Shown here one piece after another: positions 1 through 64,000 of a stretch of 64,000 nt of DNA; position 1 is the stretch's first letter, and each line of letters opens with the position of its first letter. The stretch is from the NCBI GenBank assembly GCA_000182565.2, contig KQ257467.1. One strand, given 5' to 3'. The notes beneath the pieces were generated by a model. That model was not told the DNA's origin, did no database searches, and was given only the letters and a program-made list of their open reading frames with translations. A program made the position numbers and the translations under genes. The DNA is from Spizellomyces punctatus DAOM BR117 (taxonomy: Eukaryota).

Positions 1-616
1 GAGTCGATGGGATTGCCTGGAAAATTGTTTCCGATTATCAAGCAGTGCTGTAAAGGCAATCTACGGTATTTGAAGAAAAAGTAGTGTGACGGAATATGGT
101 GCTGGCCGTGTGAAAAAAGGAAATTGAACGAAGTTGGGAATGTACAGCCGCCCCGTGTGATTTAGCACACAATTGGGATTTGCCAATCTTTTTTTTATCC
201 GGGGGGTTTTTTATTCCTGTCTTTTGTATAGTTAGATGATGTTGAAAGTCTTGACTGTAATTGTTGTGTTGTGGTGGTTTTGTATCATAATTTGGTGGGT
301 TTATTTATCCTTTGCGTGGTCTGGTGGTAATGAGCGGAAATGAAAAGAATGAAGGGCTCAGCTGGATAAGGGTGTACAAGATTGTAATGCATTGTTGGTA
401 AAAAGAAGTCCCAGAGTAAGGGATTGCAGACTGGTACAAGGCGTTGAGGAAATGGAGATCTTTGGCTGGAGTCAGTATTCTTTAATCTTTTCATGTTGCA
501 GCCTACTTCCTATACAAGCTTTTGCAAACTGATCCTACAGACTATATGGTACATGTGGGAGACGAGTCTATCCAAACTTCGCCTCTTAAACTATTCAAAC
601 GCTACACTAACAATGC

Positions 617-3600
617 CTATGACGACTCTGCAACCTTTGGCTCATCTGGTAGCACACATACTTCCGCATGCGAGACGCCCAAACCATCCACCAAACTCTC
701 ATACACGAACCCTTCAAACGGCTTTGGACCACACACCAAAATCTTTTGCGATGCATCCGACATTGTCCTATTCCACCCCGCAACATTCAATGCCTGGTCC
801 AAGACGGCTTGATCCAGCCTTCCCTCGTGCACGATGCACGAGTCCGAAAACGAAGCTTTTGGCGCTGGTGTGGAAAGAACCCACATGACACGAAGCTGGC
901 CTGGATAGGCCAAGCAAGCTCCCTCAATAAGTTCCCGGCCAATACAGTCATCAACAGAATGTACACACGATAAGAGCGTCACGACGGGGAGGGCCCCACA
1001 TGGGGGATACGTGACGCCCAAGGGGAAGACACCAGACTCGTTGGTGGTTATGTTGCGCCCTTCTGCCCATCCATCATAAGAGTGTGAGTGGACGAGAACT
1101 TGATCGGAGGGAGACAGGGCGAGTTCGTCGGGGTTTTGTGGTGAGTAGGATTGGAAGACTTGGAGGGGAACTTGGGCGGGTAAAAAGAGGGTTGAAAGGA
1201 ATTGAAGGGCTTGAACGAGTGCCGAACCCGCCGAGATGTAAAGAATTTTTTCAGGAATGCTTTGTGTGGATGAGAGGGGACGAGATGGGTGTGTTGAGAA
1301 CGTGCCCACACCGCACGGTCCTCGGAACTTCCATTGTCGTTCCCCTTCTTTAGATCGAGTCAAAAAGGAGGATACGGGCCCTCCAGTGTGTTTGACAATG
1401 ATTTCAAAGGACCCCATAGATCCATTTATGGGAGTGTAGAATCTCGTGTGGATGGTGTTGTTGATGCGCGTTGAGAGCTGGATGGCCTGTCCTGGAACAA
1501 AGTGGGGTGGGTTGGTTGCAGTGTGTGGGTAGAGGATCGTGAATTTGAGCTTGTAGATGGGGGATGAGTGCGAGGGTGGAGTGAGGAGAGTCGACGATAC
1601 GAGGGCGTATCGATGGTATTGGGCTGGAATCCAGGTTGCGGATGAACCTGTGATTTCGCCCACCAGTAAGGTGGAGAGTCTTGCGAGGGCTGCGTTAGTG
1701 TGGGAATGGGTTCTCCGTGACTTTTGAATCAGCCGCCATTCCTGTTCGGTAAAGCTTGTTGAGCCGTACGTTGGTGGGGCGGCTGAGCTCGACCTCGGCG
1801 AGCTAGCCTCCATGAGCGTTTTGCGACGAGGCAAGGTCCTGACGCGGGGCAAGCTATTGTTCAAGTTGCTCTTGCCGTTTATTTCTGGAAGAACAGACGC
1901 ACGGTCGATACCGTCGCTCACATTTTCTCGCCGCAAAAACTCGTCGGGATCTACACCCGCTTCCCCAAAGTAATCGTTGGTAATGTCCGTTCCTGCCACC
2001 GTGTACATAATCAGTTGCCCACCGGGGTGAGAGGACACCCATCGGGAGATATCGTAAACGTATTGACCGTTGGCGACGACAAGAAGTTCTCCGGCGAGGA
2101 TAGCGCTGTCAATATCTCCCCAGGTGTATTTTTGGAGGGGCTTAGAAGGCGTGCTGTGATTGAGTGCTAGATCTTGGGAGGTCTTTGAGAGCTCTTCCTT
2201 AACGGCTGGTGGAGTCGTTTGTTTACCGGGTGTGTACCAGGCATTAACCTTTTTTCCCGAAACTTGCAGCGTCCGTCTCCTGTTCCACCACCCAACTGCC
2301 TCACTACCGACAAACAGCCCCATCCAAAAGACACACACTATCGCAAAGAAAATCCACTGTCCCTTTCCCCTAAAGTACGTTTCCTCCAACGGATACATGA
2401 TATCGATGCCCAAGCCACTCTGCACAAACCCAGTAAAGACTAGGGCCTTTCCAATCCACGAATGCAGGATGCGGAACCATTTATGCCGTTTGATCCATTC
2501 CACGCTCAAGCCGAGACGATTGTAGGTTCCGAGGAAAGCTTGGGTCATGATAAGAGGGAAAAGGATCAAGCCGAGTAGAGGATGCGACCTGAGATCGTGG
2601 TTCTCGCTTCGCGGTGTGTTGCGCGGGTCTTCGGGACGGAGGGCGGCGATGATGATGGAGCAAAAAATGATGGTGAGGAGCGTCGCGAGGGTTTGGGTCG
2701 CAATGTGGATTCTCATCCATCCGGGGCGGGATTTCATATACCGTGACCAAAAGAGTCCAAACGGCATCAAAATACACCAAGAAACGAACATGCCAATTCC
2801 GTGCGCTTCTTTGGAGCGCATGCCATCATTCACGATCCTGTTTGCTCCGTTCAAAAAGTTGATCAGGTGTCTCCCTCTATTCCGTTCGCCGTGATAAAAG
2901 AGGTATCCATCTTTGCCCCGCTCATCTGGGTCCGCATTGAATGCCCAGATAACACTAAACTCCTCATCAATGTCAATGTTCCAGTGGTTGTTGTCAGAGG
3001 GACGTATTGGGCGGCGAAATTCAAAAACAATTGTATTGTCGACAACCGTCTGGAGTAACCCGTCTGTCACCAAGATTTTGTGAGCGGAGGGAACAGGCGG
3101 GGAATACTTTTTGGACGGATCCGACTCTGTGAATAGGATCCGCTTGGTATTCGGGTTGGCGTACAGGATCAACATGTCAGATGTCAACATGGAGGGCCCG
3201 AACCCGAATCCTATCCAAGCGTTCCAAATGCTTTTGCCTTTTTCGCCCTTTTTAGATGCCATCCAGTACTTGGTGGCATTGAAAGTAAGGGCACCATGTA
3301 TACTATCGGTTTCCACCGTCCAGTAAAAGTGAAAAGAATTGGTGGGTTCAAAGTCATCGATTCCATAGGCGAATTCGAGTGAACCGACTGGCAGCTGGAG
3401 GTTGATGGCGGGTTTTCCCGCAGGAACGATGCGAGACGAAGTTGGAGGGGATGGAGTTGGGGATGGGCGACCGGCCTTGTCAGTCTTGACGGATGTTGGC
3501 GTTGGTGTCGTCTTGAGCGGGGTCGTCCCAGTACTGGTTGACGAGACAGTAACTACAGGAGAGACATTCTCATCCAACGTAATCGCCTGCCGTTGTTTAG

Positions 3601-3891
3601 TCGTAAACGTCACCGGCGTATTTGTGGGTCCTACAGTGGGAAGCGCCGACGACGACGACCTATCACACACAAATTAGCTTCCAGTCACTTGCATCACACC
3701 ACACCAAAAGTAACCTACGTTTTGTCATCATCATCGTCATCATGTTTGTCATCATCGCCTAAAAGAATGCGAACTCGATTCAATATCCCAAGATTGTTGT
3801 CGTCGCCGTTATCAATCAAGTCCCGTGAAATCCGCGTAGCTTTCGTCCATTCCACAAGTAAAAGCAGGGGAAACAGGTGGAATATCCGCAT
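617..3891 (-). CDS. Multidomain membrane oxidoreductase: signal peptide, Ser/Thr/Pro-rich linker, DOMON, cytochrome b561, cytochrome b5, FAD-binding and NAD(P)-binding reductase with inserted SH3
   Basis: Exon 1 3891-3719 (MRIFHLFPLLLLVEWTKA signal peptide), GT-AG intron 3718-3660, joined in frame to the 1017-aa ORF. Motifs: DOMON WIGFGFGPSM...YHG; four b561 His (AHGIGM, RIHIATQ, SHPLLG, ILHSWIG); b5 VYDISRWVSSHPGG; RFYTPI, GPVSSFL and ILVCGP of the FNR family; SH3 DELAL...DGWAEG...GVFP. Confidence 0.85.
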
Positions 3892-4411
3892 TTTACGGAA
3901 GGGAATCTGCGGCGAGTAGCCGTTCAATCTGTCCTTTAGGACGAGGGGTGTTCAAATGCTCGAGTGGTTATCGTTCTTGGCAAAAACGTTCGCTCAACAA
4001 AAAACCGATGAATCAAAGAAAGCTGAAAGCAAGCAAACAAGGCAACAAGGGAAGAAATTCTAAAGACCCCTCCTCGCTTGAAAGTCAAAAAGCTTCTCCT
4101 GTGTATCATTATTTAAATTTGAAACATCCCCAACGGCTTGTGTAACTTTGCTTAATTGGCCGCGTTTCAGATTTATAAGAGGAGGCTTAGCTTTTAAAGT
4201 TGGCTTTTGGTAAATTGGCCGTTTGGAACTGTTTGATGAGTGTTTTTGGGTTATTTTGCTGCTAGTTGGTTCATTCCATGAGGTCCTTCTATTCCATAGG
4301 CTGACACAATGGGAGTTGCAGGAATGTACGAATGGGGTTCAATCCTTTCAACGTTTTCACGTCCTTGTTTGTGAATGAAGGAGCTCCGGTATAGGTCTCG
4401 AACACATTCTG

Positions 4412-4431
4412 CACACACACACACACACACA
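4412..4431. repeat. (CA)10 microsatellite
   Basis: Perfect CA run read directly. Confidence 0.95.
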
Positions 4432-6340
4432 TGGAATTTTATTGCAAGCAGCAGGTCCGATATTTTGACCAATGTAATAAACAAAGAATTGTAGTGTAGT
4501 CGGCTGAGCGCCGCACAAAAGCAAAGCTCCGGGGGCGCTTCATCTGTATTTCTTTTTTGCTGAGGTCCGGTGGCAATTTGACTAGATTATTTATGAGGAA
4601 GGACGGGAGCGAAACGAAAATTCCACACAATTGCTTTTGTTCCATTAGGTCTCTATGGGGCGCTCGGAAAGAAAAAGTTCATTGAAAGAATATGAAAAGC
4701 AAGAATTGGAAGGTTTACCTCGTCTGGAGCGGCGTGTTCCCAAACGTCTTTTATTCGCTGTCGCTCCATTCGGCTGTTAATACGTAATTAACCATGATTG
4801 TTATTTCACTTGCCCGAGAACCAGGACAAAAAACATTGTCGCTGCTGCATCTCCACAATTTTGTATTTGTTATACTGTCGCTAGTATCCTACACAACCGG
4901 TTGATGAATCTGTCCAGTCAAAATAACCTTAGTGCTAAGAGCGATTCAAATGCACTGCCATTGCAGAGAAATGGTACACTGATAAGAGGCGGCCTAGCAA
5001 TTGGGTAACCTGCAATGAATGGTGTGAAGGGCACACATAATCAAGTTGTTCTTGATCCACATTCGCAGTACGGAGCCTACACCAATACAATTAGTTGCAA
5101 AGTCCACAAATAGTAAATGCCGCGAGCTTTTTGTTTTGAAAAAATCCAAGCAATACGTTTGTTTTGACGGTGGGGATAGCTGTCAGAGTTGGGAATTCCA
5201 AGCACTGGCGCTTTTTTTCCGATAAGCAGATGACATCCTGCTCTATCGTCCTGCGCCTTGCTACCTATGAGCAGAAGCTGCAGGACGCATGATATGCATG
5301 TTACATTCTTTGACCATGCCATCAAAAAACACTCTTCTAAAAAAGACTTTTAGTCCAGAAATGGACCGGATGCTGTGCAGTAAAGCGCACCGTATCATGA
5401 TGATGCAAGCTGAAGGTTCATGCATGTAGCTCTTAATTAAAATTGGGCAGTGGCGGTGCAACCGTTACTAGGGCACACAGTATGCTTCATATTGGATAAA
5501 CTTGAGATAGAAGCATTTGCAACACATTTGTTGATTTGCCTAAATGTTACCTCGATAAAGGAAAAGCGCTCGATATTAGGAATTACTTGCAATAGATCAA
5601 AAACAACTCACCCCCATTCTTCCCAGCGGTACCCACAACGCAGTTCAATTCCTAGAAAGGGTAGACCTTACAGCGTTCACCTTCCTACCAGTGACTTAAT
5701 GTTTACTTTAATCATTGTTGTAGAGTCTATCAGGAATTGGTAAGATGGACTATAGCGGATGCCCTTGACTACACCTGTCAACACAGCAACTTCTATCATA
5801 AACCAGGATCATTGAGAACTGGGACGTATTTCTCTCACCTGTCACCCAACCCTATCCATCATAACTGTGCTTACTATCTACGCTACCCGCCACTTTTGAT
5901 GGAACCGTCTACCACTAATAGCACCAACGACAAAAGCTATTCGTTCAAATACATGGTTCTCAATTTCACAAAACGTTGGTCGACAATGAGTTCCACCCTG
6001 TCCAGTTTGCAACGGCCCATCGCGATACGGCCAACACGACCCCACAAGGTTTTGAGACAAGGGCAAGAGCTGGCGGCGTATCAGTGAAGCAGCGGGCAGT
6101 GCTCGTCCTGAGAAAAAGATAATGTGCTCAACCCTTCTTTCAATGAACGAAGACAGCTGGTTGATTGCACTTGAAAGCCACTGTTACTCGCTATTGATCC
6201 TCAAGACACCTTCTTGGGAACCGGCATAGCGATCTGTTGTTTCTTCTGCTGATGCAAAATACAAACCAATCCGTCTTCTTTTCCAACAATGTCCAGTCCG
6301 AAAGGCTGTCTGATGATGTCCGATCTCGCTTGTCCGAGAA

Positions 6341-6570
6341 CGTGGGAAAATCAAGATAAACAAATGACTCGCTTCACGCGTTTACATAATCTTGACTCGC
6401 GCACCGTTGGGCAAGGGGAACCCAGGAGGTGAAAACGACGACGATGATTGGGCATCAATGAGGTGACGTACGCAGGATACGGAAATCTTCCGCCGACGAA
6501 TTCCGAAATTGCAAAAAAAAAAGCGCAGTCCTCCAGGTTTATAAAAAGGCGACCTTTCCACTCCCCCCGT
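6341..6570 (+). repeat. Dispersed ~240 bp promoter-like repeat, copy A (inverted partner at ~63015-63277)
   Basis: CGTGGGAAAATCAAGATAAACAAATGACTCGCTTCACGCGTTTACATAATCT and AATCTTCCGCCGACGAATTCCGAAATTGCAAAAAAAAAAGCGCAGTCC recur as reverse complements near 63050-63277; contains TATAAAAAGG. Confidence 0.9.
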
Positions 6571-7489
6571 TCTTCTTTGTTCCCCACCTTTCGCTATTGC
6601 TTTTTAGTGTGTTAGATGTTCTTGCCTTTTTTGCTATTTTGTGTTGCATGGGACTGTAGTCTGCGTGGCCGGAGCGACTGCCTCCATCCTTAGGTGGAGC
6701 CCAATGATGGGGCCGGAGGGCACCTTTGCTCAATGATGGTCACCGGAGGGAGGGCCCGGTGGGTGAACAAAAACATGTTTGTTTATTCCAATGGCTGTCG
6801 CCACAAAATGGAATCAAAAAAATACTTTAAAAATAAAGGAAGAAAAGCACCGAGAAGGACGTCTCTCAAATGAAACTTTTACCATCATTGATGCTCTGGC
6901 TTATGGTCGACTACACTCTGAACGCCATGCTCGCTCATCCTGCCTGCTGAAGAACAAGATACTGTATCTTTTACGCAGTGTTGAATACTCGCCATCAAAT
7001 GGCAGCCAAGTTCAAAAGACTAGCACCGCCCAGGGTATGGTCTTGCACTCGCTTGGAAGCAGTATGGGAAGGTAGATAATACTATGTTTCAAAATGGATT
7101 TTGATATAAATAACGGTTGATTCAAGCTCTGGTTATTTTGTGGGTTCCTCTAGACTGTCATCAAATTTCAGTCTCGTCGCATCCTGAGCATGATGCACTT
7201 CAATGATGCCTTCGACAGTTCCAACTATCCGTTGAATAAGTCTTGCAGGTCGTTCAGTTCCGTCATAGCTTGTCCATAAGGTGAACTGGTAGGATGCAAT
7301 CGGGCTCTCAACAGTCCTGCACAGGCAGTAAATCGTAACATTTGGCTGTAATACTTGAAAATATTGAAATAAATGATACATTCAAGCAATGATGTATTTC
7401 CAATAGATGATACACTGGTAAAAAGCAGACGCATTTTGCAACAATTAATACACATTTTGGGGTGTCCAACAAGAGCTTTTGCCAATCGA

Positions 7490-7990
7490 CTACCGAGACC
7501 AATCGCAAGGAGGCGGCGAAGATGGTGCCATCCGGTAGCCGGTGCCGGTCTTAAACGTCATCGACCAATTCCAACCACCCCAATGCTGCTCAACAGACAG
7601 TTCCACTCCTTCATTTTGGCACAGCTCAATGGCAATTCTAACTACATCGGGGTTCTCAAATCCTTTCGGAGGGTCATGATCAACATCCTCAGGGTTCAAG
7701 CGTCCTACTCCAGAAATCGTCATGATGCCGTCCTTTTCAAAAGCACTGAAGCCATTTGGATAATTGCTCTTGATCTCTGAATATATCGAATTGATTGCAG
7801 CTATAGCTTCATCAGTCTTCTCGTCAATGTACCTGGACACTCGAGCACGCAGACAGTCACTTAAAGTTCCCTCCTCGGTAATGCTGCGTACAGGTTTGGA
7901 AGGCTGCTGGGTCACTGTTTGGTTTTGGGAGGCATTGCTGCCTGATTCAGCAAGGACGAAGGAAGTTTTTGAGGTGTGGCTAGCGGGCAT
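7490..7990 (-). CDS. Orphan intronless protein, tandem family copy 1 (~166 aa)
   Basis: ATG at 7990 (MPASHTSK). Shares IT.EG.L.DCL.A...Y.D.KT.EAI..IN and A.ELC.NEGVEL.V...WSM with the two neighbouring ORFs. Confidence 0.7.
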   Translation of the reverse strand: MPASHTSKTSFVLAESGSNASQNQTVTQQPSKPVRSITEEGTLSDCLRARVSRYIDEKTDEAIAAINSIYSEIKSNYPNGFSAFEKDGIMTISGVGRLNPEDVDHDPPKGFENPDVVRIAIELCQNEGVELSVEQHWGGWNWSMTFKTGTGYRMAPSSPPPCDWSR

Positions 7991-8298
7991 GGTATGTTTT
8001 GCAGGTGAATTGTGTGTGTGCGGTTGGATTCGTTCAGGACGAGGATGAAAAAACTGAGGGAGAGCAACTTTTAAGAAGCTTTTTCCAGTCGCGGGATGTT
8101 GAGGCCCCCATTTGCACCATGGAAGCTTAAAAAAGTTGAACATTTCAACATTTATGGGCATACCACATGTTTGAGACCCTTGCCACCCTAAAGCCAAAGA
8201 ATATGGAAAAAGTCGACTATTGCACTACGAAATGAGCAACGAGATGTATTTGCAAATACAAGGAACACAGCAATGAACGTTGGACAATTTCCAATAAA

Positions 8299-8778
8299 CT
8301 AAATCTTAATCTTCATGCTCCACTTCCGTTTAGTAAAGGAGACAGTGAGCTCCACACCTTCATTCTTGCAAAGTTCAGTAGCCACACGGAGCAGTTCGGT
8401 ATCCCCAAGTAAGGGACCTGCTGGAAAACCGTCCACACCGTCGGTCCCAGAAAAGATTGTGAAGCCATTCTTTTCAGTGACAGTGACATCTTGCGAGCGG
8501 TTTTTGATGAGATTCCACAGGTTGTTGATTACAGCGATGGCTTCCTTGGTTTTCTTGTCCCTGTAAATTTCTGCTTCTGCGTGCAGACAGTCACCAAGAA
8601 GGCCGTCCGCGGTAATACTGTATTGACTCTTGGAAGCAGATGGTTCTTGTTCAGCGATCTGCGCTGCAGGGATATTATCTTTCGATTCAAAATATGTATG
8701 TTGGGGGCCTACCCAATCGCCAACAGTCGTAATGGGATTACTATTCCGACTGCGTACGCTGTTTGATTTGCGTGTCAT
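8299..8778 (-). CDS. Orphan intronless protein, tandem family copy 2 (159 aa)
   Basis: Complete ATG-to-stop ORF, paralogous to copies 1 and 3 (ITADGLLGDCLHA, ATELCKNEGVELTV, WSMKIK). Confidence 0.75.
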   Translation of the reverse strand: MTRKSNSVRSRNSNPITTVGDWVGPQHTYFESKDNIPAAQIAEQEPSASKSQYSITADGLLGDCLHAEAEIYRDKKTKEAIAVINNLWNLIKNRSQDVTVTEKNGFTIFSGTDGVDGFPAGPLLGDTELLRVATELCKNEGVELTVSFTKRKWSMKIKI

Positions 8779-9095
8779 ATTGATTTAGGCTAGAGTTCAG
8801 TCGACAGCGGTGTGAGAGGACACTCTTTTTGAGAAGGCTTTCCACTCGCCAACCAAATTGGTTACTGAATCATTCACGACAAGACCCATTTTCCAAGCCG
8901 CATGAAAATGCGTCAAAACTGCCCAAAGCTTCCAGTTGCATCATTTGATTGAAAGGCCGGGGTTGCGTTCTTTGATTTCAACCTGTCAATCAAAAAGTCG
9001 ACTATTGCACTGATGAAATGAGCAATGAGATGTATTTGCAAATACAAGGAACACACAGAAATGCACGTTTAACAAGATTGACATTCTTCAATCAA

Positions 9096-9572
9096 CTAGC
9101 TCTTAAACTTCATGCTCCACTTGCGTTTCCAGACATCTTGATCTTCAGAGAGAATGAGCTCCACACCTTCATTCTTGCAAAGCTCAGTAGCGCGGCGAAG
9201 CAATTCGGCATCCTGAGCTAGAGAATATGCTCCAACACCGCCAGAAAACGTTGTGAAGCCATTTTCTCGACTGACAGTGATACTTCTCCAGCGTTCTGTG
9301 ATGTGGATATAAATATCGTTGATTACACAGATAGCTTTGTTGGTTTTCTCGTCCCTGTAAAACACCGCTTGACCGCGCAGACAATCGCTGAGAAGGCCGT
9401 CCGTGGTAATCCTGTATTGACTCTCGGAACCAGATGGTTTTTGTTCAGCAATCTGCGCTGCAGGGATATTATCTTTCGTTTCAGCGACACCCCATCCGTA
9501 GGCATCGGGGACTTCCCAACCGTCACCAGTCGTATTGGGATTGCTATTCCAACTGCGTACGCTGTTTGATTT
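9096..9572 (-). pseudogene. Tandem family copy 3, open frame but no ATG
   Basis: Frame is open from KSNSVRSWNSNP to WSMKFKS*. The 17 nt carrying the ATG in copy 2 are absent, and an in-frame TAG lies just upstream. Confidence 0.7.
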
Positions 9573-10367
9573 AGGCTAGAGTTCAGTCGAGAGCGGTGTG
9601 AGAGGCGCACTTTCTTTGAGATGACAATCCACTCGCCAATTAAATTAGCTTTTATTTGTTGAATCATACATGACAAGACCCACTTTCCAAGCCGCATGAT
9701 ATGCGTCAGAACGGCCCAAAGCTTCCATCATTTGATGGACCCGCGGGTTACGTTCTTTTGCTTCAACCTGTCAATCAAAATAATTATATGAATTGTCAAA
9801 ATTAGGATTATCATTGAGATTTTGGGGGAATCTCGCAGTAAGCATCATGAAACTGTATTGCAGGTGGTGCAAAGATTCTTCATTTTCATACAAATAATAT
9901 ATTCTCGAATCACATTCTATGGTCAGAGTGAGTGTCAGCCCGGTAATGCAAAGATGCTTGCAGCATGTACTATGGTATTCGTCAATGGAGGTGTGTTTGC
10001 CAGAGTCAGACAGAGTGGCAAGACGTAATGTAAAATCAACAGTGCATAGACGAACATGGGTACCTTCCATCCGGTTCCCCCAGCAAAAATCCATCAACAC
10101 ATATTCACATGTTGCGGGTCGTCAGACCGAGTTTAAGCATAGGTAGCCACTTGATAATGATGCTTCCCCCTCTTGGTCACGAGGAAATGTCGATGGCATT
10201 CCAAGATCTCGCATGTCAAAAACACCCAAATTCAAAAAACAACCAAAGTCAAAAACTCTGTATCCATTCACCACCATAAAAAAAAGAAAAAAAAAGGCAT
10301 CCCAATCCCAATACAAACACCCTACCCAAAGAGCACCTTCCAAAAATGTGTTTTGTAGTTCTCCTAC

Positions 10368-13058
10368 TTAACCTCGTCCCCTCCGTCCCCCATTCGTAAC
10401 CAAAACCACTTTACCTCTCTTTTTGCTTCCCTCGCCAAAAACCGCTTCCTCAAAATCCAACGTCCACCCTTGGTATTCATCCACTGTATACTCATCGTCT
10501 TCTTCAGCTGTAGGCTGAGGTTTTGGGACGCGGGTCCAGGGTGTAGGTGTGGATGTCGTGTGAGCTGCGATGCGGGCAAACGAGTTTGGGTTTGAAGGGG
10601 GAGGGGAGGAGGGAGTTGCGTCTAGCGCGGCGTGGGGAACGTCTAGCGGGATGGAGGGAGGTGATTCCCACGAAGAGGAGAGGGGAAGAGGGGGAGAAGA
10701 GCGTTTACGGTCGCGGTCCTTGTCTTGTTGGTCTTTGCGTTCGAGGGTTCTGTATCTTTTAAGGCGTTGGCTGAGTTCCTCTGAGAAGCACTTGTTGTTA
10801 ACATAGTTTTATGAAACGGGTATACGGCAACTACTTACTCTCGAAAACCTTGCTGGTGGACTTGGAAACGAGCCCTTTCATATCGACCTCACAGAACGTG
10901 ACATCGCACGAAAGGGGTACATGAGAAAGATACTTGCACCGTTTCCTCAAGTCCTGCAATATAGGTAAATAACGCGAAAATGAAGAAAAGGAACACAATC
11001 AGCAGTGACATACCTCATTCATCGTAGACTCTTGCGCGGCAATTACATTGACGTTAATCCGATCCGGGAATCGGTCGTAGCTGCCGTACTCGTGTTTGAG
11101 GATTTTGATGTCCAGAGGGTGGAGGTATAAATGCTGGCCATCGAGTGATTGGTAAAAGTAGTACATGCCGTCTTGGGGCGGTTCATTTTTATGTTTCGGT
11201 GCATTTTGTTTGGATGCCGATGGTTGGGCATGCATTTTGGTCGGGCTCTTGGTAGGACTAGATCCCGTGTTGTCATGTTCCTCATCGTCCGAAAAGGCAG
11301 GCTCATACCCGCCTTGACGAGCCTGTTCTTCTTGAAACTGCTTTGCCTGCACATCCAGGACCTCATCCGTCCAGGTTGGTGGCGGCGGCTCGTCGGATGC
11401 AAGCAGATTAGCGACAGGTGGGACTACCACGGATTTGCCTTTCGTGTTGCCAAGTAGTCGGTTGCTTTTCAGGAGAGCATTCAGTGCTTCCTAAGCAGAG
11501 AATAAGTCTGCGAACTAGAAGCAAAAGACCAACGTGCAAAGATCCCACCTTGACCTCTGTCATGGCAACTTCAATAAACGGCTTTTCGCTTTCCAACCCA
11601 CCGCCACCTGTTCCGCCTACGGCCTTAACCACTGCTTCTTCATTTAAAGCCTCATCGAACATGGCCTTTAGCTCATCCCTTTCGCGTTCCAAAATCTCAA
11701 TTTGAAGATATTCTGGTGAAGACAGCAAGAGTTTTGCAAATGGAACTGCATTGGCGTTTGCAATGGAAGGCGGAGCATTCGTGCCAGCATTAGACCAAGT
11801 GTGGTATGCAAGGCGCGGGAGGGCAATCGTAGAGTTCACCGCACGTTTCATTAATAGCATGCTGACCTGCGCAGGTTTGCCAGGTGTAGCTTTGCCCACC
11901 TCTTGAGTGATAGCAAATTTTGCAGGCTTCAAATCCTTTGCGTAGATGGCGTCGTAGCAAATAGGACATTTGCGCCACTTTTTTTCACCGAGATGGAGGT
12001 AGTGAGTAATACAGGGCCAGCAGTAGACATGACCACACTTTGTCGCTTTGGGTGCGATAGGAGTGGAAAGGCAGATTGGGCAAGACGGAGGTTTCTTATT
12101 ATGGATCGGCACCACCTGTGTTTATATTTCACCCATTAATAGATTTTATGATGACAGAGGCGACATTAGCATACGTACTGCCTGAACAATGTCTTTCCAA
12201 TCGACCACAATATCGGGATCCATCATATTGACAGTATAGTCGCCCTTTTCATCCATCACGAAGCGGAAACTAAAGAAACGGATGAGAGAATGTCATAAAA
12301 CGTGCCGTTATGGATCGTAAACACAGCCCATGAAATATGCCGTAGATACAAGCGACGCAGCGACAGCCGCAACGAGCCGTGGTCCCACCCAGTGTATGGC
12401 AGCACACAAAATGTGCCCCAAGGCGATGGCCATTGAGTTACTTTCTTTTCCCTTATTCCTCTACTTTCGCTGTTTCACTGTTTGCCCCCCATCAATTCAC
12501 TTCATCGTCACCGTCGCGGGACAACGCTCTACTTTTGCCAGCGTATACTCACTTTGCATTGACGAATCGCTCCTTGTTGTAAGGCTCATAATAGACATTG
12601 CTCTTGCGACGGACTGCAGACCTCGATACACCAGGGCGTTGACGGGGCGGGAGTTGAAATCCCAGCAGGTGATTGAGGGAGATTTGACCGCGTTTGTTGG
12701 GCGATCCATAGACTTCTGTCTGTGGCTTTTGCAACAGAGACTTTATAAATTTGTACTTTAGAAAAATAACGCCCAAGCTTACCTCATAGTCATTGATGAA
12801 CGCAGGAACCATAACGTCCTCCTTCTTTCCCTTTTTGCGCTGCTCCTGCTTGCGGGGGCGAGCCTGACTCGACGAAACGGGGCGAGGACCGTAGGAATTG
12901 TTATTATTCTTATACATGTTGGGAGCAGACGTTGAAGAAGAGCGACGAGACGAGTTGCTCGTGGGTTGTTCTTTTACGGAAGAAGCAGAAGAAGAACCAG
13001 AAGACGGCACAAATTCTGTAGCGTAAATGTTCATTTTGCGCGAGTAGTGGTGAGCCAT
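10368..13058 (-). CDS. MAG2: RING-finger E3 ubiquitin ligase, RNF10/Mag2 family (multi-exon)
   Basis: GQISLNHLLGFQLP, YNKERFVNA, RING CPICLS...KCGHVYCWPCI...KCPIC, YYFYQSLDGQHLYLHPLDIKIL, and C-terminal KVVLVTNGGRRGRG*. Start may be 13058 or 13034. Confidence 0.88.
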
Positions 13059-13828
13059 TATTGTCTAGCTCGTTTTTTTCCGTTCTCTCTCACACCAGCA
13101 CGACAAGAGATGCGTAAGGGGCGCAAGAGTGAATGACTCGTAGTAGGACGACTGCGACAAGCAGCAACGGGAGAGTTTACAAGGCGGTTGTGAGTGTTCC
13201 ATTTAAGCAACGAGGGCAGCCATGATGAAAAGAGTGACAAGAATAAGGTTATAACGAGCAAGTATAAATGTATCAGTAAAAGTAGGATAAAAAAGCAAAG
13301 ATTATTATGTGGAATGGGAAACGAAAATGATGGGAGTCCAAATGCCTGATTGCAGGAAAGCTCGCTCGACTCCCCAAAAGGAAGAGTTTACGAGACAAAC
13401 CGACCGGAATGTGAGCATGTGACTGTGCCATGACCTACTATGACTGTGCCGTACATAATTGAAATCCAATCCACGCGCTCTCTCGAGGCTCGTGTTCGTT
13501 TGTTGACAATGAACAAAGGGCCATCGGAGAAGGTGATGGATAGGCAACAAAGCCGCGACGTTCTCGCAGCAGCAGAGGATGGGTATTGGGTGCTATTGCA
13601 AGATGTGAACATCATTGTGTCATTTGTATGAAATACTTTGGATGCACCCATGGATAGAGTGAAATGACAGATAGCAGCAGGTGTTTTTTGTGCGTGAACT
13701 GGAATGCATAAATCCATTTGCTTCCAAACAAGGCCCGTAAGAGGCCGTAGGACGTCGCTCGCCAGGGCTGCCAGGGCCTACAGATGACACTCATCCATAC
13801 TCCACAAGAACGCTCGGACTTGCTATGG

Positions 13829-13843
13829 ACGCGTCACGTGACG
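13829..13843. promoter_or_regulatory. Palindromic E-box CGTCACGTGACG overlapping an ACGCGT (MCB-like) site
   Basis: 12-bp perfect palindrome ~105 bp upstream of the ATG at 13949. Confidence 0.45.
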
Positions 13844-13948
13844 TTGTTGATGACCTCAGGGTCTGATGACCATGACTTGTTCCCATTGCCCGTCGTTCTT
13901 CTCCACACATCTCTCCCTCCTCATTTGCCCGTTGAAACTTTGATCAAA

Positions 13949-14166
13949 ATGTGTCGTCGTGTGAAATGTGAAAAGTGCGACAAGTATACGTGGGCTGGTA
14001 AGTCCTTGCTGTCAACATTCTTGCTTGCGTCCGAAATGTTGACCTCTCTCGCAACACAGGATGCGGACAGCATATTGACCAAGCCCTCGCAGGTCTCAAG
14101 CCGGAAGAAATCTGCAACTGTAAAGATAAGCAGAAGCAGAGTGACAAGACGGCAGGGCATTCGTAG
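13949..14166 (+). CDS. Small Cys/His-rich putative zinc-binding protein (51 aa)
   Basis: Exon 13949-13997, intron 13998-14059 (GTAAGT...CAG), exon 14060-14166. Product: MCRRVKCEKCDKYTWAGCGQHIDQALAGLKPEEICNCKDKQKQSDKTAGHS*. Confidence 0.8.
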
Positions 14167-14587
14167 AGCTCGCCTCGAACACTGCCGCGTAGAGTAGTTT
14201 AGAAGCCCATTGTAGCAATTCTTTTGTGGGGAATAAGCGCTCCACAACAGAGTCGGTTGAACACGTGATACATCATTGACTAAATGCACGTGACCATATT
14301 CGTTGCTATGGCAATTAAAAGTGGGAAAGTTTCTGTGCCATTCAGCTGCGTTCATTCGAATTGTTTTTTTCGGACGAGACGATTTGATGCGTTGGGCATT
14401 TGGGCTGCTGCTGCTGCTAGGCTGCTAGGGATTGTTGCTAACGAATTATTCGAGGACTCGACGGGCACATTTCTGCCAAGAGATCCCACACATACGCACT
14501 CTCTCTTCTTAGGCTCGCCTCGCTTCACGGACTGTGTGTACGGGCTTGCACTCGAATTCCACCTTGTTCATCCCCTAGTGCGATATA

Positions 14588-17546
14588 ATGTCCCGTTTCT
14601 TTCGTGGCGGAGAGTCCAGCTCTGAATCAGAGTCAGAGTCAGACTTTTCCTCTTCGTCTTCTGAAGACGAACGCAGCAGCAAGAATGCTTCCGACGCCAG
14701 CTCAGACGATGGCGGCTCATCCGATTCGGACTCGGACGAAAATGCGCCGAGAAAAGGAGCGGGTGGTGCGAGCCGATTTATGCGTGGGTTTGCGGGATCA
14801 GACTCGGATGACAGTGACGCAGAAGACAAAAAGCGGGTCGTCAAATCTGCAAGAGACAAGCGGTTTGATGATATGCGGAACTCTGTAAAGGCTCTCAAGA
14901 ATGCTGAAAAGATCAATGACTGGGTTGCCATTCAAAATGGTAGGAACTGCAACTGAATGACGCCAACTCGTCTTCTCGCTGATCTCTATCTGCAGAGTTT
15001 GAAAAGCTGAACAAGGCCTACTCAAAGGCTAACGCCATCATTCAGCGAGAAGGCGTGCCACGATTCTACATCCGAGCCATTGCTCAACTGGAAGACTTTT
15101 TGAAGGAAACCTTGACAAATAAGGATGCAATCAAAAAAATGAATGCATCGTCATCTCGTGCGTTGAATGCCATGAAGCAAAAGTTGCGCAAGCACAACAA
15201 ACAGCACGAAGCAGATATTGAAAAGTGGCGCGCGGTATGTGTCGAGTTTTGTGTGGGAATGTTTTTATGCCTTGTCCTTCTTGTCCTAATCCTTGTCCAT
15301 AGAACCCTGTGACGGAGGCAGCGTCTGCTGACGAAGCTGCGAAAAAGGCAGCCCAAGAGGCTAGCTCCGAGGATGAGTCTTCAGATGAGTCAGAAGACGA
15401 GAAGCCGGCAGGTCGCTCAAAGTGGGTCAAGGGCGGAGACTCAGAAACAGACGAGTTTGAGAAACCCAAGCAGCGAACAAAGAAGAAGGGATCCAAAGCC
15501 GCAGCCGCGGCTGCTGAGGAAAAGGGGGAGCCGGGTGATTTCCAGGTGGTCGGCAAAGGTGGAAAAGTCTTTGATGTCAAGCCTGAAAACTTGTTCAAAA
15601 AACTGAGGGAGATCATTGAGGCTCGTGGTAAAAAGGTGTGTACATCTCACTACTGCATATTGTTTTATTGTTTGTATGCTAATAACATGCTTGATTTTCA
15701 GTCTACTGATCGTCAACTGCAAATGCAACATTTGGAGCGCATCTTGGAAGTTGCCAGTACCCCCTACCAAAAGGTCAAAGTCCTTCTTGCCCTCGTTCCC
15801 TCGCGATTCGACTCTGCCCCATCTTCGACAGGTTACATGGCCGTGGACGTGTGGAAGAGTGCTTCAGGAGAGCTGAACCAATTGTTTGGCTACCTTGAGG
15901 AGCACACCAACATTCGCATCGTCGAAATGTCGGAGGAAGAGGACGAGGAGGATGTTGCTGAAGAAAAGTTTAAGAATGCGGACACTGTAACGATCCGGGC
16001 CAGCTTGAGCTCATTGATTGACCGTATCGACGACGAGTTCACCAAATCCCTCCAGCACATTGACCCCCATACCCTGGATTACATCAACCGATTGAGGGAT
16101 GAGACTGTCCTTTACGCTCTCATTGTCCGCGCCCAAAAGTACTTTGAGCGCATTGACTTTGACCTTGCTGTGGACCATACAAAGATGCGGCGCGTCGAGC
16201 ACTTGTACTACAAACCTGACGCGGTCATCCAGGCCGTCGAAAAGGAAGTCCGGAACCTGTATCCCGCTCTCAACGAGGCGCTTGAGGAGCCTGTGGCACT
16301 GGTCGATCACCTGTGCACAAGCTTGTACAAGACCAGCACGGACCGCATTAGAACACGCTCACTTCTCTGCCATGTGTACCACCTCGCCCTTCATGACAAG
16401 TTTGAAAAGGCGCGCGACATGATGCTCATGTCTCACCTTCAGGACCACGTGGCGCAAACAGAGGTATCTACCCAGATCCTTTTCAACCGGACCATGGCGC
16501 AGATTGGTTTGTGTGCTTTCCGATGTGGAATGGTCAAGGAAACCGCCAACGCATTGCAAGAAATTTCGTCATCTGGAAAGGTCAAGGAACTGTTGGCTCA
16601 GGGTGTGCAGCTGCAAAAGTACTCTGACAAGACGCCCGAACAAGAGAAACTGGAAAAGCAACGGCAATTGCCTTTCCACATGCACATCAACCTGGAATTG
16701 CTGGAATGCGTTTACCTAACGTGCTCCATGTTGCTGGAGATTCCAAACATGGCCGCCAATGCGCACGAACCCCGTCGCAAGGTGATTAGCAAACCATTCC
16801 GGAGAATGTTGGATTACAATGAGCGTCAAGTCTTTACTGGTATGTGTGATGCTGTGTTTCCATTCTGTGGGTTTGTTGATGGAAACCAACTAAATGTGTC
16901 CACCTACATAGGCCCCCCAGAAAACACGCGCGACCACATTATGGGCGCTGCGAAAGCCCTGGCCGCCGGCGAATGGCAGCGCTGCCGGGACTTGATCCAC
17001 GCCATTAAGATCTGGGATCTCGTGCCCAACACGGAAAAGATCAAGGAAATGCTCACCGAAAAGATTCAAGAAGAGGGTCTCCGGACGTACTTTTTCACCT
17101 ACTCCCCTTACTACGATTCCCTGGGCATTGAGCAACTCGCCTCCATGTTCTCGCTTCCCGTACCCCAAGTCCGCGCCACCGTCTCCCGCATGATCATCAA
17201 CGAAGAACTGCATGCCTCCATTGACCAGCCGACAAACTCTGTCGTCCTGCACCGTGCCGGACCGGGTGTCGAGACATCTCGCCTGGAATTCTTGGCAGGT
17301 CTATACGCGGACAAGGTGAGCAGTTTTGTAGAGTCCAATGAAAAGCTCCTGGAGAGTCGGTCCATGTTGCTTGGTTTGCAGCAACAGCAGCAGCAGAGAG
17401 ATTTCAGGTCACGTGGTGGCGAGAGAGCGCATGGTGGGTACCGTGGGGGTGAAAGACGGGGTGGACGCCAAGGTGCATATGGGGGTGAAAGAGGCGGACG
17501 GGGCGGGCGTTCTGGGAGAGGACAGGGACAGCGTGCTGGGCGATAA
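14588..17546 (+). CDS. NIP1: Eukaryotic translation initiation factor 3 subunit C
   Basis: MSRFF start, KRVVKSARDKRF, IDDEFTKSLQHIDPHT, LPFHMHINLELLEC, FTGPPENTRDHI, PCI domain and RGG tail; several short introns. Confidence 0.97.
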
Positions 17547-17563
17547 GCTGGTGGGCTCTCTCG

Positions 17564-17589
17564 GTGTGTGTGTGTGTGTGTGTGTGTGT
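17564..17589. repeat. (GT)13 microsatellite just downstream of the eIF3c stop
   Basis: Perfect GT run read directly. Confidence 0.95.
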
Positions 17590-18012
17590 AATCAATGGTG
17601 TGTGTAATGTATATCATAGAGTGGGATTCTGTTTATGCAAGATGGTACGGCGTTTTTTTTGATGTTGGTGAATACGTGTTGGTTTCTTCATCTTTCTTTT
17701 TCATGTGCGATTTATTGCTTCTCGCGAGTTGTGTTGTGTGGATTTCAAGGGAGTATTCGTTATGGGTAGCTCAGTGAGGCGACTGCGTAGCGCCCAATCA
17801 ACTTTATGCTTGAAGACCTGGCTTACAATGCGACCGACTGTCCGTTCGCACCATGGTTGGTTACGCATTACGACATTGCTTTCCAGCTCATGAAGAGCAG
17901 AAGTGTCCAATAAACCATGCAAACCAATATTTATACGACATTTACAGTTATTGATTGCGCATTGTTTAACAATCCAATCATCCGATACATTTTACAACTT
18001 TTAGATCCATTC

Positions 18013-18393
18013 CTAACCCCTCGCCCCAGATCCACCCTTTGAAGCAATCTCCTTCTGTAAACCAAGAGTTAAAACTAATACCTTGAACAAAAAACAAAAA
18101 CAAAGCAAAAACAAACCTGTCGCTCCGGATCCCGCTCCTTCATACTCGCAAACCCCTGCCGACCTCCATAAGTAATAATCTCATCCTCCTTTGTTGCAGT
18201 CTGCGATAAAGGTTTTTCGTCTGGCATGGGGTTTTGGGATCGGGTGTTGTGGGCGGGTTCCGAATAGGTTGTTGGGACTTGGTCCCTGTCTTGGTAGGCT
18301 TGGTTTTCCTTTTATTTTTTTGGTTGTTAGAGTTGGTTTGGATGTGTGTTGAGTGAAGAGATGTATTTTCTTTACCTGGTTGTTGGATGACAT
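18013..18393 (-). CDS. Small hydrophilic KGG-motif (Con-10-like) protein, 83 aa, 3 exons
   Basis: Exons 18393-18376, 18308-18117 and 18054-18013 with GT-AG introns give MSSNNQ-ENQAYQDR...GGRQGFASMKERDPERQ-KEIASKGGSGARG*. Confidence 0.8.
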
Positions 18394-18639
18394 GGTGGTG
18401 GTGTTTGATAGAGTGTTTTGATGTTCAAAGTGCTCAAAAGTACGAGAGTCAAGAGTGGAAACCTCACATTTGTGGTTTATATTTAATAAGCACTGGGATA
18501 ATGGGCTCAACAAAACCATATAGCGTCACCCAACAATGATGCAAACATCTCGTCTTTAAAAAACCTTTGCTGTTGGGTCACCATGACTTCACCTTAAAGG
18601 TATGATGTTGAGTGGGGTAAAGAAGGCGACGACAAGCCC

Positions 18640-19050
18640 TAATGTGGGTGGTTAAGCGCGTCCGTCGATTCGGAAAAACTACTTTTCGATGACTTGTCCA
18701 ATGGAAAATAACTGTTTTTTGAATGATGACGGAAGGGTGTAATAGGGTATTAATGGACAAAGGCTTTCTTTGATTGAATGGTGTACGAGGTGTTCGTTGG
18801 AGATGGTTTGAATAACGAAAAGAATCCGTAATCGTCATCTGTAATGCGGGACTGTTAGAGAGAAATTGGGACTGGGTTCTGGTAAATGGATGTTCAAATG
18901 CCTCTTGCAGTTTGACGCATAATATATGTGGACTGACGATGGCCTTCGGAATAATATTCTTATTCCTACTTTGATGGGAAGGCAACACTCTGGCCTTGAA
19001 AATGACCCAGAACGACCGTGAACTCTGGGTGAACTGTGTTCATAGTTGAG
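18640..19050 (+). pseudogene. Possible decayed PH-domain gene remnant
   Basis: Fragments in different frames with stops: CGWLSAS, QWK, CFLNDDGRV, and FLL*WEGNTLALKMTQNDRELWVNCV. These resemble PH strand 1, strand 2 and the C-terminal Trp helix in the right order. Confidence 0.3.
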
Positions 19051-19473
19051 ACAACCTCTCTAAATGTGAAATGTCGTAAATGGATCACTTGAATGGCCTG
19101 CAGGGGTTTTAGGTGGTGGAGCATCTTCGAGTCTCAGCTCAAAGGCCATGCTTTATGGATTTTTCAACAAGGGTGATGGTCTGGTTATGAAGGTTCAATT
19201 TGTGGAGATCTAACCGAGCTCGTTTTTGCCAATGCATTGAACATGATTTGCATTACCCATTCTCCACCTCAACCCAGTGAACAAGGTAACAAGTTTTTGC
19301 GTGCATTCAAAAACACGAGAACATTCAGAACGGCAATTGCCAAAAAACACAAGAAACGTGGTTTAAACAGCAGCCAACACTTTTTATTTAAGACCTGCCC
19401 GCCAAAAAAAAAAAAAAAAAACACTTTTATACAAGAAACTTCAACCCTCGTCATTCAACCCGATCATCCTCCT

Positions 19474-19855
19474 CTATTCTCGGACGTTGTCCAAGTTTTC
19501 GTGCGGGTTGGGAGTCGGTTTGGCCGTCCCTTTGGATGAATTATGGCCACCCTTCCTTGAAATCTCCTCCTAAAACAACAAATCTTGTCAATCACAAACA
19601 CTGAGGTTGCTCTTCCAACATGAACGGATATGAACGTACATGTTTCTCATGGGGATAATTCTCACTAGCAAATCCCCTGTTTTGTCCTGTTCCAAAGTCG
19701 TTGGGATGTTCACCTGTTTCTGCCTCATCCTTGAATTCCCTGTCAAAGGAGCCAATAAGGCCGGGGTCTTCGCGTTCGACGGCGAGAGTGGGTTCCTGTT
19801 CGCCGTAGGGATATCCGCCAGAGCCGGCGTGAGAGGGGTTCTTTGGTGCTGGCAT
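19474..19855 (-). CDS. Small hydrophilic KGG-motif protein, 103 aa, 2 exons
   Basis: Exon 19855-19640, intron 19639-19570 (GTACGT...TTTTAG), exon 19569-19474. Reads ...NRGFASENYPHEKH-EEISRKGGHNSSKG...LDNVRE*. Confidence 0.8.
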
Positions 19856-20663
19856 TTGTGTAGTTTGTGGATTGGATAGACTTGTATAGTGGTAAAATGT
19901 AGGTTTTGCAATACTCTTGTTTGTTTTTAAGGCAGTGCAAATGTGAACCGGCCGGATGCTTCCCCCTTTGTCTTTTATATGGGATTACAGATATTTATTC
20001 CGCAAGTTTTCGATGCCATTGGGGGGGCAAATGGGTGGGTGGAAAAAGTAAAGCCCACCAAAAGGAACACTCCACACGACGCGATTCTCCAAATGCCATC
20101 ATCATGATCATCATTTCAACATCAGGACAACCCATTGGAACAAACACAAGAGTGGCATGAAAGTTACCGCCCACCCCCCCCCCCCCCCCACTTTTTATTG
20201 GATCCAATGGAAGAATTGAAGAACAAAAAAAGGGAAAAGTAAGGGCTTTCTAGTAAAAAGGGCGGATTGCAAGCAAACGCGCCCCGCCCTCGTAAACATC
20301 CCTTTCCAGCATCACATTACACACATCACTTAACACACACAATTGGGAAGGAAATAACCACTGAAACTTTGGAGATGCAAAAGGGCCCCACCACGCAGCC
20401 CATCATGAACCCAAAAACATTTATGCATCATCATGGCGTAAAACCGGCACAGAGACGGAAAAAAAAGAAAATGACGAGACATGACGTCTTGTAGAGTTAT
20501 CGTCCAAAGGAGTCCGGGCTTGACCTTCAAAAGACTGATGTGCTTAAATAGCCGCAAAACAGGTCGAACCATTCCTCTTATCAACCTTGAAACTCAAAAA
20601 CGTGCGCAAAAGAGGATATCTCACATCTAACCCAACACACCCCAATCACTGCACTTTGTAATC

Positions 20664-21165
20664 ATGTCGACCTCCAACAACAACCGTAAGTCCATTGATT
20701 CAAAATTGCAAAAATATGTATTGCAACTTAAAACCTTGTTTTTGAGCAGCCGGTAACTTTGCCAACCGTCCCAAGGAAGAAGTGCGAGAAATTGCCTCAA
20801 AGGGAGGACACGCCAGTCACTCATCGGCTGCCAACAACCGTAAGTATTTTGATTGAAACTGCGCATCAAAATGAAACTTTCTCGGCTTATTTTTATCGCA
20901 TATTTCCCCGTTAACAGCCGGAAACTTTGCGAACCGCCCCAAGGAAGAAGTACGTGAAATAGCGGCCAAGGGCGGACATGCCAGTCACTCTGGTGGATTC
21001 GCTTCAATGGATCCCGAGAAACAGCGCGAGATTGCTTCAATGGGAGGAAAAGCCGCCCATGCAAGTGGACATGCGCATGAATTCACTTCCGAAGAGGCTA
21101 GAGAAGCAGGAAGGAAAGGTGGACGGGCTCGGGGAGGTGCGCAGGACGACGACGATGAAGAATAA
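20664..21165 (+). CDS. con-10: Conidiation protein 10-like KGG-repeat stress/spore protein
   Basis: Introns 20686-20749 and 20840-20917. Product: MSTSNNNPGNFANRPKEEVREIASKGGHASHSSAANNPGNFANRPKEEVREIAAKGGHASHSGGFASMDPEKQREIASMGGKAAHASGHAHEFTSEEAREAGRKGG...*. Confidence 0.9.
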
Positions 21166-21434
21166 AAAACCCCAACATGTATCTTTGTAAATACAAAAAA
21201 ATAACTTTGAAAAACTCCTACTTTTGAATTGAAACTCTTGACCGCACGTTAGATAATCATGTCGTAAGCACGTCAAATGAAATGATTGCCATATACAGTT
21301 AAATGAGATTCCGTTGCTGAGTTTTATTTGGAGAGCTCCCCCGTCCCCCGTCTTGAGCGTTTCGTCGTCGTCTGTACTTCCGGTCGTTGCATTTGGGTTT
21401 TGGGTTTTTGGTCTGTAGAGCGGTCTTGTCGAGC

Positions 21435-23009
21435 ATGTACGGGTGGGCAGTATGGTTTCTTGTCGTGCTCGTGCTCGTGCAACATGTCGACGCGAGAAAC
21501 GTCCTGTCAATACCCCGCAATCCAAAGAGTCGAAAGGTTGGCATTGTCAGGTACGGCCGAGCAATTTGGAACTGTCACAATGGTGTCCGCAAGAGAGAAC
21601 GCTAACTCTTGGCTTGATTAGTCTGAACTTTCAGTTGAAGCAGAAAGCTCTGGACGCGAATGTGACTGGACAAACGACTGTTATTGCAGACAGCGTCTCC
21701 CACACGGTACGGTGTTGACGTCTTTCACTTTTCGTCAGCAAATCGTATCTGGGTCAATACAACTAAGTCGTTGCTTTACTACGTTCTATAGCTCATTACC
21801 ACCATTGGTGTTGGGACGCCTGCTCAAGTCATGGCAGTGCAAATTGACACTGGATCCAGCTTGTTTTGGCTGCGAAGCTCGAAATGTAGAGGCACAAGTT
21901 GCTCTGGGCAACCTGTCTATGATAATACAAAGAGCACGTCATATCTCCCTCCGGCACCGGCGACGGCATTGACAGGGCCACAAAGAAGGTCGATCGTATA
22001 TGGGGATAACACAAAAGTAGAATGTCAACTGGGAGCGGTACGGCATGCGCGAATATCTGGAGATTGAAATCGGTTGAGCTAACAAGATTGGATCTCGTGT
22101 AGGATACCGTTATGCTGGGAACCCTGGTTATACCCAATCAGACTCTCTGCGAAGCTGATGTGATCCAGACAACAACTGGATCCTCTGACGGATTGATCGG
22201 ATTAGGTCCCCCAGGAGCAGACAGTATGTGAAACACGTCTTTCCAAAATGCATGCTAAAGAATTCTTACCCACTTTTGCCTCTGGATACTCAGCCGCTAC
22301 GGACGTATTCAGGAACATGATAGCAAGCAAAACAATATCCAAGCCGGTTGCCAGCTTCTGGTACAACCAGTCCCGGCAGTTTTCCGACACAAATGCCGGG
22401 CAGATTACCTTTGGCGGCATGGATTCGAGCAAATTTACTGGAAGCTTTACTTGGTTTCCCATTCCAATCACGGGGCGCAATCACTGGTCAACTACCTTTG
22501 AGGGCATCACATTAGATTCTGCGCCATTAACACAAAACCGAACAGGAATGGCCATCTTTGATACTGGTACGACATTGGCCATAATACCATCGGACACACT
22601 ATCAGCTATTGTACTAGCCGCGAACGCCAAGCAACTCCCGAACCAGAGCCTATATGAAATCCCGTGTGACAAGGTCTCTCGTATACCACCCGTCACATTC
22701 CACATTGGCCAGAGGCGCATTACACTCTTTGCCGAACAACAAGTCTTTGTCGTCGATGGAACATGTTTCCTTATTTACGCGGCATCTACATCAAACCTTA
22801 ACGTGGATGTGATTCTCGGTGCCCTGTTTTTGAGACATTTTTATACCGTGTTTGATTTCGGGGCCTCCCGGACGGGTTTGGCGATTTCTGCAGGACAGGT
22901 TGCGAATTCGTTACGTCTTACTGGGAAGAGTGCGGGGAGCCGGGTTAATGTGGACGTCAGATGGGCTGTTGTATTGGGATGGATGGTGCTATCATCGTTG
23001 TTGATGTGA
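21435..23009 (+). CDS. Secreted pepsin-like (A1) aspartic protease, hydrophobic C-terminus (possible GPI or membrane anchor)
   Basis: Signal peptide MYGWAVWFLVVLVLVQHVDA; catalytic IDTGSS and FDTGTT; DGLIGLG; ILGALFLRHFYTVFDF; multiple introns. Confidence 0.9.
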
Positions 23010-23400
23010 GCTTGGTTGCGTACCTTGGGCGTATATTAGGACGTTTTGTATACAAAGGAGGGTATTATCTTGTTGCTAAACTAGATATTTCGATAGATTT
23101 GTACATTTAGATGTTGTATACTAGTAGAGGCTGTCGGTATCGTTGTATTGGAGAATTGTGTTGTTATGGATGGGTTTATGGATAGGGTATATAGTACGGA
23201 TGGGATCTGGATGCCTTTTTTGTTTTTTTTTCAGATGAGATACAAAATAGAAAAAACTCGTTATCGGTCGTCCCAAGCAGGGATATGGACACTTCGACCA
23301 TTTGCATTCATATCTGTACGCTATGCCAGACAAGCCTCGCATTTCTCACAACAACAACAACAAGTTTCGTATGTAAAAAAAAAAAACCATCCCATCGTTA

Positions 23401-24483
23401 TCAACGGGACACGATATCCTCTCCATCTTTGCCAACACCAACTCCATCCTCTTCTACAAGCACTTTTTCTTTCATATCCCCCAAATCTGGGACGAATTCA
23501 TTCGTATAATTAGGTTTGAATCCCTCTTGCACCACACCCAAATGTTTCGCATAGTTGGTCACTTTAGCCCAATCCCGATGAACATTTTCACCCGTCTTTG
23601 AAAAGTAGACTGCACTCCTCTCGTACATGCTGTGATTGACAGGAGAATCCATGGCGGGTTTCATTTCCACAAATAGTTTCCAGGCTTCTTTTGGGTTGGC
23701 TAGGATAAAGTCCATTGCTGAGCGAACGGCACGCATGAACCCTCGCACCTTTTCAGGATGATTTTTAATAAAAGTGTCGTTGGCAATGTAGAGGACGGAA
23801 CAGAAGCAGCAGCAACCGAGTTCTGCTAGTTCGTCGATCCGGAGCATACCGACGTTGGAAGGGGGGAGGCCGAGGCTGGCGGAATGGTGTTCGAGTTGTA
23901 CTTGTTGAATGTTTTCGAGGCCGATTCCTCCATCGATTTGGGAGTTGATGAGGGCGGATGTGACGTTCATTCCTACTCGAACAGCTATGGATTTTTGTGG
24001 TTTAGATATTTTTCTAAATGGGAGACAATGTTCAACCCCATTAAATTTTCCAAAATGTATATACCAACCAGTATAGTCTTGTTCACTCATTCCAAACCTC
24101 CTCATCAGTTCATCCACAATAACTTTCCCAAATTCACCAACATACCCAATCTTTTTTCCTTTCAAACTAGCGATATCCTCGCTAATCCGTCCCTGATGCT
24201 TCAAATAGACAATACCCGTAAAAGGCTCATCCAAGAGCGTACCCACACTAGTGACGCCGTATCCACGGGCTTTGGCGGCAATGGTATGAATCATGGCTTT
24301 ACAGCCCATATCAATCTTGCCGGACCCAATGAGTTCAGTGACATCGGAGGGGTCAGATGGTTCGAGGATGGCGAGTGTGAGGTTTTCGCGGGTGAAGAAA
24401 CCGAGTTTTTGGGCGAGGTAGATGGGGATGTGGTAAGGAGTGGGTGCCCAGTTGAGGAGGAAGGTGGTTTTTTGGGTGGACAT
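23401..24483 (-). CDS. THI5: HMP-phosphate synthase for thiamine pyrimidine synthesis (THI5/NMT1)
   Basis: FLLNWAPTPYHIP, KAMIHT (PLP Lys, substrate His), GYVGEFG and the GCCCFCS motif. Contains an 84-nt in-frame intron at 23985-24068. Confidence 0.95.
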   Translation of the reverse strand: MSTQKTTFLLNWAPTPYHIPIYLAQKLGFFTRENLTLAILEPSDPSDVTELIGSGKIDMGCKAMIHTIAAKARGYGVTSVGTLLDEPFTGIVYLKHQGRISEDIASLKGKKIGYVGEFGKVIVDELMRRFGMSEQDYTGWYIHFGKFNGVEHCLPFRKISKPQKSIAVRVGMNVTSALINSQIDGGIGLENIQQVQLEHHSASLGLPPSNVGMLRIDELAELGCCCFCSVLYIANDTFIKNHPEKVRGFMRAVRSAMDFILANPKEAWKLFVEMKPAMDSPVNHSMYERSAVYFSKTGENVHRDWAKVTNYAKHLGVVQEGFKPNYTNEFVPDLGDMKEKVLVEEDGVGVGKDGEDIVSR

Positions 24484-25552
24484 TTTGTTCTGTTTTTGTT
24501 TTTGGTTGGGTTTTTTTACGGTTTGGGGTTTTGTGTGGAGGGGTGAGAGCTCAACTGCCCTTATTTTTATAGTAGACCCAAAACCTGCACACTAGGAACC
24601 TTTCTCCATTACGCCCATCCAAACCCCCCGGCATCTTATCAACCTTCCGCCTACATTTAGATGTGGGGGCTCAACTCCATCCCCCCATGCCCATCCCCCC
24701 ATCTTTGGTATTTCATGGATGGGCGTTCACCCATTAAACCAAGTTTTTTTTTTTGAAAAAATGGTTTACGAGGTTCTTTGGGCGGGGCGGGGCGCTGACT
24801 TTGCGATTCCCCTTACCCAATAAAAAAGGGTACTTTTGTCATGTCGCGCGTTTCTTTGGTCGTTTTGTTGGGTCGTGTGTGCAGGAGTAAGTGTGTCCTT
24901 GAAAGTGTTTTGTTTGCGGGCGTTTCTTTTTGATGATGGGCGTTTTTGAACAGGGTTGGGCGTTCTCGTCTTTAAGCAAATGGGCGTCCTTTGGGGCGTA
25001 GCTCCTTTATTTTGTTGAACACGCGCGGTTGGATGTGAAGTGTTTGCGGTTTTGTCGTCGTTTTTGTCGTCCGTCGTCGGCGTTTGTGGGGGGGCGTTCA
25101 TGACGACGAATTCAAAAAAGATCTTGATGGTTTTTCTTTTAAAAGTGTGTTGGTTCACAAAGGCCAGTCGAGCATTTATCCACCGATTGACAACCCGATA
25201 AACTTGCTCGATTTCGCGACATTGGGTGAACTGGTAATTCATATCAGCTTTAGGTCTGTGAGGGTACCAAGCCCTTTGTAGATGCCCTTGAGGCTTCAAA
25301 AGGCAGCGATGCACTGTTGCGATGCAGGGCAGGGCGTATGTGAGTGGGCAGATGTGTCGACAGTGTGCTCAGCACAACGATTCATGGCATACAGACTAAA
25401 TTGCTACACAAGATGTAAGTCATGTCAATGTATTTCAATATCGGATATGCACAAGGGTATATGGACAAAAAAATGCAGTGTTTCTAATCCGTAATAGAAA
25501 CCTCCCCTCCCCCATCGCAAAAAAAATATATAAATATTCCACTGCCAATGTT

Positions 25553-28500
25553 TTACCACTCCAACTCTTTCTTTCCACATCCTGTCGCACATCCCGAATT
25601 CACAATTTCAATTCCACCGTCCGCCTTCACGTCATCCCCTTCTCGAATCATCCATAATCCTGTTCCAAGCTCTGCATCGAGAGTCTCTACAGAGGGTAAG
25701 AGCAACCACACGCCCTTGTCGTCTGCCTTGACAGAAAAGGTGCGAACCGAGTAGTCTTCACCCGAGAGACATGAGCCGTCAACGAGAGAAAAGTTTTTCT
25801 TGTGATTTGGGCAGGAGATTTTTGGGATGGACTTTTGGGTGCCGGTTAGGGATCCAGATAGGACAAAGGCACGCTTGTGTGGACACATCTAAGAAGCAAA
25901 AAGTGTTTTTACAATGTGAGCTTGATTTGAAGCCATTTTAACATTTATAGGGAAACCACCTACGTTTTGAGTAGCAAACCACTTTGTCTCGCCATCGATT
26001 TCCATCCTAAAGACGGCCAATTGGGTCTGCCCGTATTTGACGGTCGCACCGCCTTCTTCAGGAAAGTCTGTCACCGAACCCACACGGATCCACTCCTCTT
26101 CTTTACTAACGGTCGGCTGGGCTGGCTTGGTGAAAACCGGAAGAGGTAACTTTTCAACCTTTTTGGGCCAATTGGCCGGTCGTCGTTGTCCTCGCTCAGT
26201 TATGGTGTCAATGACAACTTCGTTTTCGGGCGTGTTGACGAATTGAGCAAATTCCGCTCGGCGAACAGGATCCTCGACGACTGTTTTCCATTCACTTTTT
26301 AAAAAATTAATCAGTTTCGGGCCTTTTGGAACCAAAATTCCTAGACTTGCCCGATACTCACCATTGATACGTATCAACCAAGTACTGCATCTGCATCTCC
26401 AATTCCTCCCCAATGCCCAAACGATCATCCACGACCACACTCCTCAGATAATCAATACCTCCTTCCAGCTTCTCCAACCACCTTGCAGTCCGCTGCAACC
26501 GATCCGCGGTAGTTATATAAAACATCAAGAAGCGGTCCAGATATTTGATCACCATCTCCTCGCTAACATCGCCGGCGAGGAGGACAGCATGTTTGGGACT
26601 CGACCCGCCGTTTCCGCACACGTAGAGGTTGTACCCCTTGTCAGTGGCAATCAGACCAAAATCTTTCGATTGCGCTTCAGCGCATTCGCGAATGCAGCCT
26701 GATACACCGCCCTTGAGTTTGTGTGGTGATCGGATTCCCTTGTATCTGTTTTCGACGCGAACGGCGAGACCCACAGAGTCGCCTATTCCATATCGACACC
26801 ACGTGCTTCCGACGCAACTCTTGACCGTTCGGAGAGCTTTGCCATATGCATGGCCGGATTCAAACCCAGCCTTGACTAGCTCTTCCCAGATGGAGGGCAG
26901 GAGATGTTTGGGTGCGCCAAAAAGATCGATACGCTGCCCTCCAGTGATCTTGGTGTAGAGACCGTATTTGGATGCGACAGCGCCAATGACAGAGAGTTTG
27001 TCTGGTGTAATTTCTCCTCCTGGGATTCGGGGGACAACAGAGTAAGATCCACCGCGCTGGATGTTGGCGAGGTATCGATCATTTGTGTCCTGGAGGGGAG
27101 CATGCGGCTTGACGAGGATATGGTCGTTCCAGAGCGAGGCAAAGATGGATGCAAACGTGGGTTTGCAAATCTCACAACCATTCCCACCAGTTCCACAGGA
27201 CCGCATAGCTTCTTTGAATGTTCTAATCTTTCTGACCTTTACAATGTCAAACAACTCTCGTCGTGAATACTTGAAATGCTCACACAAAAACACTTCAACA
27301 ACTTTTCCGCTCTTTTTCATTTCAGCGTTGAAAATGTCTGTGACGAGGGGGAGACATCCTCCACACCCGGTACCCGCCTTGGTGCAGGTCTTGACGTCCG
27401 CAATAGAGCAACACCCCTTCTTCGAGACGGCATCAGCAATATCCTTTTTCAAAACGTTATTGCAGGAGCAGACTTGGGCATCGTCGGGAAGGTCATCGTT
27501 GGATTCGTCAGCCTTTTTGCCAAGGATCAGTTCACCAGGAGGTGATGGGAGGACTTTTCCCGATTTGGAGAACGAGAGGAAGCGGGTGTAATCCGACGTA
27601 TCACCTACGAGGATACCACCGAGAAGTTTTGTGCCGTCCTTGGTAAACAACAGGCGTTTGTAAATTCCGGCAAATGGATCCCGGTAAACGAGAGGAGAAC
27701 AAATTTCGGGGTCGGCAAAGTAATCGCCAAAACTTGCTACATGGACGCCTAAAAGTTTGAGTTTGGTAGACATGTCCGCTCCGGTGAACGTGCGTTGAGG
27801 TCCATTGACGAGATTGATGGCGACCGTTTCGGCCATTTCGTATCCTGGTGCGACAAGTCCGTAGACCATTCCGCCGTGCACAACGCATTCCTAAAAGCAA
27901 TAAGACAACATTAGTCATTTTACACCATCTCGAAATTGTACCGATTGAAAGCAGATACTCACGCCAATAGCCCAAACCCCTTCTGCGCTGGTCTTTAATT
28001 CATCATCTACAAGGACACCTCCTCTCGGATGTGTCAGAATCCCGCTCGCTTTTGCCAACTCATCTCTTGGCTTAATGCCAGCCGCAACCACCACGACATC
28101 GGCATCGACTCTCTCCTCATCATCGACAATCACCTGCGTGACACTGTCCAGCTCTTGACCATTGACATCTTGTCCGACAAATCGTCGAATATTGGCATTC
28201 ACACGGCACATGACGCCGATCTTGCTCATTTCATTTTGCAACAGTTGGGCACCTTCCATATCCAATTGCCTGTTCAATAGGCACGGGTTCCGTTCGATGA
28301 CGGTTGTTTTTAGACCAAGATCCACACATGCCTTGGCGGCTTCAAGTCCCAACAGCCCTCCTCCAATCACCACTCCCGCCTTTTTGTCTTTGGCGGATGC
28401 AACAATGAGTTCCAAATCCTTGACTGTTCGATAGACATGGACGCCTTTTAGCTCTTTTCCGATAATTGGCGGCATGAAGGCTTCTGATCCCGTTGCCAAG

Positions 28501-28902
28501 ATGCAGTGATCGTAGGGTACGCTCATCCCGTTTTCGCCCGTCACAATCTTGGCCGTGGTGTCAATGTGAGTGGCTTTGGACATGATGATGGTAATGTTTT
28601 GAGCAGTGTACCACTCGGGATGTTGGATAATGAGCGTTTTCACCGCCCGATGCGTAAACCATGATGTGAGGTTGACTAGAAAGAAAGTAAGTTTTCCATC
28701 TCGCCCAATCATAAAGGAGAGAAAGCTTACCCCGATTGTACGCAACCACATCTTCTTCACAAAATATATGGAGCTCAAACCGCCTGTCCACATCCAATTC
28801 AATCAGCTTTTCGCAGAATCGGAGTCCAACCATGCCCAAGCCACAAACGACGACGCGTTCGCGGACGGGATAGGAAGCGTACTCGGCAACCGACGGTGGC
28901 AT
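25553..28902 (-). CDS. niiA: Assimilatory NAD(P)H nitrite reductase (siroheme; NirB-like plus C-terminal Rieske/NirD domain), multi-exon
   Basis: GLGMVG and GGGLLGLEAA nucleotide motifs; MSTKLKLLGV; BFD-like CSCNNV/GCGGC; siroheme/4Fe-4S KSCVGSTWC and GCIRECAE; Rieske CPHK...CPNHK. Confidence 0.95.
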
Positions 28903-29020
28903 TTTGGAAAGAGCAGATTTCCAACAATGGCTGTTCTTGACCAGTAAAGAATTAAAAGAAAAAGACGTGTGGAAAATGCAATGGAACTGTCGCTGGTGGG
29001 GGACAAAAGATCAATCTGCA

Positions 29021-29254
29021 CTTTATATATGCGTCGTATATGCATGTATCCCCCTTCCATTTCCCCATATCTTATCTTACAAGACAAAACACAGCAACCA
29101 TTCAAAGCATCTTATCTGCCATCGTAAAACCCGCTGATAAAAAACGCTCCCAACCCCGCCATCCTCGCTGTCTCCCAGAGATAACGTCTCCCTCTCGAGA
29201 TAACTAGAAGATAAACAAGACTTATCTGTCACGTGGCTTTGGAACATTCACGTG
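29021..29254 (-). promoter_or_regulatory. Nitrite reductase promoter: TATA-like box, seven GATAA/TTATC sites and two CACGTG boxes
   Basis: GATAA/TTATC at 29072, 29112, 29136, 29180, 29199, 29210 and 29222; CACGTG at 29230 and 29249; ATATATAAAG on the minus strand at 29021-29030. Confidence 0.75.
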
Positions 29255-29419
29255 CTGTCACGAGGCTCTCATCTACTGTACTCGGGATGCTTGCACAGAT
29301 GGATACTATCAACCCTTTTACAAAAGACTATTCACAAATAATTGTCCCTTCTCCCTCACTCTCCATAAAAAGAATAAAAAAGAAATATACACATCAAAAT
29401 CAAACCAACTAACAAAGCA

Positions 29420-32400
29420 TCACACTGAATCCTTGAACCCAAACAAGGCTCTCAGATCATTCAACCTCCGCTGCTGCATCTCCTCCTTGTCCTTTGCACT
29501 CGTACCCTTGCGCCGTCCCTTCTTTCCAGCCTCAACAACACCTTCCTCCCCAATCGTCCGCTCTCGGAACGCGGTAGCCACCAGTTCCCGTTTCTTTCGT
29601 TTGAGCGCTTCAATGACTTCCTCAATCGTGCCTTCCACCACAAATCGAATCACGTGTACTTCACGGGTTTGTCCCATGCGGTGGACACGGTCTTGGGCTT
29701 GGTCTTCGACTGCGGGGTTCCAGTACGGTTCCAGAATGTACACACGAGAGGCTGATGTGAGATTGAGGCCTACTCCGCCTGCTTTGAGAGAGACGAGCAT
29801 GACGGTCACAGAGGGATCCGTCTTGAAGCTTTCCATCGCGTCTGTCCGGTCCTGCCGCGACATTTTCCCATCCAGTCGAACAAACCCAAATCCATACGTT
29901 CGCAGTGAGGGCTCCAAAAGGTCGAGCATGTTGGTCCATTGGGAAAATACAACGGCTTTGATAGGTGCTTCTCCCCTTTGAGTATACTCTGACCGTACTT
30001 GGATCAAATCACTCAACAGTGTGCGGACTTTGGTACTCATGCCTGGCGGAGAGCTCTCTCCAGGGGCATTGTGATGGGCTGCTGCAACAGCTGCTGCAAA
30101 GGCGTCATCGATCCCTTGTGCCTGTATAAGCTAGTCAGATATGGTTTACATGTTTTACAGAAAAAGAATACAAACTCACCGCGTCAATATCCTTGATTTC
30201 TTTCAAATCCGCTTTTCCTAATCGAGATTGGCACATGGGACACGCCATCCCTTCTTTTCCTTCCCCAAGAACGGCACGCACACATTCATTACAAAACCTA
30301 GCCAACCGGACATTAGACTCCATCTTGACAAGTAACCCTAGTCTGAACAACTTACATGTGCCCACACCGCGATACGACAACCGTCCTTTCACCACCACCG
30401 TCAACCGACAGGGAACACACACAGCACTTGTCATCACCCGCGTCTCGAAGGAGTGACAATAGATGCGCCGCCCTTTCGGATGTTAGGACAGGCATATCCT
30501 CGCCTTTTTCCATTTCTCCAATCGTCTCGCCTGGTCAAGCGACTAAGGCTTGAGCATTCCATTCAAAAGGTCACACAAATACAATTCAAGAACCTACCAA
30601 CGTCCCCTTGATCGCGGTACAAGGCTGGATGCGTCACAACTTGTCTCAGCCGCAGCAAAAGCTCCAAGAGTGTAGCGTAATGCTTAAACACCCGACCTGA
30701 ATCGTCCAATTCCTGAAAAACGTTACGCGCCCGCTCATAGACCCGGTCATAGAGTGCTTGTTCGGATGCGTCAAGGGTGAGTTTGAAGACGGAAATGTTC
30801 TTTGGTGGGAGAGACAAAATAGGTTTGCCATCAATCATTTGATGTTTGGTTCGACGAAGAGTGATGAGTTTCATGACCGTCTTGTAGACAGAGATGGATC
30901 ATGTGTGCGTGAGATAGTGCGGCATGTAGTACTCTACGATCGTGGCGGGACCTCACCTGTAACCGCGAGACAGCAACCTCGGATCGATTTTTCAGAGGCT
31001 TCATGATGAAATGACTAAAGTCCCTCCAATGGTTGAACGGCTCCAATCCCAAGAATCTCAACAAGCTAAACAAGTCTACACAAGAGATAGTATAAGGGTC
31101 TGCATCTAACCAGAGGACGGTTTGAGCATTACACGTACCGTCGATCTTATTATGAATCGGTGTTCCCCTGCAACACAATAAAAGCAAGGATATCAGCAAA
31201 TGGACGCCCGAGTACAATCATAGCATCAAGACACTCACGTCAGGCACCAACGTCTTTCAGCTCTCAGGGCACATGCAGCCTTCGCTTGATGCGTACTCCG
31301 TTCTTTGATCACATGAGCCTCATCCTGACAAAGGATTGTACAATGAGTAGAACGTCTCACTTGATCGAATGCATCCCTCCACGCACCAAGACAATACGTA
31401 ACCAATAAACAGACTGCAAGGGAGACTGCGGAGACTGGGGAGCAGACGAATCGACTTGCTTTGATCGAGCTTTCTGGTTCTATGTACAAATACATCGAAA
31501 TTTAACACTGCTGCGGCGCTAAAGTGCCAGGATAACTTTTGGTCAACAAACCTTTCCGTACTCCAGTGACAGCACATTATACGTAGTGAGAACCACGTCC
31601 TAATAGACACGAACCAAAGAATTAGCGCCAAATTCACGAATCCTCACCCATAATACGCAAGGAGATCATACATAATTGGCCAACACCGTAGGATCTTGGC
31701 ACCGATTTGGACCGTGATATACGTAGATTTTAACAGCACCTTCCTTCACATGGGATCCAAACTGCTCTTCCCAGTTCGCTACAGTACTCAAAGGGCAGAC
31801 GATCAATGTTGCACGAGATGGAATTTCTCCTCCTACGGGTGGTGGGGATGGGGGTGGGACTTGACGGCCAGGGAGGAATGGGTACGGGTCGGGTGTGCGC
31901 TGATTTCGATGTTGGAGTTGCTCGTAGCGAACAGGTTGAGATGGTTGATTTATAAGTATTAGGGAAATCAGTTCGATTGTTTTGCCGAGTCCCATGTCAT
32001 CTGTGTTTTTTTTTTAAAACGGACTCAGATACCGATGACCAACATTAACATGACGAAATTTCACTGCATACCTGCTAATATACCGCCCAATGCTTGAGCC
32101 GGCTCCACGTGCACAGCGTCACCCGTAACTGTATTCCGATATTTCCCGTTTTCATAGGCCCACAACGACCGTGATCGCTGAGACAAGTCCCGAAAGTCGA
32201 CACGGCGCTCACGCTCAAGCATAAAGTGAAGAGCTTGCTTCTGATGCTTGTATAACGGAGTCAATAATCGTTTATCGGGTTCAGCCTCGGGGAGATCCTC
32301 GGCTGCCGTAAGGGACATGTAAACGGCATCAATTTGACTTTTGACGTCGTCATTTGTGGCTTGCGCTACTCGTTCGGGTCGGTACAAGGCACAAGGGAGA

Positions 32401-34130
32401 CCCAGTGGGGGTCCCATTGCACTTGACGCAGCTCTCTGCGGATTGAAATATCGGACTTTGAGCTGACAGGTTTTGCTAACCTCTTCCAGCTGAATATTGA
32501 GTCGGGAGAGAATCGCGCCTATTGCTGCTGCAAGCTGGATGGGACCAATGACGAACAATTTGAGCGGTGCTGTGTATTTCTGGGATTGAGAGAAAAACAA
32601 CCATGTGAATTTTACGTGACTGCCTACATTTGTTTCCAATTACTTACGTTATGCTGATACCGCGGAATGTTTGCCTCCAATATCAAGCTTCGGTAAAACG
32701 GGGCAAGGGCCAAACTGACGTCCTCCTTTAGTTTCCCTAGCTATCATTCAATAGAGAGATAAGAAAACAATCTGGATAGAAACTAATTGAATCCTCGACG
32801 TACCCTCTGTCCATCCAGCGTGAGCACATGAAACGGCAGAGCATGTTTCGTATACGATCCAGTCGTCTCTGGAACAATTCGCACTCGTAGGCACTTTTCT
32901 GTTCCGCTGCACTGTCTGTATACGTCATAGTTGAGAGGCTGAACCAGGCTACTAATAATCCCATAGCACACCATCTCGGGACTCGACAGTGAGGATTTGG
33001 GTTCACTAGCAGCTCGTCGTTTCAGTTTGGCTTCCTCCGAGGCATCAATATCTGTTAAATCGACCACTTCGTAAGGGGCAGGTGATGTGTCATCTATTAC
33101 ATGGACTTCGGATTTCGGATGTTGGAGGGGAGAAGAGTGCTGGGAGTATTGGCGAGGTGGGGACATGATGGAAGATGTAAATGGCGTTGAAAGCGGCGGT
33201 GGGAGATGGGACGGACGTGGAGGTGGCAAGTAATAGGGATGCGTTGGATGTGAATATTTGCTGAATGGACCGCTGCTGACGGGTTGTGGTGTGTGGTACG
33301 GATTTCCTGGTCCGAAACAATTCATGGGTGGAGCAGAACGCCCAAATTCGCTCTGATAGTCGACGCGGCGCCGTGGAGAGTAGCAGTTGATAGATTCTGC
33401 CTTGCGCTTTTGTGGGAGTGGCGAATCTACAAGGAAAATATCATCAACTTGTTTCTCTATTAGAGTATTACTGAGCGGACATACCATCAACAAAGACTAC
33501 ATCAGATGAATTCCCATCAACTTCATCGCTGGGAAGATCAGTCAAATCGATCGTTTCTCGTTTGGTAGTTGCACGCCGCGGACTATTCTCTGCATTATAG
33601 GGACCCACCCCAGGGTCCAAAGGGCCCGGTCTCTGTGACTCTGACCAATCCCATAATCTCTTTAACGCATCCCCGCCAGGATCAATTGCAACTTCTCTCC
33701 CTCCTGTAGACTTTTCCGACCCATCAGTCCCTTCGCTCGCTTGTCTCGAATTCATCATCGATTGAGCAGAAGAAGTACTCCACTTGTCCCTTTCCCCTCC
33801 ATTCCAGTGTCCAAAAGAACCAGGTCGGTCGTCCATAAAAGTCGTCAACCGGCCGTCCGCAGACGGAGCCGAAGAACAAGCCCCATTGGATCTGTAGTCA
33901 TACGACCAGCTATTCGAATCAGGCCACCGGGTCGGGCTTGTACTACAAGTTCCGTTTCTATCATCTTCAAATGGGCCACGATAGTCGGAATAGCTACCGT
34001 TGGATAACCCGGGGTGAGGTTCAACTGGCTGGAGCCGCTCACCAAAGGTTGTGTTCCGGTCATCCGCCCAGTTATCGACGGGTGAAGAAGACTGCGTCTC
34101 TGTTTGTGCAATAGGCGGGTTTGTGCTCAT
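29420..34130 (-). CDS. SNF2-family helicase/E3 ligase of the Rad5/HLTF/Rad16 group (disordered N-terminus, probable HIRAN, RING, HELICc), many introns
   Basis: LYKHQKQAL, GGILA-DDMGLGKT, TLIVCPLS, DEAH, GTPIHN, RING (CAVC...CGH...CPMC), SLKAGGVGLNL and QAQDRVHRMGQ. Confidence 0.9.
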
Positions 34131-34932
34131 GGGAAAAAGGCTGGGAATGTAATTCGAATTGCAAATGTTTGGTGCAAAGTCAAAGTAGTTACGCAACGTC
34201 GGCTAAATCCCTCGTACTTGGAAGATGCCGTCCTATTCCGTCATATGTTCTTGCGTAGAAGCAGTATTAACGTCCAGAAAGAAATGCAGTTGCCTCCAAT
34301 GGGCAGTGTCAGCGTCAAATCGTTCAAAAAACGAGCGCAATGGCTCCGCTGTAACCCCGACCTCAGCCGATATCGCCCTTTCGCAATGTGCGCGTTCAAA
34401 AGGGCTTACTATCCTCATTGCCATGTGATCAACTGAGCCACCCACGTGAATTAGTCAGCGATCGGACTTTTGTTTTTTGTTTATCTTTTTTTTTCAATGG
34501 ATGTTGGACGGATATTGTCATGCAAAACTGCGCAACGGGAAAATGGTTGTGTCCAAGGGTCATACAAAGAGATGATGCAGTCATGGACTATGATTGTGAC
34601 TTTGCGTCAAAGAAATCCAACTGATAACGCCTGACAGAGAGGTCACATATTCGGCAAATGCAAGCAATCTCAACGATAACTATTGTTGAGGTATCAGAAG
34701 AAAACCCAATTACTACTCTAATATCGCCATTAATCCGACTATCACTACCACTATTACCACTTAATGAACAATTTACAACTTAATCTTAAAACGTTACATC
34801 AAAAAACTACATACACATGGCAACTGCAACGAATTACAGTCTGCCGAAAAAGGAAAAACAACATTTCTTTTCGTCATATGAGATCAAGGCTATCAGTCGA
34901 TTAGAATAAAGTACTTGGCGTATTCGATTTTC

Positions 34933-36352
34933 TTAGTTATATTGGTACAAGCCCAATGCATTTCTTGCTGATGACATAAAACGCTTGTCAAGGAAGATAA
35001 ATAGGAATGGGTTTACGGCCTAATACAGAGATGACGGTGAGTTTGACAAACGACACAACTTGAAATGCATAGAGGTGTGACACATACTGAGTTGGTGTAC
35101 GCCATGATGGCTCCCATTCCAGTAAGATTCGCCGGGGATGGCTTGCTGGTAAACGTTTCATAGGCCACCACTCCCAACACCCAAAATCCCCACGACACAG
35201 AAAAGAAAGCCACAAGAGTGACAAACTTGAAGACCACCGCTCGCTCCTCTTGCTGTTCTTGTTCCATCAACTGCCCTCTTTCCCTTCTTCTTCGTATTCT
35301 TTCTGATCGATCTGTTTGACTGCTACGCCCAACACCCATTTCGAGAACATCTGATACAGCGCTGTCCTCTTTTGATCGCTGTACGCCTAATTCGGCTGGA
35401 AATGTCGCGCTCCATTGAGAGGAAAGGGATGACCCAGTTGTTGCGGAGCCCAATGACCGGACGGTGAGCCGTGCAATGCGGGCACGCACTCGTCGGAATT
35501 TACGGTATATTGTGCCATAGCAAAGGGCCATCACCGTCAGGAAGAACACGTAGCAGGTGAGGGTAAAATAGGCGACACTTTTCATCAGGGGTGTTTGTAT
35601 GAACCATGGAGCGTCGCAGTATGTGTGGGTAGCTGCAATGATTGCGCCGCCGGCTGGGCGAGAGGCCAACATGAGCCATGTGGAGAATGCTATAAAAATA
35701 GACAGTGTCATGACAAAGAGCACATATCTCATCTGGCCAAAAACTCAGGTACGTACAGATTGCGACCGACCAAACCAAGACGATGATGTACATGATGACG
35801 GATGACGGGCTTGGCCTCCTAAAATGTTTGGCAAGAGCGTCAGTGACGCCGTTCGTGCAAGGCGAGCCACAGCGGATAAAGACACTAGATGACTTACTCA
35901 TGCACAATATGGAGCCATCGGTCGACCGAAATCCACATTAGGGTTTGCATAGATACCGCAATTCCCAAAGCAGCAAGGAACAAGACAATTTGACACCCAG
36001 CTGGTCCGGTTGCGAATCCGCCGGCGATACCATTCCACAATTCTGTAAATCCTGCTGACCCGCCCCACAAGAAATCCGCTACCGCGAGGTTCAGGATCTT
36101 TGCAAAAATGCAATGTCAGTACTCTCAATAATTGCTTTAACAAAACAACAAAGGTTATACCAAAAAGGTTCTCGCTTCTCTTAGCCCGCGGTCAGTGGCA
36201 AACAGATAGAAGATGAAGCTATTTCCGCATACATTCACGATGTTTACTGCGAGCGAAGTAAAGTTTATCGCTTTTTCACCGGGACTGTGGGGAATCCAAC
36301 TACCGTTTGAGAAATCTTCCAAAGGCGGCCCGCCTTGGGAGGAGATGACCAT
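34933..36352 (-). CDS. Rhodopsin-like (class A) G-protein-coupled receptor, no retinal-binding Lys
   Basis: Spliced product shows TM1 GN, TM2 NLAVADF, TM3 GCQ...SVDRW, TM4 W, ECL2 Cys (THTYC), TM6 FFSVSW, TM7 AYTNSAVNPFLF and helix 8 DKRF. Confidence 0.85.
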
Positions 36353-38067
36353 GGATGCAGATTGCTAGGATGAAAGAGAATTGAAGATAGAGAAAGGAAT
36401 GCCAGGTCCAGATATTTTATTTTCGTAGTAATCACAGTCCAAGCCGCCCAAGAGGTAAGACAGTAGGGACAGGGAGGCCAGGTTGCAACCAGAATTCGTG
36501 AAGGCAGGCTATCGGTGTAATCTGTTATTTCCTTCCTTCGGAAGCATTGGCGACCACAAGAATGGAGAAATGGTGCCAAATTGTTATGTGAGCCAAGAAA
36601 TAGTAGCAACGGTCAAATGGCGAATCCCTGATGGAATTGCGGATTGTACAAGGTATATAGGACAGCCAGGATTCACGGTTTGAGTGCAGAGACTGAAAAT
36701 ATCAGCCCACTGTGCACGACAGCATAATGATATTTCAAGTAGCAAACAAACAAAAAAAAAAAAAGGCTGGCCAACTGGACGATCATTAGACGAGAGCAGC
36801 TGGAAATCAGGGGGAATGATGTCGTACTAGCTCCACCGGGTGGGTGCGGACACTTTCCCTTGAAGGCATATGGCAGCTGGTGTGTGGGTAACAAGCTGCC
36901 CAAAGATTTTTTTGAAAGAAACTTTCCGGAACACAACCCGTCCAACCCAACAAAAGGCGAGTACGAAAAGGCAAGCCGAATCTGGTTAAGTACGCGAACA
37001 AACGTAACGCTGCCCCCAGATCACAGCTGAGCACCCATTTCAAAAAGCATATGTTGTCTCTTTTTTTGGCTTTGGACGATTTTCACACTTTTTGAGCAAC
37101 TTTCCTTTGTCTTGTGTGTTTTGAGCCCCAATTTTATTCGTTGTGACGACACAACAAAACGTTTGGAACAAAAGCAAAGCCATGAACATCCGAGGGTGTT
37201 TTATGCTTTGTCTAACGTGTTACGATTGCTTTTTTCCTGCTTTATTTCTGGCCACATCGTTCAAGGTTTCCGAACGATGCCCGTCCTTTTTTTTTTTCTT
37301 TCATTTGGACCTTGGCCGTTTTGCACCAAAAAACAGCCACTTTTGAAGAGGCAAAGTACCAAAATGCAAAAGAGCAATGGATGAGCTGATATTTTATTCC
37401 TTTGCACTCGTTTAACCCCAATGAACTACTCGCATATTGCGCTTACTTTGGTGTCCTTGGGGGAAATGTCACACTTTTGCAACCGTTTCAACTACAAGTG
37501 TGAAATGAGATGTCCGAAAGGTAACACGTGATTTGCAAGTTCGAATCTCTCTCAAGACAAAAAGTCGAGTGCGCAATCTCTTTTTTTGTTGCGATTGTTA
37601 ACGTTCATTGCTAGCTTTTGTGAATCAAGGCGTCAAGCATTCCCATCGATCGCGGGGATGCTCGTTGGTTTTATACCGTTCTTGTAACGAACGCGACCGC
37701 TGCATGTCCAATGACCTTGACATGTTGGAATGCCCGAGACGCCCGAGACTCGCTCGAATGAAACGGTCGTAAACCATCAAACCATTGCAAAAAAGACCAA
37801 ACACAATGCTTTCCAATTCCTATGCGCATTCAACACAACCAAAAAAAACACACATGCCCCTGAAGAAAACGACTAATCAGAATAGCATGTCATTTTCCAG
37901 ACAGATGACATCAGCATTACACGTGATTCCGGATCGGCACGCTCTCGCCTGACTTGACCCTTTGGTTTGAACTGCAATCCCTGGGGGAGGTCCGATGGGA
38001 CAGGAGAAGGATGAGCACGCTTCTCTTGAGCAATAACGACATTGAATGACGACTACCTGGCTTTCCA

Positions 38068-40168
38068 ATGGATGTAGTATTGTTGTTACTTGGATTCCTG
38101 CTCGAACGCGCCTGGGCTCTTCCGGTTCCCGTAGAGTCATCAGGCCAAATAGGCGCGCAAACGCTACCCGATGTTAGCACCAAACTCACCGTTCCTTGGG
38201 CGGATGCTGTTATTGGTGCTTCCTACTTTGCCATTCCGGTAGAACTGGCCTTCTTTGTCTTCAAGCTCCCATCAACGACTTTGTATCAAAAATGCGTAGG
38301 GGGACTCTTTGTTGCATTTATTCTATTTTGCGGAATCGGGCACTTTCTGGATGCCAGCCATATGGGCGTTGAATGGGTTATTGCCGATAGATATCTGACG
38401 GCAGGCGTCTCCGCCATTACAGCTATCGCAAGTCCGTATGTCTTGAATTACAGCGTGGAGGCCATCAAGGGATTCTCGGAAGAGTCGAAATTGGTGGAAA
38501 AGCAGCGGGATATGCTGGCAGACGCACAGGCGCTGACCCACCTTGGCAACTGGGAGCTAAGAGAGGACGAAAAAACTGGCGTCCGGTGGATTAATGCATC
38601 CGACGAGTTTTTCCGAATATTTGGCATGGAACCGGATACATATGAAGCCAACAGGATCACTTACGATAGATATTGGAAGTGTGTCGCGCCAGAGGATCGA
38701 GAAAAGATTGACAAGGCGGTTAGCGAAGCTTTGTTGAATGGAGACTCATACCACATCATACAGCGGATTCGAAGGGAGTCGGACAGGAAGGAGGTCTATA
38801 TTCGCGGATATGGAAAGCCTGTGATCCGCGACGGAAAGATTCAAGGGCTCCGTGGGTTCGTATCAAGTGTACAATGGTGTTCTTTGACAATATTCAGCTT
38901 CTAACGTTATGGCGATTGACTGCAGGACGGCGCAAGATATTACCTCCCAAGTCTTTGCTGAAATGGAATTGACTAGGGCAAAGGAAGAGGCGCTCATTGA
39001 ATCCAAGCACAAAGACGTGGTGAGTTTTTGGACTGTACTTTGTATTTGCTGTTGAGTTTTACTTTCTTATTCCGAGATGCCACGTGAATAGTTTCTAGCA
39101 ACCATGAGTCATGAATTGCGCACTCCTCTCACATCCATTATTGGACACGTCGAGCTAATGGACGAAACACCCATGGACGAGACCCAAAAAGAGTACATGT
39201 CCAACGCTAGACGGGCTGCAACCACGCTCTTATCCTTGATCAACGATATCCTTGATTACAGCAAGCTGACCGCTGGAAAGGTTGATTTAGATCTACGTGT
39301 AACCAGTGTAGCCGAGATTCTGGATGATGTTCGCGCCATTTCTAAAGATCTTGGAAAGGAGGTTACTCTACGAGTCGACTCGTACGATGGGCCCAACGTG
39401 ATTGGCGATTCCACTCGACTGAAGCAGATTTTGTTAAACCTTGTCAGCAATGCTGTAAAGTTTACAATGCCTGGTGGATACGTCTTTGTTACCAACACGT
39501 GGACAGTGGACAATGCCGACAGAGTGAACCTCACCATATCGGTCCGAGACACAGGCATTGGTATGTCGGAGCAAGTAATACAACGGCTGTTCAATCCGTT
39601 TACCCAAGCAGACGCATCAACGAGCCGCCGATTTGGTGGGACGGGATTGGGATTATCGATCGTCAAGAAGCTCGTAAATGCCATGGATGGGTCCATCGAA
39701 GTAACTAGCGAGGAAAATAAGGGATCAACTTTCACAGTCCTTTTTAAACTGCCTAAAGCGCACGTCCTTCCACAAGAGGTGCCTGTTCCCGACAAGATGG
39801 GCAGCATGCGTATCCTTGTCGCTGAAGACAACAAGGTTACCCAATCTCTTCTTAAGCGGATGCTGCGTGACTTTACCGTCGACGTGGCTGATAACGGCCG
39901 CCAAGCTGTGGACATGGTGAAAAAGAATGAATCCTATCACATGCTTTTCTGCGACTTGAATATGCCGGTACTGGACGGCCTGGAGGCCACCCGCGAAATT
40001 AGGAAGACGACCCAAGGCCGTGAAATATTCATTGTTGGCTTAACTGCGAATGCGTTCAAAACCGATCGCGAAAACTGTTTAAAAGCTGGGATGAATGACT
40101 ACCTCTCCAAACCGTTCACGAAGCTATCTCTACTGGCTATGATTGCGAAAGCAAAATTGTCCGGGTGA
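38068..40168 (+). CDS. Ethylene-receptor-like hybrid histidine kinase (signal peptide, ETR1-type 3-TM ethylene-binding domain, PAS, HisKA, HATPase, receiver)
   Basis: ADAVIGASYFAIPVEL, FILFCGIGHF, RYLTAGVSAITA; PAS (GNWE...PEDRE...GTAQDIT); MSHELRTPL, NLVSNAVKFT, DTGIGM, GGTGLGL; receiver AEDN...CDLNMP...KP. Introns 38856-38925 and 39020-39091. Confidence 0.9.
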
Positions 40169-40824
40169 CACAGCTTGATTTCCAGAGCACGTTGAGTGGC
40201 CAAATGAACCTGAAAGTTTCAAAAGGAGTGATACTGGATACTTGCCTCTCCCAATATTCCAATCGAGAACGACTGTCGTTGGCTGCATTTATTGTCGTCT
40301 ACATGGGTGATCGGACTCTTTATTTTGCCGGCGTCGTCCGACTGACACGGTCAAATGGAATCTTTCGCGACCCCGTTTTGCTGCGTCCTTGACTCGGTGC
40401 ACAATGCGGCGGTTAATGCATGTGCTGCAAGTCCCGGAAAACGCACCTGTATAAAAGAGATTTAGAAACTTGAGACTTGAGCCAACATATGCTCATAGAT
40501 ACGCCGGTTTTTACACTCTGCTACCGGGAACCAAGGTACACCCCTACTTATTACGCACGTTTTCTTTGGCGACACATGGTGTCACCTTTTACGGGTGAGA
40601 TTGAGATTGCTACCCGACAATACAGCGGTTGACTAGTCGGCAGCTGAAGAAAGAATCTCTGGAGGCAGAGAATATTGGACATGGTTGTAAACAGTTGTAG
40701 AGAATTGTATTGGACGTGCGCTCAAGATTAAGCCAGTCTTGAATTTTATGGAACGTTTAATATAAGCCAATGTTTTGTACACAAGTCATTAATACTGCCA
40801 AGTATATAATACACGAGTCGAACC

Positions 40825-43800
40825 TCATCTGTTTACAATTCTCCCAACAGCTTTCAAATCCCTTGTCAAATTACCTCCCAAAGTCTTTCCGTTGGCCCAT
40901 TCCCACACTCGTCGCAAACTTGAAACCTTGCCCCAGCTCAAATTCAATACAGCCATCGCAACGTCTTCTTGCATCTCCTGGTTCTCGTCATTCAGTGACA
41001 AAAGTTTCTCCAACTGATCCCTAAACCATTCAACCCCTGGCAAAGGCTGGAAATCTCCCATGGAACCTCTGGCTAATCCTGAGATGAGCGAGAGTGAAAA
41101 TGGTGCCTTGTCGGGGTCATTGAGCTGGGCCCACAACTGCTGAATCACGGCATAGCGTTTTTCCCAAGGCAATTGCTGCCCACATAGTTCAACAGATTTG
41201 ACAAAAGCAACGGAAAACCGCGCGTTCGATCCAATTGATGAGTCATTCAAGACTGTATTCATCTGTCTCGTCAGCAAGTCCTCTGGTGTTAATGTCCCCG
41301 CCTTCAATGTTCCCAATTCGCACTTGTCAAATACGCCCACCCCATCAGTGGTCAAAGCAGTAACGATCGCCTGAAACGAATCGAAAACCGGATCCGACCG
41401 GTCAGACGGCCGTAACGCTTCGGGCCACATTTTGCTCACGTTGTCCAACATAATGATACAATCACTCACAGCACCAACCTCTCGTAATAGGTCGTAACAC
41501 AATACGCGACACCGTTGCAGATCGTTTGTAAAACGACACCAAGTTGTGAAAGCTCGAATCATGCGACACGCGCGCCCCAAGCTGCGTTTGGTAGCCGACG
41601 TGGTGACGAGCGTGTGATGGATCCATGTCATTATTTTGTCCAAGAGTTTCTTGCTGGCATACCGCACGGCCCAACTGAAAACGCATAAGATGATGTGGCG
41701 TTCACGCACAGGCAGATATTCGGATGTTTGCAAGCTTCGCAACATGGGTGGTGCACTCGGTTTAGTGATACCCCCTACCCTTCCGATCAATAGAGCGTGC
41801 GACCGGAAATGTCCCCAACATTGGTCTAAAGCGCATTGAAGGGTGTAAGAGTCACTAGCGGCTCGACTTTGCGGGTTTTTGAAGAAATCCACGAGGGCTG
41901 CAGGTGAGTCCGTATCAATGCTCAAAAGCACGTCCTTGATGACTGCAGAACAAAAAGAGGCCCGTGTCAGCTGTGGAAATGGTAGTTACGGGCATAACAA
42001 GCAACAACATATCCCTGACTCACACGTGACATCATCAACAACTGGCGAACCTTGGCCACTGACCACAGGAGAACTCGGTTTTGTTTTCTGCGCTTTCTCC
42101 GCCGGTACAACTTTCCGGATCTTTCTACTCATGAGGTCGGCAAGGTCCTTTTGCCGACTGGGAAAGAGGCGGTCAGACGATTCCATGGGACAAGGCGGTT
42201 GCGGGGGAGAGATGACATTATCCGCGGGTTTGAATTGAAGATCACTTGTCTGCAGTTTGGTTGGAGGCTCCAGAGCGGCAGATTGCCTGCGAGCTTGCTT
42301 CGATATAGAGGAGGGCGGTACACTTGCTTTGATTGAATCGGTTGTACTACGTGAGGCCGTGGCTGCTGCATTAGAGGTCGTTTGTCCTGCGCTTGAAGTC
42401 TTTTTTCCACCCGAGTCCGCATGCAGTGAAGTTCGCTTACCCCCGGATGCAGTACGTGACACAGGTTGACGTTGGGTACTATTTGATCTCGGTGGCAGTG
42501 AGGATCCTACAGGTTCTGATGCTCCCGAAGATGTAGAGCTGCCTGTTGACATAGTGCGTGACCTTCGCTTGACCTTTTCTACAGAGGGAGCCGCTTTTGA
42601 CTTAGCCGCCATGCTAGGTGCTTTGGCTCCTCCTGTATCTCTTTCCTTTGCAGCCAAAGCACTGGAGCGACTGGGAGGCAATGGCTTTGTTTTGTACCTG
42701 TCGGATGATGTTGTGCTAATGGAGTCGATGCTAGGGGCGCGAGAACGGCTCGCAGTGGTGATGGGCGACGCTCCAAGGTCAAGGGAGGTAGCAAGTTCGT
42801 CTTCCGTAGGAGTAGGGGAACACCTCGGAGTGGGTACTATTTCTGACAACGTCTGCACAGAATTTTGGGTTGCCCTTCGCTTGGAAGGTCGATCTTTGTA
42901 ATCCTCCTCCAGGTCAGACTGCAACTGGAAGTGAAACAATGATTAATGTGATTCTTTATATTAGCGTTTCTCAAGCAGCCTACCTCATCGTTGTCGACTT
43001 TTGTGAGTTTTCTTTTCAAGCAACTTAGGCGCACCTGCTGCTCAGTCACCAACTCTTGCAACGCCATCTGTGTAAAGACTTCATGATTAGAAGGTGGCCC
43101 CCGGTCGGACCAGGTGGCACTGAACATACCTTCTGCTTCGAAAGTGATGCGTTTTCACCTCTCAAACGATCGATCTGTCGTACAAGGCGAGAGACCCCGT
43201 CTTCTGACTGATCAGGTGCCATATGTTTTTCAATTCCCTTTTGCACAGTAGGCTCTTTGGCCTGTGCGCTTGCATTGCTGAGCTGTGCCCGCAACTGCCG
43301 TACTTCATCCTTGTGCCTGGCCCTTTCATCAGCGAGTCGACTGTTGCAAGTACGAAGTGTCTCCTCCTTGTCTTGAAGTTGCGCCTCAAACTCTTTCAGG
43401 CGATCCCTCATCCGTCGCATTTCATTGTCATAACGCTGTTGGACCGTCGCAGCATCCTCATTTACATCGTTGCGTTGGTCGCTTTTCCTGTACCGGGGTA
43501 CCTCAGTCTTTCCAGACGTTTCAGCAGCCGTTACTCGTTGTCGCATATTTTGGATCTCCGCATCTTTTGCTTTCATCCTCGCCTCCATCTCTGAATGCAT
43601 GTCCTTGAGCTTGTGGATCTCTTCATCTTTCTTTCTTAATTGAGAAATTTCAAGCAGTTGATCTTTGCACCGGGTCTCAATCTCCAGCTTCCCCTTTTCA
43701 AGTACTTTAGCTTGATTCTCTAAGGACATTTTCCCCTCTTCTAATATTGTACACCGCTCTTCTGCACTTTTAGCCAGTTTCACGGCCTCCACAGCTTGTA

Positions 43801-44584
43801 TCCTTGCTTCGGCCAACTGCTTTCGTAGTGTATCCATCTCGACCTTCACCGCGTCTTGCTTTGATGCCACTTCCGCGGATTGACATAGAAGCTCGTTAGC
43901 CTTGCACATTTCATCTTTCAGCTTTCTCAACTGATCATCTCTAGTAACCAGAAACGATATCAGTTGGTATGGTGCGACACAGAGCGGATGGCCACCTTGG
44001 TACGCACTTTTGAGCATGCTCCTCCCGAAGTTTGTTCAGAGTATTCTCGGACTGTTGAATCACCACCTTCTGTTGTATGACCTGCCTCTGCCAGTGATTG
44101 TTTGCATCTTTCAGTTTTACCACTTCCGCTTTTGTGCTTGCCAGTGCCGATTCGGTTTTAGCTAATCGAGAAACAGATTGCTTCGAGACAATGAGCTCTT
44201 CACGGATCTTGATTATCTCTTCGCGTAGGTTGATCAATTCCGCTACTGCCTCGTCGCGATCTTTAGCGGTGTTTCCCAGATCACTCTTTAGTTTTGCCAG
44301 TTCTGCAGCATTTTCCGCTTTTTCTTTTAGACATTAAAAAGAGGAATAATATAGGTCAAAAATATTGAAAGCGAGAACCAAAGAAAATGTTGTGTAGAGC
44401 CACCTTTTTCTGCATTTTTACAAAACTCGACCAATTTGTTCGTTTGGATAGCCTTCTCCTTGAACGCCTTCACATTTTTCAAGAGTGCTTGCTTTTCATC
44501 CCCCAACCTCTTCACATCCTCCTTGAGTTTGCCGCATTCTGAGCATGGCGACGCTGGGTCGGCGTTGACCTCAGGACATGCCAT
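40825..44584 (-). CDS. ICE1-like (Little Elongation Complex subunit 1-like) protein: N-terminal CxxC plus coiled coil, Ser-rich linker, C-terminal helical domain
   Basis: Start MACPEVNADPASPCSEC; long heptad-rich exons; C-terminal RMIRAFTTWCRFTNDLQRCRVLCYDLLRE...MW and VELCGQQLPW...LW resemble the ICE1 C-terminus as recalled. The gene itself is well supported; the family call is tentative. Confidence 0.6.
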
Positions 44585-44762
44585 GTCATATCTCACAACT
44601 GGCCTGGGGGGGTTGGGCAAAGAAGTAGGCAGATGGACCCTGCTCTCAACACAATGCAACCGGTTGGGCACGTGATCAGCGATATTCGCGTGCTAGTCCA
44701 AGAAACCGACTGCCCAGCGAGATCTGCTCAACCTGGAAAGGCTCCCTGGAAAGGCTCGAGGC

Positions 44763-46552
44763 ATGTCTAGCGACGTGCGGGATATCCTGCAGCTCCCGGC
44801 CGACGCTGGGAAAACAACCTCATCGATACGCAACGCCGTTAAAGCGGAGAGAGTCAAGGAGAAGAAGAGCGGTATGGGGTGTGCAAAGCGCAGGTTTAAG
44901 TCAACCGGTCATTGACACCTTTTTTGAACAGATGGTCTAAATCGCGAGCTACTCTCATTGACGGGCGGTGCACCACCAATGGTACTTGCCAAAAAGAAGT
45001 ACAAGGCTAGACCGAATTTTAGTAAGAGAACAGCTGTTTCGCCATGGTAAGTTGTGACCGTATGTGCTCCGTCATTGTCTCTTTCCTAAACGAAGCGCAT
45101 ATAAAGGGTTTGGCGTTCCTTTACCAACCCAGCTCGAAGAGATAACTTGGAACTGTATCATTGGGTAAAAGCCACCGATGCAGAAGGTTGGTTTTGTTTT
45201 GGTCTGGATGCGGAAGAATCAACTCCGACCAACTCCTCAATGCATTCAGATTATTACTTTGCAAAGTTCAACGAAATTGTTGATATGGTCGATTACACCG
45301 AGGAAGAATATAACGCCCATCTGAAGGGTAAGGGCAGCTATGCGCTACATGAGTTGCAGCTTATGCTGAACGTAGCATCTTCGGGTACTTTAGATAAAGC
45401 AGCGTCATCTGGCTGGACCAGAGAAGAAACGGACTATCTGTTTTCTCTGTGTAAAGCATTCGATCTACGTTGGTTTGTTATCTTCGACCGGTACGATTGG
45501 CCGAATCACACGCGAACAATAGATGTATGGTGCAATTATGCGTCCATCTTGATGACTTTTAGAGTGTGTGAAGTGACTTCCATGTTGTATCAATGTATAG
45601 GATCTGAAGGAGCGCTACTATCAAACCGCGCGAGCCATCCTTCTAGCACGCGGTAAGCCGGACAAAAAGGATCTAACAGGCTACAATTTCGATAAAGCCC
45701 GCGAAATCGAACGCAAAAAGAATCTGGAAATTCTCTATAACCGAACTGCAGAACAAATTAAAGAGGAAGAGTATCTCTTTATGGAGCTCCGTCGTCGTGA
45801 GCAAAAGGAAGAGCGAATGCAACGTGAACGCGAAGCTGTCTGGCAGTTGCTCAACGATAATGAAGTGCGCTTGGCGAATAGAGAAGGGCTGACGCCAATC
45901 GATAAAAACGTAGAGAAGCTGAAGAAACGGAAATCCGTGGGCTCAACCAAGAGGGCGTCCTCTGAAGATGTGAGCAGCCCCGTAATGGAAGTAGGACCTA
46001 GCAACTCTGCAAGAAAAAGGAGCAAGGTCAAAGAAGAACCAGCGGCTGAGGAGGGTATGGTAGCCAGCCGCCTACTGACTGTGATGGCTCATTATCGGAG
46101 GGCTGACCGGGGCTTTATGTTCTAGATTCTGCCCACAAAATCAAATATCCAGTGGGAGCCTTCGCGCGTTCTTCAAAACTTCCAGCACCGAAAACAGCCC
46201 TTGTGCCCCGAGTCCACCAATTCCTGCAGGAACTTGGGCTGGGGATAAAGCCGAATATGCCTACCGCTCCAGTGTGTGCAAAATTTAACGAGCTGCAAAT
46301 GAACATCCAGACTTTACTGGAGGTGAAAAAGCTGTACGACAAAGTCGATTTGGAGCTGAGTAAGATGCGGGTGAAGGCCCGTGTGATGGGCGGGGGACAA
46401 GCAGGTGGATCTTCTGCAGTGGTAAGTTATTAATCGTCTCTGTCGGTAAAACTCTTGAAGGATAATGACCAAGTTGTTAGCCGCAGAAGCGGTCGTCCTT
46501 GACGCCTTCCTCTGCGCAAAAAGACCTAAAGCGGCAACGCACCGGAGCCTGA
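44763..46552 (+). CDS. SWC4: SWR1/NuA4 subunit Swc4/Eaf2 (DMAP1)
   Basis: MSSDVRDIL, GLNRELLSL, FTNPARRDNLELYHW, YYFAKFN, SANT WTREETDYLF...FDLRWFVIFDRY, DLKERYY. Confidence 0.93.
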
Positions 46553-47070
46553 TCTGACTGCCGCTATTACATTATTGTACATACTGCTGGAGAGGAATGA
46601 GGAGAGCGAGTAGAAAATGTTTGTATAAATTTACATTAGAACGGCGCATGCAGTCCTCTTTTGGAAAGCACAGATCGCATTTCACAAGCTGCTTGCCTTT
46701 TTTCGACCTAATGCTCTGTTCCTCATGCAATGGCCATTTTGTCCCGGCCAAAATTGTTCGAATCCACACTGGTGTATTATCCATATGTTATTGGTAATCC
46801 ATTAAGCAATCTTCTGGCTCGTTGAGCCAGATCCGTTCCTGGCAGAGCTGCCTGTCATCGACAGCATGGTTGGAGTACAAGGGCACGAAGTGGAACTGGA
46901 TTTGAAGCGCTCTATAGGTTTTTAAACCTCTATAGGTATTTAATGATACTCTGCGCCATAATCTTGTGTACATATTTGCAAACCAGAGGTTATTGTTTCT
47001 ACGCATGCGCCCCTTCTCATTTGATATGCCACAGCTCCCGTTTCCCTTTTGCCGATATCACCGACGTGCC

Positions 47071-49681
47071 TCATTCCCTGAAGTCCAGATATCTTTGGAA
47101 CTTCCTGGCGTATCGGGGTTGCAACTTCCTCTGCCCCAATGTTTCGTACCACGCAGTAACCACCCGATACAAAGAATTTTGCATTACTACAGCAAGAATT
47201 TGGTGAATGATCTACCGATGGAAATCCTGCGACTGGGTATGGATTACGTACCTTGTAAGAGAGCATATGGCTCCCTGAATAGCAACTGGTTATCACCCAG
47301 TTGATTTCGGATCCATGGATCCTCATCTGGTTTTACAGGCGGGTCCGCCAATCGTGTTTCCAAACCCAGCTGACACCGAAGTAGACATTCAAGGATAGTG
47401 TCAAGCTCGTCACTGACAATTCCAAATCGGTCCTCCGTTGGAGAAGCAACGACGATGCTAATAAGAACTGGCAATCATGGGTTAGCTGTAAGTTGACAGC
47501 ACCTTAACGTCCGATACTCTGTGAAGAACCCACCTTGAATAGCCCAAACTTGCACCTGAAAGTCGGCAAACAAATCCTTTGTTTGTCGATCCAATGTTTC
47601 CGCCACAAGCCATTTTCCCCATTTCCACCGTGCAATCCATTGCTGCAAGTTTGCCAAAACCTCCTGTCCGGTTGCGCGCCTGTCTTTTAATGATACAGGT
47701 ATTGACTGTGACTGTGCCGTTGATCCAGCTGTTTGTTGAGCGTCTAAGTGTTGCCGTGGGGGTCGAAGCAAGGCGGGGTACTCCCTATGCTGCTCTTGTG
47801 GCCATCTGTCCTGTAATACTTTGGGTGGCTCTGGCGGGACTTTCGGACTTCGAGCAGGGCTCCCTGGCTGGAACACAAATTCTTTGACTTTATCGCTAAC
47901 CACATCCAGGATGGCCTGTTTACGTTTCTGAGGAGAAAAAACGCTTGAACCCGTTATCCCCGAGGCAGCGGCAATTGGTTTAATTCGCTTTGCGTCCTCC
48001 TGTTCCCGGCGGTCTGGGAGAAACGGTCAGAAAGGCAGAACGTATTTTACACGTGATCCTCCATATAACAACTAGCCACCTTTGCTTTTTTTCTGTTCGA
48101 CTTCTAACGATTCACTCAGACGGTCCACGATAGACATTGATGAAGCGAGCACCGCTTTCAAAGGTGAAGGTTCGTCATTGCGAACGGTAAAAATACTCTG
48201 CCTAGATTGACCGCGACATTCCAATTGGCCTTTCAGGGTCAACCACGCTAGATACTGGGGAGGGAGATATGGTCAATATTCAGGGATCATGTGACGTTCT
48301 ACTGTATTAAATACCTGTGCATATTGGCCAGTCGGCAAGTTCAGACCTGTTAGAACTGTGGAACGAGGAATATCTTTTCTAATTGGCTAATGGAAATATG
48401 AAATGATGTATCAAGATGACAGTCCTCCTGCCAAAGTTGGGTGACAACCTCGACATACTCACAGCAGTAAAGAAGACTTCGAAAATGTGGTCGACAGCTT
48501 CCCAGATCGCAAGGAGTAGCATTCCTGTCAAGTAGCTGTGCAAAAGCGACCTCAAGCCAATCCAGCGTAGCCAGGAGCCTTCATGGATGATAAGCCTGTT
48601 TAACAGGGAACGGTTTTATTAGTCGAAAACGGTGAAAAATGAGTCACGCTCGCATTCTTTGCATACCCAATGGGAGCAGATTTGTTTCCGAAAGTCGCCG
48701 CAAAATTACCGATACGAACAATGCTTGCTGCCGCAATTTTGTACAGTGAGAACCCACAAATTAGATACAATGAGTTGTACACCGCGAGAAATATGGTTCC
48801 AAGTGACACCGCCGTCGATAAACTGACAGGTAACCGAGCTCTTATACGCCAATGCAGTCCACGCTGTAATAAAATACCCTTTAGTCAAAACGGAACTAAA
48901 GGTTGCCTCCAAATCTCCCAATTATACCTGAATTGGTGGGAAAGCCAGCTGATCGCGTTCAGCGTATCGACGATACCCAGCGTAAGCTAGAGCGACAAAG
49001 AGACAGTATCCAGCAATAAAGACCAGGTTCTCATTGAGTTCCGGTGCACCATATTTTCTAATTACTGAGAGTTACTAAACATTCATGGAAAGAAAACTGG
49101 TATACGAAGACATACCCTTCTGGATATAGAAACCAATCACTTTTCACTCTACTTTGCTTTTGTCGCAAGTAGAAATATCCTAATATTACACTAGACGCAG
49201 AATGCCAGAGGGCAGAAGCCAGTAACTGTCCATTCAAGAAGTCTAGCAGAGCAAGGAATCTCGTCCGCTGTACACGGCGACGAACTTTTCATGGAGCGGG
49301 CACGGTTAAGTAACCAAGCACAGGTGAGCAAAAAAGACCGGTAACGTACCTTGCAGGTTTTGGACTCTCCTCCAGACTAGGACCCCAATGAGTAAACTTG
49401 CGACAAAGCTGAAAAACCAGGTAGTGGGTTGGAAGAGCTTGCGGAGCCAACCTATGACCAGCCCAAGCGTTAGAGGTCCGACTTTTACCAGACAACGCAG
49501 AAAATCAAAACTATGTACCAAATCCCACAAAGTCACCGAGGGAAAGCGACCAAGTATATAGGAGGGTGTAAACGACGATGAAGGTGGCCCACAAAACACT
49601 GGCTAATCGGTTGTAGAGCTCTGGCGTAATTGCCTCAACAAAAGGGTTTGAGGACGGACCCCAGGAGTGCAAGAGCGACAT
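47071..49681 (-). CDS. NDC1: Transmembrane nucleoporin Ndc1 (multi-exon, fragmented in the ORF track)
   Basis: Several N-terminal TM exons; RQSIF; LFADFQVQVWAIQ...IVVASPTEDRFGIVSDELDTILECLL; terminal exon MQNSLYRVVTAWYETL...YLDFRE*. Start (MSLLHSWGP) is tentative. Confidence 0.78.
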
Positions 49682-49993
49682 TGGGCCACTTCTTTTGCCT
49701 CCAATTAACAACCACCCGCTGCGTAGGGCCAGGGGGAATTCCACTGCAATCCAGATCTCAAGATCGCGAAAGGTTGCAAAGACTCGAAGATGGTGCACTT
49801 GCCACAATAAATCGTCATATAGCCATATATGGTAACTGCTGTGGCGTGACTGGGAGTCTGCGTTAGTTCATGGCTGATGGGCCTTTGGCGCGGACCAAGG
49901 CAAGCAACAACGGCAAAGCGGATTAGCAGCAACCCATTTTACTTTACATTCTTACTTTACCTTCTCCGGCCAAGTTCGGGCGTTGTTGTGTAG

Positions 49994-52900
49994 ATGGCAG
50001 ATACAAAGCGGAACTCTTGGGCATTTCTCGAGTCCGACCTATCCGCGGTCCCGTCTACCCAATCCAATGCAACTCTGGCGACAACAACACATGGCGCCAG
50101 TAAAGGTGCTTGCGATACTTGTACTTTTTATCGGAACTTTCCACTAACTTCCCCTTACTAGACGTATCTCCGGGCTTTCCACTGACAGCGGAGGAGACGG
50201 CTGCTTATGCTCAGCTTTTCAAGCTTGCCGATTCGCAGGCAACAGGCACTGTTCAGCCAAACGATGCCGTGGCGTTCATGTCAAAATCGCACTTACCACA
50301 GAATGTTTTAAGTGAGGTGCGGGCGAATGTGGATTAGCGGTTGATTGTCACGAATATTGACCTTCCGACCTACTAGATCTGGCAAATCGCGGATTCAGAA
50401 CGCAAAGGTTACCTAACGCAACAAGGCTTTTACAAAGCTCTAAAGTTGATTGCTCTGGCCCAAGCTGGAAAGGCACCCAGTGCCGCATTACTCAATACCT
50501 GTATGTTTCTCGGCGGAATCGGCGGATGTGTGGATTTGTTCTGATGAATTGTGTTTTAGCTGCACCAATCCCAACGTTTGGTGGTATTACGTTACCTGGA
50601 AATGCTAGCCCATCGACACCATCTCCCTTCCCATCTACAGTCGCAAGCCATTTGACTGGCGCCTCTGCGTCTGGATCCCCCTTAAGTGCCGTTGCAACTC
50701 ACCGAACAGGTGGTAGTATTACGACGCACCATACGGGAGGCGGTTTATCTGTACATAGCACCGGCACTGGACGAATAGCATCACATATGACTGGAAGTGG
50801 AGTTGCCTCTCACAGCACCGGGAATGGAGGGGCGTATAATATATCTGCGGAGGAGCGCGAACGATTTACCGTTGCGTTCAATTCATGCAAGCCCTTGGAT
50901 GGGTTTGTAACTGGTGCGTATCAGGCTCTGTGTTGTGGTTGAAGCAGGCGATAAACCATTTGTATCTAGGGGAAGCAGCAAAGGAATTGTTCATCAAATC
51001 CACGTTGCCAGTCGACGTGCTAAGCAAAATCTGGTGAGATGTCTCATCGATGTTTAGCCACACGTAAGACAGAATCAGTGACATATTTTGGCTTGAATCA
51101 GGAATTTGGTCGATACATCGGGCGCCGGAAAACTGGATATCCATCAATTCTCCGCTGCGATGCTTTTAATTACACGGTTGCGACAAGGGGCTTTGCCTTC
51201 GGTACCTGCAACGCTCCCCTCGCATCTTTTAGGCGCGACTACGACCCTCCCGAATTTAGATAGTCCCTCTATAAGTCCAATAAAAGACTTGGGACTCCAT
51301 ACACCTCTGGCCCCTCCCCTTTCGTCGCGGCTTTTGAATCGGATGTCAACGGTCGGGCCGCCCCCTAGCTCTCCCCGCATAGATCGCCGGAGGACCATAA
51401 TTTCTACTGTAGCGTCCCAGATAATGACGTCCCCGGAATGGTTGATCAAAGATGATGAAAAGGCACAGTGCGACCAATTTTTTGATGGTTTAGATAAGGA
51501 CAAAAAAGGCTTCGTGACAGGTAAGAAAATACGCATACTTCCTCTCAAAAATTGGGACCTGTGTTTATGATTTATGAACCAGGGCAGGACAGCTACGAAT
51601 TTTTCACGCGCGCGAAACTACCACAAACGGAACTTGCTAGGATATGGGATCTTGCGGATATTTCCAGAACTGGGCGTCTTTCTAAGGACGAATTTGCAGT
51701 TGCGATGCACTTGATAAAGCTGCGAATGGCCGGGACACCCTTGCCCTCGGTACTCCCGCCGGAGCTGGTTCCGCCATCCCTTCGTATGCAGGCTTTGAAA
51801 GCATTAGGAACTGGCGATAATACATCTGGTCTGGCAGCCTCTCCAAGTGTTGGATCGCAATTATCAGCTGGCGAAACCGATCTGATGGGAGGAATGGGTT
51901 CTGCCCCAAGATCTCTGATCGATGCAAGATGTATGTATTTAAATATGTGCTTTGGTTTCTTGTTAGGTCAGAGTCTTATGTCTCCACTTTTCTGCAGCAC
52001 TATCATTTAGTAAACTGCCTTCAACGCAGAATGCTGCCGAATTGGCGGAACGAGAGGAGGAATTAGCTCAACGAAAAGCAGACCTGCAGTCAGTGGAACA
52101 GCAGCTTGGCAGCGTGCAGCCTTCTGTGGAAGAACTGAGACAGAAGAGGGCTGCTCTGGACTCTGAATTTAGGACCGTCACTGAAAAGAGGAATGAACAG
52201 GCCCTTCAGCTTTCACAGCTCCGTGCTGTATATGAGACTGAAAGCCAGATTGCTCTTGAAACTGAGAATGCACTGATACGCGAAAAACAGATGTTAAATA
52301 TTGCATTGGCGGAATTACAACAAGCACAGCAGACGGTAGCCGCCTTGCAAGCGGAAAAGGGGAACCTCGTGGAACAGCTGGGGCGCACGCAGCATGATAT
52401 CGAGGAGATGAAAAAGCAAATAAAAGAAGCTAACGAGGCGAGCATCCCGTTGCGACAAGAAATAGAAAAGTTGAGGGCCGACCTCAAACAACATCAGCAG
52501 CATCGAGAAATTAACGAGCAGGTGCTCCAAAGCGCGCGGGCTGATTACCAGCAGATACATGCGGACCTTCAACAAGAGCAGGCGCGGTTAGAGCAAGAGA
52601 AGAGTCGTAATGCGCAGGTCGCACAGCAAATCTCCGTACAGACTGCAATAAATGAGAGAGAACGGGAAAAAATGCGAGCTGCTGCAGCACAGCGAGAGAA
52701 GGAACTGGCGGTCTCTCAATCTCTTCCAGCCCTCAATGTCACAACGCGAGACCCTTATGCCGCATTTTCGAGCGTTAGCAGTCCGAGTTCCACTATGTCA
52801 CCTGGTAAATCCCTAGATACCACTTCAGCGAAGGGGTCCTTGATGGATTTGGGCTCTTCTGTTGCACTGAACTCACCGACATTCAGTACCGGCTCGTTAT

Positions 52901-54657
52901 CCGGGACCGGGAAAAAGGCGCCACCACCACCCCCGCCGATGTCGAAAAAGCCTCTGCGCGGCGATCCCGTTGGGCTGAGCCAGACCGATTTGACGCATGT
53001 CCCAGCACCGAAACCGAATGAATCTTTGACGCCAGTCAAGCCGGAAGCATCCACCGCAAGCCCGGCAAGCCAATCTCCGCAACGTAAGATGTCAACTACC
53101 TCAATCTCTTCGCGCAAGTCTGCAAAGGAAGAATTAGATGATTTGCTCGAAATCCATCAGCCTAAAAACAAGAAAAGTCAATCAAGTCTAGCGTCATTTG
53201 GTCCGTCGCCCGTCTCCATGAGACCGGCCTCTCCATCTCCAGTGGGACCATCACCTGCGGCCAGGCAACTGAAGCCGGCGTCGGTCAAATCCTTGACGTT
53301 GAGTGCGTCTGGTGAGAGGCCGCCAGAAGAGGAGGTCTTCGGATCTCAAAATGCGAAGAAGAGTTCGTCGGTGCGTTCTCTGCCTTTGGGAGAATCGCAA
53401 GAAACAGAAAAGGGGGATAACAAGATGGCAAGTACAACATCCGCGCTTGATTTCGCCAGTGCATTCGGAGACCTACCCACAAGTACAGCTCCACCAGCGA
53501 CTGCACCCCCGCCGGCGCCTGTCCGTACTGACAGCGCGACGTTTGGGGAGTCAAATGATCTTCCGGTCACCACAGCTCCTACCGAGTTCAACGACGCTTT
53601 CAGTAGTATAGCACGCGAACAAATAGGAGGCTTCGCGTCCAATGAGTTTGAAGCTGATTTTGATTCTGCCTTCGCAGTTCCTCCCATTAACCAACCGCAA
53701 CCCGTTTCTTCGCCCTTGAGCCAGGAGGGAAGAAAGGGTTCCAGTTCATCATTTCAGGATGGTGCATCGATGAGATCTACCAGCACCAGGCAAGGGGAAC
53801 TGCTAGCATCTTTAGCCACGGTGAATATTGAAGAGGAAATGAAAAACGCCTTCGCGGCATCTGCAAAGCGGGAATCAAACCCACAAGGAAATGGAAAAGC
53901 TGAAACTGCTGACTTTGACGACAAAGCTTTTGGAGCCGTCTCCGCTGCGGACTTTGATGATGACGCATTCAAGTTTGATGCCTCATTTGATGCAGGGGCA
54001 GCCAACTTTACTAGTGGAGATGATGCAGTTGGGGCCTTTGCGGGAGGGTCGGCAACATCAGCAACCGCTGCCAGCTTTGAGGCAGATTTTGCTAATGCAT
54101 TTGGCGCGCCCCCAGCGGCTGGTGGAGATCCGTTCTCTGCAAACAACTTTTCATTTGGGCCCCCTGCTCAGTCACCAGCCTCTTTTGCGGATCTCGATGC
54201 AGCCTTCGGCAGTCCAAGTGAATCGAACGGGACTTCAGACGGAAAAGCAAAAGTGAATGGAAATGGGTTCAATGCTTTTGATGATGCATTCGGGAACTCT
54301 GGAGACTTTGGCAATGCTTTCACAGCGGCAGCACCGGCGTCTCCAAAGAAGCGACCGGTACCGCTTCCGCCACAACGAGCCTCAACCTCGCAGGACGATG
54401 CGGTTGAGGTGCAACAGATTATAGCATTGGGATTTAGTAAAGGTGCGTTTACAGTATTCTTGTATCATTTGTGTTTGATTGGTGGTAACGTATTCTCTTC
54501 GTCGTTTTAGAAGAAGCAGTGAATGCCCTTGAAGTGTAAGTCACTGACTTGGATGTTAGTGCTCGCATTGACATCAGTGTCCTAACGGTCTCTCATCAAT
54601 AACAGGAATGCGTTTGATGTCGCAAAGGCGACAAATTACTTGTTAGATTCGCGGTGA
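49994..54657 (+). CDS. EDE1: Endocytic adaptor Ede1/Eps15 (three EH domains, coiled coil, FxxxF/DPF-rich region, UBA)
   Basis: EH motifs SHLPQNVLSE-IWQIAD, TLPVDVLSKIW and KLPQTELARIWDLAD...FAVAMHLI; coiled coil; C-terminal UBA (IIALGFSK...NAFDVAKATNYLL). Confidence 0.92.
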
Positions 54658-54959
54658 TTGACTTTATATATTGCAGGAAAATATTGCAAATCATTACTTT
54701 CAGTATTTGGTCTTCTTCATATTGAGGACCTCTTGAGTAGTTTATCATGAAATATAGCTGCTATGAGGATATTCTCCGGTTATACATGGTTCCATCCGAT
54801 GTAACCGGATGTGCGCAATGGCATGTCGCGGATGACGACCCTCTGTCGCTTCTTCCACTTTCTGAACGCTGCAACCATTATCAAATGCACTTGTATTTAC
54901 AATCTGTTATTAAAGGATCACTGCGAACATCACTGCCTTTATATTTCTCTGTACGCGCT

Positions 54960-56871
54960 ATGTCGGCTGTCCCCAGGATCTCGCCAAAAGTAGGAGACGA
55001 CCTCGGCCGTTATCATTGACTCTGGAACGAAATTTTCATACCTCTTTTGTCAACAGTCTGCCGGTCGAGTAAATAGCCTCGATCAAGGTGGGACAGTTTT
55101 TGCAGAGTTCACCGCTCTAGCGTTGGCACATAAGGCGGTCAATCTGGGCCAGGTTGGTGCTCCTGTTATATAGCTCAAAGTTTGCGGACGACTGGTGATG
55201 GTGGACGTTGAAAGGGATATGGTTATCAATACATTTGGATCCAGAGAATTAACCTTCCAAATCAACCTCGTCCCTATAATGCAGGGATTCCCAACTCTTC
55301 CTATCCCTGAATTCGTCACAAAAGCTGCCACAGATGCTCTCACTCAGAATAGACTATTGCATCAATATACGAGAAGTGAAGGGCACGTTCGACTTGCAAA
55401 AGGTTGGGGAATAGGTTATCAGCTGTCCAAATCGAAGGTCATACTGAGTATTTGCATTCATTAGCGTTATCGGCTTTCTATGAAGACAAATTGGGGAGGT
55501 CACTCAACCCCCTGACGGAGATCGTCACCGCTGTCGGGGCTTGTGAAGGTACGCTTAAAGCTGTCACAGGAAGCTGGCGTCTGCATGGATCTAACATGGA
55601 GCTATCATACAGCGATCTACAGTACCATTCAAGCATTTATTAATCCTGGAGATGAGGTCATCTTAATGCAGCCATTCTACGATAGCTATCCGGCGTCCGT
55701 TACGCTTGCTGGAGGCATCCCTGTAATGGTCTCCCTACGACCTCCTTCTGATCGATCATCAAAGACCTCTGATGACTGGAAGCTGGATTTTGATGAGATT
55801 CGACGCGCGATCAAACCTGGGAAGACCAAGATGATCATTGTGAATAACCCCCATAATCCTGTTGGTGTGTATGCCTGCATGGTCCTGTCAAATGTTCCCT
55901 CTGGATGGGGTCTTACATGACTCTTTTGCAGGAAAGGTGTTTACACGGGAGGAGCTGGAAGCGATTGCCCAAATTGCAACCGAGTATGACCTGCTCGTTT
56001 TGGCGGATGAAGTATACGAGACTCTTGTTTACACGGACTCTGTAGCACCTCTCATAAAGTTTGGTATGGTAGAATGTTTTGCAATACCTCGTATGATGAT
56101 AGCTGACTCACCACGATACATTAACTTTGAAGCCAGCCTGCCTGGCATGTTTGAGCGCACGATCACCGTGGGAAGTGTCGGTACGTATGCCGGAGACTAC
56201 TTTCGCGCTTGCTGCAGGCTCACCTAAGAGACTACTTTGGATGGAAGGCAAAATGTTTGGGGTAACGGGATGGAAGATTGGATGGGCCGTTGGCGCACCT
56301 GATATTATCCGATCCATTTGGATGGTCCATCAGTATGTTCCCTTCTCGGTCGTAACACCATTGCAGGTAATACCGATGGAATTGACATTGCCGCACTGGC
56401 GCTGATTGACCATTTGAACGGTAGGAAGCCACTGCGGTGTGCCTAGAACAAGCTGCTACAAATGGCTATTTCGAGCGGACGCGTGCAGAATATCAGCAGC
56501 TTCGTGACAAACTCCACACGATGCTCAGTTCAGTGGGGCTGACACCGACACTTCCTCATGGCGGGTACTTTATCCTAGCGGACACAAGTTCTTTACCTGA
56601 TCCTGCAGATGCAAACGGCAATGCTGGAGCAGAGGAAGTGGACACGGATCCTCGGCGAGATTACCGAATCTGTCGATTTTTGACAAAAGAGGCGGGAGTC
56701 ACAGCCATTCCACCCTCTGCATTTTATGATCCTGCAGATAAGGAGGGACGAGATCAAATTGCTGGGCATTTGGCTCGTTTCGCCTTTTGCAAGAATGAGG
56801 AAATGTTGGAGCAGGCTGGGGACAAGCTAAGAGCGTACTTTGGTGATTTGAAGGGGAACAAGGCAGACTAG
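54960..56871 (+). CDS. BNA3: Kynurenine/glutamine aminotransferase (class I PLP enzyme, Bna3/KYAT-like)
   Basis: AVNLGQ-GFP, HQYTRSEGH, PFYDSY, NNPHNPVG, DEVYE, GKMFGVTGWKIGW, IPPSAFY and RFAFCK; many introns. Confidence 0.88.
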
Positions 56872-57038
56872 CTGCTTTGACTGCGGTAGAATTGCATTCT
56901 TATTAGAACAGTTTTTAGCTCGCCAAGTAAGTATAGATCGCATAGGGGGGACGATTAGAGTAGGTCTCTGGGCATTGATTTATTTTCCTAACAATGTATG
57001 CCAACCCGCAACCCACCGGCCCATTGGTTGTCGTGCAT

Positions 57039-57407
57039 CTAATCATTCCAATCATGGAAGGGCTCTGGTTTCGGCAGCACCTTCTCTTTGATCTTGTCTA
57101 TGAACCCCTTACCCTGATCTGCATCAAATCTAACTGGTCCGGGGCCTTCGTTCTTGTGATAGAGTTCGCCATCACATCCAATATACCAATCCCTCGAAAA
57201 GTACTTGATGTCCGCTTGGGTAATGCATCCTGTCATTCCTTCTCCAGGACCATAATCTGGACCGGGAATGGGAACATCGATGTCCGTTGGGGGAAGCATA
57301 CCGGTCCGCAGGTAGGTGTGAACGGCGACAGAGACAGGGTCGGTGTATTTTATACCGGTTTGGCGAGGTACCAATGTTTCATTTGAGGGTTGTTGTGACT
57401 TTTGCAT
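57039..57407 (-). CDS. Hypothetical small protein (122 aa)
   Basis: ATG-initiated intronless ORF with natural-looking composition; no motif recognised. Confidence 0.5.
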   Translation of the reverse strand: MQKSQQPSNETLVPRQTGIKYTDPVSVAVHTYLRTGMLPPTDIDVPIPGPDYGPGEGMTGCITQADIKYFSRDWYIGCDGELYHKNEGPGPVRFDADQGKGFIDKIKEKVLPKPEPFHDWND

Positions 57408-58283
57408 TTGGTGGAAGCTTTATGGCTGGACTTTCAACTTTTTCTTTAATTTGCTGCGTTTACGCTCTGCGACAAGACTTACATGTACCATCTGGGTGTT
57501 CCTACTAGCATTTTATTATCACTGGACGATATGTGTCATAACTTGGGACAATGCCTTGGTTGAAAGTGGCCTGTCCAGAGTGCACATTTAGTATTATAGC
57601 CGCCATGCCATGCGAATTGACCTCGGTAAACTATCTTGTCGGAAAGATATAATACCAAATTCACCTCTATGATTGTATGTTTATAATATCATTTTTGGAT
57701 CTGATTGTTTCCGTGACTGAATTTACAGCATTGATCTGGCAGAAGCTGGTATGCCCATCGGTCAGTAGGAAGGCACCGCATTGGTTCATATTCCGGTGCC
57801 CTTCGTCGACATGGTTCCGGACAGCCCGATCCCATCAGCGGTTTTAACGTTGGTCTAAGCACTGGCTTTTTGGGTGCCATCTGGCTGTATTCTCTATGCA
57901 TATATGACTACACAACACTGCTGAGAGGTGGGTGGTTAGCGACATCACGCTATTGCATGACGATATTTGTGGTCTCGGTTCAGCATGCTTGAGGTTTTTA
58001 GTTCAGCAATCTTGGTATGCCTCGACCAAGATGAGCAGAGTAATGGCTGCTGAGCTTGCTCGCTTCGAGTTGCTTCTAGACATTTGCAAATCCAACTCTG
58101 GCTAGCCGAAAGTGAAGGGTGGAGGGCGCTATCAAAGGATGCTGTCTTGCTATTGGAAACCGCACAATGGGCAAAGCTGCGTTGAGGTGGTGTGTTGCTG
58201 AAGCTTACTCACCATCGTGACACAACAGCCAAATTGCGCAGACCCATTGCGCCTACTTGACACTCTAGGAGCATCTTTGCACC

Positions 58284-59401
58284 ATGTCACATCCAGCTAC
58301 AGTCCTTCCCTCCTTCACCATCTCGCCCGCATCGCCCGATCCACTGCATCAAACTTCATTCCTTGCATTGCTGTTCACAGTTGTGTGTCACGTGCTGGCG
58401 CTCTTGACTTCAAACTACAGTTGGGTCGATAGACTTTGGAGTATAGCGCCCGTTGTGTATGTGTGGGTTTTGGCCGGACAGCAAGCTGGTGGAGATGTGA
58501 GGAGTTTAGTGGTTTGTGGATGCGTGACTTTCTGGGGAGCAAGGCTGACTTTGAACTTTGCGCGAAAGTATGGCCAGTGTATTTGTCGTTCCAACCGAGA
58601 GCCTCGTTGTCTAATACTTGAAAACAGAGGCGGGTATAATCCGAAAGACGAAGATTATCGATGGGCAGTCCTTCGAAAAGCGATACCATCCAAGATTCTT
58701 TGGCACCTATTTTCTCTGCTCTTCATCTCCGTATATCAGAATTTCATTCTTCTGCTGATTTCCTTGCCTACGTACATTGTTCACCGGGCGTCTGTCCTCT
58801 CTCCAACGCCCTGGAGCAATCTTGATACGACTCTCCTAGTACTTTTTGCAGCGTTCTTAGTCGGAGAAACGATAGCAGATAATCAGCAATTCGCTTACCA
58901 GACAAAGAAACACCAATTGATTCGAAAAGCACAAATGGGCGACAAGGATGCGTCCACAGACAACCTTGGTCTCCCACAAGTTTATGCCCGAGGATATCTG
59001 ACGACCGGATTATTCAGATATTCTCGGCATCCAAACTTTTTTTGCGAGATAATGATCTGGTGGTGCATTTACGGATTTTCTGTCGCGGCGACGATACCCA
59101 AGTCGAACGGCTTGATAGATCTTACATGGAGCAACATCGTAAATTGGACGATTATTGGACCGATTATGTTGACGCTGCTCTTTCAAGGGAGCACATCATT
59201 TACAGAGGGCATATCTGCTAAGAAATATCCGACATACCAGGTAAATTGCTCACGGACGCGCGATGCTAAATGGGAGACCCAAGTAAAAAGTTGATGCGTT
59301 GCAAACAGATTTACCAAAAGACAACCTCACGACTTGTACCCATGTGGCCTGGCAAGGATGTCGATCAACAAGTAAAAGAAGAGCAAGACAAACGAAAATA
59401 G
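58284..59401 (+). CDS. DUF1295 / steroid 5-alpha-reductase-like membrane protein
   Basis: NYSWVDRLWS, WGARLT, EDYRW, ETIADNQQF, GLFRYSRHPNFFCE, and KYPTYQ-IYQKTTSRLVP after the last intron. Confidence 0.9.
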
Positions 59402-59620
59402 TCTTCTGAGAATGCTTTTGAGATTTGACCAGGTGTACAAATGTATATTTACGATGGATGTAACGCCGCAATGAAATCTGAACGTCGGAGGGTGATCAAG
59501 CTGTAATATCGTTACAAACTATACACACAGACATTGCTAAACGAATACAAACAATGCAAGAGCCTTTCGATGCAACACACATGAAGCTACGATATTTCCA
59601 TTTCAGTACTGTCCTGCCTC

Positions 59621-60095
59621 TCAAGCGTTGTTTCCAAAAACCTTGTAAAGACCCTCCGCTGCAAGCATTTCTCGCGGCTGACCCCAATGTCCAGGATGCT
59701 GACCTTTGTTGAGCAATGGTTTGTCCCGTTTGCGCTGTTTGGAATTCTGTCGATGATGGAAAAAGGCGTTCATACGGTCTCGACTAACGAATATCATGAA
59801 TAGAACGCAGTGGCTTCTTTTAGTTCCAATAAACAAACTCGGATTACGCTGGATTTTTCGGGCTGTGGGCAGCATTTTCTTACCAGTCACGTATCTCATG
59901 CTCTGTATCCCCTGTAACTCTCAAAACGTCTTCTTTTGCATCGTAGCCCATCATGACTTTGGCCGCTTCTGCAATTTCGGCTAATTGTTTCTTATGGGAA
60001 CTATAGTCGATGTCAAAAGGAAGAAAGATCGTATCTGTCCAACCAACCACTGGTTGCTGGATGGTAGGTGTTTCGGGATGATGTTCGGTGGTCAT
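59621..60095 (-). CDS. Hypothetical protein, two exons, possibly a degenerate KH-like fold
   Basis: Intron 59883-59784 (GTAAGA...TTAG) joins the two ORFs in frame: TIFLP...LAEIAEAAKV...VLRVTGDTEHEIRDCRDRMNAFF. No GxxG loop. Confidence 0.45.
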
Positions 60096-61213
60096 TGTTG
60101 GTCAATCCGGACACGATAGAGTAAGTCACAGGCGGATCATTTGAAGATGCTTGCTGATCATCAATTACCACAAACTATCTGAAGGAAGCTTTTCAGTTGA
60201 TTTTCCTGGGGTCAAGCCTGCCTGTGGCGTTCTGGTGTGAGCTGCATATTGGTATTTTATATGCTTTTTTACAATTGCAGAGGATACATGACCCAGATTA
60301 ACAAACCATAAAGGGAGATATTCAAATATTTACATGGTGACTGTCCAACCTTCTAGGAATGTCCAAGTTCTACTCTTGGTTTGAGGTCAGGTACATTGTA
60401 AGCTGCAAGCACCCTCACACCCCCTACATCTTCGGTCAAACATTTATGGATTTGCTGGTCGAGCCCGATAAACTTGTTGCTCCCCACACCGTGCATATTG
60501 AAGGTGATTGAAAATGGTTAATCATATCGCATAATCAGAACCCCCATCTATTGCTCAGATTGGTGTGGCATGCATGTAATGTTTTTTTTTTTTTTTTAAA
60601 CTGCGGTGAGGCGCATGCCGAAGGTCTATACAAGGGGACCTGCTCCCTCTTCCCTCTTGTTTCTTTATCTCTCGACTCTCGAAGCATCTGCCCAACGTTC
60701 AAGCAACACTCTCAAGTCCATCATGAGAATGCCGCTCTGGTGCCGAGGACCTCGCCCTCCCGACTACAACAACAACATAACCCCTTGCAAACGCTGCTAC
60801 TACTATACTGCAACGATCGCAGGTATGCATTATCTTTGTATTTTCCCACGCGGATTAGTTACCCGGTTAGAACAACCGTAATGTATTGCATGTGTAATTG
60901 GGCCTAGTGGTAGTTGGTTGGTAAGGAGGGAATTACTTGGCTTTTCCGAACCAGTTGTCGCTGGTTTATTCCCTGGTGTAGTAGCTAGTGCCATTTTCTG
61001 TCACCTCTACACTATTGAAGGTATAGGCCATCTCGAATACAACGATCCCGCCAGCTCTCTTCAATCATTGGTCTGGGCAGTGTATGGGCTCTGGAGCATG
61101 TTACAAAACTCTCAAAACCTCTGTTAATGGTCCGACTTGTGTTCTTACATGCAATATATATTATATAATATCTTTCAACCTTTGAAGCGGGGCGCTGCGT
61201 TGAAAATAACCAG

Positions 61214-61929
61214 CTAAAGGAAATAACATTGTCGAACCCGTCTCTTTGGTTTGTAAGCCACCTTTCCTGCCCCAACAAAAAGTTCGTATATGCCTTCCTT
61301 TGTCTTTGCAGACGTCTCAAAGTATTTCGCAGCGCCGATTTCGTGTGCTAGTTTGACACCTTCTTCGTAAGTAATGGGTCGCTGCATTTCCGGCCACCCG
61401 AATCGTCGGGCAAAGGCGGCGCGTTCTTCGTCTGTGGCATTATCTCGCAGGTCTTTTTGGTTGCCGACGAGGATTCGGGGAACGTCATGCAGAAAGTGGT
61501 TTGTTTCTGGGTACCACTGTATGATGATGGAAGAAAAGAGTGATGAGCCACCGTAGAGAGGTTTCCATTGGAAAACCCCAAAAAGATGGGATCATTTACC
61601 TTGTCCCGGATGTTTTCAAACCCTTCGCGGTGAATCAATGAAAAGCACAACAAAACGACATCGGTATCAGGGTAGCTCAATGGTCGCAATCGATCATATT
61701 CCTCTTGTCCAGCAGTGTCCCACAAGCTCATTTCGTATACTTTATTCTTGGCCGCGTGGATCTGAGTGATAAAGTTTTCGAAAATGGTCGGGACGTATTC
61801 GGTAGGGAACTCTTGGCCGGATTGCACCATGAGTAGAGAGGTCTTGCCACAAGCTCCGTCCCCGACAATAACCAGCTTTTTGCGCTGTCGCTTGAAAAAG
61901 TCTGGATTAGTCGTGTCCAGATAAGACAT
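61214..61929 (-). CDS. Rho-family small GTPase (Rho1/Rho4-like)
   Basis: [47 protein letters not shown], CaaX CYFL*; one intron at ~61518-61599. Confidence 0.93.
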
Positions 61930-63014
61930 GGTGACGTGCGGGGGCTTGAAAGGCGGTCTAATGCAGCGCAATAATTGACGGTGATCGCAACAAGAAAAAA
62001 GTAGACTGGACTGACTGCAGAAAGGAGCAGGCTTACCATACTTTATGTCTCTGAGTGTTAGATTTACCGTCATTACCCTGAGGGTTTCCAATGGGCCCGC
62101 GTGTGCACCAACATTCGATCGCGCAGAATATACAAATGCCCCATGGGTCAAATAAGGGTCGGGAGAGACAGTTGATAACAGTTCCGAACTAGATAAAGCT
62201 GTGTGTGAATCATGTTTATACAAGAGCGCATGGGACAGTGGATTTGTTCTGGTGTATGCCGACAGAGTTTTCATTGCAGATTCAAAACAGCCAGTCCATC
62301 TGGCATTCATCAGTCCATTACCATGATACGATTCAAACAAAAACCTTTAAAAATAGCCTAAGAAATAAGCCATGTCTATTGGAAGTAATCTGGGAGTCCG
62401 CAAATAGTCGCAATGCTTGATTCCGCAGTTAATCCCCCGCCGTCAGGCAGATTGGTTTGGCATAAACATCCCTATCTTACGTGCACGCACTGGACTGCGG
62501 CGACAAGTGAAAGAAATATCTCCGGATGCCGTTTCAATGCATGGATAAAAAGTTTGGACATCAAAAGATAAATCCCAGCCAGCAGGTTCGTCTTCCCTCG
62601 CTGATCAAAGGCTCTTCCAAAGGAAAAGACATTGGCAAAACGTTCTTGTTTGCAAAGGCTATTTGTGAGCATCAAAGCGGCTGTGGATCCAAAGTCTGCA
62701 CGGGAAATACCGCGCCGGTTTCTCTAGTTTGTCAACATATATCATATTTTTCATCCGATTTCATCCTTTATCGCAGGCCCTTCCCCCGAAGAGGATGCCA
62801 TCATCACCCGAAGGCTCCGGCAGTCGTTGCTCCTTCCATTTCTGGCGCGCGCAAACGATCAGTCCCAGGCGCCCACCTCAAAGAGGTTAGTACGTTGCAT
62901 TACTGCAACGGCCTTTAAAGTTATCCGGTTATGACTTTTCGACCGAGTTGAGTTTAGCGCCAAGTTCCCAGGGCGGGCTCGAGTTTTACGCCATCCCAAG
63001 GCGAGTGAAGAGAG

Positions 63015-63277
63015 AGTGGGGGGGATGCGAGAGAGGGTGCCTTTTTATAACCCTGGGGGACTGCGCTTTTTTTTTTGCAATTTCGGAATTCGTCGGCGGA
63101 AGATTGCGTATCCTGCGTACGTCATTCTTTTGAGCACGCCATGAACGCCCAATCATCGTCGTCGTTTCCACCTCCTGGCAGACCTCCTGGCGTGCGTTCG
63201 TTCCCCTCGCATGGCGCGTAAGTTCAGATTATGTAAACGCGTGAAGCGAGTCATTTGTTTATCTTGATTTTCCCACG
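63015..63277 (-). repeat. Dispersed promoter-like repeat, copy B (inverted relative to 6341-6570)
   Basis: Reverse complement matches copy A in long identical blocks, with small indels in the middle. Confidence 0.9.
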
Positions 63278-64000
63278 GTCCTCCCCCAACGAGATGAAGA
63301 ACAAATATCGTTTGCATAGACAGCAAAGTTCAGTACTTGTTTCTGCCCAAGGATAGGGATAGTCTACTGCAAGGTTCTCGATGCATTGTGGTCAACTGGA
63401 CAGGTGGACGAACCGACGGGATGTAATTCTGTTCTCCATGAGCCGGATTCCTTTGCAAGCGTTGGGGACTGTTACAATCTGCTATTTCACAATCTTCTGT
63501 GTGGTGGATATCCCGCAGCGTCCTTTGTACCGCTCATTGACGATCTCCTGAGGTTCAATCTTTTGCTTGCAAGTGATGGATGGCGGAGCGTATCGAGAGG
63601 GACTGATTCGCGGCAATGAAAGACGCCTTGGATAGTGTAGCATGACCTCTGCCTGCCTAGCTTGGAGGAAAACAGCACAGACTCTAACGTGCAGTCTTTG
63701 TCGATGAATATTCGGAACCAGAACTACCGTGAAAGTTCATCATTACATTATCGACAATGTCCCTTGGCTGTCAACGTTATTTCTCCGGCTCAATTCCTCG
63801 CATCGGCTTGCTGATGGCAAATATTATCGAAATTGACCATAAACCTCTTCATCACAATCTTTAGGTACACTGAATCTGGAAAAGATAGGATTTCTTCACA
63901 TTTACGATGAAATAGTTCAATCGGTCCTATAATATTTAGATTTCTTCATTACCCAACGTATATTTTATTATCAGCTACACATCCCATGTCAGGAGCTGAA

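Follow-up and report, generated by a model that had tools for sequence, protein, structure and literature searches.

Gene model and domain layout

Does the gene at positions 617..3891 of Spizellomyces punctatus contig KQ257467.1 encode a protein that could move electrons from cytosolic NAD(P)H to an extracellular heme within one chain? We addressed this question in a window of 64,000 nucleotides, i.e. the whole stretch of DNA analysed. The gene lies on the minus strand, with its ATG at 3891 and its stop at 617, exactly the limits given by the first-pass annotation. Open reading frame analysis revealed a stop-free frame of 1018 codons (617..3673), whereas shuffling the bases of window positions 1-4000 100 times gave frames of at most 222 codons. 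Exon 1 (3719..3891) contains the start codon, a signal-peptide-like N-terminus (approximately residues 1-18) and an Asp-rich stretch. Only one GT..AG intron (3660..3718; 59 nt, with a CTAAT branch-like motif) joins it in frame to exon 2, which frame analysis placed at 617..3659 including the stop codon. The spliced product is 1071 aa, the same length as the S. punctatus database protein P0002, and the 916 residues queried are 100% identical between the two. Contigs of runs X2-X4, of unrecorded kind and from one sample that may be the window's own source, match the gene letter for letter where they cover it and retain the intron. Four runs aligned to the gene showed no splice joint; in the one presumed to be RNA, coverage comprised just two 151-base pieces and a low-complexity repeat. 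No iron-uptake or redox-partner gene was found near the locus among the 20 scanned of the window's 22 frames of at least 220 aa.

From N- to C-terminus, the protein consists of the signal-like N-terminus, a stalk, a DOMON domain, a five-helix cytochrome b561 domain, a cytochrome b5 domain and a b5-reductase-type FAD/NAD(P) module with an inserted SH3 domain. Pfam matches in the main frame exceeded the curated cut-offs for DOMON (2e-09), SH3_1 (2.9e-09), Cyt-b5 (2.8e-08) and FAD_binding_6 (3.3e-07) and fell below them for Cytochrom_B561 (E 0.0022) and NAD_binding_1 (E 0.0081); several relatives score above the Cytochrom_B561 cut-off. An AlphaFold model (mean pLDDT 86.1, pTM 0.72) gave fold matches to DOMON, b561/Dcytb and b5 reductase, in line with the structural check proposed in the first-pass annotation. 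Together, Pfam and these folds back each domain on its list (DOMON with Met/His, b561 with four His, b5, FNR-type FAD/NAD(P) and SH3), and the signal peptide it named corresponds to a short hydrophobic N-terminus, called by eye only. Domain identity and order, ligand conservation, folds and a consistent topology are computed properties of the sequence and the model.

Predicted heme ligands, membrane topology and the dehydrogenase module

The Thr/Pro/Ser-rich stalk (residues 59-139; 3416..3658, minus strand, as for all features below) occupies the place of the peroxidase-like domain of many relatives. It is followed by the DOMON (approximately residues 143-331; 2840..3406), which matched the dopamine beta-hydroxylase DOMON in fold (Z 15.3). 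Its heme ligands are predicted by alignment to be Met215 (3188-3190) and His314 (2891-2893), with Met in 80/83 and His in 83/85 family members at these sites. The b561 domain (residues 338-526; 2255..2821) was recognised by its fold and ligands; its best matches were Dcytb (Z 14.4), plant b561 (Z 14.1) and the NOX5 transmembrane domain (Z 11.7). In the model, His344, His376, His417 and His457 lie one per helix on helices 1-4, and all four are conserved in the family alignment. The cytosolic-heme residue His376 is nevertheless Lys in 19/91 members, so the proposed wire is uneven across the family. All eight predicted heme ligands, including two in b5, are present in the window protein. Of the 99 rows in the family alignment, 68 have no gap at any of the 12 scored sites, and 50 of these 68 keep all eight ligands. 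The three predicted cytosolic segments are basic (K+R 4, 5 and 5 versus D+E 0, 1 and 0), and since this agrees with the five-helix model, we place the DOMON outside and the b5/FAD/NAD dehydrogenase inside. A Foldseek search with the membrane and b5 part of the model returned no match at E ≤0.001, the best weak rows being b5 and b561.

The Dcytb ascorbate-binding positions H2-7, H2-3 and H4-7 (three basic positions) are not conserved in the family alignment. We dropped a presumed loss of the ascorbate site as proof of self-sufficiency, because a basic residue at H1+23 (62/64) and Trp at H2-4 (57/64) are retained, as they are in insect members of the CYBDOM group (DOMON plus cytochrome b561).

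The b5 domain is split, a feature absent from the first-pass annotation. Its first part (1925..2134) contains the HPGG ligand His602 (2027-2029) and its second part (1652..1759), assigned by alignment and fold, the predicted second ligand His711 (1700-1702). The interruption is of about 85 residues, placing His711 109 residues past His602. Its core (residues 637-691; 1760..1924), delimited by low confidence (pLDDT <50) and the His-His spacing, is disordered and Ser/Arg-rich and includes a PPTY motif (1766-1777). Bovine b5 aligned to the model across the insertion over 80 of its 82 residues (rmsd 2.1, Z 9.8), and His602 (97/97) and His711 (98/98) are invariant in the family. The nearby His709 was disfavoured as the second ligand, being His in 78/98 members. 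A long, low-confidence linker connects helix 5 to b5. When the window protein was compared part by part with its orthologue in a second Spizellomyces, b5 (6/113 differences) and FAD (5/115) were the least changed, and NAD+SH3 (15/226) was also steadier than DOMON (23/195) or the transmembrane part (22/191). The low divergence of b5 and FAD therefore suggests that the cytosolic module is not decaying.

The dehydrogenase begins with an FAD-binding beta-barrel of the cytochrome b5 reductase type (1310..1621) that includes an RFYT motif (1433-1444). The first beta-alpha unit of the NAD(P) domain (1181..1252) was identified by alignment, and the rest (650..988), with a CGP motif at 725-733, by a fold match spanning the region. 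The closest fold was cytochrome b5 reductase (Z 21.1, rmsd 2.6, 238 residues aligned), ahead of NOX dehydrogenase domains (Z 17.7 and 16.3). The FAD motif RxY(T/S) and a GPxG motif are conserved in the family alignment, and the window protein has both the CGP motif and the FNR fold. Its nucleotide loop, however, reads AGSALVQ (1211-1231) instead of GxGxxP. The second Gly is present in 89/96 and the Pro in 71/96 family members; the window protein lacks both and is one of only 7/96 aligned members with neither. Because of this, it may turn over NAD(P)H only weakly or not at all. The altered loop also occurs in the congeneric orthologue and in P0003, the same-species paralogues P0008 (IAGGTGITP) and P0041 (VCGGAGISP) have an intact or near-intact loop, and the loop is highly variable across the family. 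Gly869 is retained in the window protein. After strand 3, the site of the b5 reductase Asp is Ser/Thr in 32/59 members and the next residue Arg in 17/58, with Ser-Thr in the window protein. Ser/Thr followed by Arg in place of this Asp would favour NADPH, which is probably the donor.

The SH3 domain (1013..1171) is inserted into the NAD(P) domain (Pfam 36.8 bits; match to the JIP2 SH3 at 1.4e-05). Its sequence has the Tyr (Y896), acidic RT loop (D902/E903), Trp (W922) and Pro (P937) expected of an SH3 fold, all conserved, and lacks the C-terminal PxxY Tyr. The position of this domain and the altered loop are further additions to the first-pass annotation.

Distribution of the family

The gene belongs to a large and apparently undescribed protein family. 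Sequence searches located members in chytrids, blastoclads, arbuscular mycorrhizal fungi (with many copies), Mortierellaceae and ochrophyte algae, and also in Batrachochytrium. The identical domain order recurs in dozens of proteins from fungi and ochrophyte algae, with b5 split by an insertion in fungal members and SH3 inserted in those of chytrids and blastoclads. Spizellomyces itself has three contrasting paralogues, with an altered loop (the window protein), an intact loop (P0008) or a fused peroxidase domain (P0041). Database names of members include 'heme peroxidase' and 'cytochrome b5 domain protein'. A metagenome scan yielded four loci from 68 pattern matches; L001 resembles a Glomeromycota-type member, and the listed frames of L004 code for a compact b5-FAD-NAD module but for no clear b561. 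An ESM Atlas cluster of 54 members (scores 0.93 and 0.95) combined Cyt-b5 (85%), DOMON (50%) and FAD_binding_6 (41%), with Ciliophora as its commonest phylum; ciliates are possibly hosts too.

Many relatives carry an additional N-terminal domain. In one relative search, an animal-heme-peroxidase domain was present in 52 of 55 hits (precomputed Pfam list), and this DUOX-like, peroxidase-fused layout is the commonest named form outside chytrids; the window protein itself has no such domain. Across 58 fused relatives, at positions mapped from the comparison of P0041, the proximal His was kept in 53/56, the distal His in 1/52 and the ester-forming Asp in 0/52. With the proximal His kept and the distal His missing, these domains may have an open heme site. 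For that of P0041, 8s6c and Dictyostelium peroxinectin are nearer matches than DUOX1.

A search of the kind suggested in the first-pass annotation, in the form of Pfam scans of relatives, returned the same order across many genomes. The architecture that the annotation had described for one protein is real but no single oddity, since it is widespread, most commonly outside chytrids in the peroxidase-fused form. The annotation had not recognised it as characterised, and our literature search by title and abstract, with Iyer et al. 2007 on DOMON domains outside its scope, likewise found no description of it.

Proposed electron path and relation to known systems

We lean slightly towards reading the family, with the window protein as a member, as single-chain trans-membrane reductases that would be fed by NAD(P)H and would deliver single electrons to acceptors of the Fe(III)/Cu(II) type. 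Such a protein would be a CYBDOM that brings along its cytosolic source of electrons. A hydride from NAD(P)H (probably NADPH) would be passed to the FAD of the b5-reductase-type module, which would release single electrons to the b5 heme (His602/His711). From there, electrons would enter b561 at its cytosolic heme (His376/His457), cross to its outer heme (His344/His417) and then reach the heme of the DOMON (Met215/His314). The end acceptor would be extracellular or luminal and take up one electron; chelates of Fe(III) or Cu(II), or a compound of similarly high potential, are the likeliest candidates. The SH3 domain and Ser/Arg-rich insertion would be regulatory or targeting add-ons. In this scheme we infer cofactor binding, b5-to-b561 transfer, the direction of flow, donor, acceptor and location. 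Midpoint potentials are near 0 mV for b5 and positive for b561 hemes, so outward flow would be downhill and metal chelates would suit better than reduction of O2 to superoxide. The plant CYBDOM HYP1 is reported to pass electrons outward and to reduce ferric and cupric substrates (PMC10784544). The first-pass annotation had called the protein a complete, self-contained wire: all modules and a linking topology are indeed found in one polypeptide, but completeness is doubtful at the first step, where the loop is altered.

This loop also allows a reading that we consider unlikely, in which the family forms such a wire but the window paralogue has lost efficient use of NAD(P)H. It would then be fed by ascorbate/erythroascorbate, a separate reductase or a paralogue, or act as a redox sensor or scaffold signalling via SH3 and the insertion. 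Recurrence of the altered loop in the congeneric orthologue and P0003, the better-preserved loops of P0008 and P0041 in the same species and the conserved SH3 core fit such a loss, whereas retention of Gly869, the CGP motif and the entire FNR fold, the steadiness of NAD+SH3 between congeners and the family-wide variation of the loop argue against it. Rather less probable is that the wire ends on oxygen, making the family a NOX/DUOX counterpart that generates superoxide or H2O2 at the cell surface. The frequent peroxidase domain, as in DUOX, and its suggested open heme site would suit this role, yet the window protein lacks that domain, and superoxide is disfavoured because NOX hemes have potentials far lower than b5 and b561 hemes do. 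The FRD superfamily has the same add-ons, i.e. DOMON, peroxidase-like and SH3 in the NADPH domain (PMC3591440), but Spizellomyces reportedly has an Rboh-type NOX gene already (PMC4029949) and HYP1 is described as a metal reductase (PMC10784544).

Improbable in our judgement is indirect coupling, in which the b5/b5-reductase part would regenerate (erythro)ascorbate or feed other cytosolic acceptors and b561 would draw its electrons from a small molecule, not from b5. Systems of b5 and b5 reductase can reduce the ascorbyl radical, and both the retained H1+23 and H2-4 residues and the low-confidence linker between helix 5 and b5 would be compatible with this arrangement. CYBDOMs are also reported to use cytosolic ascorbate (PMC10784544). 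However, the Dcytb ascorbate positions are not conserved, and direct transfer is the simpler explanation for a fusion that stays fixed over distant lineages. The chance that gene prediction or assembly joined two neighbouring genes is very small: some relatives do look like merged models (e.g. P0062, with a carboxypeptidase, and P0065), but here the catalytic domains all lie within one stop-free frame, and because the architecture is conserved over many genomes of distant lineages it does not appear to be a gene-model fusion.

A broader reading is more tentative. The family may be a second NAD(P)H-driven trans-membrane redox system of eukaryotes, assembled independently beside FRE/NOX/DUOX from b561, b5 and b5 reductase, with the same accessory domains (DOMON, SH3 in the NADPH domain and a catalytically altered peroxidase domain). 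It would have an old origin, with members in fungi and ochrophyte algae and perhaps also in ciliates, and an expansion among arbuscular mycorrhizal fungi. Its peroxidase-fused form would carry five hemes in a chain, the last of them outside the cell and open on its distal side, where O2 could be reduced or some external substrate acted upon. In the literature cited here, b561 proteins rely on ascorbate, and reduction across the membrane at the expense of NAD(P)H is credited to FRE/NOX; b561 proteins fused to a dehydrogenase would, if this reading is true, be a second answer to the same problem and, with their matching accessory domains, a natural experiment on how similar enzymes come to be assembled in parallel. 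This family would be overlooked or misfiled in surveys that look for fungal ferric reductases, NOX enzymes and peroxidases by their domains. In arbuscular mycorrhizal fungi, reducing metals at the surface or producing ROS where fungus and plant meet would be of consequence, and the three contrasting Spizellomyces paralogues make the question directly testable.

Described CYBDOMs (Arabidopsis HYP1/CRR, insect CG8399 and human SDR2/FRRS1) have a DOMON with Met/His ligands followed by a b561 core with four His (PMC10691727, PMC10784544). The window protein resembles them in its extracellular DOMON upstream of a four-His core on helices 1-4. As described in these sources, CYBDOMs end after the membrane domain and use cytosolic ascorbate as donor, whereas the window protein is no stand-alone CYBDOM, continuing after helix 5 with b5, FAD, NAD(P) and SH3 in the same frame.

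Like FRE/FRO/NOX (the FRD superfamily), the window protein would use one chain to carry electrons from NAD(P)H via FAD to a pair of membrane hemes, and its helical fold is related. DOMON-fused FREs and NOX enzymes with SH3 inside the NADPH domain have been described, and the superfamily is defined there by a PF01794 transmembrane domain with His pairs on TM3 and TM5 (PMC3591440). In contrast, the window protein has one His on each of four helices, a dehydrogenase nearest to b5 reductase and an additional, predicted b5 heme in the path. Pfam found no match to PF01794, PF08022 or PF08030 in it at E up to 1, with weak PF08030 hits in some relatives. On sequence and model, it is not an FRE/NOX member. 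The claim that it achieves FRE/NOX-like function with different parts holds for ligand pattern and dehydrogenase family and less so for the b561 bundle, which shares the NOX/STEAP fold (Z 14.4 for Dcytb versus 11.7 for NOX5).

Many relatives, though not the window protein, resemble DUOX in having a peroxidase-homology domain before a di-heme membrane domain and an FAD/NAD(P) module, but with DOMON, b561 and b5 rather than an FRD core; unlike in DUOX, no EF-hand was found in Pfam scans of relatives. Cytochrome b5 reductase, Ncb5or and nitrate reductase gave the best fold and sequence matches and share the order of b5 followed by an FNR-type FAD/NAD(P) module, from which the family differs by its b561 membrane attachment, split b5 (fungi), SH3 (chytrids and blastoclads) and, in the window paralogue, the altered loop. 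Finally, DspNOX of demosponges also combines a b561-like domain and an FAD/NADPH module in one chain, but as reported it has a full NOX core to which the b561-like helices are extra, and DOMON and b5 are not among the parts described in that account (PMC9524095).

Gene structure and domain content

The first-pass annotation placed a gene at 617..3891, and these coordinates proved exact for a minus-strand gene with an ATG at 3891, a long frame and one intron. The stop-free frame spans 1018 codons (617..3673), compared with a longest frame of 222 codons in 100 base shuffles of window 1-4000. A predicted 59-nt GT..AG intron (3718-3660) provides the single possible in-frame join to the upstream exon, giving a spliced product of 1071 aa. 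The database entry for this protein, P0002 (SPPG_07915, Spizellomyces punctatus), matches it in length and shows 100% identity across the 916 queried residues. Contigs from three runs (of unrecorded kind, from one sample that may be the window's source) match the window where they cover it. A gene-model artefact is exceedingly improbable.

The annotated architecture (DOMON, b561, b5 and FAD/NAD(P) modules with SH3) was borne out by Pfam and by AlphaFold fold matches. DOMON, Cyt-b5, FAD_binding_6 and SH3_1 scored above the curated Pfam cut-offs; Cytochrom_B561 and NAD_binding_1 fell short of theirs. The model of residues 140-1071, built on a 68-sequence alignment, has five membrane helices (mean pLDDT 86.1, pTM 0.72). 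Structure prediction, proposed earlier as a check on the domains, upheld them: the model matched b5 reductase (Z 21.1, rmsd 2.6, 238 aligned), the dopamine beta-hydroxylase DOMON (Z 15.3, rmsd 2.7, 145 aligned) and b561/Dcytb (Z 14.4, rmsd 3.0-3.2, ~170 aligned), with NOX dehydrogenase domains scoring lower than b5 reductase (Z 17.7 and 16.3). A further model covered the membrane and b5 parts; its membrane part matched Dcytb (Z 14.4), plant b561 (14.1) and the NOX5 membrane domain (11.7), which suggests that the b561 and NOX membrane folds are related, b561 being the closer. The signal peptide, judged by eye, is putative. With the N-terminus outside and five helices, the C-terminal modules would be cytosolic; basic residues outnumber acidic ones in the three segments predicted to be cytosolic (4, 5 and 5 versus 0, 1 and 0).

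Elsewhere in the window, 26358-28802 (minus strand) encodes NAD(P)H-type assimilatory nitrite reductase domains (Pyr_redox_2, Fer2_BFD, NIR_SIR); no nitrate reductase domain was found among the scanned long frames. At 38050-40168 (plus strand) lies a hybrid histidine kinase whose N-terminal domain is ethylene-receptor-like and which also has PAS, HisKA, HATPase and receiver domains; receptors of this kind are reported from early-diverging fungi (PMC5285503). A rhodopsin-family 7TM receptor match (7tm_1, 1.9e-07) lies at 35013-35744 (minus strand). Long open frames of 386, 318, 329 and 847 aa (40825-44035, minus strand; 51967-54510, plus strand) had no Pfam match at E 0.001.

Predicted heme ligands, the split b5 domain and the altered nucleotide loop

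A word-based search with the window protein yielded 10 proteins, each from a chytrid genus, and their profile matched 312 representatives at E <=1e-30; a few of the best 150 of these 312 are multi-SH3 proteins and not members. Coverage filtering retained 106 of 165 proteins (>=600 of 990 profile positions), and dropping seven extra cluster members left 99 scored rows, some redundant or partial. Among rows with any residue at the site, the DOMON ligands Met215 (80/83) and His314 (83/85), the b561 ligands His344 (90/90), His376 (70/91), His417 (91/93) and His457 (91/93), and b5 His602 (97/97) are conserved. Of the 68 rows without a gap at any of the 12 scored sites, 50 keep all eight heme ligands, and in 39 the Arg, the two Gly and the Pro are retained as well. 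Lys replaces the cytosolic-heme ligand His376 (window 2705-2707) in 19/91 members; those included in the tree form a larger clade, a pair and a lone branch. This pattern suggests that Lys/His ligation, or loss of the His376 heme, may have arisen more than once.

The b5 domain is split, a feature that the first-pass annotation had missed. The two b5 His usually lie ~24 residues apart, and His602 (HPGG) has no partner His at that spacing. His711 lies 109 residues further on and is kept in 98/98 aligned members (His709 in 78/98); bovine b5 aligns with the model across the insertion over 80 of its 82 residues (rmsd 2.1). The same His follows HPGG by 36 residues in six algal-type relatives and by 47-180 in other members. 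The insertion contains PPTY (window 1766-1777, minus strand), with PPVY at the equivalent place in the relative P0003, motifs that we take to resemble a WW-domain/Rsp5-type ligand.

Also missed was the NAD(P)H-binding loop, which is altered and reads AGSALVQ. At the altered positions aligned members have Gly in 89/96 and Pro in 71/96, and only 7/96 lack both; the altered loop is common to the window protein, its congeneric orthologue and P0003. Impairment of the window paralogue, or a regulatory role for it, is unlikely though worth weighing. Between the two Spizellomyces orthologues, change is lowest in the b5 and FAD parts (6/113 and 5/115 differences, versus 23/195 in DOMON), which argues against decay.

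Proposed electron path and distribution of the family

The earlier proposal of a single-chain wire from NAD(P)H to the outside stood in part: domains, ligands, folds and topology are supported computationally, whereas we infer every electron-transfer step. We somewhat favour an NAD(P)H-fed chain in which FAD, reduced by NAD(P)H, would hand on single electrons first to the b5 heme, then to the inner and the outer heme of b561, and finally to the heme of DOMON, from which an external one-electron acceptor, e.g. a chelate of Fe(III) or Cu(II), would take them. The Asp after strand 3 of b5 reductase, at a position that we take to determine NADPH versus NADH use, is mostly Ser/Thr in the family, which would favour NADPH. 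Potentials are near 0 mV for b5, positive for b561 hemes and strongly negative for NOX hemes; these values favour metal reduction over superoxide. ROS generation is rather improbable, its likelihood being higher for peroxidase-fused members. Indirect coupling via ascorbate is less probable still. In the available text of PMC10784544, the plant CYBDOM HYP1 carries currents that depend on ascorbate and reduces ferric as well as cupric substrates, a precedent for the outer three-heme part.

The DOMON-b561-b5-FAD-NAD form with SH3 occurs in the window protein and in P0008, a Spizellomyces paralogue. In blastoclads there are forms that start at b561; chytrids also have an SH3 form with an N-terminal animal-heme-peroxidase domain, one example being P0041, the third paralogue in Spizellomyces; and Glomeromycota, Mortierellaceae and algae have a peroxidase-fused form without SH3. 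The 30 proteins whose names were looked up come from chytrids, blastoclads and arbuscular mycorrhizal fungi (3/30 without organism). At least 55 proteins matched a Glomeromycota member used as query: 45 belong to Glomeromycota genera, 5 to Mortierellaceae and 1 to a chytrid, and 4 are algal-type (Chrysoparadoxa, two Tribonema and one unnamed transcriptome protein), with phyla presumed from genus names; among the matches listed, 52/55 had PF03098 and 1/55 SH3. A third search added at least three algal-type members; Dikarya, animals and plants were not among the sources of the named matches listed. Candidate members lie in an ESM Atlas cluster in which ciliates predominate (score 0.93-0.95). In a metagenome locus (L004:841-3065), FAD and NAD motifs resembling the family's come after a compact b5; the upstream region differs, with no clear b561. 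Models P0217, P0062, P0065 and P0208, with duplicated module, carboxypeptidase, DFP or Hop2 domains, look like merged neighbours or tandem copies and are probably annotation artefacts.

A FastTree tree of 132 core regions, shown with algal sequences at the root and no outgroup, placed Mortierellaceae with Glomeromycota and blastoclads with chytrids, several inner nodes being weak. Peroxidase-fused members fell within every one of these groups, which suggests that the fused form may be older and that the window protein may have lost this domain. Across 58 fused proteins, the residues that we take to be the proximal His, distal His and ester Asp occur in 53/56, 1/52 and 0/52, respectively; P0041, P0011 and P0141 are among those with the first and without the other two. 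Databases label such members 'heme peroxidase', and Gigaspora margarita and Entrophospora have many copies.

Comparison with known redox systems

The first-pass annotation did not recognise the architecture as characterised, and full-text searches of literature with few subscription papers, judged mostly by title and opening of the abstract, likewise showed no description of it or of the locus tags. Iyer et al. 2007, on DOMON domains, may already depict such a fusion. PMC8065604 contained nothing relevant, and the searched terms did not occur in PMC4771724 or bioRxiv 2021.12.02.471044. The available text of PMC10629195 notes animal-type heme peroxidases in Mucoromycota, and DOMON, b561 and cytochrome b5 do not occur in its main text. 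As far as the available text of PMC4029949 goes, fPoxDB reports Duox from no fungus and a single Rboh-type gene from Spizellomyces.

The front half of the window protein fits the CYBDOM definition in the accessible part of PMC10691727, and the attached dehydrogenase lies outside it. The sponge DspNOX, by contrast, is a true NOX with b561-like helices (PMC9524095, in part). The proposed function resembles that of FRE/NOX, but the window protein falls outside the FRD superfamily of FRE/FRO ferric reductases, NOX and DUOX: Pfam gave no PF01794, PF08022 or PF08030 match, and its heme His lie one per helix rather than in pairs on TM3 and TM5 (PMC3591440, available text). The same portion of PMC3591440 records three additions to the FRD core (DOMON, a peroxidase-like domain and an SH3 within the NADPH domain); all three occur in this family, here on a b561 core. 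A bolder and tentative reading is that eukaryotes have a second NAD(P)H trans-membrane redox system, of old origin, whose DUOX-like branch has expanded in mycorrhizal fungi. The family is apparently undescribed, and apparently a FRE/NOX/DUOX-like design built from other modules.

What the first reader, a model, noticed from the sequence alone, without database searches (positions are those of the whole stretch)
38068..40168. Fungal ethylene-receptor homolog with an intact copper/ethylene-binding site and PAS instead of GAF
Helix 1 D...Y..IP and helix 2 C-x3-H correspond to Arabidopsis ETR1 D25, Y32, I35, P36, C65 and H69, the residues needed for Cu(I)/ethylene binding; helix 3 LTA.VS..TA is also conserved. 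Kinase H, N, G1, F and G2 boxes and the receiver Asp are intact. ETR-like kinases in early-diverging fungi have been reported from genomes, but I know of no functional characterisation. It implies possible sensing of a plant hormone or other soil gas.
Basis: partly seen in the sequence, partly recalled or inferred. Interest (0 to 1): 0.75.

Follow-up and report, generated by a model that had tools for sequence, protein, structure and literature searches.

The report
Known chytrid ethylene-receptor-like sensor kinase
This soil-fungus gene is a real ethylene-receptor-like sensor kinase that was already named in a 2017 paper; it probably binds the gas through copper, but it seems never to have been tested, and some environmental relatives may sit in giant-virus DNA.

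Summary
The three-exon gene encodes 652 aa, identical to Spizellomyces punctatus SPPG_07928. It has an ETR1_N domain, PAS, HisKA, HATPase and receiver, and no GAF. D46, Y53, I56, P57, I85, C88 and H92 match the AtETR1 binding residues. ETR1 K91 is R108 here and T68 is G91; similar ETR1 mutants (K91R, T68A) still bind ethylene.

It is not new. Hérivaux 2017 names this gene as an ethylene-receptor homolog. I found no test of this protein.

Added here: it belongs to a tight clade (16 clusters) whose named members are Spizellomycetales and Rhizophlyctis chytrids. Its binding domain shares E38 with plant and some other fungal receptors, not with the bacterial ones sampled. Two intronless environmental copies lie in giant-virus-like DNA (suggestive only). 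Most likely mechanism: a Cu(I)-ethylene sensor that feeds an Hpt phosphorelay (0.62). The scan's earlier notes held nothing on this.

The parts
38068..38855 (+). Exon 1 (residues 1-263): leader, ethylene-binding domain, helical linker, most of PAS
   Evidence: spliced product identical to SPPG_07928
38068..38118 (+). Hydrophobic N-terminal leader (residues 1-17), probably a signal peptide; like the extra hydrophobic stretch of plant subfamily 2 receptors
   Evidence: hydropathy; 11-residue KD maximum 1.6-3.6 in 18 of 20 clade leaders, the other two start late; cleavage not tested
38194..38265 (+). EBD helix 1 (43-66): D46 (38203), Y53 (38224), I56 (38233), P57 (38236), E59 (38242) = ETR1 D25, Y32, I35, P36, E38
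38281..38355 (+). EBD helix 2 (72-96): I85, C88 (38329), G91, H92 (38341) = ETR1 I62, C65, T68, H69; predicted Cu(I) site
   Evidence: I..CG.GH in 20 of 20 clade sequences
38368..38442 (+). EBD helix 3 (from 101): D107-R108 (R108 at 38389 = ETR1 K91), T111, S115, T118; runs on as one helix into the linker
38590..38929 (+). PAS domain (Pfam PAS_3, residues 175-264; split by intron 1)
38856..38925 (+). Intron 1 (70 nt, GT..AG)
   Evidence: model agrees with the NCBI protein and 16 of 16 homologues; no junction read
38926..39019 (+). Exon 2 (residues 264-294): end of PAS and helix leading to the H-box
39020..39091 (+). Intron 2 (72 nt, GT..AG)
   Evidence: 15 of 16 homologues read through
39092..40168 (+). 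Exon 3 (residues 295-652 and stop): HisKA, HATPase_c, receiver
39110..39112 (+). Phospho-acceptor His301 (HisKA 293-356)
39404..39754 (+). HATPase_c (399-515) with N414, G1 D447, F461, G2 G477
39812..40144 (+). Receiver (535-645) with D540, phospho-acceptor D582 (39953), T612, K634
40784..40788 (+). Poly(A) ends of a + strand RNA; possibly this gene's 3' end (about 620 nt past the stop), not linked to it by any read
   Evidence: A tails in 3 and 4 reads; the genomic sequence there is not A-rich

Best explanation
SPPG_07928 is a membrane-bound hybrid histidine kinase of the ETR1 ethylene-receptor family. Shown here: the domain order (leader, three-helix EBD, helical linker, PAS, HisKA, HATPase, receiver), the full residue set for the Cu(I) site, and intact catalytic motifs. 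Inferred from ETR1, SynEtr1 and AzoEtr1: C88 and H92 hold Cu(I), D46 polarises H92, and ethylene binds the copper. A D46-R108 polar bridge (the ETR1 D25-K91 pair) then moves helix 3. Helix 3 runs as one helix into PAS and the kinase, changing His301 autophosphorylation. The phosphate passes to D582 and then to the genome's Hpt protein and its response regulators. PAS is probably a signal-relay module rather than a second sensor. My odds: family member 0.98; binds Cu about 0.85; binds ethylene when expressed in yeast about 0.75; ethylene is the physiological signal about 0.5. The sign (kinase on or off with ethylene) is unknown.
For: Pfam ETR1_N over cut-off. All seven ETR1 binding positions are matched (the list of seven is recalled, the papers read say only 'seven'). 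D.{6}Y..IP and I..CG.GH are kept in 20 of 20 clade sequences while full-length identity among five of them is only 53-57%, so the site is under selection. ETR1 K91R kept 63% of binding and T68A still bound ethylene (PMC10266040 passages). R stands at the K91 place in 175 of 347 non-clade EBDs. AzoEtr1, with the same seven residues, binds ethylene in Pichia (PMC11819568). Three-helix model at pLDDT 93. All nine kinase and receiver motif patterns are present in 17 of 20 clade sequences. One Hpt match in the genome. PAS carries long variable insertions across the clade. Low sense-strand RNA over 37400-38539.
Against: No binding, Cu or kinase assay of this protein was found. The domain is diverged: with a clade-only profile the next EBDs score 50 bits or less, against 108-160 within the clade. 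Loop spacings are 42/19 against 40/22 in most bacteria and 40/25 in AtETR1 (by eye). Helix 3 is only weakly hydrophobic (KD19 at most 1.16) and carries D107-R108. K91R made ETR1 hyposensitive in plants. No N-terminal disulfide cysteines. RNA depth over 38540-40363 was 0.51 or less on the sense strand, with no junction read, in about 6% of one run. No ethylene response of a chytrid showed up in the 15 of 42 papers listed (listing only).
Confidence: 0.62

Rival explanations
1. It is a Cu(I) gas or redox sensor whose natural ligand is not ethylene (for example CO, another alkene or alkyne, or oxygen state), or ethylene serves only as a proxy for waterlogged, low-oxygen soil rather than for plants.
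For: Clade-specific changes around the site: G91 in 20 of 20, Asp before R108 in 18 of 20 by script, altered loops. EBDs occur in thousands of microbial clusters (8,243 representatives at E 0.001) and even in Maribacter phages, so a plant link is not implied. Soil ethylene has microbial and abiotic sources (PMC11819568 passage). That ETR1 also binds CO and acetylene is recalled.
Against: The EBDs with the seven residues whose assays I read about (AtETR1, SynEtr1, AzoEtr1) bind ethylene. No second-ligand motif was seen.
Confidence: 0.25
2. The EBD is now only a membrane anchor. The kinase is controlled through PAS by a cytoplasmic signal.
For: The EBD sits on a long branch (1.58 changes per column). 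Helix 3 is polar. PAS domains often sense ligands (general knowledge).
Against: D46, Y53, I56, P57, I85, C88 and H92 are invariant in 20 of 20 clade sequences, whereas PAS is the variable part (insertions; PAS_3 missed in 1 of 17).
Confidence: 0.08
3. Annotation artefact or silent gene: the frame is real but not expressed or not spliced as modelled.
For: No junction-spanning read and almost no coverage of exons 2-3 in the one RNA run laid as raw reads.
Against: The frame is intact over 652 codons. A 94%-identical orthologue exists in Spizellomyces sp. 'palustris'. Homologues read through both junctions. Sense reads cover the 5' part and poly(A) ends lie downstream.
Confidence: 0.05

Closest known systems
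SPPG_07928 itself, in Hérivaux et al. 2017 (PMC5285503; text parts 1-3 of 4 and Text S1 parts 4-5 read, figures not seen)
   Same: Same protein. Listed among early-diverging-fungus ethylene-receptor homologs with three helices and all crucial residues.
   Different: Nothing in identity. The text read does not mention the PAS domain of this protein, R108, or a separate chytrid clade. Fig. 3A, which draws the domains, could not be seen and may show PAS.
Arabidopsis ETR1 and subfamily 2 receptors (ETR2, EIN4, ERS2)
   Same: D25, Y32, I35, P36, E38, I62, C65, H69, T94, S98, T101 equivalents (by eye; aligned to plant receptor P0377). Hybrid kinase with receiver. Hydrophobic leader as in subfamily 2.
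   Different: PAS, not GAF. K91 is R and T68 is G. No Cys4/Cys6 pair. Shorter helix 2-3 loop. Full kinase motifs despite the subfamily-2-like leader. Output is presumably Hpt, not CTR1/EIN2 (plant pathway recalled; not searched here).
Other fungal ETR homologs (Rhizophagus RiHHK6, Rozella RaHHK2, Allomyces, Basidiobolus, Entomophthoromycotina)
   Same: EBD on a histidine kinase. The AIP-x-E motif of helix 1 is shared with Rozella and Basidiobolus (by eye). Binding is reported for Rhizophagus (second hand).
   Different: The Rozella, Basidiobolus and Allomyces sequences seen keep K at position 91. Entomophthoromycotina receptors all have one GAF and no receiver (bioRxiv 2023.12.22.573025 passages). 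None of them came up in my clade-profile search.
Bacterial EBD kinases (Synechocystis SynEtr1, Geitlerinema GeiEtr2, Azospirillum AzoEtr1, Bacteroidota EBD-PAS kinases)
   Same: EBD followed by PAS is common (Pfam columns; PMC6682694 passage). Arg at the K91 place is common.
   Different: E38 is present in 18 of 20 clade sequences but in only 1 of 347 others, and that one is the plant receptor. Loop spacing differs. The window gene has introns.

Membership tests
ETR1-type ethylene-binding domain proteins | Pfam ETR1_N (PF25487) above gathering cut-off | tested here: met
   50.9 bits against 27; 17 of 17 clade proteins scanned pass
ETR1-type ethylene-binding domain proteins | Three N-terminal membrane helices | tested here: met
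   AlphaFold2 helices 43-66, 72-96, 101 onward, pLDDT 93. Hydropathy is clear for helices 1-2 (KD19 1.9, 2.2) and weak for helix 3 (1.16); no topology predictor was available
ETR1-type ethylene-binding domain proteins | Seven binding residues D25, Y32, I35, P36, I62, C65, H69 (list recalled; D25, C65, H69 confirmed in PMC10266040) | tested here: met
   D46, Y53, I56, P57, I85, C88, H92
ETR1-type ethylene-binding domain proteins | Basic residue at K91 that pairs with D25 | tested here: met
   R108; R in 19 of 20 clade sequences by script, the 20th by eye; K91R keeps 63% binding
ETR1-type ethylene-binding domain proteins | Cu(I)-dependent saturable ethylene binding | not testable with these tools
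   needs an assay; none found in print
Fungal hybrid histidine kinases | HisKA + HATPase_c + receiver in one chain with H, N, G1, F, G2 boxes and phospho-Asp | tested here: met
Fungal hybrid histidine kinases | An Hpt partner encoded in the genome | tested here: met
   one PF01627 match over cut-off, G000:C6; phosphotransfer itself not tested
Plant ethylene receptors (subfamily 1 or 2) | GAF domain between EBD and kinase | tested here: not met
   GAF in 0 of 17 clade proteins, PAS_3 in 16 of 17; plant control P0377 has GAF
Plant ethylene receptors (subfamily 1 or 2) | N-terminal cysteines for a disulfide-linked dimer | tested here: not met
   no Cys in residues 1-75
Single clade with GAF-type fungal and plant receptors | Monophyly of the EBD and kinase with them | tested here: inconclusive
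   quick EBD tree leaves the sister group open; the kinase tree held no other fungal ETR and no plant kinase; E38 points to a shared eukaryotic EBD
Giant-virus (Nucleocytoviricota) gene, for the window copy | Intronless gene in gene-dense DNA with viral hallmark genes | tested here: not met
   two introns; fungal neighbours (helicase, 7TM receptor, DMAP1); ORF density 0.52-0.64; no NCLDV capsid match in the genome, but that search had no positive control
Giant-virus (Nucleocytoviricota) gene, for environmental copies L003 and L004 | Same | tested here: inconclusive
   intronless and gene-dense, with a virus-type neighbour motif; no hallmark gene on either short contig; no clade member in IMG/VR

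The most novel reading that the evidence does not exclude
SPPG_07928 is one member of a distinct EBD-PAS-kinase-receiver family that moves between soil chytrids and giant viruses (or their integrated forms). Intronless copies lie in giant-virus-like DNA: L004 next to an ORF with a C-terminal motif that, in IMG/VR, only giant-virus contigs carry, and L003 among dense, intronless RING, BTB, AlkB, DnaJ-like and TnpB/Fanzor-like genes. Such viruses would carry an intact copper-ethylene receptor that can plug into the host's Hpt relay, letting the virus read a plant or soil gas. A search for 'giant virus' with 'ethylene receptor' found 0 papers.
Probability: 0.33. Interest if true: 0.7.

Novelty: already known. 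Interest (0 to 1): 0.36.

Why it matters
As flagged, little is new: the gene was named in 2017. What remains useful is that it is the only EBD match in the genome of a chytrid that can be transformed (PMC7213984, PMC10267658; listing only). That makes 'do chytrids sense ethylene?' directly testable with one gene. It is also a natural test of the ETR1 D25-K91 relay model, since the whole clade has Arg there, and of EBD signalling without GAF or disulfides. If the giant-virus lead holds, it would be a gas-hormone receptor carried by a virus, and a route by which such receptors spread among eukaryotes. PMC7700396 raises viral transfer of these receptors only as a possibility (passage).

Tried and rejected
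Splice model B (38852-38897, 660 aa) scored slightly better on consensus but was rejected: it breaks the GLRGTAQD motif that 16 of 16 homologues have, and it does not match the NCBI protein.

No solved EBD structure was found by sequence or by fold (no match at E 0.001), so the Cu-site geometry could not be compared with an experimental structure. The full-length model from a 5-sequence alignment was poor in the EBD (pLDDT under 50); its fold search gave only generic kinases.

The homodimer prediction for residues 31-163 gave no verdict (score 0.31, mark 0.32). It is not used for or against binding.

The ESM Atlas gave only generic PAS clusters and nothing usable for an L003 neighbour.

Three L003 neighbours (BTB, AlkB-like, TnpB-like) had no close relative in viral contigs. 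Their cluster look-ups gave no names. The TnpB-like protein had no PDB hit and only 23-26% identical matches in S. punctatus.

Three scans for clade members in viral contigs found none: one search gave only a phage EBD, nothing, and three stretches that tblastn rejected. The genome-contig scan picked kinase motifs and returned 48 prokaryotic loci, none matching the EBD part of the query.

The careful EBD tree did not finish; only the quick tree is cited (76 of 367 EBDs after thinning). The kinase tree (50 of 237 rows) has long-branch warnings, and its bacterial rows were chosen by likeness to the clade, so I draw no donor from it.

The Mycodnaviridae paper has no mention of histidine kinase or ethylene in its main text or in the 4 of 10 supplementary files that could be searched.

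Run X1 (root metagenome) held one 239-nt contig matching 39712-39950; too little to use. X2 and X3 contigs run through the introns, so they are probably DNA. The P-type ATPase search could not single out a RAN1-like copper pump. The scan's earlier notes held only unrelated bacterial kinases.

Full report
What is there. The interval holds a three-exon gene on the + strand: 38068-38855, 38926-39019 and 39092-40168. The spliced product is 652 aa and identical to NCBI SPPG_07928 of Spizellomyces punctatus DAOM BR117, a soil chytrid. Of 164 two-intron models that keep the frame, the chosen one matches the database protein, and homologues read through junction 1 in 16 of 16 and junction 2 in 15 of 16 cases. 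Pfam gives ETR1_N at 45-122 (50.9 bits, cut-off 27), PAS_3 at 175-264, HisKA, HATPase_c and receiver, and no GAF. It is the only ETR1_N match in the 24-Mb genome. Its neighbours are ordinary fungal genes: a helicase, a 7TM receptor and DMAP1 (4 of 9 frames had a hit).

The binding site. I counted AtETR1 positions by eye on the sequence in Text S1 of PMC5285503 and aligned a fetched plant receptor, P0377. D46, Y53, I56, P57, I85, C88 and H92 correspond to D25, Y32, I35, P36, I62, C65 and H69. The list of seven is recalled; the passages read confirm 'seven' and name D25, C65 and H69. AlphaFold2 on residues 31-163 with 104 sequences gives three helices at pLDDT 93, and the third runs on into the linker. 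No experimental EBD structure was found to compare with. Two positions differ. ETR1 K91, which is proposed to bridge to D25, is R108; T68 is G91. In PMC10266040 (passages) K91R kept 63% of binding but made plants hyposensitive, and T68A still bound. Arg at that place is common: 175 of 347 non-clade EBDs (these were gathered by profile similarity, so they are not a random sample). Against a simple transfer of function: helix 3 is weakly hydrophobic and carries D107-R108, the loops differ (42/19 against 40/22 in most bacteria), and there is no N-terminal cysteine pair.

What is in print. PMC5285503 (text parts 1-3 of 4 read; figures not seen) names SPPG_07928 among fungal ethylene-receptor homologs with all crucial residues and prints the sequence. 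PMC6324907 (passages) extends such homologs to Capsaspora, amoebae and diatoms. PMC11819568 (passages) shows binding for AzoEtr1 and states that saturable binding to a specific receptor was obtained for Rhizophagus irregularis, citing Mongès 2023, which I could not read. PMC9603746 (abstract and one section) reports binding by two non-canonical Agaricus kinases. Searches for 'Spizellomyces punctatus' with 'ethylene' (11 papers) and for ethylene, zoospore and chytrid (15 of 42 listed) showed no test of this protein. Most subscription journals are outside the library.

The clade. A profile of eight close EBDs gives 15 proteins at 108-160 bits and then nothing above 50 bits, among 107 hits. With cluster members and one more, the group is 20 sequences in 16 clusters. 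Five carry names, all chytrids: S. punctatus, Spizellomyces sp. 'palustris', Fimicolochytrium jonesii, Thoreauomyces humboldtii (Spizellomycetales) and Rhizophlyctis rosea (Rhizophlyctidales). Of 17 scanned, 17 have ETR1_N, 16 have PAS_3 and none has GAF. A careful full-length tree of 16 rows splits Rhizophlyctis plus four unnamed rows from the Spizellomycetales plus seven unnamed rows (100/100, midpoint root). That fits descent from the common ancestor of the two orders, though Thoreauomyces does not pair with Fimicolochytrium. E38 is kept in 18 of 20 clade sequences and in 1 of 347 others, the plant receptor. By eye, Rozella and Basidiobolus receptors also have it and three Allomyces ones do not. 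So the EBD looks eukaryotic in type. The kinase core scores higher on bacterial hybrid kinases (up to 226 bits among named loci) than on the three S. punctatus paralogues whose core lies in one exon (118-127 bits). In a quick tree it falls among bacterial rows. Those rows were chosen by likeness, and no other fungal ETR was in the tree. A swap of the back end (GAF-kinase for PAS-kinase) is my preferred reading, but it is not shown.

The virus lead. Two environmental copies could be read in context (2 of the 5 loci). L003 (13.6-kb contig) has the gene without introns among ORFs covering 84% of the DNA, against 52-64% in five slices of the window and 12-37% in shuffles. Ten of 11 starts lack a Shine-Dalgarno-like word. 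The neighbours include AlkB-like, RING, BTB_2, DnaJ-like and Cas12f/TnpB-like proteins. L004 (2.2 kb) has the gene about 120 nt behind an ORF that ends in a short motif. A DNA pattern for that motif matched 11 places in 6 of 2.9 million viral contigs: five of 347-380 kb and one GVMAG. In 11 of 11 the motif lies 4-13 residues before the stop, as in L004 (7). A profile of those stretches found further copies in the same viral loci and in L004 (E 4.6e-5), and none in the window or in the bacterial and S. punctatus loci held (12,308 ORFs). Genes around them include UDG, D123/R2K, MORN, F-box and an origin-binding protein, a mix I recall as typical of giant viruses. Against: the pattern came from L004 itself; I did not test eukaryotic genomes other than S. 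punctatus for it; neither contig holds a hallmark gene; three scans found no clade member in IMG/VR; prokaryotic gene callers recover only intronless copies, which biases the sample; and chytrid genomes hold integrated giant-virus DNA (PMC13533422 passages). The window copy itself is a normal intron-bearing fungal gene.

Expression. One raw RNA run with the same species label (about 6% read, 536 reads laid) shows sense-strand depth of 0.7-3.8 over 37400-38539 and 0.51 or less over 38540-40363, with no junction read. Non-templated A tails mark a + strand RNA end at 40784-40788. The strand convention is inferred from the convergent neighbour gene. This suggests low expression and a long 3' UTR, but does not show it.

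How it most likely works. Cu(I) is held by C88 and H92, with D46 polarising H92. Ethylene binds the copper. The D46-R108 bridge shifts helix 3, which is continuous with the linker into PAS and the kinase. His301 phosphorylation changes, and phosphate flows to D582 and to the one Hpt found in the genome. The parts are shown; every step of the chemistry is inferred from ETR1, SynEtr1 and AzoEtr1. Confidence 0.62. The main rival is a copper sensor for another gas or for soil oxygen state (0.25).

Verdict. Interest is 0.36: a named but apparently untested receptor in a transformable chytrid, with a newly outlined chytrid clade and an unproven giant-virus link (probability 0.33, interest 0.7 if true).

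Noticed in passing
L002:7890-8759 (IMG/VR phage contig; P0113, Maribacter phage Molly_4 gene 65, and P0284, P0285): A 289-aa phage protein with an ETR1_N domain (60.9 bits) lies directly before an amidase endolysin gene and after a 151-aa ORF with no Pfam hit. It keeps C-x3-H but has Asn for D25 and Ser for P36. UniRef already labels it as an ETR1-like domain protein. A copper or gas-sensing domain in a lysis region is odd.
   Followed up: partly
L004:234-692; L076-L086: A short C-terminal motif (Y.PGG..YE.AK..F) after a helical stretch ends many small ORFs of giant-virus-like contigs. The L004 ORF has no Pfam family at E 1.
   Followed up: partly
L003:8732-10771 (-): A 679-aa TnpB/Fanzor-like nuclease (Pfam Cas12f1-like_TNB) lies 3.5 kb from the receptor copy. 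S. punctatus has four matches at 23-26% identity, one with two internal TGA stops.
   Followed up: partly
window 40364-40800: The 3' ends of a strongly expressed - strand gene (frame 40825-41985, no Pfam hit) overlap poly(A) ends of a + strand RNA at 40784-40788: convergent, overlapping 3' UTRs.
   Followed up: partly
window 37400-38067: Low sense-strand RNA coverage extends at least 670 nt upstream of the ATG, which suggests a long 5' leader or an upstream transcript.
   Followed up: no
window 35013-36612 (-): A rhodopsin-family 7TM receptor gene (Pfam 7tm_1, E 1.9e-7) lies divergently upstream of the kinase. No evidence of a functional link.
   Followed up: no
window 29420-33496 (-) and 45105-46433 (+): An SNF2/RAD5-like helicase with a RING region (Helicase_C hit; the RAD5 label is recalled) and a DMAP1/Swc4 gene: ordinary fungal neighbours.
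   Followed up: no
G000 whole genome: 45 receiver-domain matches (exon by exon, not gene counts) against one Hpt match: many kinases share one phosphotransfer protein.
   Followed up: no
L005, L006, L007 and many proteins: Bacteroidota (Dyadobacter, Mucilaginibacter) have a large family of EBD kinases with Arg at the K91 place and a conserved PPRW..G.W segment before helix 1; none was assayed in the papers read.
   Followed up: no

What the first reader, a model, noticed from the sequence alone, without database searches (positions are those of the whole stretch)
40825..44584. Probable fungal homolog of ICE1, scaffold of the metazoan Little Elongation Complex
The architecture matches ICE1: N-terminal CxxC leading into a coiled coil, long Ser-rich disorder, then a helical C-terminal domain. 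Motif resemblance to human ICE1, recalled from memory: CSEC..L...FKEKAIQTNKLV vs CQGC..L...LKQKIINTDNLL, and RAFTTWCRFTNDLQRCRVLCYDLLRE vs RVYVGICRQLGDLERARLFCYSLLKE. The complex (ICE1, ICE2, ELL) drives Pol II snRNA transcription and is usually described as animal-specific. A homolog here would imply an ancestral opisthokont snRNA elongation system lost in yeasts.
Basis: partly seen in the sequence, partly recalled or inferred. Interest (0 to 1): 0.75.

Follow-up and report, generated by a model that had tools for sequence, protein, structure and literature searches.

The report
Probable chytrid ICE1 snRNA-transcription scaffold
An 'uncharacterized' gene of a chytrid fungus probably encodes ICE1, the scaffold of a complex that helps animals transcribe their splicing RNAs, which would mean this supposedly animal-only machinery is older than animals and survives in early-branching fungi.

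Summary
The gene is real: six exons, 1136 aa, identical to Spizellomyces punctatus SPPG_07929, with poly(A) reads. It belongs to a family found across chytrids, Mucoromycota and Zoopagomycota (24 of 28 hits trace to named early-diverging fungi; none to Dikarya or animals). Its layout is coiled coil, disordered middle and helical C-terminal domain.

ICE1 identity is probable, not proven. Pfam ICE1_C is the family matched by most relatives (4 of 21), in register but below cut-off (best E 0.0049); the window protein itself has no Pfam hit. The C-terminal model (pLDDT 88) matches MIF4G domains best, the fold published as a prediction for human ICE1. No animal ICE1 sequence could be fetched, so the reciprocal test is open.

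The genome holds a clear ICE2 (E 3e-25, ending in a CCCH finger), SNAPC3, INTS2 and INTS3. All 10 Pol II snRNA loci found share a TATA element and a 3' box. ELL, EAF and MED26 were not found, by weak searches.

Verdict: probable fungal ICE1 orthologue (about 0.85), scaffold of an LEC-like complex (about 0.65). I found no paper reporting it.

The parts
44404..44584 (-). Exon 1 (aa 1-60): start codon, CxxC (44534-44545) and conserved N-terminal motif (aa 41-52, 44429-44464)
   Evidence: motif pattern in 13 of 21 longer members, shuffle rate 0.0007; CxxC in 3 of 21
44008..44323 (-). Exon 2 (aa 61-166), coiled-coil-like
43130..43940 (-). Exon 3 (aa 167-436), coiled-coil-like
42984..43067 (-). Exon 4 (aa 437-464): second conserved motif closing the coiled coil (aa 436-444)
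   Evidence: pattern in 13 of 21 longer members, shuffle rate 0.001
42024..42924 (-). Exon 5 (aa 465-765): Ser/Thr/Pro-rich low-complexity linker
   Evidence: composition
40825..41942 (-). Exon 6 (aa 766-1136 and stop): conserved all-helical C-terminal domain
41239..41940 (-). MIF4G-like part of the C-terminal domain (model residues 1-234)
   Evidence: UPF2 MIF4G-III Z 11.5, rmsd 3.7, 196 aligned
40828..41238 (-). HEAT-like extension; holds the column (41185-41199) whose equivalent in relatives matches Pfam ICE1_C positions about 51-120
40744..40824 (-). 3' UTR ending at a poly(A) site near 40744
   Evidence: 16 reads of run X8 with loose T run before 40744

Best explanation
The gene is the fungal orthologue of ICE1 and works as the scaffold of a little-elongation-complex-like assembly. 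Shown: gene, family, architecture, MIF4G-like fold, and ICE2, SNAPC3, INTS2, INTS3 and an snRNA 3' box in the same genome. Inferred by analogy to human ICE1: the N-terminal coiled coil with its conserved motif binds an ELL-type elongation factor. The disordered middle is a tether. The C-terminal MIF4G/HEAT domain binds ICE2, whose own CCCH finger may stand in for ZC3H8. The complex is recruited to SNAPc-type promoters and helps Pol II load and elongate on U1, U2, U4, U5 and other short non-polyadenylated genes, ended at the 3' box by Integrator. Homology to ICE1 alone: about 0.85.
For: Single copy in the genome. Tree broadly follows fungal groups. ICE1_C is the Pfam family hit by most alignment members, 4 of 21; profile positions 51-82 and 56-120 fall on the conserved column about 125-135 residues from the C-terminus, matching the distance to the end of the 193-position model. 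Atlas search with the Geosiphon relative lists a KIAA0947/ICE1_C cluster with the most shared features of the 10 rows shown, 162 of 256. Top five structural matches among 48,161 chains are titled or recalled as MIF4G domains; Baird 2018 predicted a C-terminal MIF4G in human ICE1 (PMC5896957). ICE2: SPPG_03937, NARG2_C E 2.9e-25. SNAPC3, INTS2, INTS3 over cut-off. 3' box at 10 of 10 Pol II snRNA loci and 0 of 2 U6. Domain roles in human: PMC5493778.
Against: The window protein has no Pfam match at all. No relative reaches the ICE1_C cut-off (best 17.1 of 27 bits). No named animal protein among the 28 phmmer hits. The Atlas ICE1 row ranks only 11th at 0.88, below INTS2 and MMS22L, and did not appear with the window's own sequence. 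Z 11.5 is under the tool's bar of about 13 for helical proteins, and Foldseek gave nothing at E<=0.001. ELL, Occludin_ELL, EAF, MED26, USPL1, SNAPC1, INTS1, INTS5, INTS13 were not found, though the tool says these blanks do not show absence.
Confidence: 0.65

Rival explanations
1. True ICE1 orthologue, but not working as a classical LEC: an ELL-free ICE1-ICE2 module, or mainly an exon-junction-complex/NMD adaptor acting through its MIF4G domain on eIF4AIII, as reported for human ICE1.
For: No ELL, EAF or MED26 found. Best fold matches are RNA-helicase or NMD partners: UPF2, eIF4G, CWC22. Human ICE1 MIF4G binds eIF4AIII (PMC5896957).
Against: The blank searches are insensitive (no control rang for ELL, EAF or MED26). 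The N-terminal motif, in the region that binds ELL in human, is conserved in 13 of 21 members. ICE2 and the snRNA signals are present.
Confidence: 0.2
2. A fungus-specific coiled-coil plus MIF4G/HEAT scaffold unrelated to ICE1; the likeness is convergence of common parts.
For: All ICE1 sequence signals are below threshold. MIF4G and coiled coils are common. Only fungal or unnamed hits.
Against: ICE1_C tops the member count and is in register with the C-terminus. Fold agrees with the published prediction. An ICE2 with no other ICE1 candidate exists in the genome.
Confidence: 0.12
3. A divergent Integrator subunit or other HEAT protein (INTS2-, INTS5- or MMS22L-like).
For: INTS2 clusters lead both Atlas lists among named families or near the top.
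Against: The genome has its own INTS2 elsewhere. No Integrator Pfam hits any of the 21 members. Shared-feature counts for INTS2 rows (135-139) are below the ICE1 row (162).
Confidence: 0.03

Closest known systems
Human ICE1 / KIAA0947 (2266 aa; Pfam PF25817 ICE1_C), scaffold of the little elongation complex
   Same: Conserved ends around a long linker; C-terminal domain ending at the C-terminus with a MIF4G-like fold (predicted in PMC5896957); weak in-register ICE1_C hits in relatives; ICE2 in the same genome. The N-terminal coiled coil of human ICE1 is recalled, not from a call.
   Different: Half the length; below the Pfam cut-off; second conserved motif at the end of the coiled coil not known to me from animals; no ELL, EAF or MED26 detected; no function tested.
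MIF4G domains of UPF2 (PDB 7nwu, 7qg6), eIF4G (8huj), CWC22 (6yvh), DAP5 (4iul)
   Same: Fold of the first 234 residues of the C-terminal domain (Z 9.0-11.5, rmsd 3.3-4.2).
   Different: 5-7% identity; no sequence match to any PDB MIF4G chain; extra HEAT-like helices follow; architecture differs.
Human ICE2 / NARG2 (Pfam PF10505), for the partner SPPG_03937
   Same: NARG2_C over nearly the whole model, E 2.9e-25; the Pfam hit is already on record in the database.
   Different: The fungal protein ends in a CCCH zinc finger; in human a separate CCCH protein, ZC3H8, is the LEC subunit.

Membership tests
Pfam PF25817 ICE1_C | Score at or above the curated cut-off of 27 bits | tested here: not met
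   Window protein no hit; best relative 17.1 bits. It is therefore not filed as a PF25817 member.
ICE1 orthologues | Sequence homology of the C-terminal domain to animal ICE1 | tested here: inconclusive
   4 of 21 members hit ICE1_C below cut-off, top family by count, in register; Atlas rank 11, 0.88, 162 shared features.
ICE1 orthologues | Reciprocal best hit with human or Drosophila ICE1 | not testable with these tools
   No animal ICE1 sequence was returned by any search.
ICE1 orthologues | C-terminal MIF4G-like fold (as predicted in PMC5896957) | tested here: met
   best matches UPF2 MIF4G-III Z 11.5, rmsd 3.7, 196 aligned; Z is below the tool's bar for helical proteins and the fold is not unique to ICE1.
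ICE1 orthologues | Architecture: N-terminal coiled coil, long disordered middle, C-terminal domain | tested here: met
   Composition by segment and model; human coiled coil is recalled.
Little elongation complex | ICE2 encoded in the same genome | tested here: met
   SPPG_03937, NARG2_C E 2.9e-25.
Little elongation complex | ELL (and EAF) encoded in the same genome | tested here: inconclusive
   No candidates for PF10390 or PF09816; PF07303 gave 4 sub-threshold hits, the 3 inspected being coiled-coil ORFs. Tool warns blanks do not show absence.
Little elongation complex | ICE1 C-terminal domain binds ICE2; N-terminal domain binds ELL | not testable with these tools
Little elongation complex | Dedicated snRNA gene signals and machinery (SNAPc, Integrator, 3' box) | tested here: met
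   SNAPC3, INTS2, INTS3 over cut-off; 3' box at 10 of 10 Pol II snRNA loci, 0 of 2 U6. SNAPC1, INTS1, INTS5, INTS13 not detected.
Little elongation complex | Occupies snRNA genes and is needed for their transcription | not testable with these tools
   Needs ChIP and depletion.

The most novel reading that the evidence does not exclude
Early-diverging fungi keep a complete snRNA-specific Pol II system (SNAPc-type promoter, ICE1-ICE2 complex, Integrator 3' box) inherited from the opisthokont ancestor. It is a compact version in which the ZC3H8-type CCCH finger is fused to ICE2, and Spizellomyces uses it to transcribe well over a dozen uncatalogued short RNAs besides the U snRNAs. Dikarya later lost it.
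Probability: 0.4. Interest if true: 0.8.

Novelty: new member of a known kind. Interest (0 to 1): 0.62.

Why it matters
Papers I read call the LEC metazoan-specific (10.1101/352906), Integrator 'present only in metazoans' (PMC5493778), and ICE1 probably lost early in fungi after testing 40 Ascomycota and 2 Basidiomycota only (PMC6351623). A fungal ICE1 with ICE2 moves the origin of the complex to before the animal-fungal split. It also marks which parts of a 2266-residue, mostly unstructured human protein are conserved, and gives a half-sized version for structure work. The function of ICE2 was called unknown in the 2017 review; a compact fungal pair makes it testable. The surprise is tempered: early-diverging fungi are known to keep many animal-like genes, and the ICE2 Pfam hit is already in databases.

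Tried and rejected
Getting an animal ICE1 sequence failed. The word-based search with P0001 gave 2 Spizellomyces proteins. With alignment A1 it timed out, then scored 8000 candidates with no hit, not even family members, so it is uninformative. PDB sequence searches found only designed armadillo repeats and weak unrelated chains. The metagenome locus search could not use A1.

Complex prediction of the C-terminal domain with ICE2 was not available, so binding is untested. The ICE2 model from 2 sequences was unusable (pLDDT 31). Foldseek gave only generic ARM/HEAT matches at E>0.001; its VIA second look again put UPF2 MIF4G first.

P0027 was dropped from the 28 hits as a low-complexity repeat. 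The CxxC was rejected as family evidence. Runs X2-X4 cross introns without gaps, so they are DNA and give no splice evidence. The 'Ice2' in the supplement of PMC10406608 is IPR013635, which I recall as the unrelated yeast ER protein (that file was cut when stored). The two candidate short RNAs in the window fold no better than shuffles (z -0.5 and -0.4) and have no credible Rfam match.

Full report
1. Observation. The region holds a minus-strand gene from ATG 44584 to stop 40825. A search with the last exon returned a 1136-aa protein, 100% identical, named SPPG_07929 of Spizellomyces punctatus, 'uncharacterized'. Six exons with five GT-AG introns of 59-81 nt reproduce it exactly. RNA run X8 shows reads piled at the 3' end and 16 reads with a non-templated T run before 40744, a poly(A) site; no read crossed an intron. 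Composition gives a coiled-coil-like stretch (aa 61-465), a Ser/Thr/Pro-rich linker (466-765) and a hydrophobic C-terminal domain. Neighbours are a convergent hybrid histidine kinase and a head-to-head DMAP1/SWC4 gene; neither bears on function.

2. The family. phmmer of the C-terminal 371 aa over 1.84 billion representatives gave 28 hits at E<=0.001. Of these 23 carry names of early-diverging fungi and one more does through its cluster: chytrids (Borealophlyctis, Rhizophlyctis, Geranomyces, Quaeritorhiza, Zopfochytrium, Nowakowskiella), Mucoromycota (Geosiphon, Ambispora, Dentiscutata, Mortierella, Modicella, Absidia, Halteromyces, Umbelopsis, Jimgerdemannia, Calcarisporiella) and Zoopagomycota (Dimargaris, Dispira, Spiromyces). 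Four are unnamed, one of them a repeat artefact that I dropped (phylum labels are my knowledge). None is from Dikarya or animals, but a single-sequence search cannot prove absence. A tree of 27 rows separates chytrids from the rest (90/93, not starred) and recovers Glomeromycotina, Mortierellales and Mucorales groups. The gene is single copy. Besides the C-terminal domain, two short motifs are conserved: one at the start of the coiled coil and one at its end, each in 13 of 21 longer members, some of which are partial; the patterns were drawn from these same sequences. The CxxC is in 3 of 21.

3. Is it ICE1? The window protein has no Pfam hit. Scanning the 21 trimmed domains, ICE1_C (PF25817) is the family matched by most members, 4 of 21, best E 0.0049, none at cut-off. 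The matches fall on profile positions 51-82 and 56-120 at the column that in the window protein lies 123 residues from the end, in line with a 193-position model ending at the C-terminus. The Atlas search with the Geosiphon domain lists a KIAA0947/ICE1_C cluster at rank 11 (0.88), below INTS2 and MMS22L clusters but with the most shared features of the 10 rows shown; with the window's own sequence it was not among the rows shown. The AlphaFold model is confident (pLDDT 87.7, pTM 0.88). Against 48,161 chains its best matches cover residues 1-234 and are UPF2 MIF4G-III (Z 11.5, rmsd 3.7, 196 aligned), eIF4G, a spliceosomal chain I take to be CWC22, and DAP5. Baird et al. predicted a C-terminal MIF4G in human ICE1 (PMC5896957, passages). 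The Z is under the tool's bar for helical proteins, so this is agreement, not proof. No animal ICE1 sequence could be obtained, so the reciprocal test was not run. I put homology at about 0.85.

4. The rest of the system. NARG2_C hit contig C6; the protein is SPPG_03937, 779 aa, E 2.9e-25, with a C-terminal CCCH finger. SNAPC3, INTS2 and INTS3 pass their cut-offs. Of 15 protein families sought in the genome, 4 were found; ICE1_C, ELL, Occludin_ELL, EAF, SNAPC1, USPL1, INTS5, two INTS1 models, INTS13 and MED26 were not. That search matches exon by exon, and it missed the window's own gene with ICE1_C, so blanks are weak. I fetched 3 U1, 3 U2, 1 U4, 3 U5 and 2 U6 loci. All 10 Pol II-type loci have AGGAAG 7-25 nt past the Rfam end and TATA at -39 to -47; the 2 U6 loci lack the box and have TATA at -30/-31. 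An upstream GCGCAGT element is in 7 of 10, not in U5. The box was noticed in U1/U2, so U4/U5 (4 of 4) are the out-of-sample check; the 9-mer occurred twice in 210,214 background bases. This is what SNAPc- and Integrator-type transcription predicts. It differs from human, where Pol II snRNA promoters lack TATA (10.1101/352906, passages).

5. Mechanism. In human, ICE1 is the scaffold; ELL binds its N-terminal domain, ICE2 and ZC3H8 its C-terminal domain (PMC5493778, passages; PMC13324577, introduction and passages; PMC6057032 and PMC13738406, passages). I infer the same for the fungal protein, with the CCCH finger of ICE2 possibly replacing ZC3H8. The main functional rival is an ELL-free or EJC/NMD role (0.2); an unrelated scaffold gets 0.12.

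6. Novelty. Ten literature searches showed no paper reporting ICE1 or the LEC in fungi; long result lists were seen only as their top 25, and most subscription papers, including Hu 2013 and Smith 2011, were not readable. PMC6351623 (passages) found no ICE1 in 40 Ascomycota and 2 Basidiomycota and suggested early loss in fungi; it does not mention chytrids or Mucor. PMC10406608 has none of my terms in its main text and no relevant hit in three supplements, one cut when stored. I could not check InterPro or PANTHER, which may already group these proteins. Earlier notes of this scan hold nothing on ICE1; two report other 'animal-only' genes in this genome, unchecked by me.

7. Side result. The promoter pattern matches 46 places in the genome against 4 for the reversed control. 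I examined 32: 7 are U1/U2/U4, 6 belong to one repeat, 2 look unrelated, and 17 head other units. Of those 17, 14 have a 3'-box variant 150-534 nt downstream (three variants allowed), 2 have none and 1 could not be read. Rfam found only one tRNA in the 20 loci scanned. Two units lie in this window. Their expression was not tested.

8. Verdict. Real gene, probable ICE1 orthologue, new member of a known kind. Interest 0.62.

Noticed in passing
window 6523-6845 (+): snRNA-type promoter (GCGCAGT 6523, TATA 6540), about 245 nt of non-coding sequence and an AGGAAGAAA 3' box at 6837: candidate uncatalogued small RNA gene. No Rfam match, folding z -0.4.
   Followed up: partly
window 63066-62760 (-): Second snRNA-type promoter with a 230-240 nt unit and a 3'-box variant; 87-94% similar copies at L030, L032, L034, L038, L044. 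No Rfam match, folding z -0.5.
   Followed up: partly
L027, L029, L033, L046: Modular repeated units under the same promoter and 3' box (box at 221-534 nt in three of four); probably the K-turn RNA of earlier finding e1-7175527, identity not checked.
   Followed up: no
L002:3800-6800 (-), G000:C6 about 621300-624300: ICE2 gene SPPG_03937 ends in a CCCH zinc finger and lies directly upstream of PAF1 on the same strand.
   Followed up: partly
P0010 and P0025 C-terminal domains: Pfam DUF5087 weakly matches 2 of 21 members (best E 0.0012), collinear with the domain; I recall it as a microsporidian family, so it may be a divergent branch of the same family.
   Followed up: no
window 38050-40168 (+): Hybrid histidine kinase with an ethylene-receptor-type N-terminal domain (ETR1_N E 2e-13), PAS, HisKA, HATPase and receiver; convergent with the ICE1-like gene, with RNA reads reaching about 40700.
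   Followed up: no
window 44584-44764: Only about 180 bp separate the ICE1-like start from the apparent start of the head-to-head DMAP1/SWC4 gene, suggesting a shared promoter.
   Followed up: no
L025, L026, L039, L048, L050, L051: A dispersed repeat family with a shared TATA-containing upstream element; one copy has a tRNA nearby.
   Followed up: no
window 7490-9575 (-): Three tandem, related short ORFs of about 160 aa each; not identified.
   Followed up: no
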